DNA from: Fonticula alba ATCC 38817
Taxonomy: Eukaryota; Protista; Nucleariida
Strand: one strand, 5' to 3'
Assembly (NCBI GenBank): GCA_000388065.2
Contig: KB932206.1
Length of the DNA: 64,000 nt
Position numbers and translations under genes: made by a program
Part shown: in pieces, positions 1-64,000 of the stretch
How the letters are laid out: each line of letters opens with the position of its first letter
How positions within the stretch are numbered: position 1 is the first letter of the stretch
The notes under the pieces: model-generated
Told to the model about the DNA's origin: nothing
Seen by the model: only the letters and a program-made list of their open reading frames with translations
The model's database searches: none

Positions 1-1359
1 CCCCCCCCCCCCCCCCCCGGCGAGGAAGCAGAAATCGGCCATCGTCTCGTGTCCGTCGACAGCGAGACGCGCGCGCGCGCGCGCGCGCGAAACACACGGG
101 GCGAAGGTTGGCCGAGGACCAACGGAGACAACTTCGGGTTAAACTGAAAATTCCCCAAGATCCCCCGATAATCGGCGGCATGCGAACCAGTGTCCCAGCT
201 ATTTGGCCAATGTGATAGCTATCATTATTAATCCTCCCTTTCCTCACCCCTTGGGCGAAGAAACATCGCCCCATGTCTCTCCCCCGGCGCGCGGCTGGCG
301 GGGTGGACGAGGAACGCGGGGTGTGGGGGGGAGTGGAAACGAACACGAGCACAAGGGCTAAACGACCAGCCAACCCCGCCCTGGCCCCAAATAGCGCCCT
401 GCGGTCCGGGCCTTTGCCGCGTCAGCTCCCACGCCGGTGAATCCCAAAGCGGCAAGGCGCGCCGGTGGGCGTTCAGCTGTTCGGGTCTTTTTCCATCAGG
501 TCGCCGCTCCCCCACCCCGCCAGAACCCCTGGTATGTGGGAGGGCCGCCCATGCTGCCGGCGAATGTGCACGCACGCACAGGCTCTCCCGCACACACGCG
601 TGCACGCCCTCGAGGGGCACGTTCATTTCTACGGCTCTTGAACCGATCAGAATGGACCCCGTCGCCATCCTCCCCCTCCCCCCCCCCCGCCTGAGGTACC
701 CCTGGGTGCCTAGGCTTGCCATTGCGACGGGAAATGGGGAGAATGGAGTGAGGCCAACCGGGCGAGTGTGACACGGCGGGGAAATCCCCCTGCTCGCCGC
801 TGTTCGGGCGTGGGTGGATGGGTGGGGGGGGGGGGCTCACACTCGACGCGCCCTCGAACCCCGCGGTGAGCTGATGCCCCGAGACCCTCAACTGTTGTGC
901 CAGCCTTTGACCGTGTATTTGCTGGAGGCACCCCCGGCCCCCCGCCGGCTTCTCCTTCCTCGGCTGGCACCCCCCGAGAGTGCGAGAAGGCTCCCTGCCT
1001 CCCTGGCCGCTGCGAGCGACTCCGAAAATCAGCGTGGGAATAGTCCGTCATCGAAGCGCCCGGGCACAGGCGGCAACAGTCGCCCTGCCTATTTCCGCAA
1101 GGTGAGGACGAGGGACCCTCTCCGCCCGGTTCCAGGATCGTTACGAGATCCATACTGACTGACAGCCGCCGGGGGGGGGGGGGGGGGGGGGCCAGGGAGT
1201 CCCCTGGCGAAAAAAAATGCACTCAGCGATCAGCATATGCGGAGAGGAGGAGGCGCACCGGACGGCGCTCCCTCGCGTTCTTTGACCCCCCCCCCCCCCC
1301 TGCCTGTGGCTCGTGAAATCCAGGTCCACAAATTCCGTAGGCGGAGCCGAGCCTCCTCC

Positions 1360-1364
1360 AAAAA
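1360..1364 (-). terminator. Pol III terminator (T5) of tRNA-Glu
   Basis: TTTTT on the minus strand 4 nt after the tRNA discriminator base. Confidence 0.7.
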
Positions 1365-1368
1365 GGTA

Positions 1369-1441
1369 TTCCCATACCGGGACTCGAACCCGGGTCTCGT
1401 GGGTGAGAGCCACGTATCCTAACCACCTAGACTATATGGGA
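1369..1441 (-). tRNA. tRNA-Glu, anticodon CTC, intronless, 73 nt
   Basis: Minus-strand sequence TCCCATATAGTCTAGGTGGTTAGGATACGTGGCTCTCACCCACGAGACCCGGGTTCGAGTCCCGGTATGGGAA. Acceptor stem TCCCATA/TATGGGA, anticodon arm CGTGG-CTCTCAC-CCACG, T arm CCGGG-TTCGAGT-CCCGG. No encoded CCA. Confidence 0.97.
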
Positions 1442-1697
1442 TATACAATGTGCCGGCTTCCCGGGGAATTTATACCACTGGGATTCTATTTTTTCGGAAC
1501 CGACAGAGCCACGCCATCACCGCCGAGCTGCTTGCATCTTCTGGCGCGATCTCCTCAGAGCCCGCCGATGGGTCCTCGACCTCGTCGGGGTCCGTCTCCT
1601 CGCCATTCCCCCCTCGGATGTCGGTCTGATCGGCCTAAGGCTGGTATATTTCTGGACACGAGGATATCCCTCTTCCCCTGTGTCTCTCTTTCTCTCT

Positions 1698-1743
<46 letters not shown>

Positions 1744-1779
1744 CTTCGCCCCTGTGTTCCCTCCGGGACAAGCGGGCAA

Positions 1780-4700
1780 TCAGTAATAGTAGTCGTCGGA
1801 GGAGCCGCCAAACAGGGGATCTACACGGACAGGCACCAAGGCCGGTGCGGTGGGCTCTTCGCGGCCCTGTTGCTCGTTGACCTTCTCCCCTTCGACGCCA
1901 TTCTCCCCGAGGGAAGCCGGGTCCATGTTCGGGCCATCCAGCCGATCCGCCTCCTTCGATTGATCGGCCTCGCCATCGGTATTCGACTGGGCCCCCTTTA
2001 AGTCGAAGTCCTCCACCGGCCGTGGCACTTCCTCGACCGACTCCGGGTGTGACGACCCGCGTGCCACACTCTCTTCAGTGGCCGAGGCGCTCGCCGTGCC
2101 GGGCTTGGGCCTTCCCTCGACGCTCTCGTCGCCGGCCGCCTGGCCGGCATCCGCCGGGTGATCCTTGTCCGCAACTTCGGGGGCCGGCTGCGACACCGAC
2201 GACGATGCGGCCTGCTCCTCTTCCTGCACAGGGTGGTCGCTCTTCATGGGCTGCTCACCGGTCGGAGCCTGCTTCTCGCCTTCCGCCGGGGCACTAGTGT
2301 CCCGCTCTCGGGAGCTTGCGCGGTCGGCCACCAGCTGAGACAGGCGCTCCCGGAGGAGATCCGGCTCGGTGGTCTTGCCCGTTCCCGGGCTATAGGCCAC
2401 CACATGGCTGCCCTCCGGACGTTGCCAGAGCCCGGCCGAGCCATGTGGATCATAGAAGCGGGCATTGATACCCGGCCGGCGCGAGCCGTCCGCATCCGGT
2501 GTGTCGACTCGTGTCTCGGGCCAAAGGATGATCCCCGGGCCGCCGAGGGTCCGGCCGCCCTCGGCGTCTGGGACACCGGTTCCATCGATGGATGGCAGCG
2601 CTTCGGCCGGCCCCACCACGGTTGTCGGTCGCAAGCGCGCGATCAACTCGCTCTCGGCGCTGGTGCTCATGATGAGGACGTCGGCCGAGTACAGGTGGAT
2701 CAGAACCGGCAGCAATCGCCCGGGCGAGGAAACCACCTCGATATTGAGCTCGCGCGCGCGCGAGCGCAACTCAATCATCTCGATCTGTTCGCACAGGGTC
2801 ACGACCACAGCACGGCCGCGATCGCCACCGCGATCACCCCCACCCCCACCCGGGTGTACATCCAAAGTGTCAGTAAATAAGGGCCCCATTCAAAGGCACA
2901 CATTTGCCCCTGGGTCTTCTCGCTCGGGGTCCCAGAGAAGGGCAAGAGAGGAGGCGACAGACGCACCGCCGGCGCCTCGGAAAAGACATAATACTTGACA
3001 GGAAGCCCTGGCACATTGGCCAAATGCAGCTCGGCTTGGACATGCTCAATAAGGCGGACCAGTCCACCAATGAGGGCTGTCATTGGGGAGACGGGGGGGG
3101 GGCGAGTGGGGCACGAGGTCAGTCCACATATCGACGGTGGTTTTCTCCATCGGCCCATGCTCCGACGTTCTGCGCTACTGGACTTGTGGTCCAGTTGCGA
3201 CATCAGGCGGGGGGAAAGAGGAAACAAAGGGTCTGGAAGTAAGGGGCAGCATGCCCGGCCAGCTGAGACATACGGTTCTCCCCCGACTTGATCTGGTCGA
3301 CAGATTCCTGAGGTCGAAGAGCTCGCAGGTGGAAGGCCACAAAGAGAGTCTCCTTCGAGCTGGCACTGTGACGGTCAAACTGCACGGAGATGGGCCACCG
3401 GCGCCGCGCGGCGCGGAACCTCTGGCGGAATTCCTCCCACCCAAGGCCACGCAGGTATGCCCGCTCCCGGCCCTCGGAGCTGTCCAGCAGCAGGCCGTCC
3501 GCCGGACCTGTGAGATGGAGAACAGCTCCACACTCGCGCCGATGATCCGCGAGAGTCCGCTCGACGGCATTGGCAGCATGGGGATCCTGTCGGGTTGGGC
3601 ATCGCCAGTGTCAGCAGCCTGGCCCTCGCCAACCTCTCTCTCTCTCTCCCCCCCCCTCCCCCTCAATCGCCCTCTTCCCTTCCGATTGCCTTCCTCTCTC
3701 CGGACCGCCTTGGCCTTTCTGCCCCCCCCCCCCCCCCGATGCTGCTCGGAGTTCAAGCCTTCCCAGGGGACGACACTGACGGCCATTTAGAAAGTCAAGC
3801 CGCCATACGCGCCATACTCGGGGAGTAACCATGCCACGTACCACCGAGGCTCCAACAACCTCCAAACAGGGCAGGAAGGAGCGACACTCCTTCCCCCGGA
3901 AGCCAGCCAGGCAAATGTCGCCATAGTGCTTGACATTGAGGGCCCGCTGCGGATCGGCTTCTCCCTCGGCCAAGCCGAAAAAGCGATCGAGCTCGTACAT
4001 CTCCGGCGAGGTCAACCCGGCTGGCATGATCGGGTGCGCCAGTGGGGTGACATTGTTCTTCTTGGCCAATATCACCATCGAGTGACTGTGTATGCAGGTC
4101 AACATATGATGCGCCTACGGCGGAAGCCGCGCCCTCCTCCCTGCCACTGGGGGGGACGATAGAAAGTCACGCACATCTCGAAGAAGTAGTGCCCGAGGGA
4201 GGAATCGGCCCGAGGGACCAGCGCCAAGTATTGCTGGCAGCTATCCGCCTCCAGGGGATCCCCCATGCAATAGTCCTCATGGATGCGGCGCAGAGAGATG
4301 CCCACATTGGACCCGGCCTCGACGGGGTAGTTGCGCAGATTCCGCGGCGTCGGGTGGTATAGGGTCGATGTGCCGCGATGGGCCTCATACAGGGGCTCCC
4401 CCCGGCGCAGGGCCTCCGGGAAGGGCTGGTACACGAAGTGCGGAATCAGCGGGCCATAGGCAATCGGCGAGAGGCCAATGTCCTGGGCCTGGCCTCCGGT
4501 CCCCGGGTTCGGCAGGACCGCATGCTCGCTGGACTCGCCAGTCGGGCTGCTGGGAGAGGGTGTTCCGCCCGTGGGTTCCGGAATCAGGGGGGCATTGCTC
4601 GGATCTTCGCTGTCCATGAAAAGCCTCCCACCTCCGGGCAGATCGAAGTCCTGGTCCAGTGGATCACCCACGAGTCCATCCAAGTCCAAGAGCCGATCAC

Positions 4701-5127
4701 CCTCGGACACCAGGCCCCCAGGCGGGACGGGATGCGACTCCGGCCGTTGGATGTGATAGGGCTTGGCGGCCGAGTCCCGGAGGAAGCCCGCAGTATACTG
4801 CATTTCGCGCTGGAGTTCGGCCGCCCGGTTCGAGCCATATCTATGTGCTCCAAAGTAGAGGGTGTCACTGGTGGAGGGGCCGCCGTGGGGCTGTGACTGC
4901 GGGGCTCCCGGGCCCGGGCCCACCGAAGCCCCGGGCCTACCGCGAACGATGTCATCCAATGTGACGCCCGAGCCTCCGGGCATCGGCGGCCCGTGCATGT
5001 GGGTGGCTGCCGACGGGCCAACGCGCACGCCCCCCTGTTGCAGGGTCATTTGAAGGAAAATGAGGGCCCCCAGCACGAAGGCGCCGGAGATGCCCAGGAC
5101 CTTGAGCAGCCTCTTGGCCGCGGTCAT
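1780..5127 (-). CDS. Multi-exon type II membrane protein, putative GT-B fucosyltransferase-like glycosyltransferase (GT11/GT23/NodZ-like)
   Basis: ATG at 5127, short basic tail plus TM segment (KRLLKVLGISGAFVLGALIFLQM) and a Pro/Gly stem. Intron 4174-4086 (GTGCGT..CAG) joins SSLGHYFFE-IHSMVILAKKNN. Later segments LFVAFHLR, KYYVFSE and HLYSADVLIMSTSAESELIARL resemble the family motifs. Low-complexity C-tail, TGA at 1780. Internal exon borders only partly resolved. Confidence 0.55.
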
Positions 5128-6331
5128 GACGGAGTGCGCGCCGGGCAATCGGCCGGGGTCTCTTGCGTATTGGCTCCCACCGACCGCCTCACAGGATGTA
5201 CTTACTCTGCCCGAGCAGGCTCTGAAGGGATAGCGAGTAGGCAAAGAGGCAGCCGAGGAAATGCACGGCCAGCACCAGGTACAATGCCACCGACAGGCTG
5301 GCAATCAGTTCGAAGTCTATGGTGAGGAGGCCTTCGAGGTGTTACACCCGGGCAGGACGCCAGTGGGGCAGGTCCAGGGAACAGGCAGTGCCATCAAATG
5401 GCCGCCGGGGCGAAGGGTTAGCCATTCAGCATGTAAGCAAGGAGGGGAAGGCGCGTCTGGATGGGAGGCGCGTGCGTGTGGGGACGCCAGGTGCCACTCC
5501 CCCCCGGGGACGCCCCCTCCTTGGTGCGGAGGCAGGGCGAAAGGCAAGTGCCAGGCATACTTGTTATGTTGATGGACACTCGCTCGGAGAGCCTTCGAAT
5601 CCACCTCATACTTGCTGCACAGGCCCCGGCAAGATGGCAGCAGCGATGGGAAAAAAATCGGGGATGGGGACAAAAAGCAGAGAGAGAGAGGAGGAGGAGG
5701 GGGAAAGAGCGAAGAGGGCGGACAGGAGAGCTTCCCAACAAGTACCTGGGCACTTGGAGCAGGGAAGGGCACCGGCGGAGCTGTCCCCGGAGGATGTATG
5801 CACTCCAACACCGGAAAAGTTGTACACTCACGCACTCTCTGGGGCCGACAACTCCAAGCGTCTCAGGTTTGGCGAGGTGCCGGAGAGCAGAAAACGAGAG
5901 AAAGAGAGGGACAGGCGAGGGGAGAGGGAGAGGGGGCGGGGGCGAGTCCAGTTGCTTGGGATGGAGGAAAAGGAAGACACAAAAGCTTGCCTTGCTGATA
6001 CGGGCTGCTGCTTGAAGACAAAGAGCGCCCCTAGGGCGAAAGGTAGATGGAATTTAAGGCGCAGCAGGAGGGGGGAAGGTGAAAGAAGTGAGAAAGGGAT
6101 GATGGCTATGGAGGAGCAGCATCCTGCCCGACTCGCGGGGCCGCGCTCTCTTGAAGAGCAGGCCTCTCTTCCGGGGCCTCCACCGATTTACCCTGGCGCG
6201 CGACCCCGACACGGCCGAGCAGATCTCCCACCGCCAAATCACGGCCCCTGGCCCCCGATCGATTGCCGTGCTGATGGACCCGCAGGAACGCGCCCTCGGA
6301 GGTCCGTTGTAACTGAGGCACCTTCACACAC

Positions 6332-6357
6332 CATCATGCCCCTCGAGGGGCATGATG
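6332..6357. repeat. Perfect 26-bp palindrome
   Basis: CATCATGCCCCTCGAGGGGCATGATG equals its own reverse complement. Confidence 0.95.
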
Positions 6358-6968
6358 ACAGCAGGGCCCGGCGATGTTGGTGCTCGGCAACGTCGTTCCC
6401 AGCCCAAGGCCGGCCAATCGGGACCCCCGCCCCCGAGTCGGACACCCGAGTCATTTGCGCCATCGTCAAAGCGTGTCGAGGTTGGACCGTGAGGGGCGAG
6501 GGGAAATTCTGACCAGACACAAACATAAAGGTCGCAACCCGGAAGCCAGGCCTCGAAACGTACGACCCGAGTTCCATTGCCCATGGGGGCACAACCCACA
6601 GGCCATTGAGGGCTATGTGTCAGACATGTCACATGGACAGCTTGATAATGAGATCACGCCCACGCCACGCCCAACATCTGGCATGATTCCCCTGGTGGAG
6701 GGGGCGCCCGCGATCTTGCCCTGCACCCAAATAGGGGCCCACACCACACCGACGCACCGGCTTGACTCTAGCTCCTCCGACGTCAGCTCTTGTCTCTCTC
6801 CTCTGCCCCCCCCCCCCTGCCCCCCGTCCTCCGCGCTCTTGACTCTTCTCCCCAGGCGCCTGCTGCTTTTTACACCAACAGTATGCACCGGAAATCATGA
6901 GTTCCCCCCCGGTGCCTTGTCAGGAGCCATCACGCCCCCGGGCGCCCGGCACTCGTAGCCGACCGGCC

Positions 6969-7644
6969 ATGTATCAGGACCGGTCCCAGTCCGATAGTCA
7001 GCCTGGCCTCTCGACCGCGAGCTTGCCCCTGGACTTACCGTACACAGTTTCGCCATGCCTCGATTCCTTGAGCGATATTGACGATCTCCGAGGGACGCAC
7101 CCTGATGATCTTGAAGATCTGCCTTTCTCCTCATCCGGCTTGGACCTGCGTTTGAATAATTATAATGTCAAGCGGGTCCGTTTGTATCCCACATGTCTAT
7201 GCTCGCCTGTGTTTGTGGAGAGGTGGGAAAAACGGCGCTTTGCTTCCCATTTCGACTCCCTGACACCCATCTCTGTCTCTCCCTCCCCCGCCCCCCCCCT
7301 CCTCGCTGTCTCTCTCTCTCTCTCCTCCCCTTCTCCCTTCTCCCTTCTCCCTGCCCAACCGACCCGCCCCTCCGCTTGGCTTTGAACAGCTCCTCGCACA
7401 TAATGACCTTCTCCATGCTGTGGCGTTGGATCACCTGAAGCATGCCCGGCCGGGCCACGCCGCGCGCACTCTACGTGTGGTGTACGCCAATTTGCGCATC
7501 CTGGCTGACTGGGCCGCCCAAGGGGGGCTCGTCAATGCCGAGGAAAGCCACTTCGCTCGTGATGCCCAATTGCCGTCCAACTCGGAGGAGTCCCACACGC
7601 AGGTGCTTGCCGAGTCTCCCCGGCCAGCCGAATCGCCAGACTGA
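6969..7644 (+). CDS. Small SSXT-domain protein (SS18/SS18L2/GIF-like), 2 exons (6969-7175, 7390-7644)
   Basis: Intron 7176 GTCCGT..CAG 7389 gives an in-frame join NVKRLLAHNDLLHAVALDHLKHARPGHAARTLRVVYANLRILADWA. This fits the SSXT pattern (IQKxLDxNxxLI...LxxNLxYLAxxAD). Not visible in the unspliced ORF track. Confidence 0.65.
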
Positions 7645-7734
7645 CGCCCAGCAAAGGATGTAAAATAGAAAGAGAAAAGGCAATCAAGCGGAAATCACCG
7701 ATGTAGCACACATGTTCGCGTCACTATTCGATGG

Positions 7735-9477
7735 CTATTTGGAGCCGAGGAAGGCTAGCATCAAGCTCTGACCCTCTGGGATCGCCATCTTAGATGGGCG
7801 CTTTTTTGCGCCACCTGCGACAGTGGACGCAGACGCCGCTTGAAGCAGGGCAAAGGCCTTGCGATTGGATGTTCCAATCGCCAAGCGCTCAGCCTCGACG
7901 GTGTTTCCCGCTACCCCGCCGCAAGATCCCTTCTTGAGGATGGCATCCGCACTGGCCCAAGCTGCTGGACGTGGTGGGCCTTGGGCAAAAGTGTCACCGG
8001 CACCGGCGCCTCCGCGACCGTCGGCCGTGTCTGGCAGCGTGCGCCCACCCTGGCCATACTCTCGGGACAGGGCAATCGCCATGACACGGTAGCCGTGGCG
8101 CCGGTGGGAAAAAACATGCTGAAAGGACCCGCAGTCCAAGATGCGCGTGGTATCCCCGCTGGCCGGGCCCGGGCCATAGGCCCACTTCTTCGGGGCGATG
8201 TCCAGCAAGCTGGCAGCCCGGGCGGCCGCCTCCTCGGCCGGCAGGGCATCCAACTCTTCGAACCCCAATTGCACATCAAAGGACGGGAATTCCCAGAGAC
8301 CAGCCAGCAGACCACGCGTCGGGCGTCGGGTGAGGAAAAATTCCTCCTGCCCAAGCGCGGTCGATGTGCGGGAAACGATGCACAAGAGGAAGGCCTGAAC
8401 CGGAGCGGCGGCGCGAGCGGCCGGAGGGGCTGGGAAGTGGCTCGGCTCCGCAAAGTCCGCCCATCGGACTCGCGGCTGACACAAATCACACATCGGTCCC
8501 GGGGATTGGATGTGCTCATCCTCCTCGAGCTTCAGTGAAAGGGCCGGCCGGGCCGTGGGCGCCATCCGGCCGGAGGTGCTGAGCTCATTTGACCGACAGA
8601 GACTGCGCAATGGACAGATGCCACACTGTGGCGAGACAGGCGTGCAAACCATGGCTCCGAGCTCCATCAGCGCCTGGTTAAGATCGCCGGGACGATTGGT
8701 GGCACGCAGATCCTCCGGGTCCGGAAGCCAGCCCCCATCGCCGATCCCACCATCAGGCAAGGCATCCACCGTGTCGGGCACTTCATGGCCCCGGGCGAGG
8801 GTGCGCGCCGTGCGCCAGGCCCACCGGTCAGCGGGTGGGCAATTTTTGGCCGGCGCACGGACACGCATCAGTCGGATGAGCACACGCGTGACATTCCCAT
8901 CCACCAAAGCACACGGCTGGTGCCCGGCAATCGAGGCAATTGCTCCGGCTGTGTAGGGCCCAACTCCCGGGAGAAAGCGCGCCAGCTCACTCGGCGACCA
9001 GGCTGGAATGCGTGAGCAACGATGCGTCTTGGCGGAGGGATCCTCCGGTTTGATCGGCATGTGGTCACACTCGATGCAAGAAACGGGGTGCGGGGTGGCA
9101 GCCACTTTCTGGGCACCCTCAAGAAGGCGCCGCGATCGGCCGTAATAGCCAAGTCCGGCCCAAGCGGCGGCCACCTCCTCCTCGGTGGCCCGAGCCAAAT
9201 CCTCCACCGTTGGCCATTTCTACCACAGGGAGCGGGGTATGTGTGTGTGCGTGTGTGCGCGTGTGTGAAGAAGGGAGATCGAGGAGGATGAGGTTGGTTA
9301 GTGGATGGGGCCGATCGGCGAGGACAAGCAGTGATCAGGGCGATGGGTACCTCCATCCAGCGTGCAAAGTATGGAAGCACTGTGGCCACTTGGGTTTGCT
9401 GGCACATGATCTCGCTCACCCAGACCGTGTAGGCACGCTGCTCGAGGGGAATGGTCTGGACAAGCGTGTATGTGTGC

Positions 9478-9523
<46 letters not shown>

Positions 9524-10133
9524 GCGGGGATCAATGAGCGAAAAGGACGGTCAGTCTACGAGGCAATCGAGGGACGAGGAAAAGGGCCGGAGAAAAGGAA
9601 AAGGACCGGAGAAAAGGAAAAGGGCCTACCACATCGTCAGCCACGTCGCGCCAGGGGAGCGGCCGCCGGCAAGCGCGATACCAGTCGAGCAGCGCCTGGC
9701 GGATGGCCGTCACATGTTGCTGCCCATTTGGATCGCTGGCCGACGAAAAGCGGTGCCGAGCAACCGAATGCGGGTCTAGGTCCGGCAAGTCGCCAGCAGG
9801 AGTTGCCTCCACAGCGGGCGACGACGTCGTTCGAGCGCGCTTCGAGACGGCCGTGCGGCTGACAGCGGTGCTTGCTGTGCGCCGCTTGACGGGCTTCCTC
9901 TCCTTTGGTTCTTCCTCCTGTAGCTCATCCCCATCTTCATCGGAGGAGGATGCGAACGGGGAGGAAGCAGAGGAACAAGGATCGGAATCCGAGTCAGAGG
10001 CGGTGCTCTGCCTGATGCTCGGATCGCTAAGTGGATCACTGAGCTCGGCGTCCATGTATTGGCCCACGAATCGCGATGTGGAGGCCGTGCGGACCCGGGT
10101 GCTCCGCCGAAGTTCACTTGACATCGGAAACAC
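7735..10133 (-). CDS. MUTYH: A/G-specific adenine DNA glycosylase (MutY homolog), 3 exons
   Basis: LLDWYRACRRPLPWR; AYTVWVSEIMCQQT; WAGLGYYGR; HhH LPGVGPYTA; catalytic VDGNV; [4Fe-4S] motif C-x6-C-x2-C-x5-C; NUDIX-like GLLAGLWEFP and HVFSH; C-terminal PIP-like QSLMLAFL. Exon 2 ends at 9351 and exon 3 starts at 9219. Confidence 0.95.
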
Positions 10134-10459
10134 CGGGAGCGGGGAAGGAGGACAGCGAAGGAGAGGGGGGAGCGATGGGAGGCAAAGGAAGAGGAGTCGG
10201 ACTAGGCAGCAGGAGGCTCACACAGAGACACACACACACACACACACACACTCCGGGAGCAGATTGGCGAAGGCGAGCAAGAGGGAAGGACATGAGGGAC
10301 ACATGGTCGAATGGAAGATCGCCCACCCAGCCTTGCGTGGACGTGCTGAGCCCTAAAAATAACCCCGCCCACTTCATAATCCTCGCCCCTGCTCCCCCGG
10401 GGGTGGCGCTCCCATGCGCGCGCGCGAAGAGGACGAGAGACGGCCGAGGGTGAGACATC

Positions 10460-10465
10460 TTTATT
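10460..10465 (-). promoter_or_regulatory. Candidate AATAAA polyadenylation signal overlapping the RAD51-paralog stop codon
   Basis: Minus strand reads GAA TAA A, so the TAA stop sits inside AATAAA. The next gene's ATG is only about 330 bp downstream. Confidence 0.35.
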
Positions 10466-12123
10466 CGGCTGGGGGCCCGCCTGCCAACTCATCGGGCCAT
10501 GGGCGACACCCACCATCATCCACGAAGAAGGAGCAGTGGCGGGACAAGTGCTGCTGCCCGGGCGGGAGGGTAGCCAGGCGGACCGTCCGGCGGACCCGCC
10601 GCGCCGGCTGGGGCTGGCTGATCCTCAAGACAGAGTCCCGCACAATCTCCAGCGCCAGAGCCGGCGACAGTCCGAACGGGCTGGCCTCAGGCCAGGCGTC
10701 AGTCCGGGAGTCATCATCGCAAGTGGCCTGGCCTGGCGATCCGGTGGCACGGGCCAGCACCGCCAGGGCATCAGCCAAAGCCTGCTGCTCGGCCGGGTCC
10801 TCCTCATCCTGGCGCTCGAGGGCCAGAATCGTGGATGGTCCGGCCGAGCGCCAGGCCAGCCCGAGTGCCGGCTTGGCAAGCGCCGGACCACTGCCTGCCC
10901 GCAGGCGAATATCCACAGGCAGTACATCCGATCCGACTCGCGGATGGATGGACCCATCGTCGCCGGTGTCGCAAGCCGAGCGATTGGAGATCTCCTCCTC
11001 CGGGGGGCCAAATTGGCCGGTAATTTGGTTTGTCACCATCACAATCAGCCCATATTTACAGGACAACAGGCGGAGCAGAGCGCCGAGTCTTCATCAAGTC
11101 GGGACGTTTGCAACAGGTCAGGGACGGAGCCGGAAGAAGCCCCCCGGGCTGGAAGCGAAGAGGAGACAAGAAGGGGAGAGGGAGGAAGATGGGGGGGGGG
11201 GGAGGGAGGGCATTGGAAGACAAGTTCCGCGAGAGTCGTACTCAAACATGACCTCGCTTCGCTGGGGAAGAGAGATTGGCGGGCCAAACTCATCTGAGCC
11301 CCAGAGATCCGGCTGATGCGCATGGCGAAAAGCGCCGGCAATCGAGTCAAGCACCAAGCCGCGGACTGGCTCGCCAGCTTTGAGCATCTAAAGGCATCCC
11401 ATCAGTGAATCATGAAACGAAAGAGCGGGGAAAGTGGGCAAGATGAGGATGGCAATTGGGAGGAGTGCGCACTGGCAGCAGGCGCTCCCGCAGGAGGAAG
11501 AGGAGTTGATGCGGGCCGATCGCCGCCGAGAGAAGGACATTCTCGGCGACAGACGTCTCAGCCGGTGGAAGCAGCTGGCACAGGCGTCGAATGCCAACGC
11601 CCATCGGCAATCCAGCCTCGGTGGTAATATGCGCCACTTGGCCACCGGTGTGCCGAGCTATTTGCAAGGCCAGGTGCAGGGCCAGCTGCGACTTGCCAGA
11701 GCCAGCCTCGCCAACCAGCTCGATGAAGGCCCCTGGACGGAGGCCCTGGCCCCCCGGGAGAATCTGATCCAGGCCAGGGAGGCCGGTCGGCACGGGGGTC
11801 GCATCTTCACGAGCAGGGAGCAGGGGGGCGGAGGGCGTAAGGAGACTTCCCTCATTGCTGTCTGGAGCAAATTCAAATGCCTGACCGCCAGCTGTCGACA
11901 ATGCTACCGCTCGGTCCCGAAGGAGACCTAGGGCAGCTTGGCGGCGGATTGCCTGAACTCGAGAGGGGTCCACCCCCGAGAGGACACTCATGAGGCGCTG
12001 GGGGGTGCAGAACAATACATCCCGGCAGGAGGCGATGCCAGCAGAGGTTAGGCGTGCAACGTGCGGGCCGGGCCCGAGGGCGGCCGCTAATCCCGCCGCG
12101 GGACTGTCGTAAGGACAATCCAT
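10461..12123 (-). CDS. RAD51 paralog, most similar in motif style to XRCC3 (RAD51B not excluded), 3 exons
   Basis: N-terminal helical domain; PTGLPGLDQIL; Walker A GEAGSGKS; Walker B LVLDSIA; spliced RSEVMFELGALLRLLSCKYGLIVMVTNQ; KPALGLAW; terminal CSFFVDDGG. Exon 2 starts at 11387. Confidence 0.88.
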
Positions 12124-12541
12124 CGAGGGGAAGAATACAGAGGGCGTGCGCACACACACACACACAAACGGAGGGAGGAGGAAAGGGGGGGGGGGCGGGG
12201 GGGGATTGGCAATGGGCCGGATTGTTTGAACGACATGGGGACATGTGGTCGAGGGTGTGGGGCTTCCTTTTGTAGTGCAAATACAGAGGGGTGAGCTTGA
12301 GACTCGAAGAGGGAGCGACGGGGGAGGGGGGGGGGGGGGGGGGGGGAGGACGACAGATCAATCCGCAAATGGCGCACGGGAAAAGGAGAGACGCATCCGA
12401 ACCGCGGCATGTGCGGAAAGCATCACCGACATCCCGGTAACCGCGACCGTCACCACCTTCACCATGCACTTGGGCAATCTCAAGCAGGACGCTGGCGAGG
12501 CCAGAGGCGATGGGCGGGGGAAAACAGCGACCGGGCCACAC

Positions 12542-12740
12542 ATCTCGATCAGCGGGGTGAAGGCAGCGTTGTTGGACAGCGGGGCCAGGACCGCCTTGAC
12601 CGGGGCCAGACGCGGGCTGAAGCGGAAGTAGCTGCGGGCGGTGTCCTCCTCGCGCAGGGTGAAGGTGTGCTCCAGGATGCAGTAGAGCAGGCGGCCGATA
12701 CCGAAGGACGGCTCAATGACACCGGGGACGAACTCGCGCA
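12542..12740 (-). other. GARS1: Isolated internal exon of glycyl-tRNA synthetase (motif 3 region), with no other GlyRS exon in the window
   Basis: REFVPGVIEPSFGIGRLLYCILEHTFTLREEDTARSYFRFSPRLAPVKAVLAPLSNNAAF is the eukaryotic GlyRS VIEPSFGxGR motif. CAG acceptor at 12743-12741 and GT donor at 12541. C-ending codon bias. Flanked by G-runs at about 12323-12346 and 12762-12785. Confidence 0.85.
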
Positions 12741-12980
12741 CTGCCATGGGGAGACGGGGGAGGGGGGGGGGGGGGGGGGGGGGGGAACAATTGAAGATAG
12801 ATCCTCCTTCAGGCAAATCTGGATGTGTATGTGTATTAGTACTCCCCCACGTAGGCGGGAGGCGCGGACACTGGTGTTCTTGCTTGAGCGACGATCGGGG
12901 AGCCCCAGCCCCGCTCGCGAGGGGCAGGAAGAGGACTGAGAGTGGGCATCTAACTCGCGGTGGCGCGACGCGTCAGGTGA

Positions 12981-13705
12981 TCAGCGGCGCTTCTTCTTCC
13001 CACCCTTGCCCTTGCTGCCGCCGCTGGAGCTGGTCGAGGAGGAGGCGGGAGCTGAAGCCATGGAAAGCCTGCGTGACGGCCGGGTGCACCGGGTGTGGTC
13101 GGAGAGAGAGAGGGAGAGAAGGTGTCAGTCATGAGATGAGTTGGTGCGCCGGGCAGAGGAGGCGGACTGAGGCCTTTTGCAACAAAGATGAGGCGAGATG
13201 GGAGTGGGACGGAGAACGCACTTGGTGTCCACCTGGGTCGAGCCCTGCGAGGTGGCATATCCGGTGGCCTGAACGGCCGCCTTGCGGGCACCGCGTGTGC
13301 CGGCCGCGCCGCCGCGCCGGGTGCGGAGATGCGGCGGGAACCAGCGCTCCGGGTCGAGGGTGGGCCGAGACACAAAGGTCGGGCCTGAGGCCAGCGAGTC
13401 AAGGGCAAAGGCCCCGGTCGGATGCCGGACAAAGCCAGCTGGCACGGCGTTCTTGCCACCGGCTTGATCGAGTTCCATGGCATCGGCGGAAGCGGCCTGC
13501 TGCTGGGCCACCGCCTCGCGCAGCTGCATCTTCAACTTGAGCAGGGCCTTGGCGTTCTTGGAGCGGGACTCGCGCACGCGCTGCGAAACCGCCGTGCTCT
13601 TGGCCGACAGCCGCTGGGCGGGGGTCCTGCGAAGAGGAGGGCAAAAAAAAAGTCCCCCAAACGGAACACCCCCGACCCCAGACACACACACACGCACACA
13701 CACAC

Positions 13706-13748
<43 letters not shown>

Positions 13749-15572
13749 AACACATACGAACAGAGACAGACAGACACCAAGACGGAGGGAGGAGGAAGGC
13801 CAAGGCGGGCCAGAAAGCAAGAAAGGTGTAAGTAGGGAGCAACTCGGACAAAAGACCAGCCACGCGAGCGTACATCTTCGACATGCTGGCGCGCCGGTGA
13901 CGCTCCCGACGAAGGGACGCCTTTTGCGCTACCCGGAGAAGGGTCTTCAGCGGGCCGGGCAGGCGGCGACGATAGTACGGATGAGCGGTCAGGCGGTTGA
14001 CCGACCGGACGAACTTGCGCAGGTGCGGCGCGGCATCCGTGCCAGCGGGCCTGTGGATGGGGGAATTCAATGTACGCCATCACGGCAAGGCACGGGTCAG
14101 TCGCTCGAAGGGCAAGCCGGCAGGAAGGACCATGGCCATGGTAGCCGCCAACGTACAGAGGCTCGGAGGAGGTGATGCCCGAGCAGAGGGCGGCCTGCCG
14201 AGCCCGAGCATAGGTCCCCAAGGCCTGGATGAAATGCCCCGCCTCCAGGAGCCGAGCACGGTCAAGCAGTTGGCTCGGAGACTGCCGAGCACCATGGTCA
14301 TCGGTCAGAGGCACAGTCTTCTCAAGCTGCTGCTTGAGGTGGCTCGAGGCACTATCCAATTGACGAAGGGCCTCCTCCAGGAGCTCCCCCAGGGCCAGCT
14401 GCTCCTCGGTGACGATGGCCAGGATCTCGGACAGGCGCTCGGCAGACAGGCCGGTCTCCGGGTGGTCCTTCAGCACGGCCAGCAGGTCGCCCTTGCGGAA
14501 TTGCTCAAGCGTCGGGACCAGCGAAGCAGCGGCGTTGTACCGGGCAGCGGCGGACTTATCCATCCACTGTGATGACGGGATGAGTGCGTGTGTGTGTGAG
14601 AGAGAGGGGGGGGGGGGGGGCGGGCGGCATGCGGGGGCAACGGGAGGAACAAAAGGACGGGGCAAGACGAGAGGGAGACCAAAAAGACGTACTTCCGAGT
14701 CGGGGAAGTCCAAGCGTCCCTTGGCACAGGCGGCAACGAGGTTGGCGAAAATCTTCTCATACTCCGGGCTCTCCTGTCATTGTTGAGGGGAGGAAAGAAG
14801 GGATTAGACATGGTGCCATCGGTAACCTCACGACCAGAAGACCCGGCGCATACCTGAGGCGTGGAAGCTAGAACGCCCTTCAAGAGTTCAACACACCGGG
14901 AGAACTGACCCTGCTCAAAGAGCTGGCACAGGAGCGCGGGCAATCTTGGAGTTAGTCAATGCCGAGCTGGGTGGCGAGGTCCTGGGATGGGGAATGGCCG
15001 ACGCACGATCTGCGAACGCAGCAGGGCGGCCGGACGCTCGGCAATGGCATAGCCCTCGCGCTCAGCCCGAGCCATCAGCTCCTCCGCCAGAGGGAGGTTA
15101 CGCAGGAGGAAGGCCGAATAGGCGGCAATCAGAGCAGCCTGCTGGCGCTCGGCCACCGTGTGGGCCGACTTGCCAGTGCAATTGTCCAGGATGTGCAGCG
15201 CGTCGCGCAGAGCCGCATCCACATGCGACACTTGCCGCGCGGCGGCCGGCTCAACAAACTCCCCGGTATCGCACGGGACAAAAAGGCTGGGCTTCATGTG
15301 GATGTAGGCCGCGGCGCGCAGGCGAAGCAGGTCCACATCCATTGGGGGCTTGAGCTGGGCTGTGTCGGAGGCCGGAGGAGGGTCAGACAGGAGTAGGGTG
15401 AAAGGCGTGTGCGTGCGTCAAAAACATGCATATGCATGTGCATGTATGTGTGTGTGTGTGTGTGACAGGAGTGCATGCTGGCAAGCATACCATTCAGCTC
15501 GGACAGCAGACGCTGAGGGTCAGCGGGGAACTTCCCCGACAGGTGAGAGGCGATGGTCTTCCGCAAGCTCAT
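12981..15572 (-). CDS. SRP72: Signal recognition particle subunit SRP72 (TPR repeats plus RNA-binding domain), multi-exon
   Basis: TPR-like helices (LLRLRAAAYIH; LLRSQI joined to LFEQGQFSRCVELL; RYNAAASL); the signature TLDPERWFPPHLR; SQG; a last exon after the 13221 GTGCGT donor ending GSKGKGGKKKRR-TGA at 12981. Confidence 0.75.
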
Positions 15573-16117
15573 TTCGGAATGTGGACGCGGAAAGAAGGAG
15601 AAAGGAAGGGGAGGGGATAGTCACGACTAAGGGCCGTCAACCGCCGGGCCCCACTTGCCCAAGAGATTCCCTCCACTCGCGGCCGTCGCCCACCGAAGGG
15701 TGAACCCCGCCGCAAGCTGGCCCAGACATCGCGGCGGCCGGGTATGGCCTGAGGCAGAACATTGCGGAGTCTCGGATCATACCAGGGACCGAGAGTTAGT
15801 CCGGGGAGGGAGACACCAGCCGGCGGGCCATTCGTTGGGGACAGACAGCATGCTGCCCACGGGCGGGGCCGGTCCATCGGCAGCTGGGTGTGTCTATGTT
15901 TTTTTCCCCCCCCCTATCCAGGTTCGCGGACAGCCTCTCTTCTTCCTCGGGCCGGGGCTTGCCCGCAAAGAGCATCTCCATACTTCGTGCACCACGCCCG
16001 AGGCGGGAGCCGGGCCGAGAAACAGTGCCCAACAGCAGCACCCTCCCCCCCCCCCCTCCCCCCTCCCTCGCGCCTTCCTGCCTCCAAGTGCCCCTCGCTC
16101 TTTTTCCCCTTCTCCCG

Positions 16118-17049
16118 ATGTCTGCCGATGTCCCTGCGTCGCCCGAGATCGTCCCCCTGACGCCGGCCGACGTGACGGCCGGTCTCGGGCGGCCCTACGC
16201 TTACTACATCGCCAGCCGGGGCGCGTGGCAGGAATCCTGCCAGCCGGAGATCAATGCCCTTGGAGACAGTGTTGATGAGGCGCTTCTTCGCCTGGATGAG
16301 CGCTCGGCCCTCGTTCGGGCAATGCTCAACCAGCAGATTTCCGACTCGGCCGAGGCCCAGCGCGAACTGGCCGCCGTCGCCGAGCGTCTCTCCACCGTCT
16401 ACCAACAGATCGATGTGCTGGATGTACGCCTGCCGGAGCCCTCTTTGCCCTTGCCCTGCCCCTTCTGGCCGTGCACCTAGTGCTGACATGCCCCCACTTC
16501 CGCTGTCCTCTCGCCGCACGCGCCTCCCCTCGGCGCCCTCGCTCCGGTCTGCCGGCCTCGCAGGACATCGTGGCCCGAGTCCGCGCAGCTGTCCAGCAGA
16601 TGGCCCTGGCCGTGGACCAGGCCGAGTATCACTATGATCACTCGCCCACGGTCCGGCCGACGCCCGTCGAATCGACCTATGGCCATGGCGCAGGTCAGCC
16701 CCCGGTGCCGGCGCAGACGCCCAAGGTGCCCCCGACCGCCTCCCCCTCCCCCTCCTCTTCCTCTTCTTCCACCTTTGGAGTTCGTAGCACCTTCTCCGCC
16801 CTGGCATCGCGCTGGTCGCGAAGCGTGTCCGAAGTGCTCTCGGTCAGTTCCTCTCCAAAAATGCCCGTGCCCACCGTCCCGATCATGCCGGAGTTTCACC
16901 CGCCGCCGGTTTTCTCCGCCGAGGCCATCATCTGCCAAGCGCTGGAGCAAGGCGCCGTCGCCCGGGCAGCGGCCACGGCGGCCGCCACCGCGCCCAGTGC
17001 GGGCAGCAGGGCACCCGAGCCTCCGCAGAACGCCGATGCTACTGTGTAA
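16118..17049 (+). CDS. BLOC1S4: BLOC-1 subunit 4 (cappuccino/BLOS4)-like coiled-coil protein, 2 exons (16118-16423, 16564-17049)
   Basis: Spliced LLRLDERSALV...LSTVYQQIDVLD-DIVARVRAAVQQMALAVDQAE and FHPPPVFSAE match the BLOS4 pattern (IYxxIDxLExFVxxVxxxVxxMExxVxxAE ... YxxPxLFxTE). GTACGC..CAG intron in phase 0. Confidence 0.7.
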
Positions 17050-18474
17050 TTCTGATATTATATATCCAAATCACATGATGCATCTATATGGTCTCCTGGG
17101 CTTGGGCCCCTCCCATGGCCATTTTCTCGGTTGGTGGGGTGGTGTGTGTGTGTGTGTGCGCGCGCGCGCGCGTGCGTCTTCGTGCGCGTGTGTCCCCATT
17201 GTCGGGGGTCCCCGTGTCGGCGAAAAGTGCCTCCCTTCGGCTCAGGGCAGCTGCCCGGGGGCCGGGCGAGCCGGGACCTACCCTACTGGCGGATCGGCTG
17301 CCGGGATCCCGGGAAAGTGAGCGGGGGAGGAAAGCCGACACCGAGACGCTGGCCGAGAGTAGGGTTGGCAGGCGAGCCGTGCATGCATCTTGTCCTGCTC
17401 GGGGAGCCGGGTTTCCCCGGTCTCTGGCTGTCTCTCCTTCTCGTCCCCCCCCCCCCCTTTGTCTCTCTCTCTCTCCCCCATGCGTCTCTCTTTGCCTGTC
17501 CGTGTGACTGCGGGGTCCCTGGGAATGTGTGAACACAAGTGTGAGCATTGCTCCTCCCACCTATTTCCATGACTGGGGGGGCGGGGGTGGGGGGCCGCTG
17601 GGGGCTAATGACTAAAGAAAAAGGGTATTCCCCAGCCACGGTGGCAGCCCGGAGAGGCGGGGGGTGACGAGGATGGAGGTGACTTACACAGGGGGGGGGG
17701 GGGCAAGGGCCATGCACATTCTCATCTCTGAGCCCCCTCTGATGTGCCAGTCTCCCCCGTTCGCCTGGAGGCCTTTTGCGCCATGCCCCCCTCGGGCGGC
17801 GCAAACGCGAGCCCCTTCGCTCCGTAGACCACGAAAAAGAGAACAGTCTAGAGGAGTGGGCACAGGCTCGCGCCCCACACCTCCGGAGACTGGCCTACGT
17901 CACCAGGCCCAGGGCCCATGTGCCGGCGCATGGGGGCTTTTCGAGTGGAGGACCACGGTTGCCCCAACATTGCACCCCCCAGAGAGGGGCGGGGGACGGG
18001 GGGGCGGCGGAGTGAGGGTGGGCAACGGACAGGACTCGGTCAGATCGGCTGGGGTCCCGCCGAAAACATGCGGCCTCGTCCCGCCCCCCTGCCCCCCGCC
18101 CCCCGCCCCCCTGCCGTGTCCTGCCCGCTGGGTGGGCGGGCACCTGGTGAACGGGTGCGCGCGTTCGCCCGGAAAGAAAAGGGGGAATCCTCCCTCGTAA
18201 GCCCAGGGGGGGGATCAGCCCCGACACTTGTTTCCGCAAAGAGTTTGCCACACAAAAGGACCCTCGTTCCTTGACCTTTTTGCACTCCCCTCCCCCGAAC
18301 TCGGTACCGTTTCCCTCCCCCCCCCCTCCCACCCTTCTATTTTGTTGATATACCTTCCGTCCCACTCCTTGCCCACCCCCTTCTCCGCTCCCCTCCTCTC
18401 TCCCCCGTCCACCCCCCCCCCTTCCCCCTGCCCCCCGTCCCTGCGCTGACCGGCCATCCCATTTTTATGCAGAC

Positions 18475-20406
18475 ATGTTCGCCCTTCGCTCCGCCTCCCT
18501 CCTCTCCCGCGGTCGCCTTTACTCCACCATGACTCCCTGCGCTGCCTCCCAGGCCCTGCACGCCAAGTACCCCTTCCTCAAGGACCTTGGCATCAACGCC
18601 GTCAACGATGGTGTCTACAACGGCACCTGGGGCGGTAACGGTCCCGTTGTCACCTCCATGAACCCGACCACCGGCGAGCCCATTGCCCAGGTCAAGACCG
18701 TGCGTGGCCCATCCTCCCGAACTCCACGGCGAATTCTTCCCCTGCCACTCTGCACACCGCAAACGCCTTCCCCGCACTCGCCTGCCTCACCATGGCGTGT
18801 ACCACTCACTCACCTCCCTCCCCCTCCCCTGCCCCCCCTCAACCAACTGACATGATCCTTCAGTCCACCGTCGAGGAGTACCACCAGACCGTCCAGAAGA
18901 TGAACGAGGCCAAGGCCCTGTGGGCTGCCGTCCCCGCCCCCAAGCGTGGTGAGATTGTCCGCCAGATCGGTGACGAGCTCCGCAACAAGATCGAGCCCCT
19001 TGGCAAGCTCGTCTCCCTGGAGATGGGCAAGATCCTGGCCGAGGGCATTGGCGAGGTCCAGGAGTACGTCGACATTGCCGAGTACGCCGTCGGTCTCAGC
19101 CGCATGCTCAACGGCTCGGTCATCCCCTCCGAGCGCCCGAACCACATGATGTACGAGCACTGGAGCCCCCTCGGCAACGTCGGTGTCATCTCGGCCTTCA
19201 ACTTCCCGGTTGCCGTCTTCGGCTGGAACAGTGCCCTGGCCATGGTTTGCGGTGACCTCACCGTCTGGAAGGGCGCCCCCTCCACCAACCTCTGCTCCGT
19301 CGCCGTGACCAAGATCATTGCCGACGTCCTGGAGCGCAACAACCTCCCCGGTGCCATTGCCTCTCTGACCACCGGTGACGTTGACATCGGCAAGGCCATC
19401 GCCGCCGATACCAACCTCCCGCTCGTGTCCTTCACCGGTAGCACTCACGTGCGTTCTCTGGCGCCCTCCCCCTCTCTCTCTCTCTCTCACGCGCTCTCCT
19501 TCGCCCCGGACTTCTTTTCTTTTCCCTCCTTCGGATCTTGCTTGACTTTCCGCCCCGCGCATTTTCTTTGCTGACCATCCTCCCGCGGCCCTCCCCCATG
19601 CTCGCTTGATCATGCAGATCGGTCGCAAGGTTGGCACTGTCGTCCAGGAGCGCTTCGGTCGCCCCCTCCTCGAGCTTGGCGGCAACAACGCCGTCATCGT
19701 CATGGATGATGCCGACCTCGACCTGGCCGTTCGCGGTGTGCTCTTTGCCTCGGTCGGTACCGCCGGCCAGCGCTGCACCTCCTGCCGCCGCCTCCTCCTC
19801 CACGAGAAGATCCACGACGAGTTCATCGAGCGTCTGACCGCCGCCTACAAGCAGGTTCGCATTGGCGACCCCCTGGAGGAGGGCGTTCTCTGCGGCCCGC
19901 TCCACTCTCAGGTGTCCGTCGACAACTACCTGAACGCCATCTCCCAGGTCGAGGCCCAGGGCGGCAAGATCCTGTACGGTGGCAAGACCCTGCCCGAGCT
20001 CGGCCCCCACTTCGTCATGCCCACCATCACCGCCATGCCGCATGACGCCCCCCTGGTCCACTCCGAGACCTTTGCCCCGATTCTGCACACCATCAAGTTC
20101 AGCACCTTCGAGGAGGCCGTCCAGATCAACAACTCCGTCAAGCAGGGTCTCACCTCGGCCCTCTTCACCAAGGACCCCCAGCAGATCTTCAAGTGGATCG
20201 GTCCCCTTGGCTCTGACTGCGGCATCATCAATGTCAACATGCCCACCAGCGGTGCCGAGATTGGTGGCGCCTTCGGTGGTGAGAAGGAGACCGGTGGCGG
20301 TCGCGAGTCTGGCTCCGACTCCTGGAAGCAGTACATGCGCCGCTCCACTGTCACCGTCAACTATGGCTCCAGCCTCCCCCTGGCCCAGGGCATCAAGTTT
20401 GACTAA
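18475..20406 (+). CDS. ALDH7A1: Alpha-aminoadipic semialdehyde dehydrogenase (antiquitin), 3 exons (18475-18699, 18864-19448, 19618-20406)
   Basis: [13 protein letters not shown]; [14 protein letters not shown]; WKGAP; SFTGST; LELGGNNA (catalytic Glu); GTAGQRCT (catalytic Cys); [20 protein letters not shown]; LPLAQGIKF. Mitochondrial-type N-terminus and strong C-ending codon bias. Confidence 0.97.
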
Positions 20407-20954
20407 GCGCGCCATGTGTGTGTGTGTGTGTGCATGTGCATGTGCATCACCGAAAGGTCTCCCCGGAGATGGCGTGTGCTTTCTCCCTCTCTGCGCGTTT
20501 TCGGGGGAGAGGGGCTGCACACTTCTGGGGAAACTGCGCGCGGGCATGCCTTCTTTCCTCCCCCTTTGCCGGTGCCTCGTTTTCCTCTGTGCCGCGCGTG
20601 TTGCATCTGTCATGCATCCTCACTCCCCCCTCCCCTCCCCCCCCCCTGTGGGGAAACAATACACATTCACGCCCCGCATCCCCCGAAAAACAAAAGTGAC
20701 GAGTCTGCACCCTCCTCTATTGTCTGCCTCCTGCCGAGCAGCAGCAGGGGCGGCACATGCTCTGTGGGTTGGAGAGGAGGAGAGTTGGGGAAGATAATGA
20801 AGAGGGGAGAGGGAGAGAGAGAGAGAACAAGCAAACAAGGACAGTATATTTTGTGTGTGCGAATATGCGCGCTTCCGTGTAGATAGATACAAGAAGGCAG
20901 AGTATGACCCGAGAAGGGCCGAACGGGGGGGGGGAGGGGGGGGGGGAGCGACAA

Positions 20955-23900
20955 TCAGCCAAACGTCTGGGATGCCCGGTGCGTGGGCCGGCGCTTGGAC
21001 AGACGCCACTCGTTCGGCGTCTCGAACTTGGAGTAGAGCGGCTCCAGGCGAACCTGCTGCTTGTGCTTGCTCACGCGGCTGACGTCGGCCACATTGAAGT
21101 AGGCCGGCGCCACCTGCACCAACCACCGAGGGTCGATGAAGAGAACCTCTCGCATGTACTCCTTCGTGGTGAAGACCAACGAATGGTAGATGACCCACTC
21201 CGGGTGCTTGCTGTGCAGCGACGAGGAGGGGTGAATGTACACCGGGGTGCCCTCGGCCAGGGTCTTGTAGCCTTCCTGGGGGTCCTTCTTGGCGGCGTGC
21301 GAGAAGAACCCGGAGCAAATGGCAATGCAGACATTGGTGTAATTCCGCCCGCAGGAAATGATCGGGTGCTTGTAGCGCTCCATGTAGGAGAGAAGCTGCT
21401 GGCGGACATCTAGCGAGGTCTTCATGGCCCGGTGGTGGATGAAGTTCTCCGTGCACCAGGTCTTCGTGAAGCCAGCCTGCTTCCAGGCATTGAAGATCGT
21501 CAACAGGGTCAGGTGGTCACCCTCCGGCTGGAAGAACTTGTTCCGCGCCTGATCGGCCTTTACCTGGTCGTCAGCCGGCCGGTAGAAGAACTCCGAGTCG
21601 GCCGACAGCATGGACACAATGGTCAGAACCTCCTCCGAACAGCCAAGGTTGACGGACTCGATCAGCTGAGAGAGTTCAAGGAAGAAAGAAATAGCGAGCG
21701 AGAGAGAGGGAGAGAGAGGGAGAGGGAGAGAGAGGGAGAGAGAGGGAGAGGGGGAGAGGGGGAGAGAGAGAGAGAGAGAGGGAGAGAGAGAGAGATAGAG
21801 AGAGGGAGAGAGAGAGAGAGGGAGAGAGAGAGACAGGAGCGAGGAGACGGGGGAATATCGGAAAGGCAGGCAGGGAGTTAGGGAAGAGAACACGAGAAAG
21901 GCGGGAGAGGGGGGAGCGCCCGCGGGAGAAAGCGAGAAAACTGGTAGCCGGGAAACCGACGCGCACCATCTTACACAGCTGAGGCTTCAGCGGGAACTCG
22001 GCCATCTTACGGCCCAGGCGCGTCAGCAGGCCCTCATTGTCCAGTGCACCAAGGGCATACAACTGCTGCATGGCGTGGACCATGAACTGCATGTCGGGCT
22101 TGTCCATGAAGTCGAAGTTGAAGATGTCATTGATGCCGATGGCCTTCAGCGTCAGGACCACGGTGGCCAGGTCTGTCCGCTGGATTTCCGGAATCGGGCT
22201 ATCATGCATCTCATTGTGGTATTGGCTACTGGTGTACAGCCGCAGGCACTTGCCCGGGCCGGTACGACCGGCACGACCCTTGCGCTGCTCGGCTTGAGCC
22301 TTGGAAATGGGGACCACCTCAAGGGCATCCATGTCGAGCTTGGGGTTGTACGTGTTTTGCTTGACATACCCCGGGTCGATGACATACACAATGCCATCGA
22401 TGGTGAGGGAAGTTTCGGCGATGTTGGTGGCCAGAATGACCTTGCGTTTGTCTGAGGGCCGGGAGAAACAGGGCAAGAGACACGGAGTTAGAGCGAGGCA
22501 AAGAGCCCGGGTGGCCGAGGGGGAGGCCCGGGAGGGGAAGGGGGGAGGGAGGGGGGCAGGAAGGCGAGGCAAAGCAAAGCAAAGCAAGGCGAAGCCCCGA
22601 AGGCAAAGGCAGATGACGCACGCGGCGGGGTGGGCTCGAAGACGCGCGACTGCATCTGCGAGGGGAGAGTCGAGTAGATGGGCAAGATGATGAGCTCCGG
22701 CACATCCGAGCCAAAGCTCTTCATGCGGTTGTAGAGAACCTCGCAGGCGGAATCAATTTCCTCTTTGCCCGTCAAAAAGACCAGGATGTCACCCTCGGGC
22801 TCGGAGAAGTGCAAACGCATGACCGTCAAGATGGCCTGCTCCAGATAGTCGGTGGTGGGCTCCTTGGCATAGAGGACCTCCACATCGAACATGCGCCCAG
22901 GGATCTGGAAGAGATTGCAGTTGAAGAAGTACTCGGAAAACTTGCGGGCATTCAACGTGGCCGAGGTGACGATGAGTTTCAAGTCCGGCCGGCGCTGGAC
23001 CGTCTCCTTGAGCAGGGCAAACAGGACATCCGTGTTGAGGGACCGCTCGTGGGCCTCATCCAACATGATGACCGAGTATTGCCGGAGATCCGGGTCGATG
23101 AGGCACTGACGCAACATCATACCATCGGTCATGTAGCAAATCTTCGTGGCGCTGCTGGTCACATCGTCGAAGCGCACCGTGTAGCCGACCTCCTCGCCGA
23201 CACGGCAGCCAACCTCCTCGGCCACACGCCGGGCCACCTCGGTGGCTGCCACGCGCCGGGGCTGGGTGCAGCCAATGCGCCCGTTGGCAGCGAAGCCAGC
23301 CTCCGCCAGGTACTGCGTCAGCTGGGTACTCTTGCCGGAGCCAGTCTCACCAATGACCACCAGGATCTGGTTGTCCCGGACGGCTTGGATCAGCTGCTCA
23401 CGCAGGCGGAACACCGGCAGGCTCTCCCGCTGCTCGCGGATGCTCATGCTCGTTTGCCGGCCGAAGGTGGTGTTTGTGGAGATCACGGCCTGGCGCCACT
23501 CCGGCTCGTCAGGTCGCTCGGCCGCCATGCCACGCAAATCATTGGCAAAGGTCCGCGACCCGGGAATCGAGAGTGGATCATTCCAGCCGGTGCTCAGATC
23601 GTTGGGCACCGAGTCCAGGCTGGACTCGAGTTCCTGCTGACGCAGCTCCGCGCGCTGCTTGGCCAGGGCCGCCTGCTTGTTGGCCGCGGCCATCATCGAC
23701 CCGTCGGGGTTCTTGATGATTTTGATTGGCGACATGTCCAGTGCCTGGCGCGCCTTGCCGGCCAAGAAGACGGGCATCCGGTCGGACAGCTCGATTTCGA
23801 CGTCCTGCTCGGCCTCCTCGGTCTCGGTCATCGCTCGGCCGGGCATCGGCACCGGATGGAAGTCGGCATCAAAGTCCTGGGCAAAGTCCCTGTTGGGTGG

Positions 23901-25736
23901 CTGTGTCAGAGGGAGGGATGAAAAAAAAAAAGGGGGGGGGGGAGGGGAGGGGCGAGGGGAAGGGTAGATGGGGGCGGTGACGACGTGGCAGGTTGGAAAA
24001 ACGCACTCATTGCGAAGGCCCGCGGCCGAGAGCTGCGACAGTTCCCACCGATCGGGGGAGGACATGCGGTGCTGCAGTCGCTTGGTGGAGGTGGATCGGC
24101 TTGCCGTTTGGGCTCCGGAGAGGGGTGGCGAGGGGAGAGCCTGGTGATTGGAAAGGGTGGCGAAATGGGTGAGTTGATGAGATCGAGGATCAAAAAGGAG
24201 GCGCCAGCAGGACATGAGAAGGAGGAGCATGTGAGGGAGGACGTACTGAGGGGATGGGGCCCCAGAGATCGTGCTGATCCAGGGCGGCGGCCTTGCTTCC
24301 GCCAATCGGACGCTTGAATTGATCGTCATCATGGCTGTCATAGCGATCACGTCGGTCATATTCCCGGTCACGGTCGCGATGGTCGCGGCTGTCGCGGCGG
24401 TCGCGGCTGTCTCGATGGTGATGGCCTCGATCGTCGTGGCGGTCCTCACGGCGGTCATAGCCGCGGTCGTCGCGACGGTCGTCACGGCGATCATCGCGNN
24501 NNNNNNNNNNNNNNNNNNNNNNNNNNNNNNNNNNNNNNNNNNNNNNNNNNNNNNNNNNNNNNNNNNNNNNNNNNNNNNNNNNNNNNNNNNNNNNNNNNNN
24601 NNNNNNNNNNNNNNNNNNNNNNNNNNNNNNNNNNNNNNNNNNNNNNNNNNNNNNNNNNNNNNNNNNNNNNNNNNNNNNNNNNNNNNNNNNNNNNNNNNNN
24701 NNNNNNNNNNNNNNNNNNNNNNNNNNNNNNNNNNNNNNNNNNNNNNNNNNNNNNNNNNNNNNNNNNNNNNNNNNNNNNNNNNNNNNNNNNNNNNNNNNNN
24801 NNNNNNNNNNNNNNNNNNNNNNNNNNNNNNNNNNNNNNNNNNNNNNNNNNNNNNNNNNNNNNNNNNNNNNNNNNNNNNNNNNNNNNNNNNNNNNNNNNNN
24901 NNNNNNNNNNNNNNNNNNNNNNNNNNNNNNNNNNNNNNNNNNNNNNNNNNNNNNNNNNNNNNNNNNNNNNNNNNNNNNNNNNNNNNNNNNNNNNNNNNNN
25001 NNNNNNNNNNNNNNNNNNNNNNNNNNNNNNNNNNNNNNNNNNNNNNNNNNNNNNNNNNNNNNNNNNNNNNNNNNNNNNNNNNNNNNNNNNNNNNNNNNNN
25101 NNNNNNNNNNNNNNNNNNNNNNNNNACGGCGATCATACCCGCGGTCGTCGCGACGGTCATATCCGCGGTCGTCACGGCGATCATATCCGCGGTCGTCGCG
25201 ACGGTCGTCACGGCGATCATACCCACGATCCTCATGGCGATCATCCTGGCGGTCGTCACGACGATCGAGCTCTCGAGTATCGTGGCGACCATCTCGCGGA
25301 TTAGAAGGACCGGTGGTGCTCGAAGAGGAGGCCGGCTTGACCGGCGGGCCGGCCGAGGACTGGAACTGAATGATCAGGTCATACAAGTAATCGATGAAGT
25401 CGGGCTCAAAGTTGAACTCCTTGAGCTTCTCCAAAAAAGCCCCCCGGGTGGAGCTGGAGTTGTGAAACTTAATGAGCAGGCGGGCTGGGTGCCATCAGAG
25501 CCCAGTAGAAGGAGACGCGAGTCAGCAAGGGAACGGGCAGTTGACATGGCTAGAATATGTATCGGAAGAGAGAGGGAGAGAGAGAGAGAGAGGAGAAGGA
25601 AAGGACCCGGGCGAAACGTACCAACTTTCAGGTTGGCAATTTGCTCGCGGCCGCGGTCAGACAAAGCTTTGCAGATTGCGTGGCTCAGTTCGAGGCGTTG
25701 AAGCTGGCCAAGGGAGTGGCCTCCAGGAGCGGACAT
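20955..25736 (-). CDS. DHX8: DEAH-box spliceosomal helicase Prp22/DHX8, multi-exon, spans an N gap
   Basis: N-terminal PWI-like segment; [13 protein letters not shown]; [14 protein letters not shown]; QRESLPVF; GETGSGKST; TQPRRVAA; DEAH; SAT; [13 protein letters not shown]; QRKGRAGR; HA2 and OB-fold C-terminus ending WRLSKRR. Confidence 0.95.
24330..25290 (-). repeat. Coding tandem repeats ([11 protein letters not shown]-type units) in the DHX8 RD-rich domain, collapsed into a 627-N gap
   Basis: Near-identical GCGGTCGTCGCGACGGTCGTCACGGCGATCAT units on both sides of the gap at 24499-25125. Confidence 0.85.
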
Positions 25737-26309
25737 CTTCCAGTGGAGAGGCGATGGGGCCCGCAGGTGGCCTGAAAGGATGGCAAGGAGGGGCGGGAAC
25801 GAGGGAGAAGAAGGAGCAGGGGAAAGGAAGAGCAAGGAAGGGGGGAGGGCGCAAAAGGGGGAGGGGGGCAGGATGGAGGGGCTTTCTGGTGTCTGGCGCA
25901 ATGGGCCGGCTTCGGACAGGTCACCCTTTCTTGAGATGGACCTGACCGGGCCCGCATGATGGCCAAGAAACCGCCCGCACACCCCCAGTAGCACCTTCGT
26001 TGGGATTGAGATCGAAAAGCGCTCCCTATCGTCTACCGCCGACTGGAAACGATCCACACATTTACGGGTGTGAATGACCCGGAGCCCGGGACGCGGGGAC
26101 GCAGTGCCAGAGAGCCCGGGGCGCGGGGTGCGGGGTGCGGGGGGGGGGGGGGGGGGGGCGAGGAGGACAGAAACAGAGCACCCCGGGGGGTGGGGACCGC
26201 GGCGAAGGTTCGTTCTTGGGAAGACGAAAGACCAGTTCTGGGATGATGAAAATGAAAACGCAAGCGCCAAGTCTCATGTGTGCGTGATTCTCGTACATTC
26301 TGGAGAACA

Positions 26310-26910
26310 GTATTCCACAAAGGTGTAGTGGAATCCCCATGTAAACGATAGATGAAGCAACACGTGAGTGAATTGCCACACGTGTTACATCGTGGGAATG
26401 ATAGCATCCCAGAACAGCATTCCTCGGAGAGGAATGCGGGGCAGAACAACAGCCAGGAGGCCGCCGAGGCCGAGCGGCATAAACGCTCGACCGAGGACGG
26501 AGATACGCGAGTGGGCGGGCCCAGCCGCGGGGTTCTCAGTTCCAACCCCTGACCGAGCCCAAAGGTCAAAAAGGGGGACTCTCGTTGAGAGCCTCCTGAG
26601 AGCGAAAGCCTTAGCAGCTGTGTGTCGAAGAGTATACGGAAGTATAGCCGAAGCACCAGTTAGGCCGACGAACACCTGTTCTAAGGCTTCCTCTCGAACC
26701 CTTTTTAACATCCGAGTTCCTTTCTATTTTCGCTTGCCACTAACTCGTCTCAAGCCGAGTTACTGACTCATCTGGTAACAGACGACCGTGAACCGCTGGT
26801 TGGTATGTCCCCTCCTTCATGCCAAGAGGTTACTAACCAGGTGGCAGATCACACTGGTACCCTTCGTCAAGCCTCACTCACTTGACTTAGGCTTAACCCG
26901 TGTGAACCCT
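26310..26910 (+). ncRNA. Unidentified, densely structured RNA-like element (candidate ncRNA)
   Basis: At least 12 adjacent hairpins, three GNRA tetraloops and several G-U wobble pairs on the plus strand. No microsatellites and no credible ORF. Family not recognised; see findings. Confidence 0.45.
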
Positions 26911-28583
26911 GCTACAAAAGGACGGGCCTGGCGTGACCAAGCACCACGCCACCCTTGCCGCGCCCCAACCCGCGGTCCGGAGCCGAGACCAGTCATCCAT
27001 TGGGACGTGTGTGGGTGTGGGTGTGGGTGTGTGGGTGTGTGGGTGTGTTTGTCCGTCGGCGTGCTCCCCTTCTTCGCGCTGCCGCGGCTCCAAGGGCCGC
27101 GCAATGAAGACCCACCCTCCTCCGCCCCCGGCCCTTGCGAGCCCTGTGTCCCCGCAGGCGTTTCGGGTGGCGAGGGGCCGCGACCACCCAGATGGGCGTC
27201 CGTGGACCGGACGCGTCCCGCTGCGCATCCACATTACCGACCCAAGGGGCATTGCCAAGACGCGAGCCCCGGCCCACGCGCCACACTGCCCGGTTGCGGG
27301 GGGAGGGGGGGGCGGGGCTCCAATTATCCAGAAAGGGGATACTGTCCCGGGAGGAAGTGTCCCATGGAACGGCGGGAGACCCCGGCGTCCGGCGTCCCTC
27401 TGTGGGCTGACCCCCCCCCCCCCCCGCCTTGAGAGCAGGGGCCGGGGAGTGGGGGCGGGGGGCCAATCCAACACCCGGCTCCCACGAGGCCCGGGCAGTC
27501 CTGGGGCATTATTCTGGGGCGCCGCCCTGTCTGCCCGCGGGGGGCGGGGGGGGGGGGCTCAAGAGACAGCCCCTACAGATCGGTGCTCTCTCTGAGGCCG
27601 ATGCCGCTCCTGCCCACACTGGCTTTCCGCCAGCCCATGCAGGCTCCCTCGCACTGCCCCCGGCCATCCGGCCCCCCCCCCCCGCCCCCCAAGGCGGGCA
27701 AGGAAATCGTGCCCCAAAAATGCGGCATTCTTCGACGGGAGTGGGCCCGAGAGACGGTCGAGCGGCCCCGCAGGAACACACGCACACGCACACGCACACA
27801 CACGGCGCATTTACCTGAAGCCTCAGCAACGGGCGGATGTGCGGGCGAAGTTGAAATATTAAAGTAGGGGGATATATATATGTAACTGTTGATTTGCGAA
27901 CGGGATCCTGCTCAGGAAGAGCCCACCGAGCTTGTGTGACCGGCGGCCCGCTTTTGGGCGGCCGGATCTCGAATCCGACGTTCCTCTCCTTTCGCGGCTT
28001 GGGGGGTGGCATCAGGGGCCGGGGTCCTGCCCGAGAGAAACTGTTCGATTGCCACCATTCGCCTCCCGACCTGGAGCCGGAAAGCATACCACCCTTGAGA
28101 GGTGGAGGCTGCAGGCCACAACAGGGTATTCGGCCACCCGCCCCGATGTTGCGGCTGCCCGCTCACCCTGCGGGTGCCCTGGTCGGCTCGCTTGCCATCC
28201 CGGCCGAGACCTTTGCGGTGGGCCCGGTGCGCGAGAGGCGTGGCTTGGGGGGGGGGGGGGGGGGGGGAGGGTCCCTTGAAAATGATCTCACACACGCACA
28301 CGCACACGCAGACCCCACCCCCCCCCCCGTACACGAATGTTCGCTCCCTCTCTGTTTCCCTTCCCCGCCCCCCCCCCCCCACCGGCGCCCGAAGGTGATA
28401 CGGCGGAGATCCGATCCAACTGCTCAAAGCGTTGCGACACGAGCTTCCGGCCTCGACGGCGGATCCAACAAGCCGTTCCCTCCCCCCCCCACCCTTCTCC
28501 TCCCTCACGCCCCTCATCCCCCCCCCCCGCTTTCGCCGCGCGCGCCTGTCTGTCCCTGGGTCCGGTCCACTGGGGCGTGCGAT

Positions 28584-30619
28584 ATGCACCCGGTAGATCC
28601 CGCTCCTGCCGACCCCCGCCGCCGCCTCCACCACCCCCACCCCCACCACCTTTCCAGCCCTTCGCCCCACCGCGCCCCTCGCCACTTGCCCCACCCCTCG
28701 CCCAGCCAGCCCCCGGTTTCTCGAGATCAGCCTCTCCCCTCCCTTGCTGGTATGCCACAGACTCTGTCCCCGACGGCCATGCTCCCTGGCCCCTTTGTGT
28801 ACCATCACTCCCCGGGCATGGGAGGCGGTATCTATTCGCACATGGACGCGCGTGCCGAGGCTGGTGACTATGCCACTGGGCTGCCTCCTACACACCATCT
28901 CGGCTCGGGCGGTGACTCCCTGCGCGCCGGGATCCGTCCATCCGGGGGGCCCATGCATCCGACGCCCTTTGGCGCGCGCCCGGAGTCCAGCTTGCGTGTG
29001 GTCAAGCCTCGCCATCGGCTGGAGCTCACCTCGCCGACTCGGGTGACTGGCCTCAGCCTGGCGGCTCTCCAGGCCAGCGCCCCGACCACCCTCCGGCCTG
29101 ATGCCACCCCCCTGCCGAAGACCGAGCCGGTGTTCCCCCAGCCTCAGGCCGATCCGCTGGCGGGACTGGACACTGCCGGTGCCCGAGGGAACCCCCCCGT
29201 ATCGGCTGTTTCCCTGGATCCGGCCAAGCCCTCCACCATTCCGCTGAGCTTTCGCCACTTATGGCGCACTGTCAACCGGGCCTTCCCTCCCAGCCTGGTT
29301 GTCAGCCGCACCGCGGCCGGCGGTGGCCGGCGCGATGCCAGCCCCGACGATGAGGACGATGATGTTCCCCTCTCCAAGCAGGAGGCCACCTGCGGTCGAC
29401 TGGCCATCCTCTCCTCCGGGCATCTGGATCCCATGAAGCGGGCCCTTGGGGACATCCTCCAGCACTATCGAGTTGACAGCGCTTCGCGGCACCCGCTGTA
29501 CGTGTGGACCCCCTCTCTGCCACTTCAGGGCCAGTGCACCGAATGCCGATATTGACACTGCCCCTTCACGCCATCTGGTCTTTCCCTCCCTCCCCCCCCC
29601 TCCCCCCCCCCCAGGAACCAATCTTTCTCGTGCATTGCCAGTAACCTTCCCCTGGGGACGGCCCGCTCACGTGTCGAGACCCAGAGCCACATCAAGATGG
29701 TCATGATCGATCAGGTGCGGGCATGCCCCTCTTCCAGTGTCTCCTTATTTCCCTCCCCGGCCATGGGTCTCCGAAGTTCCTTTTCACTCACGCTCCTTTG
29801 TCATTCCCCCTCCCCAGCTTGACACTTGTCCATGGACGCACATTGCCATTCCCCAGGAGTTGATCCAGCTTGATCGAAATGTCCGCCCTGTCAAGAAGTC
29901 CCCCAATTTGGATCCCTCCAAGGTCCTCTCCGTGGAGATTCTGGTCGCCTGCGCCAGTGACTTCTCCAAGGGCCCGGTGTCCATGTGCAACGATTGTGTT
30001 TCGCGCGAGGTGTGTTATCTCCCCCCTCGCCCTCCTCTCTGTCAGTCTGTCCTCTTCTCCGTGGTCACACCCTGCCCAGTGTGGGGATCTTCGTCGAGCT
30101 GACATCTCCCGTGGCAAACAGCACCGCCGCATGGTCAAGCGCCTGGACAGCCGGATCAAACGCCTCCAACAGCAGGCCGGCGGCTCTTTCGACAAGCTTG
30201 TTGCCCTGCCCGGATTTGCGCATCTCCGTGGCCAGCAGCTGGAACCGCTCCTCCGGGACATGAGCGGCCCGGTGACGGCCGACGCCCTGCGTGCGCTCCC
30301 TGGCGCGAGTGCTTCCACCTCCGAGACTCCGGTCGCCCGGCCAGCCTCCGTCGAGGTGTTCATCAATTCCCTCGAGTCCTATCGTCAGGCATTGGTGAAC
30401 TTGGACGAGGCCACTCATCAGGGCCCGCAGTCGGATGATCACCTGCGAATCATTGTGTTCAACTCTTCGCAGCACATTCCCCTGACCGATGGCATGGCCA
30501 AGTTTCGCGTTCGCATCACTTGTTACTCGCGTCACCATCAGGAGTTGACTGGTTATTGGTGCGTTTCTCATCTTTCTGCCTTCCCTTGATCCATGATCGT
30601 CCCTCTGGAGCTGCGTGAC

Positions 30620-30658
<39 letters not shown>

Positions 30659-31140
30659 CCTTCTCCATCCCCTGATGTAGCTTGGTCTTCATTTTCCGTG
30701 ATCATCAGGGTCGCTTTGTCACGGCGACCGTGGCTCCTCCGATCATGGTCACCGATGACCACAAAAGTGCCAAGGTCAACCGGCGCGCCGGCGGTGCCGG
30801 GGCTGGCTCCGGACGCGATCGGGCAGGCTCTTCGGCCCCCCCCTCGCCAGATCGGCTTCTCCCGGCCGCCGGCACTTTGTCGGTGGCACCCAGTGCTGGC
30901 CGCCATGAGCTCGAGGCCACTGGTGGTTCGCCCTCTTCGCCCTCTTCGCCGATTGTCTCGGACCCGAGTCTGCCTGATGATGTGACTCCTGCTGGCAGTG
31001 GCGCGAGCAGCCCCCAGCTGTCGGATCACTTCCCGATGGCGGGCAGCAGCCGCCTGGCCAGCGCATCGCATTCGCTGGAGCCTCTCCCACAGGTCACCGG
31101 CTCCCATCACCATCCTCATCACCATCCTCATCCCCATCCT

Positions 31141-31171
<31 letters not shown>

Positions 31172-32490
31172 CCCAGGCGCACGTCCTGACTCACCTCCAA
31201 GCCCAGCATGGGGTTGCTCTTGGCCCGGCAGCGGCTGAGCAGGGTGGATCGCTGGCCGGTGGCTTCCACCACTCGCATCACGGTCCATCGCACCATCATC
31301 ACGCGGGCGATCTGGATGCCGGCTCCCCTCCGATGCGTGGTGCTTTCCTGTCGGAGCATGGCGATTCGCACCTGATGGACCCGCATCTGGGGCATATGCC
31401 TCCCGGTCCGCCGGAGTCGCACCATCTTCATCACCACTTGCACCAGCACCCCCACCATTCAGGGCACGCGCACCATCGTGTGTCCGGCAGCCAGCCGGGC
31501 CTCGATGTTGGTGGGCATGATGGGGCCGACTTTGCCCCGGTCTCGGGATCGGGCCTCCTTCGTCGCCCGACCACCCATTCGCCCCATAGCCCGGATACCA
31601 CAACTCGTGGCATTTATGGGCTCATGTCAGCGGATCAGGCGTCCGCGCCGCGGCGCTTTGCCGGCGACGCCCCGCACCATGTAGTACACCCTGGAGGTCC
31701 GGCCGACCACCATGCGCAGCACTCTCACCACCATCACCACCACCATCATCGTCACTCGCAGCCGCAGCCGCAGCCGCAGCCGCAGCCGCAGTCACAGCCG
31801 CAGCACCAGCAACGTCAGCAGCGGTCTCTGCCGCCCCAGCAATCGCAGGGGCACTTCGCCTCACAGGGGCAGTCCCACTTCCAGTCCCACCCGCAGGGGG
31901 ACATGCTTGTGCCAGCTTCCGCGACTGGCGGCTTTCCCGCTACGTCGCACGATGGAGGGGCTCCGCTACATGGTGCTCCGGGTGGCTTCGAGCAGCGCCA
32001 TCCCCTGGACTCCGGTGTTTCCGGTGCGGCATATCCTTCCATGCATCATGGAGGTGTGCCGCCGGGCACCTCCAGATCCGAGATTGCCCCTGTCGGTGGT
32101 CCGGGCTTCCCGACATCCCTGTCGGCCGATCGCCGGGGGCCTGGCTTCCTTTCCGGGCCCGACAGCACGCATTACCTAACCCCGAATGCCACACCCGGCC
32201 CGAGTGAGCCGGCTTTTGGTGCCTACCCCCCGGCTGGCGGCCATGGCGCTGCCCCGAGCGGCCCCGGACCCGACGTCTTCACCGACATGCATCATCATTC
32301 GCCCTCGAGCAGTAGCCCGGGTGATGCCAATCGCCTCCGTCAGCCGGACTCCTTCCGTCCACCGCATCTTTACCCGCAGCAGCACCACTTCTCGCCACAT
32401 CCCCCGACGGGACAGCCCCAATCGCAGCCCCAGTCGCAGCCACGGTCGCAGCCGCAGCCGCAGCCACAGCAGCAGCAGCAGCAGCGGCAG

Positions 32491-32525
<35 letters not shown>

Positions 32526-35500
32526 GCCGTCGTCGGCACATCACCATCCGCTTCAGCAGTCGGCTTATGGTGGGCCTGCCGGCACCATGGGCTCCTATCT
32601 GCAGGCTGGCCGCTCGGATGCCCTGATGTCCGTGGCCCCTGCCCATGACCACCCGGAGGAGCATCACCCGGCTGAGCTGGGCCCGACCGCCACCACGGAT
32701 CCCTCCCACCCGGCAAACTGCTACTTCACATACCCCGGACAGGGGACGTCGGCTTCCTGCCTGCCGGGAGCCCCCGGGGCCCAGGCAGCTGGGCACTATT
32801 CCGACTTCCTGCCAGGGCCTCCGGGATCCGCCGGTGCTCCCCCTGGCACTTTCCCTGCCTTTTCGCCATCGATGCCAGGCACCATTCCCTCGCCCAACAC
32901 ACCGGCCCTTTCGTCATCGGTGCTCGGCGAGGAAGCCCCGGCAGACGTGGTCATGGTCGAGCCGGCGCGCGCGCCGATCGGTTCCATCATCACCGGCCCG
33001 ATGACCGGCTCGCCTCTCTCCGAGGTGGCCTCTTCGTCCCCGCACTCCGGGCAGTCTTTCTACTCGGATGCCGTGCCTTTCATCGGGAGTGCGTCTGGCC
33101 TCCTGATCACAAGCACCGTGGCTCCCGTCTCGCCTCCCAATGGCAAGGATCTTCCTTGGCCCGAGGTGTCGCGGGTCATCCCCCGCGAGGGATCCATCCG
33201 TGGCGGTGTCGAGGTGACCGTCCTTGGGCGCAACTTCATCGGTATGTGCTTCTCCCCTGTCGCCCTTCCCTTTCTCCCGCCCTCCCTCCCTGTTGCGCTG
33301 GTGGATGGATTGGACGGCGGCTGCATGTGTTCTGGCGGTTGGCATACTCACCTCTGCGTCTCTATCTCTCTCTCTCTCCCCCCCCCCTCCTCCTCCTCCT
33401 TCCACCAGACGGCGTCACCATCAACTTCGGCTGCTCCCAGGCCATGGTGCTGCAGGTGTGGAGTGACACGACGCTCATCTGCCTGCTGCCCCCGGCGGCT
33501 GAGCCGGGCGATGTTCCCGTAGATGTGACCCTCACTCAGGCGGCCCTTGAAGGGCTCCAGCGCACGGCCCTGTCGGCTCCTGGTGCCGAAACCTCGCCCT
33601 CTCCATCGATCCCGGCCTCGACGGCGCCTGGAGACCCTCCGGCCGACTCGCCCCCGGGTCCTGGCCCGAGCAATGTCCCCGACGCCAATGCCCGCGAGAT
33701 TGTCCTTTTCAGCTATCGCGACGACATGGACAAGGCCCTCATGGAGCTGGCCCTACGGGTGATCGGCGTGAAGGTCAATGAGAAGCCCGAAAATTCGAGC
33801 CAGGTGCGTCTTTGCACAGCCCTTTGTGCATGCGGTAAAGTGTGCATGTTGCCCTGCGCACCATCTCCACACCTTTAGCTCTGCTAACCCCCCCCCCCCC
33901 CCCAATTGCCCAGGTATCTGCCATGATGTCTACCTTGTCAAACTTCCTCAAGAGCGGCTTCCCATTCCTCAACACCGGGGGTGGTGCTGGTCCCTCCGAT
34001 GCGAGCGAGCCCATTGAGGAGATCCCCGACGAGCAGGTGGCCGAGCAGGCCCACAAGCATGTGGCCGAGTCCACCGACGCGTCTGCTGATTCCGATGCCG
34101 CGAGTGACGCCGGGATTGGCGATGGCTCGTCCGCCACTTCGACGCCTCCGCCACGCGCTGGACGCCCCCTCCGGCGGAGTAACTCCTTCTCCTCGATCCA
34201 CTCTGGCAGTTGTGCCAGTGGCACCACCGACTCCGGCCCGGGGGCATTGGAGCGTTCGCGGTCCTTCGACACTTCGCTCCTGGATCTGGACCTGGTGGAC
34301 CTGCATGGCGGCGTCCTGTCAGATGACTCCTCTGCCCCGCAAACCCCCCGGACCGAAGGCCAGTCGAATCCCTCCGAGGCTTCCCCCCCGTCGCGACTGC
34401 CTCCTGGCATGGAAATCGGCGGCGGCCAGGACGAGGAGACCATCCTGCGGGCCCTTTCCGCGGCTTATGGTTTCCGGACCTTCGGTCTGCCCTTCGAGCA
34501 CCGGTCCACGTCCGGGCATACGCTCCTCCACATGGCCGCCATCAGCAACTACTTCAGACTCTGTTGGTTCATCCTGGAGCGGGCCTTCTCGTCGGAGGTC
34601 CTGCACGCGGTGGACTTCTATGGCCGGACGCCTCTGCATCTGGCGATCATCCATGACCATCCGGTTGTGGCGACCCTCTTGCTGTTTGCCGGGGCCGATG
34701 CCTTTGCCACTGATGCCTATGGGCGAACTTGCCTGCAGTATGCCGCTGTGGGGTCGCGTTGCCGGTCGATCCTGGCCCGCATGCTTGCTCGGTCGGATTC
34801 CCCCCTGCACGCGGCGCGTCTCGGCACGAGCCCCAGGTCGGCCACCTTTGCGCGCTTGCGCTCCGAAATCCACGCCCTGCCGGAGCTCTTTGGCTCGGTC
34901 CCGGCCCTGCCGGCCGAGGCACGAGTTGGTGGCCCTGTCACTGCCACAACGGTCGCCGCTCATGGCCTGGCCGCCGACGCCAATGTCCGGCGGCCGATCG
35001 GGGCGGCCTCCGGCGCCGGGCCCACCTCTCCGGAGGCCTTCCTTCAGGAGATGAAGTCCTTCATCGACACGGTGGCCGATCGGGTGTCGAGTGTCTTCCA
35101 GCCGATTGGAGCCAGCTCGCTCAGCCTCTGGGACGATTACAGTTCCCTGGTGTCGGTCCATGCGGTGGACCTTTGGCAGTTGGCTCTCGGCAAGCTGTCC
35201 AGCATCCCCTCCTCGGTGGTGACTTCTTGGTCGGAGAATCTGGCCTACTATTTGCGCCAGCAGCAGCAGCAGCAGCAGGCCCAGGCCACGGGCGGTGTGT
35301 CGGCAGAATCCGACACATCCCCCGCCAACCCCGCGGCCGGGACCCCGGCAAGTGCTGAGGGTGCTGCTGCTGGGGCTCCCGCCACATCCACCCCGCCCGG
35401 TTCCACCAAGCGCCCAATCTCCCCGGCGCGACTGATGAACTTCCTCTATGCACTGGCGCTGAGTCCGTCAAGCAATCCGGCTGCTGCTTTGCAGGCCGCC

Positions 35501-35778
35501 CGCCAGGCAGCTGCCATCGATTCCGCTGCCACTCCTGTCGCCTCTGCCACTGCCACTACCACTGCCACTACTACTGCTACGGCTGCTGGTGCTGCTGGTG
35601 CTGCTGCTGCCGCGGCCGCTCCCGCGACCAAGTCTCTTCACACGCCACAGCAGCAGCAGCAGTTTGTCCGTCAAACGGTCACAATCGAAATGCGGCCCGG
35701 CCGCAAGCGCGATCGGATGCTTTTCAACTTCTGGGTCCCCATGCTCATTTGTATGTTTCCTCTCCTCTGCCTCTTGCC

Positions 35779-35813
<35 letters not shown>

Positions 35814-36167
35814 TCGCTTCCTCGCCGTCTGACCATGGACATCTCAAAACCACCTCCCATCATCATCGCCATCCTCCTCGACGCGACTCCACCCCGCCCA
35901 GCCTTCTTCGGTATCATGTTCCTCCTCAAGCTGGTCCCCTTCCTTTATCATAGCTACCACTCGGCCATGGTTGGGAGGACCGCCGCGGTCTCCGTTGCCG
36001 ACAAGCTGGCTGCCGTACCGGCCTCGACGGCGGCCGCCGTCGAGCAGGCCGCCACGAGCGTGGTCGAGAAGACCTCCGAGCATGCTGGCATTACGTCCTT
36101 CGTATCCGACACTGTCTCGCGCTTGATGGATCTCTTCCATAGCCAGGCGCCGATCATTGCCACCTAG
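28584..36167 (+). CDS. Mga2/Spt23-like membrane-bound transcription factor (DNA-binding domain, IPT/TIG, ankyrin repeats, C-terminal TM helix), about 8 exons; start codon uncertain
   Basis: RSRVETQSHIK; CNDCVSRE; RIIVFN...RITCYSRHHQE; IMVTDDHK; IPT SRVIPREGSIRGGVEVTVLGRNF; FSYRDDMDKALMELALRVIG; two ankyrin repeats (GHTLLHMAA, GRTPLHLA); RDRMLFNFWVP plus TM helix. His/Gln-rich linkers. Exons checked in phase: 29615-29714, 29818-30009, 30122-30558, 30681-33241, 33409-33803, 33914-35750, 35902-36167. Confidence 0.88.
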
Positions 36168-38286
36168 CATTTACGTTGGCGGCTTTCCTTTCCTTGTATC
36201 CAATCAACCGATCCCTCTGTGGGAGGGACGAATGCAAATGCAATTGCTTGTAGATTACCTCTTCCCCCATCCATGTTGTACATGCCAGAAAATGGGCTCA
36301 AGTTGGTGTTGGCGCGCGCATGGGGCTGGTGCCCTGCGTTGTGTGTGTATGTGTGTGTGTGTGTGTATGTGTGTGGATGCGGTCTCGGCCACCGGGATCA
36401 ATCGTGTTACCCGGAGAAGGCATCATCATAAAGCACTGGCGGACTGAGGACGAGGGGCCTCGCATGGCGTAGAACAGAAGAAAAGATAGCTGAGTGGCCG
36501 TGTGGCCGTGTGGCCACGCCGCAACGGGAAAGGAAAAGGCTCGGGTGGAGAGCAGGAGCCAAGCGGCGGGGACAGAGGGGGAACACATCCACCAAACGGG
36601 GATCTGTGTGTGTGCGTGTGTGCGTGCGTGCGTGCGTGCGTGCGTGCGTGTGTGTGTGTGTGTGTGTGTGTGGATGGGCGGGAGGGCGTGGAAGTCTCCA
36701 TCACTTGTGAGAGGCGAAAGAAAAAAAAACGCACACCCAAGGCCACACAGGCTCGACCCCTGAGGGAGTCCGATCATCGGAAAGGGGTTCGGCTCATGAA
36801 GCCCTGGGGATCAGGGGGGCCGGCGCGCGAGCCACAGCCACGGCTGGCCCGGTGCGCCGGCACCACGCTCCTGGCGATCGGGAATACCATCAACCCCGAC
36901 CGGGCCGACGGGCTGACCCGGTGTGGGAACATGCTGCGGTCCTCGGCCAGGCCTCCCGGGTTCCCGGGAGGCCAGTTGTGTAGCCAGGCGGCAGGCGGGA
37001 GGGCGGGGGGGGGGGGGGACAGCAACACGGGGGCAGTTGGCTGGCCGGGGAGTGGTCGCCATTTTTGGGGCTGGGGACCGCGGGGCCCGACACCGGGGCG
37101 CGTCTCGGTCGGGACCCGGCTGCCCGGGGGAGTTGAGCGGGGCCCTGTCGCCAACCCTCTCCTGGTGTCCGCACGCGCCACTGCCCCAATGTTGGGGCGC
37201 GCCCCGGGCGTCTTTCCCCCGGGCGGCTGTTTCAGTTCCCCGGCCTCCTCGCTGACGACGCCCGGCGCTGGAGGGCGAGGGACACATGTGCGGGTCTCCG
37301 CTCGCCAGCTTCCTGTGGCCGGCCGGCCCCCCCCCCCCCCGGCCCTGCCGGAACACGCGGCGAGAGGGATACGCCCCCGGCCGGGGGACGCGCGGAGGGG
37401 CCTGGCCTTATCCATCATCAGTGGGCACCTAGGTCGGGGCGCAGCCGGGGGACCGCGTCCCAATGATTCCTGCGGCTTCGGTCGCCGGAAGATCTTTCCC
37501 TGCCGGGCCTTTCCCCGGCCGAGGAGAGCGAGTTCGCCCCAGGGGGCCAATGGCTGGTGCCCGCTGACCCGGGTAGCGCGGGGCATGTGGCCGAGAAACG
37601 GCAGGAGCGCAGGCAAGAGGCGCCGGCATCCTGCTGCCGCGTGTCCTCCTCCTGTGTGTCGACAAGCACGGGCATGAGGCCGGTGCCTCGGTCCTGGGCC
37701 GATCTGTTCCGTGGCCTGCCCGCCTGTTGCCCCGGCCTCCTCGGCTCCGGCCCCTTCCCCGCGCCGGGGGCCGAGGCCCAGCGGCGCCTGTGAAAGAGCA
37801 ATCCCCGCGCGGGCATGGTTTTTTTTTTTTTTCGGTCGCAGCGATGCCCCTTCTCGGCCGGGGCGGGCTTCGATTGGCAAGTCTCCCCCCCCCCCCCCGG
37901 CCGCAGAGCTGGCTATGGCTGGACAAGCTCGCCAAGGTGGTCCTCTCTCAACGTGGACGCTGGCGCCCGGCTGCGGAGCTTCCTTTTTTCCCTGACCTCT
38001 CCCCCTGCTCGGCTTCCATGGCCGCGAGGAGCCGGACCGTGGTGACCTGCCCTCGCCAGCAGCCCAGGCCATCTCCCTGGGTGAAACTCCCAAGGGGAGG
38101 CGCCTCGCCTTCGTCGTAACCAGGCGACGGTCCTCCCTCCCCTCCTTCTCCCNNNNNNNNNNNNNNNNNNNNNNNNNNNNNNNNNNNNNNNNNNNNNNNN
38201 NNNNNNNNNNNNNNNNNNNNNNNNNNNNNNNNNNNNNNNNNNNNNNNNNNNNNNNNNNNNNNNCCTCCTCTTACCCATTCGAAAGC

Positions 38287-39774
38287 ATGTCGACCAGCCT
38301 GGCTCTTGCCCCCGGGCTCGGCCCCCTGGCCTTGGTGGCCGTTGGTGCGGCCTTCATCCTGTATCGCTTGTCGCAGGCCGTTTCCCGGCCCCGGCCCCAG
38401 GGCGGCTACCATGCCGGCCTCCCGCATGCCGGCCCGACGCCCGGCGGGGCTGCAACCACCACGCCGCTCGCCTGCTCGGATTATGAGCGCATGCTGCTCA
38501 CCGTCCCGCCAGCGCAGGCCCCCTTCGTGCCGACGGGACAGGTCCGCTGCCTTCCCGGGGACTGCCCCCTGGGCCAGCGTGCCCGCATGGACCCCCAGGC
38601 CCTGTCTCGCGACTCCACCACCGACACCGTGCGGCTCCCTCTGGATGAGGTGACCCGACGCCTGCCGGCCCTGCTATACTCCTTCCTGCCGCTGAATCTC
38701 CTTTCGCGTGGCTGGGGCTGGCTCACTTCCCTCCCTGTGCCGGTTTCCCTCCGCGGGCCACTCTACCATGGCTGGCTGCACTACTTCGCCGGGCACCCGG
38801 AGGAGATGCAGCTCCCGGCCGAGGCGTACCGCTCGCTTGGGGACTTCTTCGTGCGGCACCTGCGTCCGGGGGTGCGTGCCATCGGGCCCGATGTGACCGG
38901 CCCCCTGGACGCGGCCCCTCAGCTTGGGGCGCTCTCCTGCCCGGCGGATGGCCGTGTCATGAGCGCCCAGCCGGTCACCGGCAACCTCCTCGAGCAGATC
39001 AAGGGATCGCACTATGTCCTCAGTGCCTTCCTCGGGGAGGACATCATCCAGGAGCACCTCGACACTCAGGCCGCCGCTGCCGCCGGGGCTACCGCCACTC
39101 CCGCACGGCGTCTGTACCAGATCGTCATTTATCTCGGCCCCGGGGATTACCACCGGTTCCACTCGCCGGCCGCCTGGTCCGTGCGCCAGCGGCGTCACTT
39201 CCCCGGCGAGCTGTGGTCCGTCAGCCCGGCGGTTGTGCGCAAAGTTCGCGGCCTCTTCAACCACAATGAGCGCGTGGTCTACTCCGGGGACTGGGCCCAT
39301 GGCCGGATGACCTTCTCGGCCATCGGCGCCACCAATGTCGGGTCCATTCGCATCAACATCGACCCGGCCCTGCGGACCAATCGCGCCAATTATGCCCCCA
39401 CCGCCCAATGGTTCCGCGCCTCGCCGCCCGACTGCCTGGACTTCACTGCCACCGGTGCCCGGGCTGGCGGCACCACCCACAGTCTTGTCACCGCCGATGC
39501 CTCCTCGCCCTCCTCATACCTGTCCTTCCCGACGCCGGTCATGTCGGCCGATCGGGACCTCAACACCGGTCCACTTGCCGCCGGTGGCATTCCCCCCACC
39601 CCGGAGCAGACCCCTGGCGCGTCCCCCTCCCTGAATGATGACCCGAGCCTGGTCGCAAGCAAGACTGCCATTGGTGGTGCCCAATTGCCCGCCGGTGTGG
39701 CGGTTGCTCGCAGCGAGGAATTCGGCTGCTTCCTGCTTGGCAGCTGCGTGGTCCTGGTCTTCGAGGCGGCCCCC
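38287..39774 (+). CDS. PISD: Phosphatidylserine decarboxylase proenzyme (PISD/Psd1 type), main exon; 5' end next to a gap and last exon displaced to 40894
   Basis: N-terminal TM segment; LSRGWG; FFVRHLRPGVR; SCPADG; EQIKGSHY; IYLGPGDYHRFHSP; HFPGELWSV; NERVV; IGATNVGSI; FLLGSCVVLVFEA (LGS self-cleavage site). Confidence 0.93.
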
Positions 39775-39843
39775 NNNNNNNNNNNNNNNNNNNNNNNNNN
39801 NNNNNNNNNNNNCCCCCCCCCTGCGTGGGGTATCTTCCCACAG

Positions 39844-40629
39844 ACATGATCAGCATGATCGAGCTCGACTTCACGCCCGGCGCCTGCTGCTTCGCCTTCC
39901 AGCCGGGTGACGCAGTCACCACACTCCTGGTGTACGTTCATCCCGGCCCCTTGCGATGGTTCCCCACCACCGTGCCACTCTCTGACAGCTTGGGCCTCCT
40001 CCTTGCCATGTCCAGCTCGAGTCTCGATTCGCGTGACATCCATGTGTTTGACGCCCGTGGCGGGTCGTCGGTTCCCCTGCGGACTTTCAAGATTCACCGG
40101 AGCCCGACACACCTCATGAAGGTGCGCCAGCCATTTGCGCCTCCCTCGGCTGCTCTTCTCCACGCCCTCCCCGTCCACCGACACCATGTGCTCATGCTTC
40201 TTCCTGTTGTCTTGTTCGACCCGGCGGCTTAGTTCGACCCTGTGCACAATCTCGTGGTGAGCGCCGACCGTCGGGGTCATTTCGAAATTTGGGACCCCAT
40301 CACCGGCGACATGCCGGAAGATGGCCCCCTTACCTTCCAATCGAAGCTGGACACCGACCTCTTCGCCCTGGTCACGGCCGGCACCACTCCGACGTCCATC
40401 AGCATTTCCCCCCATGGCAAGGTACAGCCCAGGGCCTTGCCATGCTCTTGTCACTCGTGCCGGACACACCCACACCCGCCCCCACACACTGACCCTTCCT
40501 CCGATTGGTTTGCCATAGCTTTTCGCCACTCTGAGTCTGGACCGTGTGGTTCGTGTGTTTGAGCTCCTTTCCGGCAAGATGATCCGCAGTTACGACGAAT
40601 CGCTACGTGTTATCGAGGAGATGCAGCAG
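39844..40629 (+). CDS. PPWD1: Four middle WD40 exons of PPWD1 lying upstream of the PPWD1 start codon (39844-39931, 40016-40121, 40233-40421, 40519-40629)
   Basis: DMISMIELDFTPG...DSRDIHVFDARGG...VVSADRRGHFEIW...KLDTDLF...DRVVRVFELLSGKMIRSYDESL is the segment that follows KIFDVVNF in PPWD1. Phase-1 join G|AC with the exon ending at 42572. Confidence 0.9.
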
Positions 40630-40644
40630 GTCCGTCCATTCGTC

Positions 40645-40647
<3 letters not shown>

Positions 40648-40692
<45 letters not shown>

Positions 40693-40730
40693 CCCCCCCC
40701 CCCCCCTCCCCCCCCCCCCCCCCCCCCCCC
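40648..40730. repeat. About 83-nt near-pure poly-C tract at the junction of two out-of-order blocks
   Basis: C homopolymer with two T interruptions. Confidence 0.95.
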
Positions 40731-40893
40731 GGTCTCTCCCCGCCCATGTGTCACCCCGCCTCTCCCTGCCGCCCCCTGCCGCCCCCCATGGCTCCTTCGG
40801 CTTTTCCGTGTCTCCCCTTCTCTCTGCTACATTTCCTGCCCCCGCCCCCCGGCCACCAGTCTAACCTCGTTCGGGTCCCCCGCGAATGCCCAG

Positions 40894-41023
40894 GTTCCTC
40901 GTGCAGCCCGGAGACAAGGTTCAAGTTGGCCAGCTGCTCGGATACCATGCCGATCAGACGCTCCCGGCCGCCGCGGCACCCGCCCTCAAGCGCCCGAGCG
41001 CCCCTTCTCTTTCTTTCGATTAG
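40894..41023 (+). CDS. PISD: Displaced terminal exon of phosphatidylserine decarboxylase
   Basis: CTAAC branch point at 40861, CAG acceptor at 40891-40893, then FLVQPGDKVQVGQLLG...TAG. This is the PSD alpha-chain tail that normally follows LVFEAP. Confidence 0.8.
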
Positions 41024-41628
41024 ACGTCACATGCCAAATATACGACACGCGACATGTTCCCTGATCACGCGCAGCGAGATACACATCCATGGGCACCTAT
41101 CCGTGCATCGTGCGCTTGTGTGTGTGTGCGCGCGCGCGCGCGCGTTTGTATTCCCGCGCGCTGGTGCGGCTCTGCCTGTTCGTGTGCGCGCACGGCCCCG
41201 GGCCGTCCGCCTGACTGGTCCTGGTCTTTGCTAGGGGGTCCAGGATTGCGGGGGATGTGCGTTGGGGACCGGTGGGCGAGGCGCATGCTCGTTGGATGCT
41301 CCCGGCAAGAGGGCCTTGATTGGTGTATGTGCTTGTGCTTGTGCTTGTGTGTGTGTGTGGGGGGGGGAGGGAGGGGGAGGGGGAGGCGGTGCAACGGGTG
41401 CCCCTCTTCCCCCGCCTCACCCCCTCTCGCGGAAGCCCTGCCGCCAGGTGGTTGGCGGTGCCTCTCATGGCCAGCCATGCTGCCGGGGACAGCCCTTGAG
41501 ACTGCTTGCCATGAGCATTCCTTCCTCTTCCTTCCACTCGTTCCGTTCCACCCTGCCCACCTTTTCTTCCCTGCCCCCCCCCCTGCTATCTTCCCCCCTT
41601 GTCCCGCCGTTTTTCCCTCTCGCTCAGC

Positions 41629-44242
41629 ATGACGGGCACCGACTCTGCGGATTCCCAGACCGCCCAGCCACCCACCGCCACCGGACTGGAGGACCAGGCC
41701 CCAGCCGGGAAGCGCTCCCTCCGTGATGCCGGACTGGCGAGCGAGGAGGACACCGGCCTGTCGGCAGGGCCCACCACTGCCCCTGCCGCCGGCAGCAGCG
41801 ACAGCAACAGTGACGATGACGATGACGATGATGATGACTTTGGCCCCTCGCTGAGCGTGGTGAAGCAGGCTCCCAAGCGCGTAAAGAGTATGTCCTGGCC
41901 CTTGCTGACCTAGCCCTCCCTTGCCGGCGACTGACCCTCTCTCCATCTCCCCGCTGGATTCGTCCTTCTGGCCCAAGCTCTTGCGCATGAGAATCTCTTC
42001 CTCGATGCCCTGCCCTCGGCACAGCTTTACGAGAAGAGCTACATGCACCGTGATGTGATTTCCTTCACCACTGTCACCTCGTGCGTCACTTGCCCAGACA
42101 TGCCGACGGCTATGCCCCGCTTCTATCTTGGGGATTGCTGTCGACCTTCGGCCGCCATCGCCACCACCACCATCACCGCACCTCTCGGCCCCCCGGTCTT
42201 ACCAATGCCCCCACCATCATCCTGACGGACCCCTCCCCCTCCCCCTCCCTCTCCCTCTCTCTTCCCCCCCTCCCTCTCGGCAGGAGCGACTTCGTTATCA
42301 CCACCAGCAATGACGGAATTGTCAAGTTCTGGAAGAAGAACAAAATTGGCATTGAGTTTGTCAAGACCTTCCGTGCCCACCTCAGTGCGCATGCGTTTGC
42401 CGCCTGGTCATCTCGCCTTCCCCCCTCCCCCGTTCTGACCGTTTCTTCTTCTTCTTCTTCTTCTTTGTGGTTGCAGAGCCCATCACTGCGGTGGATGCTA
42501 GCCGTGATGGATCCCTCTTTGTGTCAGCTTCATCGGACAAATTTGTCAAGATCTTTGATGTGGTCAACTTCGGTGCGTGTGGCCGGGCTGCTCCACCGCC
42601 GGCCCCCTGCCATCCTCTCCTCCTGAAACCATGCTCCTGACCTTGCCCCGTTCTCTCCTCCCCCCCCCCCCCCCCCCCCCCCCCNNNNNNNNNNNNNNNN
42701 NNNNNNNNNNNNNNNNNNNNNNNNNGGTCCGTCCATTCGTCGTGCCCCCCCCCCCCCCCTCTCGCCCGTACCGCCCCGGTGTCCTTCCCCTCCGGCCACT
42801 CTGACGCTCCATCCACCCTTCCAGGCTGGCACTGCGCACATCCAGCTGGATAGCATGGAGTTTGGCTTGCGCCTTGCAAAGGACCGCGAGCTGGACAAGC
42901 CGAACTCCGCCCTCAGTTCCGTGAACACTGGTGCGCTTTTGGAACTTCGCAGCATGCTGCCACCGGGGTGTTGCCATGCCGCCGGTGCCCCTGCTTGACT
43001 TACTCACCTCACCTCGGTGGGCTTTTCAGTTTTCGATGACAGCGGAAACTTCCTCCTCTATCCGACTCTCCTCGGCATCAAAGGTATGTGCCTTGCACGT
43101 CATGTCCCTTGGTGCACCCGCGTCACCGCCCCTCCTCGCGCTTTTTTTTTCTCGCGCCCCTCCTGACCCTGCTCTTCGCCCCCGTGAAGTGGTCAACATC
43201 GTGACCAACCGTGTTGTTCGTATCCTCGGCCATGGCGAGAATGCCGCACGCTTCCTTCACATCTCCCTCCATCAAGGCGCTCTCAAGGGCAAGTCCGCTG
43301 CCACCCTGGTTCGTTACCCCCCTCCCCCCGCTCCCCCTCCGCATTCAAGCCAAGCACACTCGTGTCACGGCTTCTGACCCTCATCCCCTGGAACCCCCTC
43401 GTCCTCTCAAATCGTGCAGGATATGCTTGCCTCGGACAATCCCGCGCTGAAAGCCGCGCGCGAGACCGATCCCACGGTCTTCGCCACCGCCTTGAAGATG
43501 AAGCGCTTTTTCATGCTCACCACTCGAGAGCCTGGTGACCTTGATGGCGATGCGTGCGTCTTGTCCCCTGTTTCTTGTCATCCTCCGTTCTGCACTGGGG
43601 AGTGTCCCCTTTTGTTCTCTCTCTCTCTCTCTCTCTCTGCCTCCTCCTCTCGCTCTCCTTCTTACCACGTCCCACTTTGCCAGTGCTGCTCGTGATGTTC
43701 TAAATGAGCGTCCAGCCGGGACTGCGGCCACCGCGGCCGCAAGCTCGGTCAATGTGGCTTCCCTGCCGACGACCGTGGTCTTGCACACCTCGCGCGGGGA
43801 CATTGTCCTGGAGCTTTTCCCCACGGTGGCTCCTCGGACGGTGGAGAACTTCACCACCCACGTTCGCCGTGGGTACTACACCAACATCCTCTTCCACCGG
43901 GTCATCCGGGGGTTCATGGTGCAGACTGGTGACCCGACTGGCACCGGTTTCGGCGGGCAGTCCATCTGGGGTGGAACCTTCGCCGATGAGTTCAGCGCCG
44001 ATCCGCGCGCTCGGCATGACCGGCCCTTCGTCCTGTCGATGGCCAATTCCGGTCCCGGCACCAATGGCTCGCAGTTCTTCATCACCACCGCCCCGGCTCC
44101 TCACCTGGACAACAAGCATACCGTCTTCGGGCGGGTGGCATCCGGGTCGGAGGTTGTCACGGACATCGAGCATGTGCGTGTTGATCGTGAGGACCGTCCC
44201 CTGGACGAGGTGCGCATCCTGAGCTCCTCGGTGCGGGACTGA
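41629..44242 (+). CDS. PPWD1: Peptidylprolyl isomerase domain and WD-repeat protein 1 (spliceosomal cyclophilin); 5' and 3' exons here, middle exons at 39844-40629
   Basis: [19 protein letters not shown]; DGIVKFWKK...[11 protein letters not shown]; KIFDVVNF; [13 protein letters not shown]; [17 protein letters not shown]; RDVLNERP; cyclophilin domain [46 protein letters not shown]. Confidence 0.95.
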
Positions 44243-44608
44243 GGCACTTGCTCTCCCTCCTCCCACGGGAAGTCTGCCCACGGACACACACGCGCGCGCG
44301 CGCGCACGCACGCACGGACACACACACACACACATGCTCCTTCGAAAGCCCTCTCGGAGATTTCCCCAATGCTCCTGTACACATGCATGTGTAAGTGCTT
44401 CGGGGCGATGGCACATAAATACACACACGTTCACACAGTCACACACGCACACACACACACACATGCATAAACATATGTACATGTTTTAGCCAAGAATATG
44501 GGGCAGCCTTGCCTGCTGGGATGGGACCACTTTCTATTTCTGGCGAGATCCTACGAGTAGGAAGGGAATGTGGCAAGGCGACAGAGAAGGAAGGGCCAGG
44601 AGACCGTT

Positions 44609-46375
44609 CTATTCCTCATCGGAGTCGGCCTCTGACCAAACCACCTCGACCTGGTCGCGAGCCGGGGGGACGATGTCGCTGACAAAGCTTGCTGCCTGCT
44701 CGATGACAGACGCCTGATGGGCAAAAAGCGTGTCCTGGCCGGGGTGCGAGTTGATCTCGGCCTGGGAATGGGAGAAGGGCGCGGACAGGAGAGGGCAGAG
44801 ATGGGGGAGCGTCAGAGTGGGCAAACAAAAGACCGATGCTCGAAAGGGAGAGAGACGCAGAGAGAGGGAGAGGGACAAGGGGGGGAGGGGGGGGGGGGAC
44901 AGGATGGGAGAAGCCCAACCCGGGCAATTCCCCCATGCGTACCAGGAACGGATCGCGCACATCGGTGCGGACACCGAGCAGCTCCTCACACACGGCCAGC
45001 GCACAGAAAGGTACATAGTAGTCACAGTAGCCCCCCTCGTGGCAGACGGCCACACGCCCCTGGCAGCTGGCGGATGCATCGGCGAAGTCCACCAGCGTCC
45101 GGGTGAAATACCGATAGTCATTGGACCCGAGCATCATGCGAGAGAGTGCTGAAGAGGACCGATGGGTGAGTGGCGCGCAAGAACCAATGCCCGGGCGGGA
45201 GAGCGACACCGATCACCGAGGTGGCGAGGGCACAACGCACGATCGTAGAAGGACGCATCGAAGCCAGCCGAAACGACGATCAGCTGCGGGTCATACGCCT
45301 TCAGGGCGGGCAGAACCACGCGGTCCCAGGTGGTCTTGTAGTCGGTCTGCCCGGCTCCCGGCCACAGGGGGACATTAATGTTGTAGGAGGCCCCCGAGGG
45401 GCCGGCGCCACGCTCATCAAGCTCCCCCGACTTCCGGGGGTAATTGCCGGCTTGGTGAATGGACACCGTGAGTACGGCATCGCTGTCGTAGAAGATGCTT
45501 TGCGTGCCATTGCCATGGTGCACATCGAAGTCCACGACGGCCACCCGGGCAAATTTGTAGTGCTGTTGCCGGGAGGGGCGGTTAGCCACACGGAGGCGCC
45601 AAGGGGGGAAGGGGGGGGGGGTGGAGGACACCAACCGATTGAGGATCGCGGGAGGTGACAGAGGAAGAGAAAGACAGGCAGAGCACGCACGGCTTGTGCG
45701 TGGCGAACAGCCATGGCCACATTTGACAGGAGACAGTAGCCGCGCGCGCGGTCGCGTTCGGCATGGTGGCCAGCTGGACGAACCAGCGCGTAGCCATTCC
45801 GAATCCGACCCGAGCACACAGCATCCACCAGCTCGATGCACGAGCCGGCCGCCGCCCGAGCAACATCGAAGGACCCACTGCAGGAAAGAAGAGCAGAGAG
45901 AGAGAGTGTGTGTGTGCGTGTGTGTGTGCGTGTGTGTGTGTGTGTGGAAAAGAGCCCGGAGAGGATGTCAGTCAAGGTGGAAGATTGATGGGATCCGCGA
46001 GCAGGGAGGAGGCGGCGTCGCGCAAAGGACGGACATTCCACAGGGTGCCTCGTCGCCAGCTTCACCCCCAATGAGATTAAGTCGCGTGAGGTGGCGAATG
46101 TGTGCCAGCGAGTGAGCCCGGCGCATCTCCCGGTGCGTAGCCACCCGCAGGGGCAGGCGCAGCCAGCCCGGCGCGTCGGGCATCTCAGGATGCGGGATGG
46201 ACAGGAGCCCCGAGGCTTGGAGCATGTTGAGCACGCGCAGCCGGGTCGCCGGGGTATCCATGTGTGGGGTGGGCTCCAAGTAGGGGCAGGGCAGATCTCC
46301 CTCGAGCAGACCGGAGTTATGATCGAGACAGCGCTCGTCAAAGATGAAGCCACTTGGCCGTGCAGTGGGAGACAT
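44609..46375 (-). CDS. Zn-dependent HDAC-family deacetylase of the bacterial HDAH/PA3774-like type, 5 exons
   Basis: GFIFDERCLDH; RPAGHH (His dyad); GYC; VDFDVHHGNGTQ (Zn Asp/His); NINVPL; VVSAGFDASFYD|PLSRMML; HEGGY (catalytic Tyr); YVPFCALAVCEELLGVR. Four GT-AG introns restore the frame, e.g. 46034-45878. Confidence 0.92.
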
Positions 46376-49300
46376 GGCAGGGAGTCGGGAGTCGGGAGTC
46401 GGCAGGCGAAGGGGCGAGGGGGAGAGGGGGCGAAGGGGGGAGAAGGCGAGGGGGGGTTGGAGGGGAGGACCTGTTTGGGGGGAGGCTGGTCCGCTGCCAT
46501 GGGACAAGCAATGGTTGGGGGAGCTGGGGCACTGGGGGTCCTCAAAAGGGGCGAGAGGCTGCCCTCCTTCTGTTCCCCCCCCCCCCCCCCCCTGCCTGCC
46601 AAGCAAAGGGCTTGCGTCTGCGGATGGCTGGTTGTGTAGTGATCCCTCCGCACACCCGGGATGTTTCCCAACCGGGGGGTTTCGGGCCGGGGGAAGGCCG
46701 GTTGCGAGATGGTGGCAGCCCGCAATTTGCCACCGCTTGGAGGACCAGCCCCAAGGGTGATCGTGAGAATGGCCCGGGTGCGTCGGCACGTACAGGGAGG
46801 CTATGCAGCCGCCGAGAGACGGGCCCGGGGGCGTGGGTACATGCATCCATACACACACACACCTCAGCAAGCGGGGCACTCGGGCCGGGTACGGGATTCA
46901 TCTTTCCCTTTTAGCTCACCTCTGGCTGAGTTCAGGGTAGCTGCTAGTCAGCATTAACCGAGCGGGCGACGTTTGTAGAAAACGACAGGCGTGATCACTT
47001 CGGAATCCACCGCCCGGGCGTGATCAGTTCCTCGCTTGTGGGGCCGTCGCCCTCCGGCTTTCCGGTGTCCTCGCACTCGGGACGCGTCCGGAGGGGGCTG
47101 GTGGACCTCGCTGCGAAAGGGGGGCCACCACTTGGCCAGTCTCGGCATACGGCTGGCGCTTTTCTTTTTGCGCCTGGCCCTACGGCACCCCCCCCGCCTC
47201 CCGACTTGCGTGCGGCTTACCAGCCAAGCCCCCCGACACCGACGCATGGGCCTTGTTGGTGGGCATGGATGCGCCTGCCGCCGAGAGGTTCTCGCCAATG
47301 CAACAGACACCCGCACCGAGGAGGGCGGGGGGGGGGGGGGGGGGATAAAGGCACTCAGCAGTTTGTCGTCGGGAACTTCCCCACAATCCCACCCGGCAAG
47401 GGTCCCCCGTCTCATGTGGACACGTTCCGCCTGAATGGTTCTCGATTGCGCGGCAGCGGTGACCGCAAAGGCGGGGGGGATTTTCTGAGCCTCACGCAAG
47501 GACGAGTACCCAGCCCGGGCTTTCTAGTCCTGGCAACCCTGGGAGGCTGAGCAGTGGGCTGCTCGGTCATGGTGGCGCCATGATTGGCCATCTTGCCCCC
47601 CCCCCCNNNNNNNNNNNNNNNNNNNNNNNNNNNNNNNNNNNNNNNNNNNNNNNNNNNNNNNNNNNNNNNNNNNNNNNNNNNNNNNNNNNNNNNNNNNNNN
47701 NNNNNNNNNNNNNNNNNNNNNNNNNNNNNNNNNNNNNNNNNNNNNNNNNNNNNNNNNNNNNNNNNNNNNNNNNNNNNNNNNNNNNNNNNNNNNNNNNNNN
47801 NNNNNNNNNNNNNNNNNNNNNNNNNNGTCCGATGGCCAGTGTGGTGCCCGCTTACCAGGGGGGCACGGCTCGAAATTTGGGGCAGTCGTCGAGCCGCCAT
47901 ACCGGGGATGCCATCTGGCTGTTTTCTGTCTTCCTCGCTTTCTCTCTCTGTCTCTCTCTCTCTCTCTCTCTGTCATCACCCCTCTCGTCCTGTCTCGACA
48001 AGGCCCCCTGCCCCCCTTGGGCATTGCCTGATCTTAGGCCATATCGAACGTCAGCCTTCTCGCCGCCCGGCCTCGGGGCGGAGTGTGAATCCGAAAACGG
48101 GATGGGTGTGTTTGGTGAGAGGTGGGCGTCAAGGGGGTTCTTGCCCTCAGCAGCCCGAGAAGCGCATGCCCGGCGGTCGGGGGGGGGGGGGGGGCGGAGT
48201 GAGCGTGGCATTGTGGCACCCGGGACTATGGCAAGGAGGCAATGGACCTGATCGTGGGTCAGAAGGGCCCAACCGTGGACCTGCTGCCCTTGTGTGGTGA
48301 GAGGGGGGGGGGTCGGTCCGGGGAGGGAGGAATTAATGAGTGATGTCAGAGGCAAGTGCGGTTGGCAGGCCGAGCGGGGGAAGCGGAAAAGGGGCGAATC
48401 GCTGGCCAGCAAAAAAACAACAGCAGCAGGTGCTGCCACAGCCGCGCTAGCCACAACAGCGTTAGCAAGACAAGAGCAATAACAACAGCAGCGGCAACAA
48501 CAACAACAATAACAACTGCTGCATGCGAGATGCCCTGTGCCATGGTAGTTGACATTTGTCTGCCATGGCCAGGGAGGGTGTTCCACGGAGGAGCGGGCGG
48601 GATCGGGTGCTACAGGCAAGCGCGAGCGCTCCTGTGTCCACATCACGATATTGTGATCATCCCCGACCACCGAGCTTTTCCAGGCAGGCATCATGCTTGC
48701 AAGGAAGGGGAGAGGGGGATGAGTGTAATGGCCCGAAGATAGGACCAAGCAAGGGGGAGGGGGGGGGGGGCCTGTTCGCGGAGCAGCCGACCCTCCAAGT
48801 GCCGCGGAGGCATCGGCTGAGAGGGACCGACCCCCCTGCGAGTGTGTGAAAAGTGAATGTGTCCCGGCGCATGGGGCCGTGCGTCGACCATTGGCTACCA
48901 TCGACTGAGCGACGGAGAGGGCCCGATGTGGTTGCCGCCCCTGCCCTGGGGTGAGAGAGAGAGAGGGAAGGCAGCAAGGCAGATCGAGCGAGGTGCTGTT
49001 CTTCGCCACTCCCTCCGATCAGCCACTCTCGCCGGTCCCGTGCGAGCACTTCGGTCGCAATGCCCCTGAGTGGATCGGAGCGCATGTGTAAGAGACGTGT
49101 GCATATATCTGCGTGGGTATTGGGGAATGTAAATGTGCGTGCATACACACCGGGACTGCGAGAGGGGGGACACATGCACCTGCCCCCTCAAGAGCACATA
49201 CCCTCATGTATACCCACGATTGGGAGAAGCCGCCCTATCTTGGGGAGACTCCTCGTCACTGATGGCTCCCCGTGTGCCGGATCCCGGGAGCCCGAGTGGC

Positions 49301-51765
49301 TGGAGCTTGGTACCCCCGATCGCCGTCCCTGCGTAGGGTACTTGTGTGCACGTCCATCAAGGGATGCGCGCCTCCGGACGATATGATTGAGAGGCGCCTC
49401 GCCCGTGAGATCTGCGTTTGTTTGGGTGCCGGATGGCCCGGCACCTTTGACATCCATTCGTCTGGCTGCGTGCTGGCTTGTCCCCCCCCCCCCCTCTCGC
49501 CCACACTGTCCGAGCATATGTGCTCGGACGGGTGCCCATACACTTGTCAACGAGCCTGGCCCTTCGCCGGCTCCGGACTCCCTTCGCTCCGGGCCAGCAG
49601 CCCAGCGGCCCCCTGGTCGATCAGTCCCTTCGTGCTGCCATCGATGTTGCCTGAGTGGGCGGGGGCGGGGGGATTTTCACGCGCCCGGCATCCGGCACGC
49701 GAGGGACCTTCTCTCTCCCCTCTCGGTCTCTGGCCGACCCCAGGGTGGCAGGGACTGGCGAGAGGCAGGCGATCGAGCTGGTCTCCTCTGCGAAGCGGCT
49801 CCGCACAGGGCGGGGTCGGGAGGGGGGGGCGGGGGGGCGGGGGGGGGGGGCCTGCGGGCATGGGCCAATTGTTTCGCACGCACCCGGCCCACAATACACA
49901 TCTTGGGCCCGCCGACCCCGGCCCGTCCCCCGGCCCCCCCCCCCCCCCCTCGGCGGAGGGCCCCCTCTCGGGAGCTCGTTACCCGGGCCGGCGCGCAAGG
50001 ATCCTCTCGTACACAAGGCACACACACACACACACATGCTATCATTCGCATGCGAGGGGTATGCGGTCTGGGGCAAGGGCAATCGGGCAGGGGGGGCGTC
50101 CCCGTGGGGGGGGGGGGGGGAGGTGGGGCTCATCCGCCTGTAAGTACACAAACGCAGACACGCCTATGTCCCGGAGCGCACGATACACACAGACACACTC
50201 TCACGCATAGGCGTGGACCTCGCGCCCAGGGACGCCGATTACGCCACCATGAACACGTACCCCCGGGCACCGAGCCAATAGACCGGGCGCGGATCTCCCC
50301 CACACGTTGCCGGACAGCCTCTTTCGTGGCGCTTGTTATGTCTGGCCCCCCAGCCCCCCCCGCCCCCCGCCCCTGGCCCACTCTGCCCCAGTTCCGGCCC
50401 AGTCCAACCCCCTTCCCCCCCCCCCCCCGGTACGCCCCGGGATGCCGACCGTGTAGGTTGCTCAGGGGCCTGTTGTCTTTGGCGTTGCATGGCCGCCTGC
50501 ATCGTTGCTTGTGCGGGCGGGCGAGGCCCGCCCAAGGACACGTAGTCTCTTCGCTTGCAGCATGAGGGGGCCGATCCGGCGGGTGCCCCTATTGTGCGCT
50601 TGTGCACACGCCGGGGCTGCGCGACCCCTCGAAAAAGTGGCCATGTGAAAATTGGCATCTCAATGTGTGCCCCAACGGCTGGAACGTTCCACACCCGGGC
50701 TCTCCGCCCCCTCTCCCCCGGTGCTGCGCCAGATGTGCCCGGGGAAGGTGCGGTTCTGTGTACGCCAAAGGCCAAGATACCTCCGAGGAAGAGGCGTTAG
50801 CAGGACCTCTGCGTGCCCCCCCGCCCTGTCGATGGTGTTTTTCTCCCGGCCACTCTCTTGCTGCCTCTCTCTCTCTCTCGCTCTCTCTCTCTGTCTCCCT
50901 CTGACCCCACCCCCAGCTCGCGCGCCCTCCCTCGCACACCCGGATTCCATGCGCCACATTGCGGGAGCCCGCCTCGAAAGGCCCCGAAGCGTGCCAGATG
51001 CCCGGAGGGCGCCTGAACGAAGGGCGGGGGGGGGGGGGGGGGGGCGATGGCCAGCGGGCGGGGCACCCTTTGACCCGCCGCTCCCGATCAGACAATGCCG
51101 CGGGTTTGTCACATAAGCCCAGGGTCCGGTATTGGTGCTTCCCACCCCGCCCGTTTGGGCCCACGTTCCCCGCGCGCGCCCCCCCCCCCACCCCGTGGAG
51201 GCGTGCTGTTGATGTGCCACCCCCCACCAGGCCATTCTTTTCTTCAACATCCCCGGACGGAAGCCCGTCCACTGACTGGAGGCGGGCCCACGGCAATGAG
51301 GCTTGTCACTGGGCTCTCCGTCCACGCGCTCTGGTGTGTTGCCGCTGCGACGTGGAGAAAGCCAGGGCCGCCCCGAGGGCGGGGGGCGTTTTTCCTGGCG
51401 AGATTACACACACCGGCCACAGAGACCGCTCTCGCTGGGTCCCTCTCCCTCGGCCGGCGGCAGGGTCCGCTTTCCCGATGGCCGCAAGACACCAAGGATG
51501 TCAGGCAATCTAGCACCCCGCGGCGATCCCTGCCACTCAGGTCTCCATCTTAGCCCCCCCCCCCCGCCGGGCCAGGTGAGCCATCACTTCATGAGGCCCC
51601 GGGGCCCCGGGCCTCTCAGCCCCAGAGAAAGGTTACCATCTCTCCCCTTCCCTCCTCTCCCTCCTCCCCTCGTCGTCCTTCTTGCGCGCGCGCCTCTCTC
51701 TCTCTCTCTGCCCCGCCCCCTCTCCCCTCGTCGCTCTCCTCCTCGCCTCCCCGTCTCCATCCAAG

Positions 51766-53507
51766 ATGAGCGCCTCAAACAGTGATCCTCTCTTCCACCC
51801 GGACAAGTCCTGCACTCGTCCAGGAACCCCTTTCGCCGGCACCACACTTGTCCTGGTGCGCATTCTTCCCTCCCNNNNNNNNNNNNNNNNNNNNNNNNNN
51901 NNNNNNNNNNNNNNNNNNNNNNNNNNNNNNNNNNNNNNNNNNNNNNNNNNNNNNNNNNNNNNNNNNNNNNNNNNNNNNNNNNNNNNNNNNNNNNNNNNNN
52001 NNNNNNNNNNNNNNNNNNNNNNNNNNNNNNNNNNNNNNNNNNNNNNNNNNNNNNNNNNNNNNNNNNNNNNNNNNNNNNNNNNNNNNNNNNNNNNNNNNNN
52101 NNNNNNNNNNNNNNNNNNNNNNNNNNNNNNNNNNNNNNNNNNNNNNNNNNNNNNNNNNNNNNNNNNNNNNNNNNNNNNNNNNNNNNNNNNNNNNNNNNNN
52201 NNNNNNNNNNNNNNNNNNNNNNNNNNNNNNNNNNNNNNNNNNNNNNCTCGGCCGCCCTTCTCACCATTCCTCCCGCCGCTTCTGCCCCACAGTGTATCAG
52301 ACCTTCGACGGGTCGTGCACCATCTTGCAGCAGCGCTCCCCTGCCGTCGAAGGGTGTGATGCTCACTGGGCACGGGAGCTGTTTGACTGGATCCTTCGTG
52401 CCGGCTTCTCTGACGTCTGGCTCTTGACTGGCCTGGACTCAGCCGTGCGTGTCGACACCGACCTCCTGACGTGCGTTCGGCTCCCCCCCTCTCCATCTCC
52501 CAACGACTACTCCTCTTCCTTTTTTTCCTCTCGCTCTGTCGCGCGCGCGCTCTCTCTCTCTCTCTCCCCTCGCACACGCGCGCATCAGTCGCGCATCTTC
52601 CCGCTCTCTCCTCTGCCCGGCACCCTCTCACACCGGCTTTTCCCGTCTCCTGCCCACTCCTTCTCCTTCTTTCCCCCCCCCCCACCTGCCCTGTCCTCCT
52701 GATTTGCCGCGTCCTTGCAGCGATGCCAAGATCTATTTCAGTGCGACCCCACTCTGGATGGCCCGGATGGCCGAGAACCCGCACCTGTCTTTGCTGGCCT
52801 CCTCTTGGAAGCCGACCGGCATGCTGGTCGCCACGCCGCCGACCCCGGAGCAGCTCGACCAGGCGCGAGCCGGGGCCCTTGCCGAGGCCAGCGCCCTGTG
52901 CCAGGCCGAGAGCGCCGCTTCGGCCAGTTCTCCGGCCCCTGCCACTGTGGGGTCCCCCTCGGCCGGCAGCCATACCGGCGGGACCACGCCCACCGGCACG
53001 TCGGTCCTTTCCAAGATGCTCTCTCTGTCGGCCGCCTACAGCGGCATTTCCCCGGTCTTCTTCGGGCTCGATGCCACCGCTGGCCGGGGGCCCACCACCA
53101 GCGCCGACCGGGAGCTCCTCGAGCAAGATGCCAAGCTCCCCACTGGCAGCGGCTTCTCCCAGTACATCCTCCAGCGGGCGGCGCTGCTGTCGGCACATGC
53201 GGCTTCCTCCGGCCCCGAGGGGACCTCCTCGATCGCCAGCGACGAGGCCAAGGGGGGGGCCGCCACTTCCGTGGTGACCCCCCCGGCTGTCGTGGCCTTG
53301 GCCCGCTTCACGGCCGACGGTGACAACAAGTCTGACGCCTACATCGTGGCCACGGCCGTGCATGCGGCCCTCTTCGCCGCGCCGGACGCGGCCAAACGCA
53401 ATGTCGGCCCGGGTGGTGGCTTTGTTGAGACTTCGCTTGCCTGGCCACAGCCCTTCAGCTGGCGGCAGCTTTATGGTTCCCCCCTGCCCGATGCTCTCTT
53501 CACTTGA
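51766..53507 (+). CDS. PSMG2: Proteasome assembly chaperone 2 (PAC2); at least one exon hidden in the gap 51875-52246
   Basis: FAGTTLVL; VYQ...TILQQRSP...ELFDWILRAGFSDVWLLTG; C-terminal RFTADGDNKSDA and WPQPFSWRQLYGSPLPDALF (PSMG2 EGDN and WxxPxSWxxLFG motifs). Confidence 0.88.
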
Positions 53508-54497
53508 GTGTGTCCCAGCGTGGTGTGGGCGGTGGGCCGGCCCGTGAGAGGGGCGGAGTGGAAAAAAGAGCAATGCCCGGGGCCGGGGGAGAGCGGGGCC
53601 AGGTTATGGGGGTGATCGGGCAAATGGAGGGCCGAGGAGCGGTGTCTGAACCAGCGGGCGCCCCGTCGCGCGCTGATCCACCAACATTCCCTCCCTCTGT
53701 CGGTCTGTCCTCCTTTCGCCCCCGTTGTTCCTCCCCGTTCGCCTCTTTCTCCGTCTCCCTGTCTTCCTCCATGTCTCTGTGCTTGCCTGCCTCCCATTAT
53801 TACTCCTCAGAGCCACCAGTGAAGTGTTCTCACATCGCATGCGCGCCGGCTGTGCCGCGCGCAATTGTACACTACAAACATCCCCGAATACAAATACAAG
53901 ACGTACTGCCGAGTGTTGTCTGGCTTCGCGCGTGCTCCAGCCGTGCGAAACTGGCCGACACACTATCCCCCCTCCCACGAGAGCCATCCACCAACAACAT
54001 GCCCACCCCGCGAGATGATCAAAACCAAATAGCAGGAGGGGCCGGCAGGATGTTCCCGGGCAAAGGAGGGCGCCGATGAAATCCCAGCCCGATCGGAAAG
54101 CGCACACATATTCGCACACACGCCCGCACGCGCACGCCCGCGCCTCGCCGGATGCGCAATCGGGGCGAGCAGGGCGCCTGACACTCCCGGCAGTCCAATC
54201 ATATGATCTCACACGTGCCAGGTAGGCATATGACCTCGAGTCATGCCCACTGGTCGGCTTCCTCTCGCGGGAACCGCCGGACAGCGGGGGGGATGCTGGC
54301 GCAACAGAGCATCATCGCTGGTTCCCGAAACCCGAGGAATGAAGCTTGTGTCCAGGCATCCCCGCCTGGAGTGTCTGTGGCAGAGGTGGGAAGGGGGGGG
54401 GGGGGGGGGACCGGGCTAGGAAGGGGATGACTGTCTGGCGAAGGGAGGGGGCGCCACCTGGGACTCATCGGTGTCCCAGGGGACGGAGCAAGAGGAG

Positions 54498-54554
<57 letters not shown>

Positions 54555-54925
54555 GGCGATTTGAATGGTCCCTTCTCTTTTTGCGCGTCGGGTCTTCCCA
54601 GCTCGTGAGCGGTGATTTCCCTCAGCATCTGGTGGTCTTTCAGAGCCCAGACCAATGCCGAGGAGCTCGTAAGCGTGTGTTGATCGCACAACGTTGTCGC
54701 CCCTCCCCCCCCCCGCCCCCCGCCTCCCCTGGGCCGCGGGAATGGAGGCCACAGCCGGGAAGGCTGGGATTGTGGGACTGCGGGCCGGGGAAAGCCATAT
54801 ATCAGCCTCCCGGCTCGCGGGCTGGCGGCGCGTCCGCCCTTGGGGCACATCTCCACTTTCGGCCGACCTCTCCACACCCCCCCCCCCTCGCCCGCCCGCC
54901 TCCCTCTTCTCCACCATCCTTGACC

Positions 54926-57900
54926 ATGTCGGCCGCTGGCGACCGGTCGATATCCCCCACGGCCGGGCAGCCTTTGCTGACGGCCCTCGCGCTGTTTGCC
55001 CAGAAGGCTCTGGCTTTGGCTCCCCGGCTCATTCGAGAGTCTCCCCTCACTGCCCACCCTCGAATCCTGCTTGGGCTACTGTCCTTCGGGGCCGCCGGCT
55101 GGCTGGTGCACCTGTCTCGACAGAAGTTCATCGAGTTCCGCAACCAGCGGCACATTTCCGCCGACAAGACGGCCGAACTGACCTTCTTCCGTGCCCCCTC
55201 GGCCGACGACTCCGCGGAGCCGGGCAGTGCGGAGGCCGACGAGCGGCACAAGCAGGACCTCTTCATGGAGCCTCCCATCCAATACTCGTCCATCAATCAC
55301 AGCATGTTCGAGGTCACGGCATCGGTGCTGCAGCCGCCCATCCCCACGGGCAGTTCTGACCCCGGTGCCAGCGCCGAGATGCCTGCTTCTGACGCCGGGC
55401 CCTCCTCTGCCGGGGCCCCGCCCGATGCCCATTCCACCGACCCAAGCACGGCCACCGCCGAGCCCGACTCCTCCAGCCCGGCCAGCGGCTTCAAGCCCAT
55501 CACCGCCGAGGCCATGCTCCACAGCCGTCAGAAGCACCACTCCTCCCGGTGCACTGCGTCGCCGCTGTACTGGAATGACCACCTCTGCCGGCATGGCCTG
55601 CGCTTCGGCCCGCCGCTCGATGCGTCTGGCATCTTTTGCCGCCACGCCGAGTGCCAGATCACCTCGCTGCCGGTTCGCCTTTGGCGCAATCTCTCCCTGG
55701 CGGTGGACTGCCTGCTGACCGGTGTACCCCTGTCGGAGCACTTCTTCTCCAAGGGCCGGCCATGCCCGGATCCCAGCCACCTTGACATCTTCCGAGACGG
55801 GCCCCTCGTCCGGCGGATCAATCACCCCCTGTATGATGTGCCCCTGGACCATGAGCCCCCGATCATGACTCGCGGCCACAAAGTCCGGACCATGACGCTG
55901 GCCTCGCGCTCGGCCTACTCGCACCTCCCGATCTCGACGCCCATTGAGACGGCCAAGCTCCTGTCGGCCTTGGCTTTCGACTTGCAACTGCGCTGTGCGT
56001 CCCTCCTTTCTGCCTCTTTCATTTCGGTGGCTTTTTATTTGGGGTCTTGTTCCCTCTCCCCATTAGCGCCTAACCTCGCCTGCTCTACTCTTCGCCCTGG
56101 CCCCCCCCCCCCCTTCCGCCTTGTCTTTTCCCCTCCGCTTTGTCTCTCTCCCTCTGCTTTGTCTCTCTCCCTCTGCTTTGTCTCTCCCCCTCTGCTTTGT
56201 CTCTCCCCCTCTGCTTTGTCTCTCTCTCCTCCCTCTCCTCTCTCCCTCTCCTCTCTCCCTCTCCTCTCTCCCTCTCCTCCCTCCCTCTCCTCCCTCCCTC
56301 TCCTCCCTCCCTCTCCTCCCTCCCTCTCCTCCCTCCCTCTCCTCTCTCCCTCTCCTCCCTCTCCTCACTTTACTGGCTGCAGCCTCCATCGCGCACAGGT
56401 CAATCAGCTGCGACAATTGCAATATGTCCCCCCTGCTCGGGATCCGTTACACTTGCCTCAACTGCCCGAATTACGATCTGTGCCAACTCTGCGAGTCCAT
56501 CCAAAGCCAGGCCCTTTTTGGCATCACCAGCCAGCATTTCATCAACACTCACCTTGAGAACAACGATTCGATCACCAAGTTCGAGTTGATCCACGACCCG
56601 CAGCACATTTTCATGAAGATCAATCTGCCCGTTTCCTCGATGCTCTCCTCCTTCACCACAAACATGCCGTTGATGTATCCCCCTCGGAGCTCGCCTCCCG
56701 GCATTCCGACCGCCAAATCCTTCAGCCTGCCATTCCTGACGGCCCCGGAGCTGGCCGAGATCGCCGCCGCCGAGCCCCTGCTCACGACCATGGAAATCTC
56801 CGGGCTGTTTGTCATCTTCACCTCGGTGCTGTCCGACCCGGAAACCATGCGCATCACTCGACCAGCCTTCTACGCGGCCCTCGGGCACTATTCCGGCTTC
56901 TCCATCCTCACGGAGGATGTCCTGCAGCCGCAGCCCGCCGACGAGGACCAAGGTGCCTCCGCCCCCCCGGCCCCGGCCCCCCTCCAGCCGGATGCCCTCT
57001 TCTCGGCTTCCCTTTCGGAGGTGCTGCATGCCGAGCAGGGTGCGGTGGCCGCGCTCTCCGGTCGCCCGGCCCCCGGGACCGCTGATTCCGATTCCTCTGC
57101 CCTGGCTGACGGGCTGGAGCATGCCATCCGCCTGGCCGTCGACCAAGTGGACTCGCAGTGCTCCCAGCGCGAGCTCCCTCCCCTGACATACATTGCCGAT
57201 CGTCTGTACGATTTCTACGACTTCGATGGCGATGGCTACATTTCCTTCCAGGACTATGTTCATGCCTATGCCACCACGCATCGCGGATCCCAGTCGGCCA
57301 TTCTCCAGTGTACGTCGGCCCCCTTGGGCTCGGTGGCCTACTTTTCCCCCCTTTTCTCCCCTCCCTCCTCCCGGTGTCCTGTCACGCATGGGTGCACAGA
57401 AAAAAAAACAACCCCGAAAACACCCCATGCGTATATGGGCTTGCTGCAGTCCACAACTGACCTTCGCTTTGTGGCCCGGGCCCGGGCCGAACCATCCCCA
57501 CCACCTCCAGCCTTCTTCCGGATCGCCGACCAGGACCGTGATGGCCACATTGACAAGCACGACTTGAACCGCTTCCTGCGGGGCTGCTTCAGCCTGCTGC
57601 AGTCCACCATCTTCGACCAGCAGCGCATGTCCACCGAGGACAATGACTCGGCGGTCTGGAACTCATCCGTCATCCACCGGGACTCGGTGGTCTCGGATCA
57701 TCCCGCGGCCGATGACGTGTTCACCCTCGGCAATGACCGGGTCCCGCATGACTGGGATCGGCCCCTGTCAGCCGCTCTTTCCCTCAACAGCTCGGACCTT
57801 CAGGATGGTGTGCCCTTCAGCGACATGCAGAGCACGCCGGCGGACCAGCTGCACGCCTTCCGCACCGCCTTCTCCGAGCTCGACTCCGAGGCCATGGTCG

Positions 57901-58085
57901 ACCAGATGATTTCCCGCCACTCGGAGAAAATCTTCGCTCGTCTGCACACCAGCACCCCGGGTGTCATTACCAAGAAGGAGTTCTACGAGCAGATCATCCT
58001 CCCGCTCCAGCGCAAGGAGGACATCAGCCTGTCCGAGAGCAACCTCTACTATCTGACCTTCTTCACCGAGATGCTCTTCTTGTAA
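54926..58085 (+). CDS. Membrane-anchored ZZ-type zinc finger plus EF-hand protein, 3 exons (54926-55994, 56383-57309, 57511-58085)
   Basis: Hydrophobic ILLGLLSFGAAGWLV; HRSISCDNC...RYTCLNCPNYDLCQLCE...HDPQHIF (ZZ); EF loops DFDGDGYISFQD and DQDRDGHIDKHD. Both introns are phase 1 and restore the frame. Confidence 0.88.
56130..56370. repeat. Intronic CT-rich tandem repeats (CTCTGCTTTGTCTCTCCCC-type and CTCCTCCCTCT-type units)
   Basis: Repeated units fill intron 1 (55995-56382) of the ZZ/EF-hand gene. Confidence 0.85.
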
Positions 58086-58109
58086 GGCAGTGCTCCAAAA
58101 TACACGTCA

Positions 58110-58115
58110 AATAAA
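58110..58115 (+). promoter_or_regulatory. Candidate AATAAA polyadenylation signal of the ZZ/EF-hand gene
   Basis: AATAAA about 25 nt after the TAA stop. Confidence 0.45.
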
Positions 58116-58224
58116 AAATGCACACATACACGGTCGCCGTCCGCTGGTCGGCCTCGGGGCCATCCTTCCATCGGGGCAGACGGGAGTATGGCATTCATGT
58201 CCCGCCTGTGTTTCCCGGTTTGCT

Positions 58225-58858
58225 TGTGTGCGTGTGTGCGTGTGTGCGTGTGTGCGTGTGTGCGGGTGTGCGGGGGTGTGCGTGTGTGCGTGTGTGCGTG
58301 TGTGCGNNNNNNNNNNNNNNNNNNNNNNNNNNNNNNNNNNNNNNNNNNNNNNNNNNNNNNNNNNNNNNNNNNNNNNNNNNNNNNNNNNNNNNNNNNNNNN
58401 NNNNNNNNNNNNNNNNNNNNNNNNNNNNNNNNNNNNNNNNNNNNNNNNNNNNNNNNNNNNNNNNNNNNNNNNNNNNNNNNNNNNNNNNNNNNNNNNNNNN
58501 NNNNNNNNNNNNNNNNNNNNNNNNNNNNNNNNNNNNNNNNNNNNNNNNNNNNNNNNNNNNNNNNNNNNNNNNNNNNNNNNNNNNNNNNNNNNNNNNNNNN
58601 NNCGTGTGTCCGTGTGTCCGTGTGCGTGTGCGTGTGTGCGGGTGTGCGGGTGTGCGGGTGTGCGGGGGTGTGCGTGTGTCCGTGTGTGCGTGTGTGCGGG
58701 TGTGCGGGGGTGTGCGTGTGTCCGTGTGTCCGTGTGTCCGTGTGTCCGTGTGTCCGTGTGTCCGTGTGTCCGTGTGTCCGTGTGTCCGTGTGCGTGTGCG
58801 TGCGTGTGCGTGTGCGTGCGTGTGCGTGTGCGTGTGCGTGTGCGTGTGCGTGTGTGCA
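58225..58858. repeat. Compound GT-rich satellite, (GTGTGC)n/(GTGTCC)n/(GTGC)n, with an internal 296-N gap
   Basis: A run of GTGTCC hexamers at about 58700-58790 and GTGTGC/GTGC arrays on both sides of the gap. Confidence 0.9.
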
Positions 58859-58950
58859 TGAGAAAGAGAGAAAGTGGAGAGGGAGGGGGATCCGGGGAGC
58901 AAACGGAGCAAGAGGCGGATGGTGGGATGGCGTTGGGGGAGATGTCTGTA

Positions 58951-60048
58951 TTAGAAGAGCCCGGCGAAGATGTTGTCAATTTCCGAGGACTTGCTCTTCT
59001 TCGGCATTTTGGCCGTGGCCTTGGTCGTGCCACCGGCTGGGGCCACCGCCGATCGAGGGATCTTCTTGGAGGAGGGGACTCGCGCGGTGGGGAGCGTCGT
59101 GGCCATCTTGTTGGCAGATGCCACAGGGGGAACAGGGGGCGATGTCCCAGTGCCGGGCTTGCCACTCGAGAAGGGGCATGCCCGCACGCCGGTTCGGTCG
59201 GGCCCGGGTGCCGGGGCGCTGGAAAAGGGACACGCCCGAACATTGATCGGAGTGGGGGCGCTGATGAGGGGAGCGGCCGGCTCGGACGCGGAAAGGACAT
59301 TACTTTGGGGGGCGGGCGGGCGTTCCAGAGCCAACCGCAGCATGCCCAAGATGACCTGGGCGAGAACATGCACGCGCCCGAGACAGGCAAACTCCAGAGC
59401 AACCAGGGCGAAGTTGTGCTCAATCGGCATCTCGGAAGAGGCCTTCCTGTAGGACAGCAGCATCATGGTCAGTACCCAAACCAGCAACGGAGGACGGCCG
59501 ACGTGAGGGAAAAGGAGCCAAGTACGCACATTCCACAATTCTCGATGGCCTCGCAGAACTGCACCCACCGTAGGGGGCCGCGAAGTCCGGCGCGTTAGCT
59601 TGTGGCAGGGTGACCGATGAAAAGGGTGGCCGGCCATGGAAGGTGGCTCGGCGCGTACCGACTCAAATTGCTCGATGGCCCTCGACAGGCCCTTTGCAGG
59701 GAGGTCGCGATTGAGAATCGTCTCCTGGGCGCGCTCATTAATGTGAAGGAACATCCGCACAACCTGGGCAGATGACGCGGAGGGTGTCAGAATGCAAAGT
59801 CACCAAGATCCGCCAGGGAGAAGACCAAAGGCACCCTCCGATGCCTTGCTCGCACGTACCTTCTGCAAAGATCGGTAGTGGGGAAACTTGCTGTGCTGGT
59901 AGTTGTTCTTGTAGACCAGGCGCCGGAGGATGGCGCACTCGCCGGACAAAGTCAGCCAGAGCTGCCGCCGGCGCTTGATGCTGTCCTTGGGGGCCGGCAT
60001 GGGCGGCAGGTCGCCAGCCGGAAAGCCAAACCAACACGCATCAGACAT
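58951..60048 (-). CDS. RNase MRP-specific subunit Rmp1/NEPRO (DUF4477)-like protein, 4 exons
   Basis: [31 protein letters not shown] fits the LxxExxILxxxxYxNxNQH pattern. Spliced [35 protein letters not shown]; acidic end [10 protein letters not shown]. Introns have GTACGT/GTACGC/GTGCGT donors, and two carry CTAAC or CTGAC branch points. Confidence 0.65.
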
Positions 60049-60733
60049 GTGTGCTCGAGAAGGATGGCCCTTTCAAGGCGGAGGGGGGAAAAATGCAATC
60101 GGAGAATGGGCGGGAGGGGAGCACACAGCAAGAGGGGGGGGGGAGGAGAGAGGTATGCCAGATCGCGCCCTCGGGACACGCGTGTCCGGGAGATGCCCGG
60201 CCAAAAGATCTCGCTTTTCTGCCCGCCCACCGCCTCCGGCCCCGGGCGCGGGGACCGGGGCACTCTGCCGTGCGTGCGAGCCGCCAACGAACCGGCCGCC
60301 AGGGCATGTGGCCCGGGCGTGATCCGGGAAGCCAACGCACGCGCGATCGTGTCATGCGTTGTTGCTTCGCATGGCGGGTGGATGCACGCGCGCGCGCGCG
60401 CGCGCCCAGAGACCGGGGGGATTGCGCGTCCCGCGCGTCTCCTCCCCCCCCCCCTCCCCGCCCTCACCACGGGCGCACTTTGCCTTGGGGCCCTTTTTCG
60501 GCCCGTATGCCGGTTTTTCCGAAGGGACACTTTTCCCACATCGCCCTTCCTCCAGCCCCGTTTTTCTCCCCTCTCAGCGGCCTTCGGAAAGCCCGCCTCG
60601 CTTCCCTCCCCCCCCNNNNNNNNNNNNNNNNNNNNNNNNNNNNNNNNNNNNNNNNNNNNNNNNNNNNNNNNNNNNNNNNNNNNNNNNNNNNNNNNNNNNN
60701 NNNNNNNNNNNNNNNNNNNNCCCCTGCGGAACC

Positions 60734-63437
60734 ATGAGCACGCCCGCCGTCCCGGCTGCGGCCGACAACAACATCCAAATTGACCTGCTGGATGACACCA
60801 ACCCCGAGGGCACCCAGCCCGCGGTCAAGAAGGTCAAGGCCGAGGCCACGGATGATGTGTCGACCGCCTCGGTCACTGTCTCGGCCGACGCCGCCGCTGC
60901 CGCCGCCGCTGCCAAGAAGAAGGGCCCCATTGCTGTGGTCACTGACGAGGAGCTGATCGCCTCCAACGTGAAGGCCGTACGCACTCCAAATGTCTAACCT
61001 TACGGTTGCTGCCTTCCGTCCTGCCGGCCTTCCCCTCCGCCTAACATCCTTTGTGTGCTTTGTCTCTTTTCTTTCCCCCCCCCCCCCCCCGGCCCCCCAA
61101 TGTCAGGTCCGCCACGAGGTGGCCGTCCCGCCGGGGTACCCGTACGAGGAGCTGGTGGACCTGCCGATGCCGGCCAACCCTGCTCGGCAGTACCCCTTCG
61201 TGCTGGATCCCTTCCAGCGCTGGTCGGTCAACATCATCGAGCGCAATGAGTCGGTCCTGGTGTCGGCGCACACCTCCGCCGGTAAGACTGTCATCGCCGA
61301 GTACGTTGGCTCGACTGCTGTGCCCTGGCGGCTGCCTAGGACCACACCTCTGACCCGCCCCCCTCCCCCCTGCCCTCGGGCCTACCTGCCCCGGCTGGCT
61401 GCTCGCCTGTGCGTCGCAGGTATGCCATCGCTGTGTCCCTGCGCAACAAGCAGCGTGTCATCTACACCTCCCCCATCAAGGCCCTGTCCAACCAGAAATA
61501 CCGCGAGCTCCTGGAGGACTTCGGTGATGTCGGCCTGATGACCGGTGATGTCACCATCAATCCGAATGCCTCGTGCCTGGTCATGACCACCGAAGTGCGT
61601 GGCCACCTGTCTTTTCTTTCCGGGCTGTTCTCTTCCTCCCCTCCCCCCCCCCCCTCCCCTCCTGTGCACCTCGTCTAACTTTGATCATCGCTGGTAGATT
61701 CTCCGAAACATGCTTTATCGCGGGTCGGAGGTCATGCGCGAGGTGGCCTGGGTCATCTTCGATGAGATTCACTACATGCGTGACAAGGAGCGTGGCGTTG
61801 TCTGGGAGGAGAGTATCATCATGCTGCCGAAGAGCGTGCACCATGTGTTCCTCTCGGCCACCATTCCCAACGCCAAGGAATTCGCCGATTGGATTTGCCA
61901 CGTCCACCAGACCGTACGGGGCCGTTCATCATCCTTTGCACTGGGCCTCCCGCCTGTTCGCCGTCAACTAACCCACATGTGCCTCGCCCGGACCCCGGTG
62001 CCCCGGTGGTCCTCCTGTTGCTTGGCCACCTGCCTCGGATGCCCAGCCCTGCCATGTGGTCTACACCGACTACCGTCCGACCCCCCTGCAGCACTACCTC
62101 TTCCCCAGTGGCGGTGATGGCATCTACCTGGTGGTCGATGAGAAGGGTCGCATCCGTGAGGACAACTTCAGCAAGGCCATGGCCCTGGTGACGGAGAGCC
62201 AGTCCGGCCGGGGGTCCTTCAAGGCTGGCGATCGCGCTCGGCGCATGCGCAGCAAGGGCTCCAGCTCGGACATCTTCCGCATTGTCAAGATGATCATGGA
62301 TCGCCACTACCAGCCGGTGATCATTTTCGCCTTCAGCAAGCGCGAGGTCGAGGGCCTGGCCCTGCAGATTTCCAAGCTCGATTTCAACAGCGAGGAGGAC
62401 AAGCAGATGGTGGAGGATGTTTACAACAACGCCATCGACAGCCTGTCCGAGGATGACAAGACCCTCCCCCAGATCCAGCACATCCTGCCCGTACGTTGCT
62501 CCGACGAGTCCCCGTTACCTCCCCCCCCCGGGGGTTGGAATTCCTCTGCTCTCGCTGTCTCTCTTGCTGATGGGCGGATGTCATGAGTGACTTTGTCCTC
62601 TCTCTCCCTCTCCCTCTCTCCCTCTCCCTCCCTCTCTCTCTCTCCTTCTCTCTCCCTCCCTCCCTCCCTCTCTCTCTCTCTCCTTCTCTCTCCCTAACTT
62701 TCCCTCCATCTCCATGGAAATCCGCTCTGTAGCTGCTGAAGCGTGGTATCGGCATCCATCATGGCGGTCTGCTGCCCCTGATCAAGGAGGTCATTGAGAT
62801 TCTCTTCCAGGAGGGCCTGATCAAGGTGCGCCCGATCTTTCTTTCCCCTGCTGCTGTTCCTCTCCTTCCGTCACTTGCCGGGTGTCTATGCTCGCGAGCC
62901 GGCGCATTCCCCTTCTCCCCTCTCTCTCCCTCTCCCTCTCCCGCCGACAAAGCCAGCAAGGTAGGAACACCGTTCGTCTCTCTGATCGTTTGCCCCCCCC
63001 CCCCTCGCCTGCCCTCGGTTTTCTTCGCCACCGAGACCTTCAGTATGGGTCTGAATATGCCTGCGCGCACTGTGGTCTTCACGGCCGTGCGCAAGTACGA
63101 TGGCAATGACTTCCGCTGGGTCTCCTCCGGCGAGTACACCCAGATGGCCGGCCGTGCCGGTCGTCGTGGTCTCGATGACCGTGGTATCGTCATCCAGATG
63201 CTCGACGAGAAGATCGACCCGCCTGCCTGCCGGGATATGCTCACCGGCGGCGCGGACAACCTCAACTCCGCCTTCTACCTCTCGTACAACATGATTCTCA
63301 ACTTGATGCGTGTGGAGGAGGTCAACCCGGAGTTCCTGCTGGAGCGCTCCTTCTTCCAGTTCCAGAACAACTCCTCGGTCCCCAAGCTCAAGAACGGTTC
63401 GTTGCCCCGTGGCTTTCCTTGTTTCCTTCCCTCCGCG

Positions 63438-63470
<33 letters not shown>

Positions 63471-64000
63471 TTATCTCTCTCTCTTTGAGGCACCATTTGA
63501 CGGATGTGCCAATCCTCTGCTCTTCCCTTCTTTTTTTTTTCTCACCTCCTTCACTTCCCCTCCAACAATCAGACCTCGCTCTGCTGGAACAGAAGCGCGA
63601 TGAGATTGTCGTTCCCCGTGAGGACGAGATCGCTGCCTACTACTCGATCGAGCAGCAAATCGCCACCCTCAATGACAGCGTCCGCAAGGTGATCACCCAT
63701 CCGACCTTCCTGGTGCCCTTCCTCCAGCCTGGACGTCTGGTTCGCGTACGTGTGGCGCCCGGTCTGCCGGCCTCATCCTCGCCAATGGTCTGCAACGCCC
63801 CAAGCCCCGCCATTCGGCCGCCGACTCACCCTCCCCCTCCCGCTGTGCTCCATGAAATGTGGCCACACTGGCCGCAGATCCGCAATGGCGACCAGGACTT
63901 CGGCTGGGGCGTGGTGGTCAACTTCACCAAGAAGACCAACAGCCACCATCGGGCCATCCAGCCGGCCGGTGCGGCCGACACCGACGACGAGTCCACCAAG
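60734..64000 (+). CDS. MTR4: Exosome RNA helicase MTR4 (Dob1/SKIV2L2), multi-exon, truncated at the window edge in the arch/KOW region
   Basis: YPFVLDPFQ; SAHTSAGKT; [14 protein letters not shown]; MLYRGSE; [20 protein letters not shown]; FLSATIPN; RPTPLQHY; [11 protein letters not shown]; [11 protein letters not shown]; [14 protein letters not shown]; [12 protein letters not shown]. Confidence 0.97.

Follow-up and report, generated by a model that had tools for sequence, protein, structure and literature searches.

A hairpin-dense island upstream of a helicase gene in Fonticula alba is very probably the solo LTR of a young, Ty3/gypsy-linked retrotransposon family

In a 64,000-nucleotide stretch of contig KB932206.1 of Fonticula alba ATCC 38817 (C6:88014-152013; hereafter the window), a segment of about 600 nucleotides is crowded with short inverted repeats and lies upstream of a helicase gene, raising the question of whether the hairpins mark an RNA gene or have some other origin. 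An initial annotation, made from the letters of the window, proposed a novel structured RNA and named a telomerase RNA, an RNase P/MRP RNA, a ribozyme or intron relic, and a viral or mobile RNA insert among the options. The last of these is essentially right, as the element is a retrotransposon LTR. Taken as a whole, the evidence makes it very probable that positions 26324-26916 are a solo LTR of a young, probably mobile family linked to the Ty3/gypsy elements, and that the hairpins belong to the working sequence of that LTR. On this account the island is the commonplace remnant of a mobile element rather than a new RNA gene, and the main value of the analysis lies in that correction.

A dispersed repeat with LTR ends

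A search of the genome (31,296,464 bases in 214 contigs) with window positions 26200-27000 returns at least 48 matches to the window LTR, dispersed over many contigs, about 25 of them at 97-100% identity and the remainder at 67-90%. The young copies all share the same exact limits, which define a plus-strand element of 593 bp in the window (Table 1) and replace the interval of 26310-26910 proposed initially. The first hairpin of the initial annotation (26312-18/26328-34) straddles the left edge at 26324 and reflects chance pairing between the flank and the LTR. Both the window copy and the other copies have termini of the form TG...CA (TGTAG at the left and CTACA at the right), and the terminal inverted repeats are only 5 bp long. 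The 17 nt at the 3′ end of the LTR have 29 exact occurrences in the genome, and the reversed control has none.

All eight complete copies are bordered by perfect 5-bp duplications and these differ from copy to copy, being AAAGG in the window and ATCTC, GGCAC, CGCGC, TCCCG, ACACC, GAGGG, and TCGCC elsewhere. The common limits, the TG...CA ends, and the distinct 5-bp duplication at each insertion identify the repeat as an LTR, and because a single LTR stands alone at this locus with its own duplication, the window copy is a solo LTR. Every LTR-defining feature that can be assessed on the window element is present, namely the ends, the duplication, and membership of a dispersed multi-copy family with common boundaries; a solo LTR carries neither a primer-binding site nor a polypurine tract.

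Table 1. Features of the window LTR (window coordinates), followed by same-orientation LTR pairs elsewhere in the genome with the 5-bp duplication that each shares across a run of N
Feature	Position	Strand	Basis or remark
Solo LTR, young LTR-retrotransposon family	26324-26916	+	Copies, ends, duplications, low divergence
Left target-site duplication copy, AAAGG	26319-26323		Read directly; identical to 26917-26921
Right target-site duplication copy, AAAGG	26917-26921		Read directly
Left terminal inverted repeat, TGTAG (integrase end)	26324-26328	+	Reverse complement of 26912-26916; conserved in copies
Right terminal inverted repeat, CTACA	26912-26916	+	Reverse complement of 26324-26328; conserved in copies
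Putative U3 half (promoter/enhancer part)	26324-26609	+	Hairpins 26417-37, 26468-92, 26529-49, 26550-68, 26573-96
Most conserved LTR core	26550-26632	+	Invariant or near-invariant column blocks in alignments A1, A2, and A3, across subfamilies and the sister family
Candidate self-primer and predicted transcript start, CTTAGCAGCTGT	26610-26621	+	One occurrence in window; nearly invariant in all LTR relatives
Putative R-U5 half (5′ leader of element RNA)	26610-26916	+	Hairpins 26633-46, 26741-62, 26771-82, 26796-840, 26861-91
C9 pair			CTGCC; 5842 N between, 6781 bp overall
C1 pair (L047)			AGGCA; 2115 N between
C3 pair	C3:3510102-3515447		TTACG; 5346 bp overall; right-hand duplication read by pattern search
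L006 pair			CCTCC; 10 N between
L010 pair			CGCCG; 10 N between
L040 pair			ACGTT; 160 N between
L044 pair			CGCCC; 265 N between

The window LTR family is very young. Mean pairwise divergence among 22 young copies is 0.46%, with the window copy differing from its sister copies at only ~3 positions, and the two LTRs of the C9 pair are identical over 346 nt; the low divergence and the identical pair also suggest that the family is probably still mobile. Insertion next to tRNA genes is not seen, as 29 of the 30 loci with copies have no tRNA gene within ~1.5-2.5 kb and the remaining one has a tRNA gene ~750 bp away. A test for avoidance of open frames by the insertions gives medians of 266 v 377 codons (p = 0.03), a difference that carries little weight in GC-rich DNA in which open stretches are long everywhere.

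Paired LTRs and the unassembled interior

Many of the young copies end at runs of N, and seven pairs of LTRs in the same orientation each share a single 5-bp duplication across such a run (Table 1). Because the duplication is shared across the assembly gap, several of these gapped pairs are full-length elements whose interior was never assembled. Pairs separated by short gaps (e.g. 10 N) may be one LTR split by the scaffolder; the two LTRs are identical in the L006 pair and have 5 differences over 398 positions in the L010 pair. The assembly contains no junction that joins a young LTR to its interior, every such junction falling in an N run, and a pattern search of the assembly for junctions between an LTR and a primer-binding site finds only one, of the sister type described below. 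With young LTRs bordering N runs, full-length elements appear to be systematically absent from the assembly. Repeats have been put at 0.36% of the F. alba genome, a very low value reported with a caveat about assembly gaps (bioRxiv 10.64898/2026.06.24.734286), and beyond this genome-wide repeat percentage we found no description of F. alba LTR families in searchable papers.

The family can be assigned through its relatives. Pfam searches of the genome find a handful of reverse transcriptase and integrase loci, and no copia-type reverse transcriptase, although the control for the copia search was also silent so that this blank means little. The two LTRs of an old element on the minus strand of C1 (L016) share 77% and 72% identity with the window LTR and flank an integrase remnant with ~64% protein identity to the integrase region of a sister element, L031. 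The sister LTR family, recognized by the 3′ end GTGAGAACCCTGCTACA of which there are 19 in the genome, can be aligned to the window LTR over the full length and has long conserved blocks in common with it. One of its copies (L031:3237-3852; G000:C1:155236-155851) is the 5′ LTR of a degenerate element with a 605-aa frame containing RVT_1, RT_RNaseH, and Integrase_H2C2 in Ty3/gypsy order. Since the L016 LTRs flank an integrase remnant, and the sister LTR heads an element with reverse transcriptase, RNase H, and integrase, we infer that the window LTR family is part of, or depends for its mobility on, an element of the Ty3/gypsy type. No chromodomain is detected by Pfam in the related polyproteins.

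In comparison with the solo LTRs of Ty3/gypsy elements (Metaviridae), the window family is alike in its TG...CA ends, short inverted repeat, 5-bp duplication, and near-identical dispersed copies, as well as in having paired copies around an interior and relatives in which reverse transcriptase, RNase H, and integrase occur in that order. It differs in that the assembly contains no interior for the young family, such that the superfamily is assigned by way of older and sister copies.

Several sequences were considered as sources of the interior and rejected. The gag-pol contig C42 carries a different LTR of ~455 bp, the LTRs of the pol elements on C14 and C19 are also of other types, and contig C82 starts inside the LTR but continues into essentially single-copy DNA. 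C42 (L028; G000:C42:1-6502) is an unplaced 6.5-kb contig consisting almost wholly of one open Ty3/gypsy gag-pol frame, and it encodes the only intact polyprotein found (2037 aa, with RVT_1, RNase H, integrase zinc, and rve domains). Its ends carry the start and the end of the ~455-bp LTR, which is also present at at least 10 other loci.

The competing account that survives best, though we regard it as improbable, is that the LTR comes from a non-autonomous element of the TRIM or LARD type, which has no gag-pol and relies on another Ty3/gypsy family for copying in trans, or that the interior belongs to another superfamily. Such an origin would agree with the lack of an assembled coding interior for the young family, with the variable gaps of the paired LTRs (2115 N in C1, 5842 N in C9, and 5346 bp overall in C3), and with the different LTR of the only intact gag-pol contig. 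However, an autonomous element would fit the spans of 5346 bp in C3 and 6781 bp in C9, an integrase remnant is found between older LTRs of this type, and the sister family has reverse transcriptase, RNase H, and integrase; a failure to assemble the interiors is moreover expected from many near-identical full-length copies.

Two regions are transposon-rich nests (G000:C1:132000-172000 and G000:C19:124000-157000), where several diverged LTRs of the window family and its relatives occur with pol remnants and numerous N runs; the young solo LTRs elsewhere are by contrast isolated. The LTR of L031 contains a (CT)n microsatellite expansion, and the L031 element was later hit by an LTR of the window family in the opposite orientation (L031:9741-10000, continuing beyond). 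At G000:C19:151500-154800 (L051/L052), self-comparison reveals a long diverged tandem-repeat array, ~70% identical at many offsets, which adjoins nested LTR debris close to where the contig ends and may be of subtelomeric or centromeric nature.

Locus, LTR layout, and a candidate self-primer

The neighbouring gene is a DEAH-box helicase gene transcribed on the minus strand from ~25292 down to ~20958, and its DEAD, Helicase_C, HA2, and OB_NTP_bind domains form an architecture consistent with the DHX8 call made initially. The LTR is ~1 kb upstream of this gene in a divergent intergenic region, pointing away from the helicase and towards an open frame that starts at 27894, to the right of the LTR, and has no Pfam match. 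The N-terminal part of the helicase frame (24300-25300, minus strand) has highly repetitive codons, seen on the plus strand as GTCGCGACGGTCGTCACGGCGATCAT-like units, and this repetitive stretch is interrupted by a 627-base N run (24499-25125) such that the gene model is incomplete.

The most plausible history is that an LTR retrotransposon inserted ~1 kb upstream of the helicase gene with duplication of 5 bp of target (AAAGG), and that recombination between its two LTRs would later have removed the interior together with one LTR. In the LTR that remains, promoter palindromes probably occupy the U3 (left) half, and the R-U5 (right) half probably becomes a folded 5′ leader in the element RNA. 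Reverse transcription would most likely begin, as it does in Tf1, from pairing between the candidate self-primer and a primer-binding site immediately inside the element.

Co-option of the solo LTR as a promoter, an enhancer, or a source of non-coding transcripts for the helicase gene or the 27894 frame is compatible with the solo-LTR reading, and we consider it less probable than a non-autonomous origin and unlikely in its own right. The divergent intergenic position ~1 kb from the helicase start codon, the promoters that LTRs carry, and the presence of two CACGTG boxes speak for such a role, but a copy with ~3 differences from its sisters is too young to show selection at the locus.

Returning to the LTR itself, the U3 and R-U5 limits in Table 1 are those predicted if self-priming holds for the young family, with the two CACGTG palindromes (26361-66 and 26379-84) in the putative U3 half. 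The reason for placing the boundary at the candidate self-primer comes from L031, where the 12 nt made up of the last 3 LTR bases (ACA) and the first 9 internal bases (GCTGCTAAG) are the reverse complement of the window motif. With the copy of the motif in L031 itself the 12-nt duplex contains one G-U pair, and the minimum-energy fold of the L031 leader, taken between the motif and the site that follows the LTR, has this same 12-bp helix as its closing stem. In the older element L016 the site corresponding to the primer-binding site has decayed, yet where the 3′ LTR motif has changed from A to G, the site has a corresponding T-to-C change. The complementarity was examined on the sister element, the junction of the window family being unassembled, and it suggests Tf1-like self-priming in the window family.

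In Tf1 reverse transcription is primed not by a tRNA but by the 5′ end of the RNA of the element itself, and the same has been proposed for Tj1 (PMC4600332); self-priming arrangements have been noted for several chromoviruses (PMC3601003). The resemblance to Tf1/Tf2 of Schizosaccharomyces pombe and Tj1 of S. japonicus (PMC4600332, and the papers by Levin that it cites) lies in the site after the 5′ LTR of the sister element, which is complementary to an LTR segment and not to a tRNA end, in the folding of the L031 leader such that segment and site pair, and in the invariance of the segment in the window LTR. The F. alba case departs from these systems in that the L031 duplex is 12 nt long and includes the last 3 LTR bases, with one instance in the assembly, and in that the related polyproteins are without a Pfam chromodomain and an insertion preference for pol II promoters is not established. 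Tf1-type elements could be usefully compared with a Ty3/gypsy lineage of this kind, young and possibly self-priming, in an organism closely related to the fungi.

Folding and conservation of the hairpins

The inverted repeats listed in the initial annotation are present in the element, including 26354-66/26379-91, 26417-25/26429-37, 26468-76/26484-92, 26529-34/26544-49, 26738-50/26753-65, 26796-805/26831-40, and 26861-71/26881-91, and GC content is lower inside (0.52-0.58) than outside (0.61-0.76), as also noted there. Folding of the exact element against dinucleotide shuffles, the check that had been recommended, gives z = -4.81 on the plus strand and -5.21 on the minus strand, with none of 100 shuffles as low. 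For the interval as first proposed (26310-26910) the values are -3.1 (plus) and -8.7 (minus) from 20 shuffles. Twelve other 593-nt segments of the window have z from -1.15 to +2.85, and because the element is far below these controls its hairpin density is real and unusual for window DNA; it is not strand-specific. Considered separately, the U3 half has z = -3.6 (plus) and -5.2 (minus), and the R-U5 half -2.5 (plus) and -2.7 (minus).

Copies whose identity to the window LTR is no more than 79-90% still have the hairpins. Two copies at 82-83% identity are even further below their shuffles (z = -7.2 and -9.5, plus strand), and the fold excess is kept generally at 80-90% identity; copies at 71-72% have no excess. 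When the 14 helices of the initial annotation are followed through ten diverged LTRs, 85% of cells are standard pairs, compared with 34-46% in slid controls in which the 3′ partner is shifted by 1-3 columns, in a set of few, related sequences from few independent lineages, on one of which the helices were defined. The R-U5 hairpins are 71-95% paired in the diverged copies. Changes on both sides of a pair account for 19 of 89 pairs in the helix pair count and are seen in the hairpins at 26417-37 (CCTC/GAGG against CTCT/CGAG), 26468-92, and 26579-91 (T-A against C-G). With RNAalifold 22 of 100 consensus pairs have double changes, and the covariation term is close to zero.

Wobble pairs differ between the two halves. 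Across copies, the left half (U3) has 27 G-U and 30 A-C combinations and the right half (R-U5) has 45 and 26, respectively. The G-U excess in R-U5 is a modest sign of a plus-strand RNA, and U3 is without strand bias. The preference for plus-strand transcription that had been read from the loops and wobbles is therefore retained in weak form for the right half only, the folding z being similar on both strands. This pattern would fit protein-binding DNA palindromes in U3, including the two CACGTG boxes, and RNA stem-loops in the leader.

The R-U5 leaders of retroviruses and LTR elements are structured, with TAR, the poly(A) hairpin, and the U5-IR stem-loop as examples. The window family is similar in having a series of local stem-loops in the putative transcribed part of the LTR that are kept in diverged copies with some compensatory changes; it is dissimilar in that U3 is at least as hairpin-dense as R-U5 and shows no strand bias. 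The hairpin density of U3 fits DNA palindromes recognized by proteins as well as it fits RNA structure. Conservation of LTR stems is discussed in PMC3601003. Since the hairpins outlast sequence divergence among the copies, and some of the changes in them are compensatory, they probably have a role for the retrotransposon, and the idea that they are functional and selected gains some support in this form, with compensatory evidence that is moderate and falls short of proof.

A stronger proposal, which we put forward tentatively and consider somewhat more likely to be wrong than right, is that the whole LTR, including U3, is under selection for secondary structure and that the family uses Tf1-like self-priming. 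On that view the dense conserved stem-loops would be more than inherited sequence, acting as working parts in primer presentation, in packaging or dimerisation, or as promoter palindromes. Reverse transcription primed by a hairpin or by the element itself would also be placed in the nucleariid/Fonticula branch next to the fungi, in a family that is possibly still mobile.

The folding results bear directly on the proposal that the segment is a single-copy, plus-strand structured RNA gene, such as a telomerase RNA, an RNase P/MRP RNA, a ribozyme, or a group II intron relic. A folding energy far below that of shuffles, GNRA-type loops, and a compact series of hairpins are what such a gene would be expected to show, but the folding excess is the same on both strands and the segment matches no Rfam family, even with E up to 10. 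At gathering thresholds the only Rfam match in the whole window is a tRNA at 1369-1441, and with E up to 10 the region 25900-27300 gives four chance-level hits, none of them from telomerase RNA, RNase P/MRP, group II introns, ribozymes, or snRNAs. The suggestions of a group II domain V and of a TTAGGG-like telomerase template likewise have no support. The initial annotation had itself named many dispersed copies with target-site duplications as grounds for abandoning a unique RNA gene, and the genome has at least 48 occurrences with such duplications. Moreover, an unrelated LTR family of the same genome, the ~455-bp type of C42, reaches the same hairpin density, with z = -5.5 for a part of 404 nt (L025:1-404). 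We consequently give an RNA gene hardly any credence.

A DNA transposon or MITE, with which the ~600-bp length, short terminal inverted repeats, target duplication, and many copies would agree, is just as hard to credit, as the inverted ends are only 5 bp and of the retroviral TG...CA form, direct pairs share one duplication, and relatives occupy the LTR position around reverse transcriptase and integrase genes with a site resembling a primer-binding site beside the 5′ copy.

With the solo LTR as the preferred reading, hairpin density looks like a general property of young LTRs in this genome, and for this reason hairpin-rich islands attract attention. The hairpin-rich, lower-GC islands of ~600 bp here are LTRs, and they should be masked before searches for RNA genes.

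Just to the left of the LTR, a SNORD46-like C/D-box match lies at 26236-26305 on the plus strand; it has a GATGATGA box and no clear D box, scores 15.6 bits against a threshold of 40 (E = 4.5), and is probably due to chance. The flanks also contain a poly-G run of ~24 bases at 26137-26160 and a (GTGTGG)n run at 27000-27050, both typical of the intergenic DNA of the window, and the element itself has neither, in agreement with its initial description as free of microsatellites.
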